Origin: Sphingomonadaceae bacterium
GTDB lineage: Bacteria; Chloroflexota; UBA6077
DNA: 38,349 nucleotides
Assembly: GCA_050261575.1 (NCBI GenBank)
Contig: JBLNDL010000057.1
Location: forward strand, 62,001-100,349
Direction: 5' to 3'
The translations under genes were made by a program, and so were the position numbers. Below the pieces are notes generated by a model that ran no database searches, was not told the origin of the DNA, and saw only the letters and a program-made list of their open reading frames with translations. This document shows, piece after piece, positions 1-38,349 of this stretch (position 1 is its first letter; each line of letters begins with the position of its first letter).

Positions 1-320
1 TGGGAGGAACTGCTGGGAAGCCCGAAATACCAGGTCAAGAGGTTCCAGATGATGGCGCTGGCCAGCGCCACGATGATCACCGCCTGCGTGGAGGCGCTCG
101 GATCGATGATGCCCTTCCCCACCGTGGTGGCCACCGCCGTCCCAGACAGAGCGCCGAGGAAGTTGAGCCCTGCGGCCATGAAGATGGCCTGGCGCGGCGT
201 CAGCACCCGCGTTGCGACCACCGTGGCAATGGCGTTGGCCGTATCGTGGAAACCGTTGATGAAATCGAAGGCGACTGCCAGAAGCAGCACCACTCCCAGG
301 ACGATGAACCACTCAGGCAT
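1..320 (-). CDS. Inorganic phosphate transporter, PiT family (5' part; runs off window edge)
   Basis: Manual translation from ATG 320: MPEWFIVLGVVLLLAVAFDFINGFHDTANAIATVVATRVL, the PiT N-terminal GxHDxAN signature. Overlaps the DUF47 stop by 8 nt. Not in the ORF track. Confidence 0.93.
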   Translation of the reverse strand, partial: MPEWFIVLGVVLLLAVAFDFINGFHDTANAIATVVATRVLTPRQAIFMAAGLNFLGALSGTAVATTVGKGIIDPSASTQAVIIVALASAIIWNLLTWYFGLPSSSS

Positions 321-942
321 ACTTCAACACAATCGTCTGGAGCACGTCCGCCACGTCTTCGCAGCAGTCCGTGGCCTTCTCCAGCAATTCGTAGATTTCC
401 TTCCACTTGATGATCTTGATCACGTCGCTCTCTTCCCGGAACAGGGATGCGAGCACCTGTCGCCGCACCTCGTCGGCCTCGTTTTCCAGACGGTTGATCT
501 CCACGCAGTAGACCAGCATCTCCCGAATGTTGCGGCGGCTGCGCAGCACGGCGACCGCCTGGTAGAGCTGCTCGGCGGAATCGACGATGATATCCGTCAG
601 CAGCTTCGCCTGATCGGTTGGGCGGTCCACTCCGTACAGCACCATGGTATCCGCGGCGGCGTCCATCTGGTCCAGCACCGAGTCCATGGCCGCAGCCAAG
701 GCGTGGATGTCCTCCCGATCCAACGGGGTGACGAAGGTCCTGTTCAGCTCCGCGAACAGATCGTGGGTTATCCGATCCCCCTCGTGCTCCAGGCTCTCCA
801 GCTTCTTGACCAGGCGGGGGGCCTGGTCGTATCTGTCCATCAACTCGCGGAGAAGCTTCGCCCCCGCAAGAAGGTTCTTGGCATCCTCCTCGAACAGCTC
901 GAAGAACCTCTGAGACTGAGGAACGAGTCCCAGTCTTGCCAC
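313..942 (-). CDS. DUF47 / PhoU-like phosphate transport regulator
   Basis: Motifs LEHEGD, TFVTPLDREDI and LENEAD; adjacent to PiT. Start moved to GTG 942 after SD AAGGAG. Confidence 0.92.
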   Translation of the reverse strand: MARLGLVPQSQRFFELFEEDAKNLLAGAKLLRELMDRYDQAPRLVKKLESLEHEGDRITHDLFAELNRTFVTPLDREDIHALAAAMDSVLDQMDAAADTMVLYGVDRPTDQAKLLTDIIVDSAEQLYQAVAVLRSRRNIREMLVYCVEINRLENEADEVRRQVLASLFREESDVIKIIKWKEIYELLEKATDCCEDVADVLQTIVLKYA

Positions 943-1020
943 GTATTCGCTCCTTTCATAATCGCTGAGTGCAGGGCAGGGGTTCATCCCCTGCAGCATG
1001 GCGCCTCCCGGCGAGGGGGC

Positions 1021-1105
1021 GGCGGGGGACGAGCCCCCGACCTACGCCATGTCACCGGCGGGGGCGCAGCACTCTGCCCGCTCGCGTTACGAGCCCCCGA
1101 CCTAC
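1021..1105 (-). repeat. Two GTAG-type REP-like copies (17-bp direct repeat at 1029-1045 and 1089-1105)
   Basis: Minus strand GTAGGTCGGGGGCTCGT occurs twice, 60 bp apart. One copy continues as the palindrome CGGGGG-CTCGT-CCCCCG; the other overlaps the TAG stop of the upstream gene. Confidence 0.6.
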
Positions 1106-3318
1106 TCCTCTAGAATCACATCCAGGTTTCCCGCGTTGCGCACGTCGACCTGCACCTTCCCGCTATCCCTCACGAAGGCCAGGTCCAACAGGCTACCGCC
1201 TACCCGCAGCCTCCGCAGGGTCAGGCGGTTGAGCCAGGAGGGCAAAACCGGCTTCACGTAGAGCACCGCTCGGGTCGCATCGGGCCGCAAACCGAGCGTC
1301 TGCTGAAGCATCAGGAACACCGAAGCTGCGGACCACGCCTGCGGGCTGCACGACACCGGGTATTGGGCGGGCATCGAGTAGTAGTGCCGGTCGCGGTCGA
1401 ACCCGCAGTACAGCTCGGGCAGCCGGTACCCGTCAAACCTCAAGCCCGCCTCGTACACCTCGGTGAACAGGCGGGCCGCCTCCTGCTCGTAGCCGTACCT
1501 CCTCAGCCCCGCCATGATCAGCGAGTTATCGTGCGGCCACACCGAGCCGTTGTGGTAGCTCATCGGGTTGAAATTGGGCTCGAGGCTGCTCATGGTCCGT
1601 ATGCCCCAGCCGGACAGCATGTCCGCCGCCATCAGCCGCTTCACCACCAGAGACGCCTTGTCCACAGAAAGGACACCAGACCAGAGACAATGCCCGGGAT
1701 TGGATGTTACCACGGGAACGGCTCTTCCGCCTACGTCGAGGGCCTGAGCGAGATACTGTTCTTCCTCCAGCCAGAACCGCTCCTCGAACCGCGCCTTGAG
1801 AGCCGCCGCCTCGGCCAGCAACTCCTCCGCACGGCTAGCCTCCCCCAATCCTGCCAGCAGCTCCGCCACCCTCACCCGGGCATCGTAGGCATACCCCTGC
1901 ACCTCCACCAGGGCTATGGGGGGCTCCACTGGCGTCCCGTCGCGCCAGCACACCGAGTTGGCGGAGTCCTTCCAACCCTGGTTCCTGATACCCCGCTCGG
2001 ATCGGCTCTTGTACTCGATGAAGCCGTCACCGTTCAGGTCGCCGTGCCGCCGAACCCACTCGAGGGCCCGCTCCATCGGCTCCCGAAGCTCGGCAACTAG
2101 GCTCCAATCGCCCGTCCACCTCACCAACTCGCTCAGCAGGATGAGGAAGAGCGGAGTGGCATCGACCGTCCCGTAGTAGGAGTCGTGCGGGACCTCACCC
2201 AACTGTGCCATCTCGCCCAGCCGAATCTCGTGGAGTATCTTCCCAGGCTCCTCGTCGCGCCAGTCATTGAACTCCGAGCCCTGGTACTCGGCCAGCAGCC
2301 GCAGGCTGCCGTAGGCAAGCTCGGGCTGCAGCATCAGCGACTGATAGGAGGTGATCAGGCAGTCGCGCCCGAAAGGCACGCAGAACCAGGGGATACCGGC
2401 CGCCGGCAGCCACCCCGTCGGCAGCTCGTTGACCAGCAGCCGCAGATCGCTGAGGGAACGGTGCACCAGGGCGTCGAACAGCTCGTTGTCCGATGAGATC
2501 GCCGTGCAACTGTCGATCCACTCCTGATGGGATCGGGCGACCGTCGCGTATTCCACGTCCAAAGGCACCACGCTGGCGGCCAAATCGCCCACGAGGGGCT
2601 GGATGTGCAGGGTAATGAAGACCGGCTGGCGTGGGGGCAGGGTGAAACGGTAGCAGGCAACCGCGTGAGGGGGGCGCACCCGCTGCTCGAACCTGGGATC
2701 GCGAGGATCGGTCCAGGCCTCGGGGCGATGCTCCTCGTCGCCAGGGCAGATCTCGATGTCCGTCGGGTCGCTCTCGAAGCTGATCTGGGTCCTCCGGATC
2801 ACCCCATCCAACCCCCGGTAGTTCAGCCAGATCGTTCGCCCCTCCACGGTCGGCTCGGCAACCACCCCATGCCTGGACCTCGTGGCATAGCCCCGTACGT
2901 CGAACATGTCACGGAAGTCCGAGCCGAAGGCCAACCTGACGGTCAGATCCACCGGGAACGGGTTGAAGCTGAAGAAACCGATACGCTCGTGGAGCCCATC
3001 GCGGATGAACCGGTTGCGGCGAACGCTGATGGTGCGAGCCTCGATGGGAGTGCCATCACGCAGCGCGCCGGGGTTATTGGTGAACTGCAGGTTGCCCATG
3101 AAGCTCTGATCGCCGGCCGCGGAGAGCAGGGAGATGGACACCTCGTCGAGGCTCATCTCGTACATGCTGAGGAATCGGGTGTCCCGGAAGTACAGCCCCT
3201 GCCCCTCCATGCTGAGGGCATGGATGTCCCCCCCGATGTCGCACACCAGGAAGACTTCGTTCTCTTTCAGAACGGTCCGGCTATCGAAGGATAAGGCGGT
3301 TCTGTGATCGGTAGACAT
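1102..3318 (-). CDS. Amylo-alpha-1,6-glucosidase / glycogen debranching enzyme-like (GDE_N_bis + GDE_C)
   Basis: 738 aa; motifs GLYFRDTRFLS, AGIPWF..FGRD, EEPGKILHE, YYGTVDATPL, NQGWKDS, YHNGSVWPHDN, CSPQAW. Confidence 0.9.
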   Translation of the reverse strand: MSTDHRTALSFDSRTVLKENEVFLVCDIGGDIHALSMEGQGLYFRDTRFLSMYEMSLDEVSISLLSAAGDQSFMGNLQFTNNPGALRDGTPIEARTISVRRNRFIRDGLHERIGFFSFNPFPVDLTVRLAFGSDFRDMFDVRGYATRSRHGVVAEPTVEGRTIWLNYRGLDGVIRRTQISFESDPTDIEICPGDEEHRPEAWTDPRDPRFEQRVRPPHAVACYRFTLPPRQPVFITLHIQPLVGDLAASVVPLDVEYATVARSHQEWIDSCTAISSDNELFDALVHRSLSDLRLLVNELPTGWLPAAGIPWFCVPFGRDCLITSYQSLMLQPELAYGSLRLLAEYQGSEFNDWRDEEPGKILHEIRLGEMAQLGEVPHDSYYGTVDATPLFLILLSELVRWTGDWSLVAELREPMERALEWVRRHGDLNGDGFIEYKSRSERGIRNQGWKDSANSVCWRDGTPVEPPIALVEVQGYAYDARVRVAELLAGLGEASRAEELLAEAAALKARFEERFWLEEEQYLAQALDVGGRAVPVVTSNPGHCLWSGVLSVDKASLVVKRLMAADMLSGWGIRTMSSLEPNFNPMSYHNGSVWPHDNSLIMAGLRRYGYEQEAARLFTEVYEAGLRFDGYRLPELYCGFDRDRHYYSMPAQYPVSCSPQAWSAASVFLMLQQTLGLRPDATRAVLYVKPVLPSWLNRLTLRRLRVGGSLLDLAFVRDSGKVQVDVRNAGNLDVILEE

Positions 3319-3378
3319 TATCGCTAGTGGGGGCGATGGCCGGTCGTCCTGGCGGCAGGAGCGGCTGGCCGGTCACTC

Positions 3379-4044
3379 CTACGAGGCTGGACCCTCCAAG
3401 TCCGGACACAGGTCCAGCAACTCGCGTATCGACCGCAGCGCGAAATCCGGCTTGTATTCCAAGAGTGGCTCCTTCGGGAAGGGGCCCCAGAGGGCGGCAG
3501 CCACCTTGGTGCCCGCTTCTCGCCCCGCCTTCATGTCGAATAGGCTGTCCCCCACGTAGAGGGTCTCCTCTGGACGAGCCCCCAGCAGCTCGATGCCTCG
3601 AAGGATCGGCTCCGGATGGGGCTTGTGGTTGGTCGTGTCGTCGACGCAGACGAGTGGCTCCACCAGTTGCTGGAGCCCGTACAGCCCCATGCCTCGCAGC
3701 GCGGTGTTGCGCTCCTTGGATGTTACCACCCCCATCGGGTAGCCGCGACGCTTCAACTCCACGAGCACCTCCACGGTGCCTGGAAACGGCTTGATCAGGC
3801 TGTCGTGCAGCTCCTCCTGGACATTCCGCCACAGGACGAACATCTCGTCGATGCGATGCCGCAGTTCGGGGTACAGCCTCCACAACTGATCCCTCAGCGG
3901 CCTGCCGAAGCCCTTCAGGATCTCGGCGTCGGTCGGCGGATTCTCCACCAGCCTGCTGACGCTGTTACGATAGCAACTGAGGATCAGGTCCGTGGTATCG
4001 ATAAGGGTCCCATCCAGATCGAAAAGCAGATATCTGATTGCCAT
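3379..4044 (-). CDS. HAD-superfamily hydrolase, PpaX/phosphoglycolate phosphatase-like
   Basis: FDLDGTLIDT (motif I), VVTSK, KPHPEP, YVGDS..D. Confidence 0.9.
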   Translation of the reverse strand: MAIRYLLFDLDGTLIDTTDLILSCYRNSVSRLVENPPTDAEILKGFGRPLRDQLWRLYPELRHRIDEMFVLWRNVQEELHDSLIKPFPGTVEVLVELKRRGYPMGVVTSKERNTALRGMGLYGLQQLVEPLVCVDDTTNHKPHPEPILRGIELLGARPEETLYVGDSLFDMKAGREAGTKVAAALWGPFPKEPLLEYKPDFALRSIRELLDLCPDLEGPAS

Positions 4045-4056
4045 CTTCCTACTGAC

Positions 4057-5343
4057 TCACTGCATCAACTCGCGGCGACGGATCACCTGCCTCCGGCTGG
4101 CCCCCACCCCGACGACGTCCACCGGGACTCCCAGCAACTCCTGGAGCCGAGCCAGGTACCGAGTGGCCGCGGGCGGAAGGGACTCGAAGCCGCGAACATC
4201 CGCGAGGGAGCTATCCCAGCCTTCCATCGTCTCGTACACCGGCTGGCATCGGCCCAGATCATCCGGGTCGGCCGGAACGTAGTCGATCACCTTGCCGTCC
4301 AAGCGGTAGGCCACGCAGATCTTGATCTCGGGCAGCTCGTCCAGCACGTCCAGCTTGGTGACCGCTATCGAGGTGAAGCCGTTGACGCGAGCGGAGTGAG
4401 CGCCCGCCACGGCGTCGAACCAACCGCACCGCCTCGGCCTGCCTGTGGTTGTGCCGAACTCGTGTCCCCTCTCCCTGAGCCGATCCCCAGTCTCGTCGTG
4501 CAACTCCGTAGGCATCGGCCCGCCGCCGACACGGGTGCAGTAGGCCTTGTAGACGCCGATGGCGACGTCGAGCTGGGTGGGGCCGATTCCAGCCCCGAGG
4601 CACAGTCCGGCCACCGTAGGGGAGGAGGAGGTAACGTAGGGATAGGTGCCGTGGTCGGGGTCCAGCATCGTTCCGTGAGCCCCCTCCAGCAGGACGTTTC
4701 GCTTCTGCTCGATGGCTTCGTGGATGATGGGACCGGTCTCCTTGATGTAGGGTCTGAGCCGAGCGGCGTAACCTGCGAATGCCTCCATCATGGACTCCAG
4801 GTCGAAGGGCTCAGCCCCATATACCCTGGTCAAGAGGGCGTTCTTCGCCGCCAGAACCCGCGCCAGCTTGGTCCGGAAGCTGTCGATGTCCATCAAATCG
4901 CCGACCCTCAGGCCATCGCGGGAGGTCTTATCCATGTAGGCGGGGCCGATGCCTCGCCCTGTCGTGCCTATGCGGCCCGCGCCGCGCCCTTCCTCCTGCA
5001 GCCTGTCCAGCAGCAGGTGGTAGGGCATGACCATGTGCGCCCTGTTGCTGATCACCAGTCCCGAGGTGTTTACCCCCCGCTGGAGCAGTCCATCCAACTC
5101 CTCCAGCAGGATCGCGGGATCCAGCACCACACCCGGTCCCACCACGCACACCGTGGACGGATTGAAGATGCCCGCCGGCACCAGATGCAGCGCGAACTTC
5201 CCCTGTTCGTTGACCACGGTGTGCCCGGCGTTGTTGCCACCGTGGGATCGGATGACCACGTCCGCCTGCTGTGCAAGCAGGTCGATCACCTTCCCTTTGC
5301 CCTCGTCACCCCATTGGCCGCCGACTACGCCCACGATAGCCAT
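4057..5343 (-). CDS. purA: Adenylosuccinate synthetase
   Basis: QWGDEGKGK, GGNNAGHT, GTTGRGIGPAY, DHGTYPYVTSS, EFGTTTGRPRRCGW. Start ATG 5343 with SD GAGGGGAG. Confidence 0.98.
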   Translation of the reverse strand: MAIVGVVGGQWGDEGKGKVIDLLAQQADVVIRSHGGNNAGHTVVNEQGKFALHLVPAGIFNPSTVCVVGPGVVLDPAILLEELDGLLQRGVNTSGLVISNRAHMVMPYHLLLDRLQEEGRGAGRIGTTGRGIGPAYMDKTSRDGLRVGDLMDIDSFRTKLARVLAAKNALLTRVYGAEPFDLESMMEAFAGYAARLRPYIKETGPIIHEAIEQKRNVLLEGAHGTMLDPDHGTYPYVTSSSPTVAGLCLGAGIGPTQLDVAIGVYKAYCTRVGGGPMPTELHDETGDRLRERGHEFGTTTGRPRRCGWFDAVAGAHSARVNGFTSIAVTKLDVLDELPEIKICVAYRLDGKVIDYVPADPDDLGRCQPVYETMEGWDSSLADVRGFESLPPAATRYLARLQELLGVPVDVVGVGASRRQVIRRRELMQ

Positions 5344-5545
5344 TCGCGCCGCTCCCCTCTGCCCGCCTCGCGCAAGCACTGATGATCTTCGTCCACGCAG
5401 TGCGAGAGGGACCGTCAGCCCGCCGGACGCGCCGAGCACCCACCGGGGGTTCCCCCTGGGCAGGCGGATGCGTGCACGCCACAATTAGGGGCCGGCACGA
5501 TGCCGACCCCGGTAGGGCCTTCGAACTGGCCCCTCTTCTGCCGAC
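5344..5545 (-). promoter_or_regulatory. Long structured 5' leader of purA (candidate cis-regulatory RNA)
   Basis: Several nested stems readable by eye (see findings), lying between an extended -10 and the purA SD. Confidence 0.55.
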
Positions 5546-5550
5546 TAGCT

Positions 5551-5559
5551 ATTATATCA
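5551..5559 (-). promoter_or_regulatory. Extended -10 promoter element (TGA-TATAAT) for purA
   Basis: Perfect TGnTATAAT in 67%-like GC context, about 205 nt upstream of the purA ATG. Confidence 0.7.
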
Positions 5560-5605
5560 CAGCGACGCTCTCCGCCCTTCCAACTCCTCACCTTCGTTGC
5601 ACGGC

Positions 5606-5980
5606 TCACGAATGGCGTGGCATCTCCTCGCCCTCCCTGGGGGTCAGCCCCTCTCCAACCCCTGGCGGTGCCGCATCGAGCACGTTCCCTCGCGGGTCGT
5701 TCTCTTGGCCGAAGGCACCCTGATCGTATGCCTCGTCCCCGGCGCCCGGACGGGACTCCCCCCATCCCTCTCCGACCAGCTCCGACCATGCCTCGGCGCT
5801 AACGTCCTCCTGCGCCACGACGTTCGAGCCCGGAGGCAGATGCTCGTCCCCGGTCGCCACGAAGGGACCGTTTTCGGGGTGGTCAAGATCGAAGTAGACC
5901 TGGCCTGGCTCCAATCGGATGCGGCGCCGTCCTCGCAACTGGGCGGCCGTTGCCCTCTCCGGGGTCTCACCCTGTGCCAC
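5606..5980 (-). CDS. Hypothetical acidic protein (~124 aa)
   Basis: GTG 5980 preceded by SD GGGAGG. Protein-like core GQVYFDLDHPENGPFVATG. The longer ORF start overlaps the upstream gene. Confidence 0.65.
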   Translation of the reverse strand: MAQGETPERATAAQLRGRRRIRLEPGQVYFDLDHPENGPFVATGDEHLPPGSNVVAQEDVSAEAWSELVGEGWGESRPGAGDEAYDQGAFGQENDPRGNVLDAAPPGVGEGLTPREGEEMPRHS

Positions 5981-6045
5981 TTGCGCGCCTCCCTCATCAC
6001 GGGATCTGAGCCGCCGCCCGCAGTTGCTGCGCCTGGGCGGGGCGC

Positions 6046-7425
6046 TTAGCGGAAGCGGGGCAATAACTGTGCCCCCCGGCGCCAGACCCCAAGGCACAGC
6101 AGGGCGAAGAGGGGCAGGTACTCCAACGCCCTTACCCAGACCCAGAGGGAGGAGCCCACTCGAGGCAGGTAGGTCAGATCCGTCAGCGTGACGGACCCGG
6201 AGAGAAGCAGCCATCCCAGCGACGGCTGCAGCCGTGGAAGGGCGTTGCGTCCCGAGGCGAGGGTGAAGCTGAGGAACGGCACTATCCAGGTAAGGTACCA
6301 GGGCTCGACCACCGGGTTAAGCAGCAAGAAGAGACCGAGCAGCACGTAAGTATCCACCAGCAGCCGCTTCCAGTCCGCCCCATGCTTCCACAGCAACCCC
6401 AGCAGCAGCGTGCCGGACAGCAGTAGCAGCCCTCCGGCCACGACTCTGGCCGCTGACTCGGAGTCGGGTACCATCCGATCCAGAAGTCGTACCAGCAGGT
6501 AGCCGAAGCTGTCGTTGAACCGGGCATCAGCGGCCTCCGCCAAGATTCCGCCGGCAGCCGTCCCCGCCCCCAGCCACGGCAGCAGCCCCGTGGCCGTCAC
6601 CAACCCCATGGCCACGAGACCGCTCACTCCCCAAAGCGGCAGGAAGAGCGGAGCCAAGATCACCGGAACCAGCTTCACCAGCACGGAGACACCCAAGAGT
6701 GCACCGCTCAGCGCCTTCCTTCCCAGAGCAACCAGGTAGAGTGCCCCCAGGAGCGGCAGGACCATGGCGGCATCGTAGTGGGCGCTGTGTGCGAACTGGA
6801 GCAAGACCAGCGGGTTCCAGGCGTAGACCAGCACCCTGCGGCGATCCACGCCGAAGCGAGCCAACATGGGGATCAGCAGAAGGACGACCCCCAGATCGAA
6901 TGCCACGGCCATCACCTGCATCGCCTTCAGGCTGTCGGGCGCCAGCCTGTAGGCCAGGGCGAAGAGCGCCTCCGCCATCGGCGGATAGGGGGTGGCCATA
7001 GACTTGTGGTTGATGCCCTCCCACAGGTCATCACGCAGCGACTCCAGTTCGGGGGCCACGGGAGGATAGCGGTAAGGATCGAGCCCGGCGTTCAGCAGCT
7101 TCCCGTCCCACACGTAGCGGAAGACGTCATCGGACAGGCTCGGAGTGGTGGCCAGAAGTCCCACACGGAGTAGTACAGCCACCCCGAGGACGAGCACCAG
7201 ATCGCCCGCCCACCCCGGGCTCTCCGTCCGCCGCTGCTCCCGCGCAAGCACCGCCATCACGGCAAGCAAGTAGAAGCCGAACGAGACCAAAAACCACGCG
7301 GCGTGTCGAACGAGGTCGGCTCCGGGGGCAAGACGCAGGGCAGCGACCACGTAGCTGCCGATACCGCAGCCGCACAGCAGCAACAACACTCGGAATCTGA
7401 TTGGGGAAGACAAGAGACTCGTCAC
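6046..7425 (-). CDS. Membrane glycosyltransferase, GT-C fold (GT87/mannosyltransferase-like)
   Basis: LSDDVFRYVWDG, YPP, YAWNPL, H.D, VEPWY motifs; many TM helices. Confidence 0.85.
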   Translation of the reverse strand: MTSLLSSPIRFRVLLLLCGCGIGSYVVAALRLAPGADLVRHAAWFLVSFGFYLLAVMAVLAREQRRTESPGWAGDLVLVLGVAVLLRVGLLATTPSLSDDVFRYVWDGKLLNAGLDPYRYPPVAPELESLRDDLWEGINHKSMATPYPPMAEALFALAYRLAPDSLKAMQVMAVAFDLGVVLLLIPMLARFGVDRRRVLVYAWNPLVLLQFAHSAHYDAAMVLPLLGALYLVALGRKALSGALLGVSVLVKLVPVILAPLFLPLWGVSGLVAMGLVTATGLLPWLGAGTAAGGILAEAADARFNDSFGYLLVRLLDRMVPDSESAARVVAGGLLLLSGTLLLGLLWKHGADWKRLLVDTYVLLGLFLLLNPVVEPWYLTWIVPFLSFTLASGRNALPRLQPSLGWLLLSGSVTLTDLTYLPRVGSSLWVWVRALEYLPLFALLCLGVWRRGAQLLPRFR

Positions 7426-7637
7426 CGATACTCCAGGTGCAGCGGGAGCCGCCTGATCATGATAGCAGAAGCATGGCTATCCATGTCTCCGGATTGGCCG
7501 ACGTTCCGAGGGTCGACGAAGGCCGGCCTGGTGGCACCTTGAGTGCGATTCCAAGGCACCGACGGCCCTGGCACGTCAGTTGCCTGAAAGCTCTTAATCT
7601 GACCACACCTAACGCTGCATATCGAGGGAAAACCGCC

Positions 7638-8378
7638 ATGCCCACCATCGCCGCCGTCGCGGACATCCACTGCCACGAGCACATGAGGGGGCAGTTGGCA
7701 GAGGCTTTTCGCGACGTGAACGACCGGGCAGGCGTCCTGGTGTTGGCTGGCGACATCACCGCCAGCGGACAGCTCAGCGAAGCCAGAGAGCTGCTGCGAG
7801 AGTTGCGGACCGTCAGCGTGCCCATCGTGGCAGTCCTCGGCAACCACGACTACGAGCATCAGCAGCAGGACCAGATCCACGATCTCCTGAAAGCCAACGG
7901 CATATACGTTCTGGATGGCGACGGGGTCGAACTGGACATCCAGGGCGAGAGGATCGGGTTCGCCGGCACGAAGGGCTTCGCCGGAGGCTTCGGACGGTAC
8001 CTGCTGACGGGCTTCGGAGAACAGGCCATCAAGGACTTCGTCCTCACCGGCATCGTGGAGGTGGAGAAGCTGGAGCGTGCGCTTTCACAGCTACGCACCG
8101 AGCGGCGGGTAGTCGTCCTCCACTACTCCCCAATCCGCGAGACCCTCGTGGGTGAGCCGCTGGAGCTGTACCCTTTCCTTGGCAACTCCGAGCTGTGCAG
8201 GCCGATCGACAACTTCGGCGCCGAGGTGGTGTTCCACGGCCACAGCCACTACGGGTCGGTGTTCGGGCACACCAGGGCGGGCATCCCCGTCTTCAACGTC
8301 GCCCAGACCCTGGTTGTAAGTTACCACCTCTTCGAGCTGCCCGAGGTCAGGGTGTCAGCAGAGGCGGTCAATGAGTGA
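7638..8378 (+). CDS. Calcineurin-like metallophosphoesterase
   Basis: DIH, GD, GNHD, H(YSP), GHSH motifs. ATG 7638 after GAGGG. Confidence 0.92.
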   Translation: MPTIAAVADIHCHEHMRGQLAEAFRDVNDRAGVLVLAGDITASGQLSEARELLRELRTVSVPIVAVLGNHDYEHQQQDQIHDLLKANGIYVLDGDGVELDIQGERIGFAGTKGFAGGFGRYLLTGFGEQAIKDFVLTGIVEVEKLERALSQLRTERRVVVLHYSPIRETLVGEPLELYPFLGNSELCRPIDNFGAEVVFHGHSHYGSVFGHTRAGIPVFNVAQTLVVSYHLFELPEVRVSAEAVNE

Positions 8379-9051
8379 GGAGCGGCCCACATCCCGAAGC
8401 TGGATCTTCGTCAAGGTGCTTAGGCAGACGGTGGATGTCCTGCAGGCAGCCCACATCCCCTTCCTCGTGGCCGGCGGGGTCGCTGCCAAGGCATATGGCA
8501 AGCGGCGCACCACTCACGACATCGACATCTTCGTGAAACCCTCCGACGCCCCCCGAGCCTTGCGGGCGCTGGCAGAGGCTGGCTTCGATACCGAGGTTAC
8601 CTACCCCGAGTGGCTGTACAAGGCGTTCAAGTACCACGTGATGGTGGATATCATCTTCAAGTCCGCGGGGAACATCATCGTCGACGACGAGACCCTCAGC
8701 CGAGCAAGACACCAAGAGTTTCGCGGTAGGGTGCTCCCGCTCGTGCCCCCCGAGGTGCTGATGCTGATGAAGGTCTTCGCCCTCACCGACACCCACGCCG
8801 CCAACACACACTGGCGGCACTGGCGGGACGCCGTGTCGCTGGCGCGCAACGTGCCGCTGGATTGGGAATTCCTCTACCGTAAGGCTCTCCAACTGGACCC
8901 CCGCATCGTGCTCGGCTTCCTCCTGCTCTCCCGGGTCGAGGGGGTCAAGCCGGACACCGAGACGGTCGCGAGGCTGTGCGAAGTGGTCGGCGCCGCCGCC
9001 GCAGCGGAGGCCGCCAGGCGGAGGGAGGCCGCCCCCGCCGAGGCAGCCTGA
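8371..9051 (+). CDS. Pol-beta-superfamily nucleotidyltransferase, uncharacterised
   Basis: hhGG.A...YG..R.ThDIDh motif (GG...DxD) plus a third Asp (VDIIF). 8-nt overlap with the phosphoesterase. Confidence 0.85.
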   Translation: MSEERPTSRSWIFVKVLRQTVDVLQAAHIPFLVAGGVAAKAYGKRRTTHDIDIFVKPSDAPRALRALAEAGFDTEVTYPEWLYKAFKYHVMVDIIFKSAGNIIVDDETLSRARHQEFRGRVLPLVPPEVLMLMKVFALTDTHAANTHWRHWRDAVSLARNVPLDWEFLYRKALQLDPRIVLGFLLLSRVEGVKPDTETVARLCEVVGAAAAAEAARRREAAPAEAA

Positions 9052-9162
9052 GAGCGGAGCCCCCCGGCCTTGCAGGCAACTAGCCCCACCGTCTATTCTG
9101 AGAGGGTGTTTTAGGGAAACATCGCCCCCGCGCTGCACTCCGAGATGAAGGGAAACCCTCAC

Positions 9163-9930
9163 ATGGTTACCCTGGTGTCGACCCTACACGACCCAACAGG
9201 GCGGATGGTGGACGCCGCCACTCGCCTCTACAGTCGCCTCGCAGATCTCTACCAGGGGGTGGTCGTGGTACCTACCTCCTCCACCTCCCCCAGGCTCCTG
9301 GATTCCCTTGGCGGTGCTGTGGTGCAGACCCTCGCGGAGAGCGACGGCAGTATCGGAGTCGGAAGACGCCATGCCCTGCGGCTGGGGATCGAGCTAGGCG
9401 CCGCCCACCTCCACTACTGCGATTTCGACCGGATCCTCCACTGGATAGGACACTACCCGCGGGAGTTGGCCTCGGTCCTAGAGGCGATCCAACAGCACGA
9501 CTACCTGATCATCGGCCGCACCGAGAGGGCGTTCGCCACCCACCCGCGCGTCCAACGAGACACCGAGACCATCACCAACCACGCCTTCTCCCTCTGGTAC
9601 GGAGAGCCGGTGGACGTGACGGCAGGCTCCTGCGGGCTCTCCCGACGCGCGGCAGACCTGCTCCTCCGACGCTCCACCGCGCCGACCAACGCCACCGACG
9701 CCGAGTGGCCCGCGCTGGTGAGGCAGGCGGCCGGCTACCGAGTCGGGAGCGTGCAGACCGAGGGACTGGAGTTCGAGACCCCCGACTACTTCCGCGACGA
9801 GATCGAGCAGGCCGGGTCCCTGGAGAGGTGGTTGGAGGAGAGGTCCAAACCCCTCACCGCCTGGATCACGCGAACCCGCCTGACCCTGGACTCCTTGCAG
9901 GCGGCCCTGGCGGTAATCGAGGGGAGGTGA
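9163..9930 (+). CDS. Hypothetical protein, possible GT-A-like fold
   Basis: LVSTLHDP start, HYCDFDR (DxD), IIGRT, DAEWP, GLEFET. Confidence 0.65.
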   Translation: MVTLVSTLHDPTGRMVDAATRLYSRLADLYQGVVVVPTSSTSPRLLDSLGGAVVQTLAESDGSIGVGRRHALRLGIELGAAHLHYCDFDRILHWIGHYPRELASVLEAIQQHDYLIIGRTERAFATHPRVQRDTETITNHAFSLWYGEPVDVTAGSCGLSRRAADLLLRRSTAPTNATDAEWPALVRQAAGYRVGSVQTEGLEFETPDYFRDEIEQAGSLERWLEERSKPLTAWITRTRLTLDSLQAALAVIEGR

Positions 9931-9997
9931 GCCAATTCCCCCGGAGTCTCGAAGGGCCCAACGCCACCATCGGGGACTGAGACCGGACGACGAGGCA

Positions 9998-10027
9998 CGA
10001 CACCACCAAGAGATCTTGGTGGTGTCG
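9998..10027. repeat. Perfect 14-bp inverted repeat in convergent intergenic region
   Basis: CGACACCACCAAGA-GA-TCTTGGTGGTGTCG. Confidence 0.7.
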
Positions 10028-10171
10028 CTCGGCAGATTCGACGGCTAGGGGCGGGGGCCCGCCCCCCGCCGCCCTCCAGTCGCAAGGCGCCCAGCTTGGT
10101 GATTGTTGGTGTCTCAGCGCCTTCTAAGCTCCGTCTCCATCGTCGTCAGGAGATGGGTTCGGAGGCTCAGG

Positions 10172-10732
10172 TCACAGCGTTCCGATTCCCGTCATGAAGT
10201 TGTGCTTCAGCAGCACGGGATCGGTGGGGATATCCGCCCGGGTGGGGCGGGCAGCGACCTTCGCCAGGACGAACCACGGTCCATCGACGCGCAGCGCCCG
10301 CGCCAGGGTCGCCTCGAACTCCTCCTCGTCCTTCGGCTCCGCAACTCGCGGGAAGCCCGCCCCTCGGGCCATCGCGGCCAGATCCACCCCCATGCCGGTG
10401 TGGGTTCGCTGTCCACCTGTCAACTGGAACTGCTCGTTGTCCCAGACCACGTGAATCAGGTTCCGCGGGGCCATCACGGAGATGGTGGCAAGCGACCCGA
10501 GATTCATCAGCAGCGAGCCGTCCCCATCCAGCACCACCACCTTCCTATCCGGCTGCGCCAGCGCCAGCCCCAGCCCGATGGAGGAAGCCATCCCCATGGT
10601 CCCGAGGCTGTAGTAGTTCTGGGGCCGCTCCGCGGCCGTCCACAGGTCCCTGGAGGCATTGCCGAGGTTCGCCACCACGATCTCGTCGGAGAGCAGCCCG
10701 ATCAGCCTCCTCGTGGCTTCCAATCTGTTCAT
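10172..10732 (-). CDS. TPP-dependent decarboxylase beta subunit (ComE / phosphonopyruvate decarboxylase-like)
   Basis: GTMG, DGDGSLLMNLG...WDN TPP-binding motif, TGGQ. ATGA overlap with the alpha subunit. Confidence 0.88.
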   Translation of the reverse strand: MNRLEATRRLIGLLSDEIVVANLGNASRDLWTAAERPQNYYSLGTMGMASSIGLGLALAQPDRKVVVLDGDGSLLMNLGSLATISVMAPRNLIHVVWDNEQFQLTGGQRTHTGMGVDLAAMARGAGFPRVAEPKDEEEFEATLARALRVDGPWFVLAKVAARPTRADIPTDPVLLKHNFMTGIGTL

Positions 10733-11235
10733 GGCTCCCGACCTCCCGTCAACTCCCGAGACAGCAGCAGCGCCACCGGCAGGTTGGCGCTGAACGCGGT
10801 GCGGCATGCCCTATCGAGGAGCGGCCGCACATCTTCCTCTCGCCTGAGGGTCGCATGCTGGATGGAAAGTAGATCGAGCATCGGCTCCAGGATTCTCCCC
10901 ATAGGCACCAGGAACGGGTTTGGCTCCCCAAGATCGCCTCGTGGGTTCACCAGCATCAGAAAGGGGAGCTGCTGAGGTATGGAGAGGGAGGCGAGGGCGT
11001 TGATGCTGTTGCCGAGCCCCGTGCTCTGCAGCAGCATCGCGCCCCTCATTCCCCCCAGGTAACCCCCCGCGAGGATGCCCACTCCCTCCTCCTCCCGAGT
11101 CAGCGGCACCAGGTGGAAGAAGCCATCCTCGTGAAGCATGTCGAGCAGGTCCGATAGGACGATATCCGGGAGATGGCAAATCAACTTGATCCCATTGGCC
11201 TTGAAGCCCTGTAGAAGCTCTGCCTCCCAAGACAT
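10729..11235 (-). CDS. TPP-dependent decarboxylase alpha subunit (ComD-like)
   Basis: LPD, TREEEGVGILAG, QSTGLGNSINAL, RGDLGE. Start ATG 11235 after SD AGGAGG. Confidence 0.88.
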   Translation of the reverse strand: MSWEAELLQGFKANGIKLICHLPDIVLSDLLDMLHEDGFFHLVPLTREEEGVGILAGGYLGGMRGAMLLQSTGLGNSINALASLSIPQQLPFLMLVNPRGDLGEPNPFLVPMGRILEPMLDLLSIQHATLRREEDVRPLLDRACRTAFSANLPVALLLSRELTGGREP

Positions 11236-11397
11236 GGATCCGGACCTCCTTTCTGTCGAACTGGCGATGGGTCTCATCGTCCAAGGCCCAGAATGTAACA
11301 GAAGGGATCTACCCGGTCCAGACGGCGGTGGCTCGGGGCTTGCTGGAGGCCTGGAAGGTCACGGCCCCGGTGCCCCGGACAGGAGCCCGATATCGTC

Positions 11398-13122
11398 ATG
11401 GACAACTCTACGCTGCTGGTCACCCTCGTTCTCGCCCTTGTGGCCGCCATCATCGGCGCTTTTCTGGCCGTGCGGTTGGGCCAATCGGTCATCCTGGGGT
11501 ACATTCTGGCGGGGGTGGCCATCGGCCCCTTCAGCCCGGGACTCGTCGGAGACGTCGCCACCGTACAGGCCCTGGCCGATATCGGGATCGTCTTTCTCAT
11601 GTTCAGCATCGGGGTGCAGCTATCCTTTGGCGAACTGCTGCGGACGGGTAGGGTGGCCATCCTCGGCGGTAACGCCCAGGTTCTCCTGCTGATCGCGCTC
11701 GGCTATCTTACGGGCATCCTTCTGGGGCTCTCTCCCCTGGAAGCCTTCGTCCTGGGCGCGGTGGTCTCCAACTCCTCCAGCACCGTGCTCACGAAGGCCC
11801 TGAGCGAGCGAGGAGAACAGGACTCGCTGCATGGCCACATCTCCCTGGCATGGTCCTCGGTGCAGGATCTGGGCACTGTCGCGCTGGTGGTAGTGCTCAC
11901 TGCCCTGGCAGGGCAGACCGAGAGGATCTGGAGCGATCTCCTGTGGGCGGTCAGCAAGGCGGGTCTCTTCCTGGCCGTCGTCGGCCCGATAGGCACGATG
12001 GTCTTCCCGTGGATCTTCGAGCGGGTGGCAGCGCTTAGAAACCGAGAGCTTTTCGTTCTTACCGTCGCGACCCTAGCCTTGGGGACGGCCTTCGCCTCCA
12101 CCTTCTTCGGCCTGTCACTCGCGCTGGGGGCATTCGTGGCCGGAGTGGTCGTGGGGGAGTCTGATCTCTCACTCCAGATCCTGGGTGAGGTGATGCCGCT
12201 CCGAGACGTATTCGCCGGACTGTTCTTCGTCTCCGTCGGAATGTTGGTCGATCCATCCTTCGTAGCGCAGAACCTCGACTTCATGCTGCTGGTGTTGGCG
12301 CTCATCGTCGCGGTCAAGGGGACGATCTCTGCGGGCATCACCGCCCTGTTCGGATACTCCCTCCGAACCTCGGTGCTCACCGGCGTGACCCTGGCTCAAT
12401 CGGCCGAGTTCTCCTTTCTGCTTGCCCGGGTGGGGACCGAGATCGGGATCTTGTCGGCCTCGCTCTACAGCCTGATCCTGGCGGGCGTGGTGGCGAGCAT
12501 GGTCCTTTCGCCCATCCTCCATCAGGTAGCAGCACCGTTGACCCGGTGGCTCGAGAGGCGACGCCCGCCAATACCCCTGGCCGAGCAACCTCCCCTCGAT
12601 CGTCGTCGACTCCGGGGGCTACGGGGGCACGCAGTGATCTGCGGTTACGGGCGAGTGGGACGGATCATCGCCTGGGCGCTCCGCCAGCGCGGCTTCCCCT
12701 TCATCGTAGTCGAGGAGGATCAGCGAATCGTGCGCCGCCTGCGAGAGCGCGGCGCCCAGGTCCTGCTTGGCAACGCGGCGAATCCAACCGTGCTCGAGCA
12801 GGTCGGACTGGACAGGGCTCGAGTCCTCGTGATCGCCATGCCCGATGCCCTGGCAGCCCGACAGATCGTCGAGTACGCCCTCCGTGCCAACCCGAACCTC
12901 GATATCGTGGTCCGCACCCATGGCTGGGAAGAGCGACGCTACTTTCTCAGCCGGGGTGTCGGGGAAGCGGTCATGGGCGAGTTGGAGCTCGCCTTGGAGA
13001 TGACCCGCCACACCCTGCGCCGGTTCGGTCTCAGCACCATCGAAGCCCAGTCCATCGTGCAGGGGTTGCGCAGACAGGTCGAGACGGAACCCCAACAGGA
13101 CATCGAAGAGATCGCTTCCTGA
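11398..13122 (+). CDS. CPA2 cation:proton antiporter with C-terminal TrkA-N (KefB/YbaL-like)
   Basis: GYILAGVAIGP, SSST, QD, LGAFVAG, FFVSVGM, Q.AEFSF; Rossmann CGYGRVG. Confidence 0.93.
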   Translation: MDNSTLLVTLVLALVAAIIGAFLAVRLGQSVILGYILAGVAIGPFSPGLVGDVATVQALADIGIVFLMFSIGVQLSFGELLRTGRVAILGGNAQVLLLIALGYLTGILLGLSPLEAFVLGAVVSNSSSTVLTKALSERGEQDSLHGHISLAWSSVQDLGTVALVVVLTALAGQTERIWSDLLWAVSKAGLFLAVVGPIGTMVFPWIFERVAALRNRELFVLTVATLALGTAFASTFFGLSLALGAFVAGVVVGESDLSLQILGEVMPLRDVFAGLFFVSVGMLVDPSFVAQNLDFMLLVLALIVAVKGTISAGITALFGYSLRTSVLTGVTLAQSAEFSFLLARVGTEIGILSASLYSLILAGVVASMVLSPILHQVAAPLTRWLERRRPPIPLAEQPPLDRRRLRGLRGHAVICGYGRVGRIIAWALRQRGFPFIVVEEDQRIVRRLRERGAQVLLGNAANPTVLEQVGLDRARVLVIAMPDALAARQIVEYALRANPNLDIVVRTHGWEERRYFLSRGVGEAVMGELELALEMTRHTLRRFGLSTIEAQSIVQGLRRQVETEPQQDIEEIAS

Positions 13123-13139
13123 GGAGGCAACAGCGGGAA

Positions 13140-13559
13140 ATGCGCGAGGAAACAGCGGCGACCAGCCTCACAATCCTGGTGGCATTGCAGGGGAACGAGA
13201 CGGACCGACAGGTGATTCGCATGGCCTGCTTTCTGGCTGGGGATCGAGGAGCCACGCTGCGCGTAGTCTACCCGATCGAGGTCCCGCTTACACAGCCACT
13301 CGAAAGCTGGAACGAAGAATCCGAGGCGCGCGCGCAGCAAGTCCTCGCCCAGGCTGCGAGCCACGCCGAGCAGTCGGGCTGCGTCTCTCGGGGCACGGTC
13401 ATGCCGACCCGAGGAGCATCCGGAGCAATCCTGGACGAAGCAGTGGAGTGGGCCGCCAACGCGATCGTCCTGGCGAGCCCCTTCAGATCCAGACTGGGTG
13501 ACGCCTCGTTGGAGGTCCTGAAGAGGGCTCCCTGCTCCGTTCTGCTGTGGAGACCGTAG
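13140..13559 (+). CDS. Universal stress protein
   Basis: ILVAL, AILDEA, AIVL, VLKRAPCSVLL. ATG 13140 after GAGGAGG. Confidence 0.85.
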   Translation: MREETAATSLTILVALQGNETDRQVIRMACFLAGDRGATLRVVYPIEVPLTQPLESWNEESEARAQQVLAQAASHAEQSGCVSRGTVMPTRGASGAILDEAVEWAANAIVLASPFRSRLGDASLEVLKRAPCSVLLWRP

Positions 13560-13623
13560 GGCCGGACGCCACCCACAGCATCATCAATCAACCGAAAGAG
13601 TGCAGGCGGTGTTACCTCCGGGT

Positions 13624-15324
13624 TCACCATAGCCTGCGCTCCACCCGGTGCTGCTTCACCACCTCGCCGATTTCGTCCTCCGGGACTCCGAACCTGGCCA
13701 TGGCGTGGCGAACGAACTCCAGGCCGGCCTCGAACTCCGGGCACACCACCTCGTTGGCCCCGGCTGCCAGGACGGCGTCCACACGCTCGGATCCATGAAC
13801 GCGGGCGACGATGGGCGCCGTCGGGTTCATCCTCCGCAGATGGCGCACCGCAAGCTCGACCGACGCGGCATCGGGCAGCGTCACAGCCATCAAGCGAGCT
13901 CTATGGACCCCGGCCTCCTCCAGCACTCGATCGTTCGCTGCATCCCCCCAGACGTAGGCCACCCCCTGGCGCCGCAATTGACTGATGACGTGAGTGTCCA
14001 GTTCCACCACCAGGTGGGGTTCCCCCCGCATCTTCATGGCGTGAACCATCTCCAAGCCGACGCGGCCACCCCCGCATATGACCACGTGATCCCGTAGATC
14101 CTGCGTCTCGACCCCCACGGGACCCTCGAACCTATCGGTGAAGGGCCGCCCGATCAGTGGGATGCGCCTCAGCAGAGCATGCAGGTTCCGACCCTCGTGC
14201 ACGAGCAAGGGGTTCAGCAGGATGGAAACCAGAGCCGAAGCCAGGATCAATCCGGACAGGTGGGAGTCGATGATGCCCTTCTGTTCGCCCAGGTGCGCCA
14301 GGACGAAGGAGAACTCACCTATCTGAGCTAGGCACAGCCCGGTGAATAGAGCCTCCCTCCCCGGATACTGGAAGAGCAAGGGCACCAAGGTGGCGATGAC
14401 CGCTTTCCCGACCACGACGGCAGCCACGATCAGCAGGACGCCGGAAACGTTGCTGGCGACGAAGAGCGGGTCTATCAGCATTCCCACGGATACGAAGAAC
14501 ACAGAGGAGAAGATGTCGCGCAGCGGGATCACCTCGGCCAGGGCCTGGTGGCTGTACTCCGACTCGGAGACCACCAGTCCAGCCATGAAGGCGCCAAAGG
14601 CCAGCGACAGCCCGAGGCTGTACGTGGCCAAGGCCGTACCCAAGGCAAGCGTCATCACCGCAAGCAGGAACAGCTCTCGCGATCCGGTGGCGGCCACGCG
14701 CGCGAGAGCTCTAGGGGCTATCCTCGTGCCGAGATACTGCGCCCCCAGCAGAATCGCCGCAGTCTTGAGCGCCGCCACCAGCAACGACGGCACAAGCCCG
14801 TCCACCGGCCCAGCCAGCGCGGGTAGTATCACCATCATCGGTACGACGCTCAAGTCCTGGACGATAAGGATGCCGAGGATTACCCGTCCGTGGAGGCTCT
14901 CCAGTTCCCCTCGCCCCATCAGGATCTTCAGGGCCGCCATCGTGCTCGAGAGGGCGATGACGCTTCCCAGAAAGAGCCCCTGAACCAAGCTCAAGTCAAG
15001 CAGAGGGGAGATCGCCAACCCCAGCAGGACGGTCGCGACGATCTGCAGGAGCCCGCCGCCGGTAGCCACCCCCCTCATCTCGACCAAGTCCGTCGGCGAG
15101 AACTCCGCCCCCAGGGCGAACATGAGGAAAGCAACGCCGAGCTCGGCCATCAACTGGACGTTGTGCACGTTCCCGACCGGGCCGGGGGTGTTGGGGCCGA
15201 TCGCTACTCCGGCCAGCAGGTATCCCACCACTACTGGCTGGCCGAGTCTGTGGGCGACGGCGCCGCCCACGAGGGCGGCAGAAACCGCTATTACCAGGTC
15301 GATCACGATCCCCAGGTCACCCAT
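13624..15324 (-). CDS. Second CPA2 cation:proton antiporter with TrkA-N
   Basis: GYLLAGVAIGP, LSST, QDL, FFVSVGM, QIGEFSF, CGGGRVG, PEFEAG. Start taken at ATG 15324. Confidence 0.93.
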   Translation of the reverse strand: MGDLGIVIDLVIAVSAALVGGAVAHRLGQPVVVGYLLAGVAIGPNTPGPVGNVHNVQLMAELGVAFLMFALGAEFSPTDLVEMRGVATGGGLLQIVATVLLGLAISPLLDLSLVQGLFLGSVIALSSTMAALKILMGRGELESLHGRVILGILIVQDLSVVPMMVILPALAGPVDGLVPSLLVAALKTAAILLGAQYLGTRIAPRALARVAATGSRELFLLAVMTLALGTALATYSLGLSLAFGAFMAGLVVSESEYSHQALAEVIPLRDIFSSVFFVSVGMLIDPLFVASNVSGVLLIVAAVVVGKAVIATLVPLLFQYPGREALFTGLCLAQIGEFSFVLAHLGEQKGIIDSHLSGLILASALVSILLNPLLVHEGRNLHALLRRIPLIGRPFTDRFEGPVGVETQDLRDHVVICGGGRVGLEMVHAMKMRGEPHLVVELDTHVISQLRRQGVAYVWGDAANDRVLEEAGVHRARLMAVTLPDAASVELAVRHLRRMNPTAPIVARVHGSERVDAVLAAGANEVVCPEFEAGLEFVRHAMARFGVPEDEIGEVVKQHRVERRLW

Positions 15325-15457
15325 ACTCGTCGCCCCCCTGTACCACCTGGCCGAGACTGCCACTCAGCCCAACATCCCGTGGCTCCACCGCGGAGAGCCT
15401 ATGGGTGCCTCATGCGGATCGCAAAACCGGAACTGTCCCGATACCACCGATAAAGGG

Positions 15458-15573
15458 AGTATAACCGCCCGCACCCCTTCGAACAAGTTGAGAGTTTCCC
15501 ACGCCTCGACCTGCCCGCCGGCGCCGTCTGCTATCAGTATAACCGCCCGCACCCCTTCGAACAAGTTGAGAGT
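15458..15573 (-). repeat. Exact 38-bp direct repeat x2 (15458-15495, 15536-15573), each containing TTGTTC-N17-TATACT
   Basis: AGTATAACCGCCCGCACCCCTTCGAACAAGTTGAGAGT twice, separated by 40 unrelated bp. Confidence 0.9.
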
Positions 15574-15586
15574 CCGCCCCGGGCTG

Positions 15587-15652
15587 TTGACTGCGAGGAC
15601 CGGTCTGCCTACAATTGCACAGAATTGCTCAGTTTCGCCAAGATACGCTCGT
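15587..15652 (+). promoter_or_regulatory. Sigma70-type promoter with overlapping 10-bp-periodic direct repeats
   Basis: TTGACT(15587)-N17-TACAAT(15610); then AATTGCACAG/AATTGCTCAG/TTTCGCCAAG/ATACGCTCGT. Confidence 0.7.
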
Positions 15653-15801
15653 TGCCTGGGGATACTGCTGTCCGGGCCCGCCGTCGTCGAGGGGCCGACT
15701 CCCGCCAGGTGACGCGGACCGGTGCGGCAGTGTATCACCTGGAGCCGCCGTGGACTCGATCGCGTGACTCCACTCGATGATGTGTCCGGAGGGCATGTGC
15801 C

Positions 15802-16440
15802 GTGACTACGCCACACTCGGCAACCACCAGGACGAAGTGGCTCACCCTGGAGCAGGCCAGCGAACGGCTGGGGGTTCACCCCACCACCCTTCGTCGATGG
15901 GCCGACGATGGGGCCGTGGACGCCTTCCTCACTCCTGGGGGACACCGCCGTTTCCGGCTGGCAGACCTGGAGCGGTTCGAGCAGGAGCACCACCTGAGCA
16001 GGTGTCCGATCGCCCCGCGGGGGAGATTGCTGGATCACGCCATAGCCCACACCCGCCACGACATTCCGAGTCAGAGGTGGGTTGCGGCTTACGGCGAGGC
16101 CGAACGCGAGACCCAGCGACGGCTGGGTAGGCGGCTGATCGGCCTGACCCTCCAGTACCTCTCTCGCAACGACGAAGGCAAGGAACTGCTCGCGGAAGCA
16201 CGCAACATAGGGGCGATGCATGCCAGCTACGCCCTCCAACGCGGCCGGCCGCTGTCCGACCTCTTGCAGGCCATCAGCTTCTTCAGGACCACCCTGCTGG
16301 AGGTGGCGCTGCTGGAGCACCCCCAGCCCACTCAGGCTCAGCGAGAGAACGGTGTTCGGATGCTGCGAAGGATCGAGACCCTGCTGGGCGAGGTCCAGGC
16401 CGGCGTCGTGGAACTCTATCAAAGAGGAGAGATCGGGTGA
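15802..16440 (+). CDS. MerR/excisionase-type HTH regulator with helical C-terminal sensor domain
   Basis: WLTLEQASERLGVHPTTLRRWADDG...TPGGHRRF; GTG start after GGAGGG. Confidence 0.88.
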   Translation: MTTPHSATTRTKWLTLEQASERLGVHPTTLRRWADDGAVDAFLTPGGHRRFRLADLERFEQEHHLSRCPIAPRGRLLDHAIAHTRHDIPSQRWVAAYGEAERETQRRLGRRLIGLTLQYLSRNDEGKELLAEARNIGAMHASYALQRGRPLSDLLQAISFFRTTLLEVALLEHPQPTQAQRENGVRMLRRIETLLGEVQAGVVELYQRGEIG

Positions 16441-16474
16441 GGCACGCCCCGGACGTCCTCCCCGCGGCAAGCAG

Positions 16475-17887
16475 ATGCACGTGGCCATCGTCGGCGGCGG
16501 CGTAGCGGGACTCGCCTCCGCCTTCTACCTCCAGGAGGGGGCGCGCCGGTCGGGCGCGCCCATCGACTGCACGCTGATAGAAGCCGACACACGCGTCGGA
16601 GGCAAGATCGTCACCCTTCGAGAGCGCGGCTTCGTCGTCGAGGCTGGCCCCGATTCCTTTCTGACTCAGAAGCCGTGGGCGGTGGAGCTGTGCCGCCAGC
16701 TCGGCATCGCGGACCGGCTGATGGGAACCAACGAGGCGAGCCGGAGGGTGTACATCCTCTGGAGGGGGAAGCTCAGGAAGCTCCCGGACGGTGTGCTGCT
16801 CGTGATCCCAACCCGCTTCACTCCATTCGCGCTCTCGACCCTGATTTCCCCTCTGGGCAAGCTCCGCATGGCGATGGATCTGGTCATCCCCCCTCGACGC
16901 GACCCGTCCGACGAAAGCGTCGCCAGCTTCGTGCGGCGTCGCCTGGGCAACGAGGCCCTCGATAAGATCGCAGAGCCCCTGATGGGCGGCATCCACACCT
17001 CCGACCCAGAGCGGCAAAGCCTGCTGGCGAGCTTTCCGCGCTTCGCCGAGATGGAGCGGAAACACGGCAGTCTGGTTCGGGCGATGCTGGCAGGCAGGCG
17101 AGCGCACGTGGGGAACGGAAAGGTGCTGCCCCCCTTCGTGACCCTACGGGGTGGCCTGGAAGAGCTGGTCGAGCGGCTGGCCAGCCGGCTGGACCGCACC
17201 AGGACCATGCTCGGCAAAGCGGTGCTCCACCTCGACCGCGGGAGCGCGGGCGGCTATCGGCTGCGCCTGAGCGACGGGAGTCAGATCGAGGCCGACGCGG
17301 TCGTGCTGGCCACTCCGGCTCGGGATTCCGCCGCATTGGTGAAAGGGATCGATGGCAAGCTGGCCGACCGGCTCCACTCGATCCGATACGTCTCCACGGC
17401 CACCGTGTCACTCGGCTACCGACGTGATACCCTGTCTCACCCGTTGAAGGGCTTCGGCTTCGTGATTCCGAGCAAGGAAGGACGGCGGATCACCGGCTGC
17501 ACCTGGAGCTCGACGAAGTTTGACGACCGGGCCCCGGAGGGATTCGCGCTGCTCCGCTGCTTCCTGGGAAGCGCCACCAACGAGGCACCCGCCCTGCTGC
17601 CCGAGGAGGAGATGGTTCGCATCGCTCGGGAGGAGCTGGCGGACATCATCGGTATCCACGCGGAGCCCTTGTTCTCCTACGTCCACCGATGGAAGGATAG
17701 CCACCCCCAGTACGACGTGGGGCACCTGGATCTGCTGGCAGAGATCGACCGATTGCGGGTCTCTCATCCGGGCCTTCACTTGGTGGGAAGCTCTTATCGG
17801 GGAGTCGGCTTGCCCGACTGCATCCGCAGCGGCCAGTTGGCCGCGGAGGCGATACTCAAACCAGGAGAAGTAGCGGTAGGGAGGTAG
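16475..17887 (+). CDS. hemG: Protoporphyrinogen/coproporphyrin oxidase (HemY/HemG type, FAD)
   Basis: IVGGGVAGL, GGKI, EAGPDSF, GFGFVIP, WSSTKF, PQYDVGH, GVGLPDCI. Confidence 0.93.
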   Translation: MHVAIVGGGVAGLASAFYLQEGARRSGAPIDCTLIEADTRVGGKIVTLRERGFVVEAGPDSFLTQKPWAVELCRQLGIADRLMGTNEASRRVYILWRGKLRKLPDGVLLVIPTRFTPFALSTLISPLGKLRMAMDLVIPPRRDPSDESVASFVRRRLGNEALDKIAEPLMGGIHTSDPERQSLLASFPRFAEMERKHGSLVRAMLAGRRAHVGNGKVLPPFVTLRGGLEELVERLASRLDRTRTMLGKAVLHLDRGSAGGYRLRLSDGSQIEADAVVLATPARDSAALVKGIDGKLADRLHSIRYVSTATVSLGYRRDTLSHPLKGFGFVIPSKEGRRITGCTWSSTKFDDRAPEGFALLRCFLGSATNEAPALLPEEEMVRIAREELADIIGIHAEPLFSYVHRWKDSHPQYDVGHLDLLAEIDRLRVSHPGLHLVGSSYRGVGLPDCIRSGQLAAEAILKPGEVAVGR

Positions 17888-17897
17888 TGTTACTCGA

Positions 17898-17972
17898 AGT
17901 CCTGCGTCCTGCATGCTGAGTCCTGGGCGCAGGCATCAACTCCTCAGGACGCAGGACTCAGCACCTAGCACT
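17898..17972. repeat. Inverted heptamer-array palindromic element
   Basis: AGTCCTG CGTCCTG CATGCTG AGTCCTG ... CAGGACG CAGGACT CAGCACC TAGCACT. Confidence 0.75.
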
Positions 17973-18006
17973 CCGAGGCCGGGCGGCCAGGGCGTGCCGC
18001 CAAAAC

Positions 18007-19650
18007 ATGAAGGATCTGATGATGGAGGATCGAATGTCTCGGGTAGTTCGCATCGTAGCGTTCCTGATCGTGACCCTCGCCCTCATAGCTTGCGGCCCCA
18101 GTCAGCCGGCAGCCAAAGAGGGAGACGGCGGTAGCGGTAGCGGCACCGGCGGCGGTGGCACTCTGACTCGGGCGATGACGACGGAGCCCACCTCGATCGA
18201 TCCCCACGGCGCGGCCAACGCAGGACTCAACCTGACGCTGCCCTACCTGTTCGACACCCTGATCACCCGTCAGCGGGACGGCAAGTTCGTGGGCCACCTT
18301 GCCGAGAGTTGGGAGGTGTCGCCCGACGGCAGGACCATCGACATGAAGCTGAAGAAGGGGGTAAAGTTCCACGATGGATCGCCCATGAACGCGGCTGCCG
18401 TGGTGTTCACCTTCGACCGGTTCAAGAAGGTGGGCGACAAATCCCCGATCGCCGCGAACGTCAAGGAGATCTCCAAGGTAGAGGCCCTGGACGATCTCAC
18501 GGTCCGATTCAGCTTCGAGGAGCCGACGGCCACCATCTGGAGCACCCTGGCCATGCCCTACGCCGGCATCCTCAGCCCCTCGGCCGTCCAGGCGGCGGGC
18601 GACGAGATGGGCTCAAAGCCGGTGGGCACCGGCCCATTCAAGCTCGGGGAGTGGAAGCGCGGCGTGAGCATCACGCTGCTTCGCAACCCCGACTACAACT
18701 GGGGCCCCGCGGAGGCAACCAACAAGGGACCGGTCCACATCGACAGGCTGGTGTACAAGCTGATCCCCGACGCAAACACCCAGATGTCGGCGCTGCAGTC
18801 TGGCGACGTGGACATCATCTTCATCACCGAGCCCACCGTTCTGGACAAGGTTCAGAAGGACGAGAGCCTGAAGGTAGAGCCGATAAACCTGGATTCCCTG
18901 ATCTACCTGGGTTACAACAGCGCCAAGCCTCCCTTCGACGAGGTCAAGGTAAGGCAGGCTCTCTCCCACGCCATCAACAAGACCGAGATCGTCAAGACTG
19001 CGCTGGGCGGTTTCGGGATCGAGGCTGGAACCCCGCTTCCCCCGTCGCTACTCGGCTACAACAAGGAGCTGGCATCCTACGGCCAGGGTTACGATGTTGC
19101 CAAGGCCAAGGCGCTGCTAGCGGAGGCCGGGTTCACTCAGGGCTCCGACGGAAACTGGCAGCGGGGCGGAAAGAAGCTGGGCGGGAAGCTGCTGACCTCT
19201 ACACGGTCCCCCAACGAGGCTATCGCGACGGTGATCCAGAGCCAACTGAAGGCCATCGGCGTGCCGGTGGAGATCCAGCAGTTGGACTCCGCCGCAGTCA
19301 TGAAGGCTTCCACCGAGGGGGCTTTCGACCTGATCCTGTGGCGGTACGACTGGAACGACCCCGACGCACTGAACATCTACCTCTCCGGCAAGCGAGTCCG
19401 GCAGACGAACCGGGTCTTCTACTCCAACCCCCAGGTGGATGCGCTGCTGGAGAAGGGGCTGCGCGAGCTGGACCCCCAGAAGCGAGCCCAAATCTACGAG
19501 GAGGCCCAGAAGATCATCCTCGCCGAGGCGCCCTGGCAACCGCTCTACCATCCGATGGAAGGCATGGTGTTCCGCGATCGGGTGAAGGGCATCAAGGTCG
19601 GAGCACTGGGGCGAATGCTGGTGAACGACGTCACCTTGAGCGGGAAGTAG
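18007..19650 (+). CDS. ABC transporter substrate-binding lipoprotein, family 5 (Dpp/Opp/Nik)
   Basis: Lipobox LIAC, LAESWE, GVKFHDG, PVGTGPF, VRQAL. Start could be 18007-18034. Confidence 0.93.
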   Translation: MKDLMMEDRMSRVVRIVAFLIVTLALIACGPSQPAAKEGDGGSGSGTGGGGTLTRAMTTEPTSIDPHGAANAGLNLTLPYLFDTLITRQRDGKFVGHLAESWEVSPDGRTIDMKLKKGVKFHDGSPMNAAAVVFTFDRFKKVGDKSPIAANVKEISKVEALDDLTVRFSFEEPTATIWSTLAMPYAGILSPSAVQAAGDEMGSKPVGTGPFKLGEWKRGVSITLLRNPDYNWGPAEATNKGPVHIDRLVYKLIPDANTQMSALQSGDVDIIFITEPTVLDKVQKDESLKVEPINLDSLIYLGYNSAKPPFDEVKVRQALSHAINKTEIVKTALGGFGIEAGTPLPPSLLGYNKELASYGQGYDVAKAKALLAEAGFTQGSDGNWQRGGKKLGGKLLTSTRSPNEAIATVIQSQLKAIGVPVEIQQLDSAAVMKASTEGAFDLILWRYDWNDPDALNIYLSGKRVRQTNRVFYSNPQVDALLEKGLRELDPQKRAQIYEEAQKIILAEAPWQPLYHPMEGMVFRDRVKGIKVGALGRMLVNDVTLSGK

Positions 19651-19653
19651 AGC

Positions 19654-20583
19654 GTGGCATACTACCTGATTCGCAGGCTCGGTGGCCTCCTCTCGACTCT
19701 GCTGGTGGTCAGCTTCGTGGCGTACCTGGCGCTGACCTTTGCCCCAGGCGATGCGGCGGAGGCGTTGATCGGCGAAAGCGCCTCCGCCGAGCAGATCGCG
19801 GCACTGCGCAGCCAAATGCGGCTGGACGCGCCGCTCCTCGAGAGGTACGGTGAGTACATGGGGCGGGCGATCCTGCGGGGCGATCTGGGCGAATCGCTGG
19901 TCAGCAACCGCAAGGTGGGCGACTTGCTGCTGGAACGGCTGCCATCCACCCTGCTGCTGGCGCTGTCGGCGATGGCGCTGGCCACGGTGGTGGGATTCGG
20001 TATGGGCCTGCTGGCCGCCAGCAGGCCGGGCAGCCGGGTCGATCTGCTCGCCATCAGCGGCACGGTCCTCGGCCTGGCGCTGCCTCCCTACTGGGTGGCG
20101 ATGCTGCTGGTGATGCTCTTCTCGCTGCGCCTCAACTGGCTGCCGGTCTTCGGCTCGGGCACCATCGCCCACCTCGTGTTGCCCGCAGTCACCCTCGCCC
20201 TGCCCGGAGCGGCCACCATCGCGCGCCTGGTGCGATCCAGCGTCCTGGAGGTGCGGGGCGCCGACTTCGTCCGAACCGCCCTCTCCAAGGGGCTCACGCC
20301 CGGGCAAACCCTGCTGCGCCACATCCTGCCCAACAGTCTGATACCGGCCCTCACCGTCCTCGGCCTGAACCTCGGCCATCTGGTCGGCGGGGCCTTCGTC
20401 ATCGAGACCATCTTCGCCTGGCCCGGCCTCGGCCGGCTCACGGTGCAGGCGATCTTCGATCGTGACCTTCCCGTGGTGATGGGCGCCGTCCTCGTGGTAG
20501 TGCCCCTTTGTCTGGCGGTGAACCTGGTGGTAGACCTGCTGCACGCGGCCCTGGATCCGCGCGTACGCCATCACGCCCTTTAG
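19654..20583 (+). CDS. ABC permease DppB/NikB-like
   Basis: PGD, GDLGES, LPAVTL, EAA-like loop FVRTALSKGL, IETIFAWPGLG. Confidence 0.93.
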   Translation: MAYYLIRRLGGLLSTLLVVSFVAYLALTFAPGDAAEALIGESASAEQIAALRSQMRLDAPLLERYGEYMGRAILRGDLGESLVSNRKVGDLLLERLPSTLLLALSAMALATVVGFGMGLLAASRPGSRVDLLAISGTVLGLALPPYWVAMLLVMLFSLRLNWLPVFGSGTIAHLVLPAVTLALPGAATIARLVRSSVLEVRGADFVRTALSKGLTPGQTLLRHILPNSLIPALTVLGLNLGHLVGGAFVIETIFAWPGLGRLTVQAIFDRDLPVVMGAVLVVVPLCLAVNLVVDLLHAALDPRVRHHAL

Positions 20584-20594
20584 AAGCCTTGGTA

Positions 20595-20694
20595 GATCCG
20601 CAGATGTCGCAGATCGACGCAGATGCATACCCTCTGGACCAGCTACCGGGAACAACCGGGAGCATCTGTGCATCTCTGCGTACACCTGCGGATC
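20595..20694. repeat. CGCAGAT-triplet inverted-repeat element
   Basis: GATCCGCAGATGTCGCAGATCGACGCAGATGC ... GCATCTGTGCATCTCTGCGTACACCTGCGGATC. Confidence 0.75.
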
Positions 20695-20791
20695 GGTTCT
20701 GTTGGAAGTCCTTAGTGGGCTAGGAGATCATTTGGTGAGTTTCGGCTCGGCTCGCGCAAACGTCAGAAGAGGGATGGCTCAGAGGGCGACG

Positions 20792-21868
20792 ATGCACACC
20801 AGGATCCACAGCGTCCTGCAGCGCTTTTGGCGCTTCTGGTATCCCCAGGCCCGCTGCCCGGTACCGAGAAAGCGCGAATCCTTCGAGCACGGGGCGTTGG
20901 CGCTCTGGTGGGAGCAGATCAGGCGATCCCCGGCCCTGCACCTGGGCCTCACCCTGGTAGCACTCGTGGCCGCGGGCGGCGTGCTCGTGCCACTGCTCAG
21001 CCCCTATGCTCCCGACCAGATCCTGCCCGACGCTCGATTGCGGCCACCGAGCCTGGCTCACCCCTTCGGGACCGACGCCCTGGGCAGAGATCTCCTGACC
21101 CGGGTTGCCTACGGATCCCACCTGGCGGCACAGACAGCGATCATGGCCGTGGGCATCTCCGCGGCCGTGGGCCTGCTACTGGGAAGCCTGGCCGGCTACT
21201 ACTCCGGCTGGATCGACCAACTCCTGTCTCGCGCCATGGACGGGTGGCTTTCTCTGCCCGGTGCGCTGGTGGCGGTGGTCATCGTCGCGCGGCTGGGAGC
21301 CTCCCTGAACAATCTGATCCTGGCGCTGGGGATCATGGGGGTGCCGGCCTTCTACCGGATAGTGCGCAACACCACCCTCGGCGCCCGGCGCGCGCCCTAC
21401 GCCGAGGCCGCCATCGCGCTAGGCGCCACCGACCGCCGGGTGATGTGGCGCCACGTCTTCCCCAACATCCTCTCCCCGCTGGTGGTGCTCACCACGATGC
21501 GCTTGGGAACGGTGCTGCTGACAGGCAGCAGCCTGAGCTTCATCGGCCTGGGCGCCCAGCCCCCAGCCCCAGAGTGGGGAGCCCTCCTGGCAGCCGGCAG
21601 GAACCACGTGGACACAGCCTGGTGGCTGGCGGTGTTCCCGGGTGTGGCCATCACTGCAACGGTCGTGGGGCTGAACCTTCTGGGCGACGGCCTGCGAGAC
21701 CTGCTGGACCCTCGCATGGTCAGATCCGGCGGCGAGGAGACGGCCGCCGTGGAGATGGATGAGGCGACGACTGGGGAGCGGACTATCGGGCAGCAACTCG
21801 TGCGGGGCCGCTCCCCCCGGGACGTTACCTCGGTCCCGCCATCGCGATTCGGGCCCCCAGGGCCATGA
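20792..21868 (+). CDS. ABC permease DppC/NikC-like (start uncertain)
   Basis: HPFGTDALGRD, YAEAAIALGA, HVFPN, LSFIGLG..PP.PEWG, NLLGDGLRDLLDP. Confidence 0.9.
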   Translation: MHTRIHSVLQRFWRFWYPQARCPVPRKRESFEHGALALWWEQIRRSPALHLGLTLVALVAAGGVLVPLLSPYAPDQILPDARLRPPSLAHPFGTDALGRDLLTRVAYGSHLAAQTAIMAVGISAAVGLLLGSLAGYYSGWIDQLLSRAMDGWLSLPGALVAVVIVARLGASLNNLILALGIMGVPAFYRIVRNTTLGARRAPYAEAAIALGATDRRVMWRHVFPNILSPLVVLTTMRLGTVLLTGSSLSFIGLGAQPPAPEWGALLAAGRNHVDTAWWLAVFPGVAITATVVGLNLLGDGLRDLLDPRMVRSGGEETAAVEMDEATTGERTIGQQLVRGRSPRDVTSVPPSRFGPPGP

Positions 21869-22460
21869 AGACGCCGCCGGTGAACCATCGCTGAAACCGC
21901 GCGAAGCCCGCGTTCCGCGCCAACCGCTCCCCGGCGAACCCCGCCACCAGCGCGACGCCCGTGTTGACCAGTGTGCCCGAGACGTTGAAGAGTGTCCCCA
22001 GCAGGACGAACTGCCAGAAGACGGGGCCGCGCGCGGGATCCACGAACTGAGGGATGAAGGCGAGGAAGAACAGCGCCACCTTGGGGTTGAGCACGTTCGT
22101 GGCTACCCCCTGTCTGAAGACCTTGCCCAGCCGCTGCTGCTCCATCGGCTGGATTCCACTGATGGAGTTCGCCCTACCGACGATCGTCTTGATGCCCAGA
22201 TAGAGCAGATAGGCCGCCCCGCCGTACCTCACGACGTCGTAGGCAAGGGCCGAGGACATCAGGATGGCCGAGAGGCCCAGGCCGCCGGCCAGGGTGTGGA
22301 TGATACTACCGCCGCCGATGCCCAGGGCAGACACGACCCCCGCCCTGGCCCCCCGGCCGACGCCATTCGCGATGACGTAGAGCATATCGGGCCCCGGCGT
22401 TATGTTGAGCATCAGGGTTGCGAAGAGGAAGACCGCGAGAGTGGTGCTGTCCGGAAGCAC
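21825..22460 (-). CDS. LysE/RhtB-family amino acid exporter
   Basis: TPGPD, GAAYLLYLG, NVLNPKVALFF.AFIPQF. Confidence 0.93.
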   Translation of the reverse strand: MLPDSTTLAVFLFATLMLNITPGPDMLYVIANGVGRGARAGVVSALGIGGGSIIHTLAGGLGLSAILMSSALAYDVVRYGGAAYLLYLGIKTIVGRANSISGIQPMEQQRLGKVFRQGVATNVLNPKVALFFLAFIPQFVDPARGPVFWQFVLLGTLFNVSGTLVNTGVALVAGFAGERLARNAGFARFQRWFTGGVFMALGARIAMAGPR

Positions 22461-22574
22461 GCCACAGTCCGATAATTAGGAATAGGTTTCCAGGCAGGTT
22501 TCCTGACGACACAGTATACGATATCCTGGTGCCGCGCACCCCAACCCCAACCAACAGAGGAGGCCCACCGTCCC

Positions 22575-23084
22575 ATGTCCACCACAGCCAACAGCCGGGA
22601 CATCGCCGTCCGGCCGCTTGCTCGTTCCGATGTGCCGACCTTCCTTGGCCTGATCGAAGCCCTGGCCCACTACGAGCGGCTGACACCCCCCGACGCCAAC
22701 GCCCGCAGGCGGCTCACTGAGGACGCTACCTCCGATCCCCCACGCTTCTGGACCCTGCTGGCCGAGGACGCCGGTCGGGTGGTGGGCTATGCCGTATACT
22801 TCGAGACCTACTCCACATTCCTGGCCAGCCCCACCCTCTACCTGGAGGATATCTTCGTCCTGCCGGAGGCGCGGCGCCGCGGCGTGGGACAAGCCCTCAT
22901 GAGAGAGTTGGCGCGGGAGGCGATCCGGCGCGGCTGCGGCCGAATGGAATGGCAGGCGCTCACCTGGAACACCCCCGCGCTCGCCTTCTACGACAGTCTG
23001 GGCGCCAGGCGGATGGACGACTGGTGCGCCTATCGACTCACGGCAGACGAGTTCGAGGCGGTGGCCGAAGGGAAACCCGCGTAA
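22575..23084 (+). CDS. GNAT acetyltransferase (diamine N-acetyltransferase-like)
   Basis: LAHYE, YSTF, LYLEDIFVLPEARRRGVG, WN.PA..FY. Confidence 0.92.
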   Translation: MSTTANSRDIAVRPLARSDVPTFLGLIEALAHYERLTPPDANARRRLTEDATSDPPRFWTLLAEDAGRVVGYAVYFETYSTFLASPTLYLEDIFVLPEARRRGVGQALMRELAREAIRRGCGRMEWQALTWNTPALAFYDSLGARRMDDWCAYRLTADEFEAVAEGKPA

Positions 23085-23319
23085 CGTAGCGCCATGTGTG
23101 ACGTTCTATCTAGGTAATGCTTTTCGCGAAGACCAATGAGTGGTAGACTAGCTGCGCGGGCTCAGGAAACCAACACGCTCGCTGCATCGATTCGCGCGAC
23201 CCTTCGAAACTCCAGCGCGTGCTCTGCCAGCAGGTCCCCACGGTGTCCAGGCCTGATCTCGGTATCTCGAAGGTGGACCAAGACTGGGGCAGCGCGCAGA
23301 AGGGAATGAGTGCGGCAGC

Positions 23320-23985
23320 ATGAACGAGATCAATTGGGCGGCAGTGAACCGGGCGGACACGTCCGATCGACGCGAGAGCCCCCGAGGTCGCCGATTGAGC
23401 GACGTGCTCAGGGCGCTTTCGGTTGTTGCGGACATAGGATTCCAACGAGCCAGCCGCGGCCTCTCTGAGATGACCGGCATCCCCATGGAGGCCAAGGCGG
23501 CGCAGGTGCGACGGCTCCCAGTGGCATCCGTGCCCGATCTGGTGGGAGGGGCGGAGGCGATCGTGTGCGCCTCCTACTTGAAGATCAGCGGGCAGATCGA
23601 GGGACACATGCTGCTGATCCTTCCGCTGGGGGACGCCTGCAAGCTGGCTTCCATGCTTCTGGGAGAGCCCGTGCCCCCAAACCCCGAGCTGCCGGAGATG
23701 GCACGGTCGGCCCTGGGGGAGGCAGGCAACATCACCGGCTCTTTCTTCCTTGCGGCGATGGCCGACGCCGCCGGTTTGGAGTTGTGTCCCTCGCCGCCGG
23801 CCGTCGTGGTCGACATGGGAAGCGCCATACTGGACACCGTGCTGGCCGACCTGTCCCAGGAGAGCGAGGATGTCTTCGTCATCGACACAGTCTTCGCTCA
23901 GAGCGAGCGATCCGTCAACGCGGTGTTCCTGGTGTTGCCCCGCCCTAGCTACCTCTACTTCATCCTGGAGAGGCTGCCGAAATAA
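23320..23985 (+). CDS. cheC: CheC-family chemotaxis phosphatase
   Basis: SALGEAGNI (ExxN), LSEMTG, PSPP.VVVDM.SAIL, FLVLP. Confidence 0.85.
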   Translation: MNEINWAAVNRADTSDRRESPRGRRLSDVLRALSVVADIGFQRASRGLSEMTGIPMEAKAAQVRRLPVASVPDLVGGAEAIVCASYLKISGQIEGHMLLILPLGDACKLASMLLGEPVPPNPELPEMARSALGEAGNITGSFFLAAMADAAGLELCPSPPAVVVDMGSAILDTVLADLSQESEDVFVIDTVFAQSERSVNAVFLVLPRPSYLYFILERLPK

Positions 23986-24000
23986 GGAGCCAACGGTCTG

Positions 24001-24324
24001 ATGGACATTCGGGAAGTCTCCAACAACAATGGAGCGAATCGCATCTTCGCCCAGGAAGCGTACAGGGCACACCCGCCGAGAGAGGCGGTCGATGAGGCCA
24101 GGGATATCCGAGCCTCGCGCAAGGCGGAGGATCGCGCGGAGCTGTCGGAGGAGGCAAGGGCTATGCTGGCACGGGCCCTCGATTCCGAAGCGACGACCGA
24201 GTTGCGCGATGAGAAGGTGAAGGCGATCCAGAGGCTGGTGGAAAGCGGAAGCTACCAAGTGGATCCCAGGCAACTGGCCGGGATCATGGTGGCCCGCTTG
24301 GACTGGACTCGGCCCGAACCGTAG
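24001..24324 (+). CDS. flgM: Anti-sigma-28 factor FlgM-like
   Basis: D.AELSEEAR, R.EKV.AIQ..VESGSYQVD...LA..M; SD TAAGGAG. Confidence 0.8.
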   Translation: MDIREVSNNNGANRIFAQEAYRAHPPREAVDEARDIRASRKAEDRAELSEEARAMLARALDSEATTELRDEKVKAIQRLVESGSYQVDPRQLAGIMVARLDWTRPEP

Positions 24325-24885
24325 TCAGGACAGAGCGCCGAGGGCTGAGGGGACCTCACTCGGCCCTCGTCCCCTGCGACGGCCCGCGCTGTGCCGCCGC
24401 CGCACCTTGACCATCTCCGCGACGATCGACAGGACGATCACCTCCGGGGTCTCCGCCCCGATGTCCAGCCCAATCGGGGCGTGGACCCGATCCACCGTCT
24501 CCCTGGGGAAACCATCCTGGATCGGTCGCTCCTTCACCGTGCGCACTCGGGTGCGGCTGCCGATCATCCCCACGTATGCCGCTCCCGACGACACCACCTG
24601 TCGGAGGGTAGCCCCGTCCTCCCCGTGGCCGCGGGTCACCACAACCACGTAGCTGTCGCCGTCGATGGAGATGCCGGCCAGGGCCTCACCTAGCTTCCCC
24701 ACTGTCACCCGCTCGGCCTCTGGGAAGCGCTCGGGGTCGGCGAAGCCCTCACGATCGTCCACCACGGTCACGTCGAACCCGACGGCCACGGCGATCCTGG
24801 ACGTGTGCAGTCCGACGTGCCCCGCCCCGACGACGATCGCCCGGGGCCGGCGGCACACGCCCCCCCACCGGTCGTCGAAGGCCAT
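24325..24885 (-). pseudogene. XdhC C-terminal (Rossmann) domain only; probable remnant
   Basis: GAGHVG, VVDDR, VVTRGH..D, YVGMIGS, VHAPIGLDIGAETPE.I.LSIVAE. No XdhC/CoxI N-domain; the CGG motif appears decayed to CRG. Confidence 0.6.
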
Positions 24886-25002
24886 GATCCCCCGGCACGA
24901 TCGGAGCCACGCCCCCGCGGGCACGAGCGTGATGCCCGCACGGCTTCGGCACACGCCGTGCAAAGAAGAGCACCACCCCTGCAGCAAGAGGGAGACGAAA
25001 AC

Positions 25003-26079
25003 ATGAGCGAGAGCGCTGCCACTCTACCGAGGGTCGTCGCCACGGCCACGGCCCTCCCCGAGCACCGCATCGGACCCGACGAAACCAAGGCGTGGATCAG
25101 CCGTTTGTTCGGGGCAACCCATCGGGACACGAGACGCATCGAGCAGATGGTGGATCACACCGGTATCGAAAGCCGATACCTGGTGCAACCGCCCGAGCGA
25201 CTGGCATCCGATCGTACACTGGAGGAGGCCAACGGGGAGTACGTCCGCCGCGTCCTGGAGCTATCGACCAGGGCGGTCGAGGGCTGCTTGGAGGAGGCAG
25301 GGATCGATCCGCAGCAGGTGGACATGGTCATCCCTGTCTCCTGCACGGGCTACATGATCCCGTCGCTGGATGCCCACCTGATCAACCGTTTTCGGATGCG
25401 CAGCAACGTGAGGAGGCTGCCCATCACGGAGTTGGGATGCGGGGCGGGGGCGGCGGCAATGGAGCGCGCCCGCGAGTACCTGGTCGCCTTTCCGGATAGC
25501 CTCGTCCTGCTGGTCGCCACGGAGATCACCTCCATCACGTTCCAGCCGAGGGATACCTCCTGGGCCAACCTCGTGGCAGCCATGCTGTTCGGGGACGGCT
25601 CGGCGGCGGCGCTCGTAACGGGTCGGCCCTTGCGGCCGGGGCCATCCATCCTCGACACCGAGAGCCACTTCCTCCACGACACCCTCCACTACATGGAGTT
25701 CCCACTGAAAGACAGTGGATTCCACCTGATCATGTCCAAAGAGGTGCCCAACACGGTCCGCACCGCCTACCGCCCCGCCCTGGTGCAGTTCCTGGCGCGG
25801 CACGACCTCATCATCGATGACCTCGCCTTCTTCGTGCTCCATCCGGGCGGAGACAGGATCCTCCGCAACTTCGAGGAGTACGTGGGGGTGCCGGCCGAGG
25901 GGCTCGCACCGGCTCGCGCCATCCTGCGCCGCGTCGGCAACCTATCGTCGGCCAGCGTGCTGTTCGTCCTGGACGAGATCATCCGCCGCTGTCCGCCCTC
26001 GACGGGACAGTACGGACTGATGAGCAGCATGGGCCCGGGCTTCTGCCTGGAGATGCTCCTCCTCCGATGGGACGACTGA
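25003..26079 (+). CDS. Type III polyketide synthase (chalcone-synthase-like)
   Basis: Catalytic triad LGCGAG (Cys), HPGG (His), GNLSSAS (Asn); LFGDG, MGPGF. ATG 25003 after GGAG. Confidence 0.95.
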   Translation: MSESAATLPRVVATATALPEHRIGPDETKAWISRLFGATHRDTRRIEQMVDHTGIESRYLVQPPERLASDRTLEEANGEYVRRVLELSTRAVEGCLEEAGIDPQQVDMVIPVSCTGYMIPSLDAHLINRFRMRSNVRRLPITELGCGAGAAAMERAREYLVAFPDSLVLLVATEITSITFQPRDTSWANLVAAMLFGDGSAAALVTGRPLRPGPSILDTESHFLHDTLHYMEFPLKDSGFHLIMSKEVPNTVRTAYRPALVQFLARHDLIIDDLAFFVLHPGGDRILRNFEEYVGVPAEGLAPARAILRRVGNLSSASVLFVLDEIIRRCPPSTGQYGLMSSMGPGFCLEMLLLRWDD

Positions 26080-26101
26080 GCTACATCCGCGGAGGCGGAG
26101 G

Positions 26102-27136
26102 GTGAGACTCGGGCTGATCCCGCAGAACCTCCTGGAGGCACTCGCTCTCTGGCTCAAGAGAGTGCCGACCCCTGCGGGCGAAGTGATCTTCGCCATGATG
26201 CTCTCTCGGGCAATCATGGCGGGAGTCAGGCTGGGGGTCTTCGATGCCCTGGAGGGCGAAAGACTCACCGTGGGCGAGCTCGCGGGCCGGATTCGCTGCG
26301 ATCGTTACGGAGTCGAGGCGCTGGTCGAGGCGCTGCGCTCGTCGGGCTATCTGGTCAGGCAGGGTGATCGCCTGAGCAACGCTCCTCCCGCGTCTCGCTG
26401 GCTGGTGTCTGCGTCTCCCCACTACCTGGGAAACCTGGTCCAGTTCAACTACGACCATTGGGGCTGGTGGTCGCAACTGGAGGAACGCGTGGCGCGCGGA
26501 GAAGCCGTGGGCATTCACCACCGCCCGCACTCAGAGGAGGAGCTGCGCCGTTACGTGCTGGCGATGCGCGATCTGGCCCGATCCTGCGCCGACGAGGTTG
26601 CCGCCGCCCTGCCCATCCCCAGAGGAGCCCGCCGCCTGCTGGACCTAGGAGGCTCCCACGGGGTCTACTCCGCCGCCCTCTGCCGCAGGCACCCCGGCCT
26701 GTCCGCCACCGTCCTGGACCTGGAGCCGATAACCCGCATCGGCCGGCAACTGGCGGCCCGGGACGGCCTGCCCGAGCGCGTCTCCTATCGTGCGGCCGAC
26801 ATCACCACCGATCCCCTCGGGGAAGGCTTCGACGTGGCACTGCTGTTCCAGTTGCTGCACCACTTTCCGCCACGGAAAGCACGGCTGCTCCTCCGACGGG
26901 TGGCGGAGTCGCTAGAGCCCAGCGGCCTCGTCGCCCTGCTGGAGCCGGCCGACGAAGGGGGCTCCCGCCAGTTGGCGGGCCTACTCTCCCTCCACTACTA
27001 CCTGGCGAGCGGGGGTTCCGTTCACGGTAGATCGCGACTCGAAGCGTGGCTGGCGGAGGCGGGTTTCCATCGAATGGCGGCCACGCGGCTTCACTCCGCA
27101 CCAGGGCTGGAGCTTCTGACGGCGCGATGGCGGTGA
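26102..27136 (+). CDS. SAM-dependent O-methyltransferase (dimerisation domain + Methyltransf_2)
   Basis: wHTH-like N-terminus LGVFDAL, LLDLGGSHG, LLHHF; 22 bp after the PKS. Confidence 0.9.
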   Translation: MRLGLIPQNLLEALALWLKRVPTPAGEVIFAMMLSRAIMAGVRLGVFDALEGERLTVGELAGRIRCDRYGVEALVEALRSSGYLVRQGDRLSNAPPASRWLVSASPHYLGNLVQFNYDHWGWWSQLEERVARGEAVGIHHRPHSEEELRRYVLAMRDLARSCADEVAAALPIPRGARRLLDLGGSHGVYSAALCRRHPGLSATVLDLEPITRIGRQLAARDGLPERVSYRAADITTDPLGEGFDVALLFQLLHHFPPRKARLLLRRVAESLEPSGLVALLEPADEGGSRQLAGLLSLHYYLASGGSVHGRSRLEAWLAEAGFHRMAATRLHSAPGLELLTARWR

Positions 27137-27209
27137 GGGACGTGCCAAGTGGCAACGGCGATCCAGCCGGCCGTGTCGCGAGATCGCGTCGTGGCAGCGA
27201 AGCCGGCCC

Positions 27210-28280
27210 TCAGCGGTTCGTCGGCGGTAGCGCCACCCCCACCTCCTCGGCGATCCTCACCAGATCCTTCCACACGCCCACGGCTATGGGCACGCCCTGC
27301 TTGAGCCGCTCCTCCCGCTTGAGCCACTCGATCTCGCCGGGCACGTAGACCCTGTCGTTGCCCCTGGCCAACTCGGAGGCGTGCATCGCCTGGATCGCCT
27401 CGTCCATCCTCGCCTTGAACTCGGACGGATCCATGAATGCCTTTATGTCGACCACCTGGAAGAAGTGGCCCACGTTCAGGTTGGGCATGATCCCGTTCTC
27501 GAACACCGGCACCGAGTGCACGAAGGCCGCCCCGTTCAGTATCGCCCCCAGCGCCATGACGACGAACGCCATGCCGTATCCCTTATAGCCGCCGACCGGC
27601 TGAACGAGGCCGGCGTACGCCTCGACGGGATCGGTGGTGGGCTCCCCGTGCTTGTTCAGGGCCCACGTGCTGGGGATTGGAGTTCCGGTCTTCGCCGCGT
27701 GCGCGATCTTGCCCCGAGCCACCACGCTCTGGGCCATGTCCAGCACCACCGGGTACTCTTTCCCCGCCGGCAACGCCACGCCGAAGGGGTTGTTCCCCAG
27801 CAGCTTCGTGATGCCGCCCCACGGGGCCATGATGCGGGTGGCTCCAGGCGTCGCCGCTATCCCGATCATGTCGTGCTCTATCGCCATCAGCGCATAGTAG
27901 GCACAGGTGCCCAGATGGTTGCTGTGCCGGACGCCCACCCATGCCACCCCGGTCCTCTTCGCCTTCTCTATGGCGATCTTCATTGCCTGGACGCCCACCA
28001 CCTGTCCCGCGCCGTCGTCACCATCCACCAGGGCCGTGGACACTGTCTCCCTCAAGACCCGGACGTTCGGCTTTGGGTTCATCGCCCCCGCCTTGTAGCG
28101 GTTGGTGTATGGCTCCACCCTGATCACGCCGTGGGAGTACACACCCCGCAGATCGGCCTCCACCAGGTGATCCGCGATGATGGCGGCATCCCGCGGCGGG
28201 ACGCCGTGGGCGATGAAGATGCTCCCCACGAACTCTCGCAGGGGATCGGGCATCACGGTTACGTTTGCCGGGTCTGGCAT
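27210..28280 (-). CDS. Ldh_2 family oxidoreductase (malate/L-lactate/L-sulfolactate dehydrogenase)
   Basis: ADLRG..SHG..R, H.NHLG, LGNNP, LDMA, GGYKGYG, VYVPGE. ATG 28280 after GGAAGGAGG. Confidence 0.93.
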   Translation of the reverse strand: MPDPANVTVMPDPLREFVGSIFIAHGVPPRDAAIIADHLVEADLRGVYSHGVIRVEPYTNRYKAGAMNPKPNVRVLRETVSTALVDGDDGAGQVVGVQAMKIAIEKAKRTGVAWVGVRHSNHLGTCAYYALMAIEHDMIGIAATPGATRIMAPWGGITKLLGNNPFGVALPAGKEYPVVLDMAQSVVARGKIAHAAKTGTPIPSTWALNKHGEPTTDPVEAYAGLVQPVGGYKGYGMAFVVMALGAILNGAAFVHSVPVFENGIMPNLNVGHFFQVVDIKAFMDPSEFKARMDEAIQAMHASELARGNDRVYVPGEIEWLKREERLKQGVPIAVGVWKDLVRIAEEVGVALPPTNR

Positions 28281-28355
28281 ACGCGGAAGCCTCCTTCCAT
28301 CGATTGCTGGGTCGGGTCCAGCGCCCTCCGGGGTCCAATCCGGTCGGAGAAGCTG

Positions 28356-28423
28356 AGCAGGCATCTCTAGTTTATGTCCACTCCTCTGCCGGGAAACGTG
28401 TACTCCATCTAGATATACCTGCT
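28356..28423 (-). mobile_element. 68-bp TIR element (MITE-like), copy A
   Basis: Colinear ungapped match to copies B and C; 15-bp terminal inverted repeats. Confidence 0.75.
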
Positions 28424-28429
28424 TGGGGC

Positions 28430-28458
28430 ATCCTATCATCGCCATTTGGCCCCGTCAA
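28430..28458 (-). promoter_or_regulatory. Sigma70-type promoter for Ldh_2 gene
   Basis: TTGACG(28458-53)-N17-TAGGAT(28435-30) with extended TG. Confidence 0.65.
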
Positions 28459-28657
28459 ACCAATGGCCCATAGCCCGAACCGGCAGTTGACTGTATACCC
28501 ACTCCAATCACTCGCTCTGCCCACGCCACCGCCAGGGCTGGCCCAATTGACTTGGTCGCTCGAGGCTTTCCTGCTCGCGTAGGGAGCCGGGAGAGCGGAC
28601 CACAGATGGAGTTGCCGTTGGCGGCATGGCTATTGCCTTCGCACCGGCGAGGACGAC

Positions 28658-30385
28658 ATGCTGCTCGCCGAGCTCGCAGAAGGCTTCGCCAAGATCGAGG
28701 CCACCACCAAGCACCACCTGATGGCGGCGCTCCTCTCGGACCTGTTTCGCAGGGCCCCCGAGGATGCGCACACACTGCCCTATCTTCTGGAGGGTCGCCT
28801 GGGACCGCCATACGCGGCCCCCGACATCGGCATGGACGAGCGAAGGCTGGCCGAGGCCATCGCGCAGGCTGCCGGAACCTCCACCGAAGAGGTGTGGAGG
28901 CGGTACAAGCAGCGGGGCGATCTGGGGCTGGTGGCCGAGGACATCCTGCCCGCGAAGGACCGGCGGGTCTCCGTGCAGGAGGCGTTTCGCGAGCTGGTGC
29001 GAGTTGCCGAGACCACCGGGGGCGGCGCCCACGAGGAGAAGGTGAAGCTCTTCGCCGGCCTCTTGCGCCGGTTAGGGAAACTGGAGGCCCGCTACCTGGT
29101 GCGAATCACCCAGGGGAGGCTCCGCCTGGGAGTGGGCGATGCCACCATCATGGACGCCCTCTCCATCGCGCGCGCGGGGGATACCTCCCTGCGGCCCCGA
29201 ATCGAGCGTGCCTACGCCCTCTGCTCCGACCTTGGGCTGGTGGCCGAGACCCTTCTGACCCAGGGACCGGAGGCCGTGGACCGCATCCACCCCACCCCGG
29301 GCCGCCCAGTCCTGTCGGCGCTGGCCGAGCGGCTACCCTCACCCCAGGCGATCATACAGAAGCTCGGCCGAGTCATCGCCGAGCCCAAGTACGACGGACT
29401 CCGCCTCCAGGCGCAGAAGGAGGGCGAGCGGGTCTGGTTGTTCACCCGACGCCTGGAGAACGTGACCAACGCCCTCCCGGACATTGCACGGTCGGTCCAG
29501 CAGCAGGTGGCGGCACGCCAGGCCATCCTCGACGGCGAAGCCGTGGGGTACGACCCCAAGACCGGCAGGTTTCTGCCCTTCCAGCAGACGGTCCGGCGCC
29601 GCCGCAAGCATAAGGTGGAGGTGATGGAGGCCCTCTACCCCCTTCGCTACTTCGTCTTCGACCTGCTCTTCCTGGACGGCCAGGACCTCACGCCCCTGCC
29701 ACTCAGAGAGCGTTCCCGGCGTCTCAGGGAGATAGTCCGGGAGGAGCCTGAGGGGATCGTATTCGTGGCCCCACAGATGGAGACCGACGACCCGGCGGAG
29801 CTGAGGCGATTCTTCGACGAGATGGTGAAGCAAGGGCTGGAGGGAACGCTCGTGAAGCGGCCGGACTCTCCCTACCATGCGGGCGCGCGGAGGCACAACT
29901 GGGTCAAACTGAAGCCAGGTTACGAGGCGGGCCGGGCGGACACCTACGACCTGGTGATCCTGGGCTACTACCGAGGTCGCGGCAAGCGGGCGAAGCTCGG
30001 GATCGGGTCGTTGCTGGCCGCCGTCTACGTCCCGGAGACCGGCATGTTCCGCACGGTCGCCCGCGTGGGCTCCGGCCTCACGGACGAGGAGTGGGTGCAG
30101 CTCCGAGAGATGCTGGACGCCGTGGCGCTACCGGAGAGGTCGAAACAGGTGGACTCGTTGATTCCGGCCGACGTGTGGGTGGAGCCGCGATACGTGATCG
30201 AGGTGATCGCGAGCGAGATCACCCGCAGCCCCCGCCACACTTGCGGCAAGGTGGGGAAGGAGCCTGGCTACGCCCTGCGGTTCCCCAGGGTGTCCCGCTT
30301 CCGCTTCGACCGCCGCCCCGAGGACGCCACCACGGAGAGAGATATACTCGACCTCTACCGTATGCAAGTTCCACTGGCAGCCTGA
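28658..30385 (+). CDS. ATP-dependent DNA ligase (DBD-NTase-OB; LigB/archaeal type)
   Basis: EPKYDGLR (motif I), LDGEAV, VFDLL, EGTLVK, WVKLK, ALRFPR. Confidence 0.96.
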   Translation: MLLAELAEGFAKIEATTKHHLMAALLSDLFRRAPEDAHTLPYLLEGRLGPPYAAPDIGMDERRLAEAIAQAAGTSTEEVWRRYKQRGDLGLVAEDILPAKDRRVSVQEAFRELVRVAETTGGGAHEEKVKLFAGLLRRLGKLEARYLVRITQGRLRLGVGDATIMDALSIARAGDTSLRPRIERAYALCSDLGLVAETLLTQGPEAVDRIHPTPGRPVLSALAERLPSPQAIIQKLGRVIAEPKYDGLRLQAQKEGERVWLFTRRLENVTNALPDIARSVQQQVAARQAILDGEAVGYDPKTGRFLPFQQTVRRRRKHKVEVMEALYPLRYFVFDLLFLDGQDLTPLPLRERSRRLREIVREEPEGIVFVAPQMETDDPAELRRFFDEMVKQGLEGTLVKRPDSPYHAGARRHNWVKLKPGYEAGRADTYDLVILGYYRGRGKRAKLGIGSLLAAVYVPETGMFRTVARVGSGLTDEEWVQLREMLDAVALPERSKQVDSLIPADVWVEPRYVIEVIASEITRSPRHTCGKVGKEPGYALRFPRVSRFRFDRRPEDATTERDILDLYRMQVPLAA

Positions 30386-30395
30386 GTCTGCCCGC

Positions 30396-30668
30396 CTATA
30401 GAGCACGAGCGGTTCGCACCAGGTTGGCTGCCACCACTGCCAGACCGCCGATCGCCAGGTTGATCGCAGCTATTCGGATCCATTCGACCACCAAGCTATC
30501 TGCCGCCTCCATTCCTGCCAGCAGTGCAGAGGCGCTCCTGCCCCTCAGCACCCCCTCGGGCAGCAGCAGGTAGCTGGCGGTCCACGACAGCAGGAAAAGA
30601 ACCGACGCCATGGCACTGAGAGAGAGGAACCTGACCATCAGACTCTCGTGCAGAAGGAGTCTCGTCAT
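30396..30668 (-). CDS. Short membrane protein, possibly truncated
   Basis: 90 aa, two hydrophobic helices separated by LLPEGVLRG; ends 10 bp from the ligase stop. Confidence 0.45.
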   Translation of the reverse strand: MTRLLLHESLMVRFLSLSAMASVLFLLSWTASYLLLPEGVLRGRSASALLAGMEAADSLVVEWIRIAAINLAIGGLAVVAANLVRTARAL

Positions 30669-30704
30669 GGGCTTGTAGTTCGCGGAGTCTGTGTGGGCAG
30701 TCTA

Positions 30705-30772
30705 TGCAGGTATCTCTAGATGGAGTACGCGTCTTCAGCCAGAGAAGCTGACCGGGACTGGAGATGCCTGCT
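30705..30772 (+). mobile_element. 68-bp TIR element (MITE-like), copy B
   Basis: TGCAGGTATCTCTAGATGGAGTAC...CTGGAGATGCCTGCT. Confidence 0.75.
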
Positions 30773-30793
30773 CAGCGGTCAAGGTTGAGATAT

Positions 30794-30822
30794 GCAGGGC
30801 GGGGTCTTGCACCCCGCCCTGC
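30794..30822 (-). terminator. GC-rich hairpin after DHDPS-family gene (terminator or REP)
   Basis: GCAGGGCGGGGT-CTTGC-ACCCCGCCCTGC, 12-bp perfect stem 5 nt after the stop; U-tract weak. Confidence 0.55.
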
Positions 30823-30827
30823 GCCAC

Positions 30828-31727
30828 CTATCCCCTCGGGATCGGCACACCTAGCTCGATACTGGTCCTGATGAACCTGTCCGTTTCCTCGGGGGTGAGC
30901 ACCGGCAGCGGCGTGCTGACGTGCTCCTCCGTCAGCCCCATCGCCTTCGTCACGATCTTGTAGGTGTAGTTGGGCGCCCTGCCGCGCAGCCTCACCAGCC
31001 TGTCGAGCTTGTTCTGCAGGGCAAACAGCGTCTTGTAGTCCTTCTCCCTGCCCGCCTTCATCAGGTCCACGACCAGCGACGGCCAGACGTTGGCGTGCCC
31101 CGGCACCAGCCCCTCCGCGCCCATCATCAGGCTGACGGCGCACATGTACTGGTTCCCCTGAAGGAACACGAAATCCTTCTCCTTGTTTAACAGCACGGGC
31201 TGAACCTCCGGCCAATCGCCGGAAGAGTCCTTGATGCCCACGATGTTGGGGTGGTTCTGGAGTCCCAGCACCAGGTCCGCGTTCATCGGGGTCTTGGTGT
31301 TGACGGGGATGTTGTAGAGCAGCACCGGCAGATCCGCCGCGTCGGCGATCTTCCGGAAGTGCTTGTCCAGCTCGCGGTTCACGTAGCCGCCGTAGTAGAA
31401 GGGCGCAGCCGCCACGTAGCCTGCCAGGCCGCGGCCGGAGAGGTTCTTGATCGCGTCGATCGTGCGAGCGGTGCTCGGCTCGATGACACCCGCGATCACC
31501 GGCACCCGGCCGGCCACCACCTCGACCGTCGCCTCCACCATCGCCGCAGCGACCGAAGGCCGCACGAAGGGACCCTCCCCGATGCTACCGAGGACGAAGA
31601 TGCCGTCTACGCCGGCACCAACCACGAATTCGATGTGGCGCCTCACGCCCTCGCGGTCGAGCTCTTCGTCCGCCGTCAGAGGCGTGATCACCGGTGGGTA
31701 CACTCCGACAAACTTGCTACCTGCCAA
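30828..31727 (-). CDS. DHDPS/NAL-family aldolase (DapA-like, probably catabolic)
   Basis: GSIGE, LYNIP, GIKDSSG (Schiff-base Lys). TTG start 31727 after GGAGG. Confidence 0.9.
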   Translation of the reverse strand: MAGSKFVGVYPPVITPLTADEELDREGVRRHIEFVVGAGVDGIFVLGSIGEGPFVRPSVAAAMVEATVEVVAGRVPVIAGVIEPSTARTIDAIKNLSGRGLAGYVAAAPFYYGGYVNRELDKHFRKIADAADLPVLLYNIPVNTKTPMNADLVLGLQNHPNIVGIKDSSGDWPEVQPVLLNKEKDFVFLQGNQYMCAVSLMMGAEGLVPGHANVWPSLVVDLMKAGREKDYKTLFALQNKLDRLVRLRGRAPNYTYKIVTKAMGLTEEHVSTPLPVLTPEETDRFIRTSIELGVPIPRG

Positions 31728-32016
31728 GTCTCCATCCTCCTCGATGAATAGGCGGGAAATGCCGCGGCATTCAGACCGATGACACCGCAACCGATGCCGC
31801 GTCGAGCCGTGGCTCGCCCCAAGTTCAACCGCAATCGGGTCAACAGCTCCAGCCTACTAGGGTGTCCACACTCCGTCAACTGGTGCTCCTCACAGCGCGG
31901 AGGATGGAGCCTGTCACCAGGCTGCACCCAGCGCCCTCCACACGTGCGCCAAGGTTATAGAATAGATGGGGAAGCGGCGCCCGGCCCGTCCCCAATCCAT
32001 CCACCCGGGAGATCAG

Positions 32017-34563
32017 ATGGCCGACCACATCACCGTGCGCGGCGCGCGGCTGCACAACCTGAAAAACGTCACACTCTCGATCCCCAAGAACCGGCTCGTA
32101 GTCCTGACAGGTCTGTCCGGTTCCGGCAAGTCGACCCTCGGGTTCGACATCCTGCACAAAGAAGGTCAGCGCCAATACCTGGAATCGCTCGGAATGGTCG
32201 CCTATGGGATGGTGAAGCCCCCGGTGGACGCCATCACAGGGCTCTCCCCATCCATCAGCGTGGACCAGCATCTCACCAACCACAGCCCGCGCTCCACGGT
32301 CGGGACCGCCACCGACATCTATACCTACCTGCGCGTGCTGTTCGCTCGCCTGGGGCACCGCCCCTGCCCGAGCTGTGAGGAAAACGTCCCGCCCCGCTTC
32401 GACCCTTCCAGCGCTGAATGGGAAAGCGAACCCATCGCGGACGACGACGGTTCCGCTCCGGAGGAGACCTTCCCCTGTCCGCACTGCAGCGCGCCCGTGC
32501 CGGAGGTTGGCATGGCCCACTTCTCCTTCAACAAACCAGAGGGAGCCTGCCCCACCTGCACCGGACTGGGCATCGTGCAGCGGGCCAACCTGGATCGGCT
32601 GGTCGACGGGCAAAGGAGCATCCTGGATGGCGCCGTCGCGGGCTGGAACGCCTTCCACATCGACTACCACTCCTCCACCCTGCGGGCGGCCGCCGCCCAC
32701 TACGGGTTCGAGTTCGACCTGTCCCTCCCGGTCAAAGACTACACGCCGCAGCAGCGCGACCTGCTGTTCTTCGGCGTGGACAGTCCCCGATTCCGCCGCC
32801 ACTTCCCGAGTGTCGAGCCACCAACCACCGTCCGCAAGGGGCGTTTCGAGGGAATCGCTACCAATCTCCTTCGCCGCTACGCAGAACACATCCACGAACA
32901 CGCCCACGAGGCCGATTACCGCGACAAGCTGGAGGAATACCTGGTCACTCAAACCTGTCCCGACTGCGCCGGCACGCGCCTGCGCCCCGAAAGCCGTGCG
33001 GTGACCGTCAACGGGCAGACCATAATCGACCTCTCGCGCCTGTCGCTCACCGACCTCGGCGCATGGCTGGATGCCCTCCCCACCGTCCTCCGCCCCGACG
33101 AGATGCTCATTGCCGAACCGATCCTGTCCGACCTGAGGGTGCGCATCGACCGGGTGGTGGAGGTCGGCGCGGGTTACCTGACCCTGGAGCGATCTTCGCC
33201 AACTCTCTCGGCCGGCGAGGCCCAGCGTCTGCGGCTGGCTTCTCTGCTCGGCTCGGGTTTGAGCGGCGTGCTGTACGTTTTCGACGAGCCAACCATCGGG
33301 CTGCACCCTCGCGACACCCGCCGCATGATCGACGTCTTGCGCCGCCTGCGCGATCTCGGCAACACCGTGCTCGTCGTCGAACACGACCTGGAGATGATCG
33401 CCGCCGCGGATCACGTGATCGACTTCGGCCCAGGCGCCGGCAAGCACGGCGGGCAGGTGGTCGCGGCCGGCACACCGGCCGAAGTCGCCGCCCAGCCGGG
33501 GTCGATCACCGGCGACTACCTGGCCAGGCGGACGTCCATCCCCGTCCCTCGACGCCGCCGCGCGCCGAACGGCAAGGCCATCACCATCCACGGCGCTCGC
33601 CACCACAACCTCCAGAACGTCACCGTGAGCCTGCCGTTGGGCATGCTGGTCGCCGTGACAGGTGTATCCGGGTCCGGGAAATCGTCGCTGGTGTTCGACG
33701 TCCTCGACCGCGCGATCCGCCGGCACCTCCACGGTTCCGGAGACGCCCCGGGCGAGCACGACGCAATCGAAGGCTACGAACAGCTCGACAAGATCATCAC
33801 CATCGACCAGCAGCACATTGGGCGCATCCCCCGCTCGAACGCCGCGACATATTCGGACACGTTCACCCCGATCCGTGAGGCATTCGCCGCCACCCTCGAA
33901 GCTCGCCGCCGCGGCCTGTCCGCCCGTCACTTCTCGTTCAACGTACCGGGCGGGCGATGCGAGCGCTGCGAGGGCGCCGGCGTCCTGACCGTCAAGATGC
34001 AACTGCTGCCCGACGTGGAAGTGCGCTGTCCCACCTGCCACGGGCGCCGCTTCACCCGCGAGACGCTCGCAGTGCGATACCGCGGCCACGACATCTCCCA
34101 GGTGCTCGAGATGACGGTCGAAGAAGCCCTGGCGCTGTTCGAGGATGTCCCCGCTGCGCGCTCCCGCCTCCAGGTGCTGTCCGACGTCGGCCTGGGCTAC
34201 CTGCAGCTCGGGCAGCCCGCCACCACGCTTTCGGGCGGGGAAGCCCAGCGCGTGAAGCTGGCTAAGGAGCTGGGACGCCGCATCACCGGTCGCACCCTCT
34301 ATCTGCTCGACGAACCCACCACCGGTCTGCACCTGGCCGACACAGCTCGGCTGCTGTGCGTGCTCCAGCGCCTCGTCGATGCGGGCAACACCGTGGTGGT
34401 CGTGGAGCACAACCTTGAACTGGTGAAGGCAGCCGACTGGATCATAGACCTCGGACCGGAAGGAGGGGCGGCAGGCGGCAGACTGATCGCGGAGGGCACC
34501 CCCGAGCAGGTCGCCCGGGTCCCCGGTTCGCACACCGGCAGGTATCTGAGGGAGATCCTATGA
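32017..34563 (+). CDS. uvrA: UvrA paralog, class II (UvrA2/DrrC-like)
   Basis: Two Walker A motifs (GLSGSGKS, GVSGSGKS), LSAGEAQR/LSGGEAQR, DEPT, zinc CxxC pairs; 848 aa. Confidence 0.93.
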   Translation: MADHITVRGARLHNLKNVTLSIPKNRLVVLTGLSGSGKSTLGFDILHKEGQRQYLESLGMVAYGMVKPPVDAITGLSPSISVDQHLTNHSPRSTVGTATDIYTYLRVLFARLGHRPCPSCEENVPPRFDPSSAEWESEPIADDDGSAPEETFPCPHCSAPVPEVGMAHFSFNKPEGACPTCTGLGIVQRANLDRLVDGQRSILDGAVAGWNAFHIDYHSSTLRAAAAHYGFEFDLSLPVKDYTPQQRDLLFFGVDSPRFRRHFPSVEPPTTVRKGRFEGIATNLLRRYAEHIHEHAHEADYRDKLEEYLVTQTCPDCAGTRLRPESRAVTVNGQTIIDLSRLSLTDLGAWLDALPTVLRPDEMLIAEPILSDLRVRIDRVVEVGAGYLTLERSSPTLSAGEAQRLRLASLLGSGLSGVLYVFDEPTIGLHPRDTRRMIDVLRRLRDLGNTVLVVEHDLEMIAAADHVIDFGPGAGKHGGQVVAAGTPAEVAAQPGSITGDYLARRTSIPVPRRRRAPNGKAITIHGARHHNLQNVTVSLPLGMLVAVTGVSGSGKSSLVFDVLDRAIRRHLHGSGDAPGEHDAIEGYEQLDKIITIDQQHIGRIPRSNAATYSDTFTPIREAFAATLEARRRGLSARHFSFNVPGGRCERCEGAGVLTVKMQLLPDVEVRCPTCHGRRFTRETLAVRYRGHDISQVLEMTVEEALALFEDVPAARSRLQVLSDVGLGYLQLGQPATTLSGGEAQRVKLAKELGRRITGRTLYLLDEPTTGLHLADTARLLCVLQRLVDAGNTVVVVEHNLELVKAADWIIDLGPEGGAAGGRLIAEGTPEQVARVPGSHTGRYLREIL

Positions 34564-34677
34564 TCGACGGGGAAGCACGGAGGCCAGGCGCGCGCCGACA
34601 ACCGGGCGCTCTCTGCTGTTCCACTTCGGGCTGGGGCGGATGCGGACGTGGGGTTGGCAACTCTGCATGCGCATCCG

Positions 34678-35436
34678 TCAGACCTGCAGCAGGCCGTCCG
34701 GATCCAGGACCTTGATCCGCCTCTGTGGGAGCTGCCGGATCAGCCCCGCGTCCTCGAGTTCCGCCATCTTCCTGCTGATCGTCTCGGGCGTGGTGCCCAG
34801 GTAGGACGCCAGATCCTTCTTGCTCATGGGCAACTGGAATGTGCGGGAAGGGCCGGCGCCCAGGCACTCCGCGATGAAGAGGGCGATTCTGGTCTCGACG
34901 CGCTCAGTGGCAAAGCTGGTCGTCTGCTTCTCCGACTTCTCCAGCCTTTCGGAAAACTCGGCGAGTATCTTGAGGGAGATCTGGGGGTACTTCAGCAGGT
35001 ACTGCTGCAAGTCTCGGCGGGAAATGATGCAGACCTCCGTGGGCTCCATGGCTTCCGCGTAGGATTCGTGAATGGACTCCCGGAACAGAGCCAGCTCACC
35101 GGTGAAGTCTCCCGGCATCAGAATGCGGACCAACTGTTCCTTGCCAGACTCCGACAGACGGTAGATCCTGATCTTCCCCCGATGGACGACGTAGAGGGAA
35201 TCGGACTGCTCACCGGCGCGGTAGATCAGGTCGCCTTTCTTGTAGGCGGCGGATCGCATGGCGCCCATGATCTCGTCCATCTGCTCGTCTTCCAGATGGT
35301 TGAACACGGGAACCAGGGAGATGCACGCCCCGTGTGATCCGTGTTCGTGTGCATGGCGATGCCCACGGCTGGAGTCGTGGGCATGCCGGATGCGCTGATC
35401 AGGAAGGCGGTTGTGCTGTCTGTTCTTGTCTTCCAT
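34678..35436 (-). CDS. Crp/Fnr-family regulator (FLP-like) with His-rich N-terminus
   Basis: GKEQLVRIL.PGDFTGE, VETRIA, DLASYLGTTPETISR HTH. Start ATG 35436 after GGGAG. Confidence 0.93.
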   Translation of the reverse strand: MEDKNRQHNRLPDQRIRHAHDSSRGHRHAHEHGSHGACISLVPVFNHLEDEQMDEIMGAMRSAAYKKGDLIYRAGEQSDSLYVVHRGKIRIYRLSESGKEQLVRILMPGDFTGELALFRESIHESYAEAMEPTEVCIISRRDLQQYLLKYPQISLKILAEFSERLEKSEKQTTSFATERVETRIALFIAECLGAGPSRTFQLPMSKKDLASYLGTTPETISRKMAELEDAGLIRQLPQRRIKVLDPDGLLQV

Positions 35437-35695
35437 GTTCCTGCTCCCAGCGGGATCCAAGCGCGTCGCACCTCGATTCGATGGCGTAGGGCCGGCGGCC
35501 CCCTCGGGCCTCGACACCACGCTCGCAAGCGTCGAGCCCTGCCGGCCCGAGGGACCGGCCGGCGGGGCACGAGTGACGCGAGCGGGCACGCGAGGCGAGC
35601 GAGCACAGCCTCGCGGCCACGCCCGCCCGGGCTCAAGCCCGGGCGGGCGGATGCGGCGGTCCACCCCTACGACGGTGACTCGAGGAACGGCGGAC

Positions 35696-37621
35696 TTAGC
35701 TGATCGCCGATGCCCCGTACTGCCTGCTTCCAGAGAACGTCTCTCGTTCCATCCCCCTGCTGCTGAAGCCTATCAGCCTCATCGCGTTGAGGATGACGAT
35801 CAGGACACTCGCTTCGTGGATGAACATCCCTGAGGCCAGGTGTACGTAGTTGGATAGTACGCCAGCCAGCAGGACGAACACAACGGCCACCGCGAAGTAG
35901 GTGTTCTGCTTCATGTTCCGGACGGTCGCCTTCGCGAGGGAGTAGGCGTGCGAGAACTGCATCAGCTTGTCCGCCATCAGCACGACGTCGGCGGTCTCCA
36001 TCGAAACGTCCGTGCCGCCCTCCCCCATGGCGAGCCCGATGTCCGCCGTCGCGATGGCCGGCGCATCGTTGATGCCGTCGCCCGCCATGGCCACGACCCT
36101 GCCCTCTCTCTGCAGCTTCGCGACGATCTCGACCTTGTCCTCCGGCAACAGCTCCGCGTGGAACTCGTCCAGCCCCAGCTCGGTTGCCACCAACTGGGCG
36201 GTGTGTCTGTTGTCGCCGGTCAGCATGACGAGTCTCTCGATGCCGTTCCGCCGCATCTCCGCGATGGCTTCCTTGGCATCTTCTCGGATCTGATCGGCGA
36301 TCGAGACCACCCCCGCGATGTTGCCGTCCACGGCCACGAAGATCGCCGTGTTTCCCGCCCTTTCGCGGCGCAGCGCGTACTCCGAGACCTCGGCGGGTAC
36401 GACCACTCCCTCGGCTTCCATCAGCTTCCTGTTGCCGATGGCCAGGCGTCTCCCGTCCACGGTCGCCCGGACTCCGTTGCCCTTGATGACCTCGCCGTTG
36501 GCGATCCCTTCCCTCAGCTCGACACCTCGCGCCCTGGCCTCCCTGACTATCGTCTGTCCCAGGTGGTGCTCGGAGATCGTCTCGGCCTCGGCCACCAGCC
36601 TCAACATCGTCGCCTCGTCCTGGCCGTTGAAGATCTCGATCTCGGTCACCGCCGGCCTGCCTTTCGTCAGCGTGCCGGTCTTGTCGAAGACCACCGTGTC
36701 CACCCTGGAGAGCTTGTCCATGACCTCGCCGCCCTTGACCAGGACACCGTGCCTCGCACCGTTGCCGATCCCTGCAACGTTGGATACAGGCGCGCCGATG
36801 ACCAGGGCGCCCGGGCAAGCGACCACCAGGAAGGTGATGGCCAGGTGGAGGTCGCGTGATATAACGTACACGACGATCGACAGCGCGACCACCGCGGGCG
36901 TGTAGACGTTGGCGAACCTGTCCAGGAACCTCTGCGTCTTGGACTTCGATTCCTGCGCCTCCTCGACCAGCTCGATGATCCTGGCAAAGGTGGTGTCATC
37001 TCCGACCTTCTCCGCGACCATCTCTATGTAGCCTGTATCGACTATCGTGCCGCTGAGCACTCTGTCCCCAACACCCTTCCTCGCGGGGACGGATTCGCCC
37101 GTGACCGCGGCTTCGTTCAGCGATGCCTGGCCGGAGACGATCCTGCCGTCGACGGGGACCTTGCCGCCGGAGCGAATCACCACTCGATCGCCCTTCACGA
37201 CGTCGGCAACCGGGATGGTGAGGGTTTGCCCGCCGCGCATGACCTCCGCCTCCTGGGGCGCCATCTCCACGAGGGCCTTCAGCGAGGACCGAGTCTTCTC
37301 CAGCGTGCGCGCCTCGAGGAACGCCCCGAAGAGGAACAGGAACGTGACGACCGCCGATTCGGTGTACTCCCTTATGTAGAGGGCGCCGATCACGGCGATG
37401 GTGACCAGAAGCTCGATGCTGAACGCCCTCATGCTGAGCGCCTGGAACGCCCGGATGGCGATCGGCACGGTGGCGACGAGCGTCGCCACGAGCAGGACCA
37501 TCTCACGCTGGTCCTGGTACCCCGCAAGTCCGAGGACGAACCCGATGGCGATCAGGGCACCCGAAATGGCGGTCAGGTGATTCTTGTGTTGATCTACGTG
37601 TTGCCTGATGTGCTGAAGCAT
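35696..37621 (-). CDS. P1B-type heavy-metal ATPase
   Basis: TGES, CPGAL, DKTGT, SEHHLG, TGDN, GDGINDAP, HEAS. ATG 37621 after GAGGAG. Confidence 0.95.
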   Translation of the reverse strand: MLQHIRQHVDQHKNHLTAISGALIAIGFVLGLAGYQDQREMVLLVATLVATVPIAIRAFQALSMRAFSIELLVTIAVIGALYIREYTESAVVTFLFLFGAFLEARTLEKTRSSLKALVEMAPQEAEVMRGGQTLTIPVADVVKGDRVVIRSGGKVPVDGRIVSGQASLNEAAVTGESVPARKGVGDRVLSGTIVDTGYIEMVAEKVGDDTTFARIIELVEEAQESKSKTQRFLDRFANVYTPAVVALSIVVYVISRDLHLAITFLVVACPGALVIGAPVSNVAGIGNGARHGVLVKGGEVMDKLSRVDTVVFDKTGTLTKGRPAVTEIEIFNGQDEATMLRLVAEAETISEHHLGQTIVREARARGVELREGIANGEVIKGNGVRATVDGRRLAIGNRKLMEAEGVVVPAEVSEYALRRERAGNTAIFVAVDGNIAGVVSIADQIREDAKEAIAEMRRNGIERLVMLTGDNRHTAQLVATELGLDEFHAELLPEDKVEIVAKLQREGRVVAMAGDGINDAPAIATADIGLAMGEGGTDVSMETADVVLMADKLMQFSHAYSLAKATVRNMKQNTYFAVAVVFVLLAGVLSNYVHLASGMFIHEASVLIVILNAMRLIGFSSRGMERETFSGSRQYGASAIS

Positions 37622-37729
37622 CTCTGGCTCCTCTGACTTCCTGACCCGACGCTCAGGCGGGGCTGGCAAGCGTTCCGACATCGACCGTCAGGGACAGGGC
37701 GATCCCGATCCGTGACTGGGCCTTACATT

Positions 37730-37795
37730 TGTCACCCTGAGCGACAGCGAAGGATCTCTGCTGCGAGGAGATGCTTCGCTTCGCTCAGCACGACA
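37730..37795. repeat. GTCA-type REP doublet (REPIN-like)
   Basis: TGTCACCCTGAGCGACAGCGAAGGATCT ... AGATGCTTCGCTTCGCTCAGCACGACA. Confidence 0.75.
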
Positions 37796-37827
37796 GTTCA
37801 CGTCACCTTCTCCGCCACAGACCGCCA

Positions 37828-37895
37828 AGCTGGTATCTCTAGATGGAGTACACCTTTCCCGCTAGAGAAGTCGACACGAACTAGAGATACCTGCT
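37828..37895 (+). mobile_element. 68-bp TIR element (MITE-like), copy C
   Basis: AGCTGGTATCTCTAGATGGAGTAC...CTAGAGATACCTGCT. Confidence 0.75.
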
Positions 37896-38116
37896 CAAGA
37901 GACCTTGGCGGAGAGCACCGGGTAGCCCAGCCTCGTGATGATCCCCTTCAGCTCGTCCGCCCCGATCTTGCCCTCGTCGAACTCCGCCTTGACCTTGCTG
38001 GAGTTGAACAGGACCCTCGCCGACTCGACACCAGCCGTCTTGCCCAACGTGGTCTCGATCTTCCTGATGCAGGATGGGCAGGTCAACGGCTCCAACTGAA
38101 ACTCCACTCTCGACAT
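37895..38116 (-). CDS. HMA-domain metallochaperone (CopZ-like)
   Basis: LTCPSC (CxxC), 73 aa, LGYPV; SD AAGGAG. Confidence 0.92.
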   Translation of the reverse strand: MSRVEFQLEPLTCPSCIRKIETTLGKTAGVESARVLFNSSKVKAEFDEGKIGADELKGIITRLGYPVLSAKVS

Positions 38117-38165
38117 CTTCTCCGCTCCTTTCGATACTCGGCCGCTTCCGGCTCTCGATGGCCAC

Positions 38166-38208
38166 AGGTTAACGCACGCCTGGCACGATCGCCTTGACGC
38201 AGATCAAG
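38166..38208 (-). promoter_or_regulatory. FNR/FLP box and class II promoter for the CopZ-ATPase-Crp cassette
   Basis: CTTGATCTGCGTCAAG (minus, 38208-38193) matches TTGAT-N4-ATCAA with one mismatch; -10 TAACCT at 38171-38166. Confidence 0.8.
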
Positions 38209-38349
38209 CATTCTGGTTTTCGCGGCGAAGGAATCGAGACGAACGCCGACGTGGCCACAGGCGTAACGTAAGCCCCCTCGGGAGGGCGCCCCTGGGGGCC
38301 CTGCCCGGGGGGGGGGGTAAGCGGCTGCACGTGCCGCTGCAGGGTTTTG

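Follow-up and report, generated by a model that had tools for sequence, protein, structure and literature searches.

A terminator-like hairpin anchored to the purA promoter in an uncultured family of Chloroflexota

The question raised by this locus is whether the leader of an adenylosuccinate synthetase gene contains a new regulatory RNA. The gene, purA, lies on the minus strand (4057..5343, ATG at 5343-5341) of the window, the 38,349-nt stretch of Chloroflexota DNA analysed here, and encodes a 428-aa protein that matched Pfam PF00709 (Adenylsucc_synt, 2e-178) over profile positions 2-416 of 416. The original prediction had described its leader as a riboswitch-like structure of no known class, in which a long-range closing helix surrounds a 10-bp hairpin and a nested arm, and in which one pyrimidine-rich strand can pair either with that helix or with the Shine-Dalgarno sequence (SD) of purA. 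A literature search covering titles and the openings of abstracts returned nothing on a purA leader RNA, nor on a purA riboswitch in Chloroflexi.

The purA locus and the leaders compared

The original prediction was right in giving purA an extended -10 promoter of its own, followed by a leader of ~200 nt. The promoter (CTGTGATATAAT, 5551..5562, minus strand) carries TATAAT at 5556-5551 and TG at 5559-5558, and the expected TGnTATAAT is present as TGaTATAAT at 5559-5551. The promoter motif CTRTGNTATAAT was found in all seven purA leaders of the comparison set. TGNTA[TA]AAT sites numbered 80 in the genome, against ~23 expected from base composition, and several of them were located immediately upstream of tRNA-like sequences. 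The purA transcript is predicted to start at ~5545-5543. The SD (AGAGGGGAG, 5352..5360, minus strand) is G-rich, as in the other leaders, and such an SD stood 15-17 nt upstream of the ATG in seven of seven. Downstream of purA only a HAD phosphatase gene follows, and the upstream neighbour genes differ among relatives.

The family-level set comprised the window, two genomes and four metagenome contigs (n=7). PurA of the window was 82% identical to that of genome G002 and 77% identical to that of G001; in the contig search with PurA, the relatives among the matches listed were all at or below 59% identity. Left out were L138 (79% identity, though across just 24 residues, and an AT-rich coding region upstream), L130 (whose upstream sequence ends after 78 nt), G003 (a contig edge cuts off the 5' end of purA) and G004 (no purA match, in a genome that is 64% complete).

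A conserved hairpin and tail downstream of the promoter

Six of the seven leaders (the window, L002, L116, L127, L003 and L145) contained the same 10-bp GC-rich hairpin, here called P2 (GGGGUCGGCA-UCG-UGCCGGCCCC, 5488..5510, minus strand), and with it a conserved tail (UAAUUGUGGCG, 5477..5487, minus strand) that places an A/U-only pentamer directly 3' of the GC stem. In the seventh leader, L118, P2 was replaced by a different hairpin of ~26 bp, followed by GUUUUAGGAGG. The hairpin that had been predicted at 5510-5488 is genuine and conserved as RNA: across the six leaders, 95% of the 60 pair cells were paired, compared with 35-58% when the partner strand was slid, and two pairs showed changes on both sides (U-G, C-G or U-A at one, C-G to U-A at the other). 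Pair 5 was a U-G wobble in three of the six sequences and the loop varied from 3 to 5 nt, which favours RNA over DNA as the level at which P2 acts. In isolation P2 folded at -19.2 kcal/mol; its probability in the ensemble of the leader was 0.65-1.00. Within the tail, alignment columns T27, T30, T31, G32 and G34 were invariant (n=6 sequences). The leaders cover at least five purA lineages, as read from a mostly unresolved tree of only seven leaders.

This module was anchored to the promoter. P2 started 30-52 nt downstream of the -10 hexamer in all six leaders that carry it, whereas the distance from tail to ATG was 133 nt in the window and 35, 30, 41, 64 and 181 nt in the relatives; the flanks outside the promoter, P2 and the tail could not be aligned. 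A module tied to the promoter at a variable distance from the ATG fits a role in transcription or at the 5' end, and not one tied to the SD. The segment that includes P2 and the hairpin 5' of it (P1, see below) was also unusually stable. For 5477-5544, only 2 of 200 shuffles were as stable (z -2.66), and the corresponding segments beat their shuffles in five of the six leaders (z -1.85 to -4.60).

R1, a covariance model built from P2 and its tail, scored the P2 of the window at 52.4 bits (E 1.4e-12). Across 39 order genomes and 66 class genomes, R1 exceeded 40 bits only at the purA leaders of G000, G002 and G001. Its next matches in sister genomes, at 25-31 bits, were GC hairpins of the same type with U-rich tails ending UUGUGGCG, and the matches L193 and L180 lay within ~25 nt past an in-frame stop codon, as judged from reading the flank. 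Since R1 also picks up intrinsic terminators in sister genomes, P2 resembles terminators. Promoter-proximal hairpins were found elsewhere as well. When the 70 TGNTATAAT sites of this genome were ranked by GC-corrected stability, the purA leader, represented by its first 70 nt, came third. Places 1, 2 and 4 went to hairpins close to the promoter that have clear U tracts; two of these precede a gene for an EF-G/LepA-type GTPase and nusA, respectively. That all promoters here carry 5' hairpins was rejected, the mean GC-corrected residual of the TGNTATAAT leaders being -0.40 kcal/mol against a standard deviation of 4.77 for random 70-mers. The distant Chloroflexota purA leaders L124, L148, L153, L156, L125 and L010 carried a -10 box, a hairpin and a true U tract.

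Between the promoter and the start codon of purA there is, as in an attenuator, a stable GC-rich stem-loop, namely P2. Its U tract falls short of at least 5 U in 8, with 4 U in 8 (UAAUUGUG), and a terminator scan of 5000-6300 at a threshold of 5 U in 8 returned no terminator-like site. None of the 916 perfect 9-bp GC hairpins in the genome had an all-A/U pentamer after the stem, so that the purA tail is atypical even for local terminators. A competing upstream structure was rejected: pairing of the P2 5' strand with upstream sequence was matched, leader by leader, by 18, 56, 130, 136, 198 and 58 out of 200 shuffles, and with no conserved antiterminator a regulated RNA switch is not visible. 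A generic terminator would not require a stem sequence as conserved as that of P2, which hints at sequence-specific recognition.

The proposed switch and the riboswitch question

The pairings on which the original prediction was built exist on paper. Its six helices are all present where they had been placed, with 42 of 42 base pairs being standard pairs, and AGAGGGG is indeed duplicated: one copy lies at 5536-5530, the other within the SD (5360-5352), and UCCCUCU is at 5411-5405. The riboswitch-like architecture did not hold, however. The 5' strand of the closing helix sits in a local hairpin, P1 (GGGGCC-AGUUCGAA-GGCCCU, 5514..5533, minus strand), in which 5533-5528 pair with 5519-5514 at ensemble probabilities of 0.91-0.99; the long-range closing helix reached 0.01, compared with more than 0.9 for P1. 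A hairpin stood in the place of P1, 5' of P2, in all six P2-bearing leaders, with differing sequences. Downstream of the tail follows a linker (5361..5476, minus strand) that is 30 to 181 nt long across the leaders. Three elements of the proposed switch are found in it: the nested arm at 5480-5426, the anti-SD at 5411-5405 and, at 5420-5406, the strand that completes the closing helix on its 3' side. These elements fall within 5476-5372, a region with no counterpart in L002, L116 and L127. Of the proposed fold, relatives therefore kept the hairpin P2 and did not keep the remainder.

Stability relative to shuffled sequence divided the leader in the same place: structure beyond chance was confirmed at the 5' end and could not be extended to the leader as a whole. 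The whole leader (5340-5550) folded at -105.9 kcal/mol against -100.8 +/- 5.0 for shuffles (z -1.02, 29 of 200 as stable). The linker (5344-5476) gave z -0.16 (80/200), the nested arm (5426-5480) z -1.89 (7/200) and the SD hairpin region (5344-5420) z -0.42 (59/200). Beyond the promoter-proximal hairpins, the proposed fold is particular to this species, and its stability does not rise above the level of chance. Searched with blastn-short, the 232-nt leader had no further copy in the genome, where the longest match elsewhere was 22 nt at 91%; a repeat or mobile element was rejected on that basis.

Sequestration of the SD was likewise not a shared property. The mean unpaired probability of the SD was 0.29 in the window, 0.63 and 0.58 in the two closest relatives and 0.18 to 0.72 across the seven leaders, and its pairing partners differed in every leader. 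Masking of translation in this species alone, with UCCCUCU (5411-5405) pairing the AGAGGGG of the SD to lower purA translation and the 5' AGAGGGG copy able to compete, would agree with the minimum free energy structure, which makes this pairing, with the low SD accessibility of the window, and with a closing helix that is energetically possible in the 5' domain (-67.7 versus -65.2 kcal/mol for the local alternative). Nevertheless, the SD hairpin region is at chance level, the closing helix has its probability of 0.01, the closest relatives have neither the anti-SD nor its surroundings, SD accessibility varies over the range given, and the 5' AGAGGGG copy is locked inside P1, so we regard such masking as quite improbable.

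The leader matched no known class, as the original prediction had it. Rfam 15 at gathering scores gave no match in the whole window, with the purine, ZTP, ykkC/PRPP/ppGpp, 2'-dG and xanthine families included. With E up to 10, the sole match in 5200-5800 was ftsZ-DE on the opposite strand (16.9 bits versus a gathering score of 72.2), and with E up to 1 the loci of the six relatives gave 8 weak matches, none of them on P1-P2. With nothing relevant in the window or at these loci, a known RNA family was rejected.

A new class was considered on the basis of the 5' module. A weak closing helix, P0, may form between the tail and 5543-5536 (CGGCAGAA); it was predicted by folding in the window, L002 and L116. 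For these three sequences RNAalifold returned a three-way junction with 23 pairs in all, of which 4 showed changes in both strands, and retained P1, with 2-3 pairs changed on both sides. P0 carries two G-G mismatches in the window. Three one-sided changes keep its pairing; all are transitions in one sequence, and as evidence they are weak. A riboswitch in which this ~67-nt junction (P0-P1-P2, 5543-5477), or the larger fold proposed earlier, binds a purine-related ligand and controls read-through could draw on the RNAalifold junction, on the stability of P1-P2 in five of six leaders, on the lack of any Rfam match, and on a size and gene context that resemble those of the purine riboswitch. Its junction is not common to all leaders, however: in L127, L003 and L145 the tail was predicted to pair with bases just 5' of P2, and in the consensus fold of all six leaders P2 alone survived. 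Conserved junction or loop nucleotides that would suggest a binding pocket were not found, J(P1/P2) being ACC, GUU or GCU and the loops varying. The mismatches and the one-sided changes in P0 do not help it, the alternative that would serve as expression platform was no better than chance, and the motif occurred upstream of no gene other than purA. We consider a new riboswitch class of this kind very unlikely.

The comparison with riboswitches of the purine pathway (purine, ZTP/pfl and the PRPP/ykkC subtypes) leads to the same point. The purA leader shares with them the context of purine synthesis, a size of ~70 nt and, in three of six leaders, a possible three-way junction, but it differs in having no covariance-model match even at E up to 10 and in its unconserved junctions and loops, with one helix common to the six. 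A riboswitch would generally show a conserved aptamer with fixed unpaired nucleotides and covarying helices; the six leaders have only P2 in common. The leader is very unlikely to be a ligand-sensing riboswitch and is not a conserved SD-sequestering switch, and the present evidence opens no new riboswitch class. There is a slim chance that P0-P1-P2 (5543-5477) is a very small, purA-specific sensor of one uncultured Chloroflexota family, either as a three-way-junction aptamer or as a terminator whose tail UAAUUGUGG, containing A and G, renders read-through sensitive to ATP/GTP supply or to an elongation factor. If so, expression of the AMP branch would be tied to the balance of purine nucleotides with no classical aptamer involved.

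Possible roles of the conserved module

We tentatively favour the reading of P2 and its tail as a static, promoter-anchored, terminator-like hairpin that acts as a leaky attenuator or pause, while giving it somewhat less than an even chance. With a dedicated extended -10 promoter at 5562-5551, purA would have in the first ~70 nt of its transcript a promoter-anchored module of a variable P1, a very stable and conserved P2 and an A/U-rich tail, and in the next ~115 nt a species-specific linker that folds at chance level. Polymerase would have to read through P2 and its interrupted U tract for purA to be expressed; the gap between tail and ATG is only 35 nt in L002 and 30 nt in L116, too short to hold another promoter, so that read-through is required there. 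P2 and the tail would then most probably be a leaky intrinsic terminator or a pause site, that is, an attenuator without an RNA-encoded sensor, which would set the purA transcript level or allow it to be tuned by elongation factors or NTP supply. The conservation of promoter, P2 and tail and the likeness of P2 to terminators are observed; termination or pausing at P2, and a regulatory role of either, are what we infer.

Attenuators of this general kind are known. In the leaders of B. subtilis pyrG and of E. coli pyrBI and pyrE, no RNA sensor is present and the sensor is the polymerase itself or a coupled ribosome. The purA leader similarly has a promoter-proximal terminator-type hairpin before a nucleotide-biosynthesis gene and no ligand aptamer. 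It differs from them in that the predicted start site has no G run for reiterative transcription, in that a conserved leader peptide or antiterminator is lacking, and in its interrupted U tract (UAAUUG), at which termination would have to occur. Intrinsic terminators with weak U tracts can also depend on factors and be stimulated by NusA or NusG, the leader terminators of nusA operons included. Like these, the purA leader combines a strong GC stem with an imperfect U tract. The nusA and EF-G/LepA-type GTPase leaders of the same genome have clear U runs (CUUUUUUGUUG and CCCCUUUUCUC), and purA does not.

The main rival to a leaky terminator is a 5' mRNA stabiliser, for which the ompA 5' hairpin and the cryIIIA STAB-SD are known examples. 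P0, P1 and P2 would keep the 5' end of the transcript paired and protect purA mRNA from 5'-end-dependent decay by RNase J or a similar enzyme, and the 5' SD-like AGAGGGG may add to this. Much of the evidence above can be read in this way: the module is anchored at the promoter and not at the SD, the tail has no proper U run, and the absence of an antiterminator is expected of a static element. Moreover, RNase J is encoded in the genome (631 bits, above the cut-off), folding predicts for all six leaders that P0 or P1 opens no more than a few nt from the 7th base past the -10 box, and an SD-like purine run (AGAGGGG, AAGGGG, GAAGGG or GAGGG) occurs near the 5' end of most leaders. As in ompA and cryIIIA, stem-loops stand at the (predicted) 5' end and AGAGGGG lies far upstream of the real SD. 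The SD-like run of the purA leader is, however, paired within P1, unlike in those elements, and a stabiliser needs neither a conserved 3' tail, which would be left without a role, nor a conserved stem sequence, yet P2 and the tail are the best-conserved part. The TGNTATAAT leaders were on average no more structured than random 70-mers, so that 5' protection is not a general habit here, and the start site is only predicted. We hold stabilisation to be possible but doubtful.

A further explanation is a protein-binding RNA operator, in which a regulatory or ribosomal protein recognises P2 and the tail sequence-specifically and controls termination, stability or translation of purA. Across the leaders the stem GGGGYCGGC/GCCGRCCCC and the tail U..UUG.G hardly vary, in contrast to P1 and the linker, which are entirely different, and no such constraint is seen on the loop or the junctions, as with many hairpins bound by proteins. 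This explanation is nonetheless improbable. No candidate regulator gene is linked, the upstream genes differing between relatives, L118 has no P2, and the genome holds no second copy of the motif, its next R1 matches (at or below 20 bits) being on the opposite strand of P2 or in apparently coding sequence. A regulon was rejected, R1 having no other significant genomic site and its 17.8-bit matches lying in apparently coding sequence. Recognition at the level of DNA, with the inverted repeat 5510-5488 as a palindromic repressor site and roadblock downstream of the promoter, would make use of a conserved, near-perfect repeat 30-52 bp downstream of the -10 box; but the T opposite G at pair 5 in three of six sequences breaks the DNA symmetry and keeps the RNA wobble, the half-site spacing varies from 3 to 5 bp, there is no second genomic site, and the conserved tail is on one side only. 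We give a DNA operator hardly any credence. Ribosome-mediated attenuation, in which small frames through P1-P2 couple translation to termination, appears no more tenable than that. In L002 and L127 an ATG right after the -10 box opens a frame of 20 or 16 codons that ends at the UAA of the tail, with UUG directly next, and in the window the frame of purA stays open back to UUG 5484, which directly follows an in-frame UAA at 5487-5485. The first frame, however, exists in only two of six leaders; in the window its second codon is TAG and no start follows, and in L002 the ATG abuts TATAAT and is most likely upstream of the start site. The UUG has no preceding SD, the phase of the second frame relative to purA differs (0, 2, 1, 2), the peptides are not conserved, and open frames are expected at 66% G+C. 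No conserved short ORF overlapping the hairpins was found across the six leaders, in which peptides, starts and phases vary. An N-terminal extension of PurA from UUG 5484 was rejected, since the frames are unconserved and the common purA N-terminus is MAIVGVVGGQWGDEGKGK.

The promoter-anchored part is the only part of the purA leader that survived comparison with relatives. A practical lesson for DNA with a G+C content of 66% is that chance produces attractive folds of several helices, complete with an SD and a matching anti-SD. If P2 is a leaky terminator or pause, purA would join the Chloroflexota genes under the control of promoter-proximal hairpins, and its leader would provide a small and clean case for terminators with a broken U tract in a high-GC phylum that has almost no genetics.

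The purA locus and the folding of its leader

Within the assembly that holds the window (contig C57, 62001-100349; 3.72 Mb in 103 contigs), purA lies on the minus strand at 4057-5343 (Pfam Adenylsucc_synt, 2e-178), and among the matches listed its relatives in named public genomes were Chloroflexota/Dehalococcoidia MAGs at no more than 59% identity, on which basis the organism is taken for an uncultured member of the Chloroflexota. A HAD-family phosphatase gene (3379-4044, minus strand; PpaX-like, 195.6 bits, under the cut-off of 218) begins 12 nt past the purA stop, and the two genes are probably co-transcribed; a nucleotidase or pyrophosphatase as the partner of purA would be of interest. 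Upstream on that strand, a 202-aa ORF (5606..6214, ending at 5606) that had no match in Pfam or NCBIfam has its stop 44 nt ahead of the purA promoter box. Its C-terminal ~130 residues (residues 72-200; window 5606-6000) were conserved at 62-63% in two other species of the GTDB family f1 (G001 and G003), and weaker paralogue-like matches were seen at other places in the window's own genome. A 459-aa multi-pass membrane protein (6046-7425, minus strand) without a Pfam match showed sub-threshold likeness to mannosyltransferase MptB (18.4 bits versus a cut-off of 40) and may be a GT-C type glycosyltransferase. The purA frame is open upstream as far as a UUG at 5484, right after an in-frame UAA (5487-5485), giving a 475-aa ORF; since its phase differs among relatives, the open stretch most likely arises by chance from the high G+C and does not extend the N-terminus.

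The original prediction saw in the leader a riboswitch-like fold of no assigned class. All of its elements were confirmed in the sequence of the minus strand: TGaTATAAT (5559-5551), the closing helix with its 5' strand GAGGGGCC (5535-5528) and 3' strand GGUCCCUC (5413-5406), a 10-bp hairpin (P2, 5510-5488), a nested arm (5480-5426), the purA Shine-Dalgarno sequence (SD) AGAGGGGAG (5360-5352), and a second AGAGGGG copy (5536-5530). The proposed pairs were standard base pairs in 42 of 42 cases. Taken whole, the stability of the fold was not beyond chance: on the minus strand, 29 of 200 shuffles were at least as stable as the whole leader (5340-5550; z -1.02), 80 as the linker segment (5344-5476; z -0.16), 59 as the SD hairpin region (5344-5420; z -0.42), 7 as the nested arm (5426-5480; z -1.89), and 2 as the segment of P2 and the local hairpin before it, P1 at 5533-5514 (5477-5544; z -2.66). 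The proposed 5' domain was energetically possible (-67.7 kcal/mol versus -65.2 with the local hairpin replacing the closing helix), and the closing helix itself had an ensemble probability of 0.01; pair probabilities were 0.91-0.99 for P1 (GGGGCC/GGCCCU), 0.65-1.00 for P2 and about 0.4-0.57 for the nested arm. No known family was found at the leader in Rfam 15. The whole window gave zero matches at gathering scores and, with E up to 10, only ftsZ-DE on the opposite strand (16.9 bits); the leaders of six relatives gave nothing relevant.

Conservation of the leader among relatives

Of the 41 related genomes examined, 38 contained purA. Family f1 has four species besides that of the window: PurA was 82% identical in G002 (locus L002) and 77% in G001 (L003), both retaining the gene start, the G003 copy was cut at a contig edge, and G004 (64% complete) had no purA match. 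A single metagenome scan for DNA encoding MA[IV][IV][GA]VVG[GA]QWGDEGKG, the protein start specific to the family, yielded 52 loci, five of them at family level over the full protein (L116 79%, L127 77%, L118 77%, L145 76%, L130 75%). L130, with an upstream sequence of only 78 nt, and L138, matching over only 24 residues, were left out. The comparison rests on seven usable leaders, which are about six lineages because the PurA tree, mostly unresolved within the family, supported only the pairs L002+L116 and L003+L130.

We found CTRTGNTATAAT in all seven leaders and P2 with its tail (5487-5477 in the window) in six; the 10-bp hairpin of the original prediction is the conserved core. P2 reads GGGGYCGGC, a 3-5-nt loop and GCCGRCCCC, and the tail is UAAUUGUGGCG or a near variant. 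Their alignment had 37 columns, a mean column identity of 82% and 16 invariant columns, and 95% of the 60 pair cells were paired, versus 35-58% with the partner slid by 1-3 columns. Pair 5 occurred as U-G, C-G and U-A, pair 9 changed from C-G to U-A, and the covariation score was reached in 19 of 500 shuffles. Every P2-bearing leader also carried a P1 hairpin between the -10 box and P2, each time with a different sequence. P1-P2 was absent from L118, a metagenomic family member (1351-1465, minus strand), which instead had a ~26-bp hairpin (z -3.81) in which GCGAGAA/GCGAGCA heptad repeats pair with their complement, followed by GUUUUAGGAGG; miRNA-model matches of this hairpin in Rfam were spurious.

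The -10 box preceded the start of P2 by 40 nt in the window, 37 in L002, 34 in L116, 30 in L127, 52 in L145 and 39 in L003, and the tail preceded the ATG by 133, 35, 30, 41, 64 and 181 nt respectively. The conserved module is anchored at the promoter rather than at the SD. The nested arm, the 3' strand of the closing helix and the anti-SD UCCCUCU all fell within the variable linker (5476-5361), and multiple alignment gave window positions 5476-5372 no counterpart in L002, L116 or L127. Predicted mean P(unpaired) of the SD was 0.29 in the window, 0.63 in L002, 0.58 in L116, 0.18 in L127, 0.45 in L145, 0.50 in L003 and 0.72 in L118. Predicted accessibility was therefore not conserved over the seven leaders and the SD partner was different in each, which does not support the proposed SD sequestration.

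Likeness of P2 to terminators

A covariance model of P2 and its tail (R1) scored above 40 bits only at the purA leaders of the window's genome, G002 and G001, in a search of 39 genomes from the order and 66 from the class. The window's genome had no second R1 site, its next matches being the reverse strand of P2 (20.1 bits) and 17.8-bit matches in what reads as coding-like sequence. A second tier (25-31 bits) comprised hairpins like GGGGCCGGC-loop-GCCGGCCCC that run on into CUUUUUGUGGCG, UUCUUGUGGCG or UUCCCUUGUGGCU, and at two of them (L193 and L180) a stop codon lay within ~25 nt upstream in a frame read by eye. These hairpins look to us like intrinsic terminators of this lineage, a label that is a reading of the sequences and flanks, and the genome's perfect GC hairpins with U-rich tails (e.g. 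ttttcttgtg, ttttgctgtg) look alike. By its likeness to both, P2 is a terminator-type hairpin with a U tract interrupted by two A's (UAAUUG). The tail has 4 U in 8, under the threshold of the terminator scan, and is atypical, since none of 916 perfect hairpins had an all-A/U pentamer directly past the stem.

TGNTA[TA]AAT occurred at 80 sites in the window's genome versus about 23 expected by arithmetic from base composition, and several sites directly preceded tRNA-like sequences. No -35 box was evident at purA, and extended -10 promoters seem to predominate in this genome. The mean structure of the leaders after 70 TGNTATAAT sites did not exceed that of random 70-mers; the purA leader ranked third, and ranks 1, 2 and 4 were hairpins with clear U tracts less than 100 nt from the promoter. 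Strong hairpins with a clear U tract within 100 nt followed the TGCTATAAT promoters at L203 (C13:44781-44900), L202 (C93:25641-25740) and L204 (C19:22229-22130, minus strand), three leaders without an Rfam match that look like leader attenuators. These three hairpins precede nusA (NusA_N, KH_5), the gene of an EF-G/LepA-type GTPase (GTP_EFTU, EFG_C) and an unknown ORF of 213 aa; the nusA leader may be autoregulatory.

Readings of the conserved hairpin

We tentatively prefer, at somewhat less than an even chance, to read P2 and its tail as a leaky terminator or a pause site, hence an attenuator lacking an RNA sensor, termination being inferred and the start site predicted from the -10 box. The module appears static and resembles a weakened terminator, and RNA polymerase has to read through P2 to express purA, because the tail is only 30-35 nt from the ATG in L002 and L116. 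Comparison systems for such readings are pyrG, pyrBI, NusA-dependent terminators, ompA and STAB-SD. That the hairpin is a 5' stabiliser of the purA mRNA is possible though unlikely; the genome encodes RNase J, and Rho as well. A hairpin bound by a protein is doubtful. A DNA operator is hardly credible, as the U-G wobbles and variable loop length of P2 favour an RNA hairpin rather than a DNA palindrome.

The search for a switch revealed no aptamer or expression platform. As a possible antiterminator, the 5' strand of P2 can pair upstream in nascent transcripts of the six P2-bearing leaders (-3.0 to -10.5 kcal/mol gained), but shuffled upstream sequence equalled this in 18, 56, 130, 136, 198 and 58 of 200 trials. 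RNAalifold on the window, L002 and L116 gave a three-way junction in which pairing between tail and 5' end (P0, 5543-5536 in the window) encloses P1 and P2; all three one-sided changes in P0 were in L116, and in L127, L003 and L145 the tail paired beside P2 instead. The consensus over all six sequences was P2 alone, and no conserved junction or loop bases were found, these varying between leaders. The riboswitch-like architecture was thus not borne out beyond P2, making a new riboswitch very improbable, and masking of the SD, as a species-specific effect, is quite improbable. An attenuator driven by a leader peptide is as hardly credible as the operator: an ATG-started frame through P1-P2 to the UAA of the tail existed only in L002 and L127, in the window the second codon of that frame is TAG, and the peptides and their phases were not conserved among leaders.

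Distant Chloroflexota purA genes (51-59% identity; L124, L148, L153, L156, L125, L010) carried in their leaders a TATAAT box, then a hairpin and a real U tract, e.g. CACGCAUGGUUUUUUUGUGUGUGC, about 68-70 nt before the ATG in the first four. Across 156 purA upstream regions, a count that takes in terminators of upstream genes, terminator-like sites stood on the sense strand in 32, compared with 11 for the antisense strand and 7.2 +/- 2.5 for shuffles. The 156 include one locus of an unpublished genome, G037, that does not belong to the 32; loci of G037 enter tallies and lists only, and no claim depends on them. Control of purA by promoter-proximal termination may be common in Chloroflexota.
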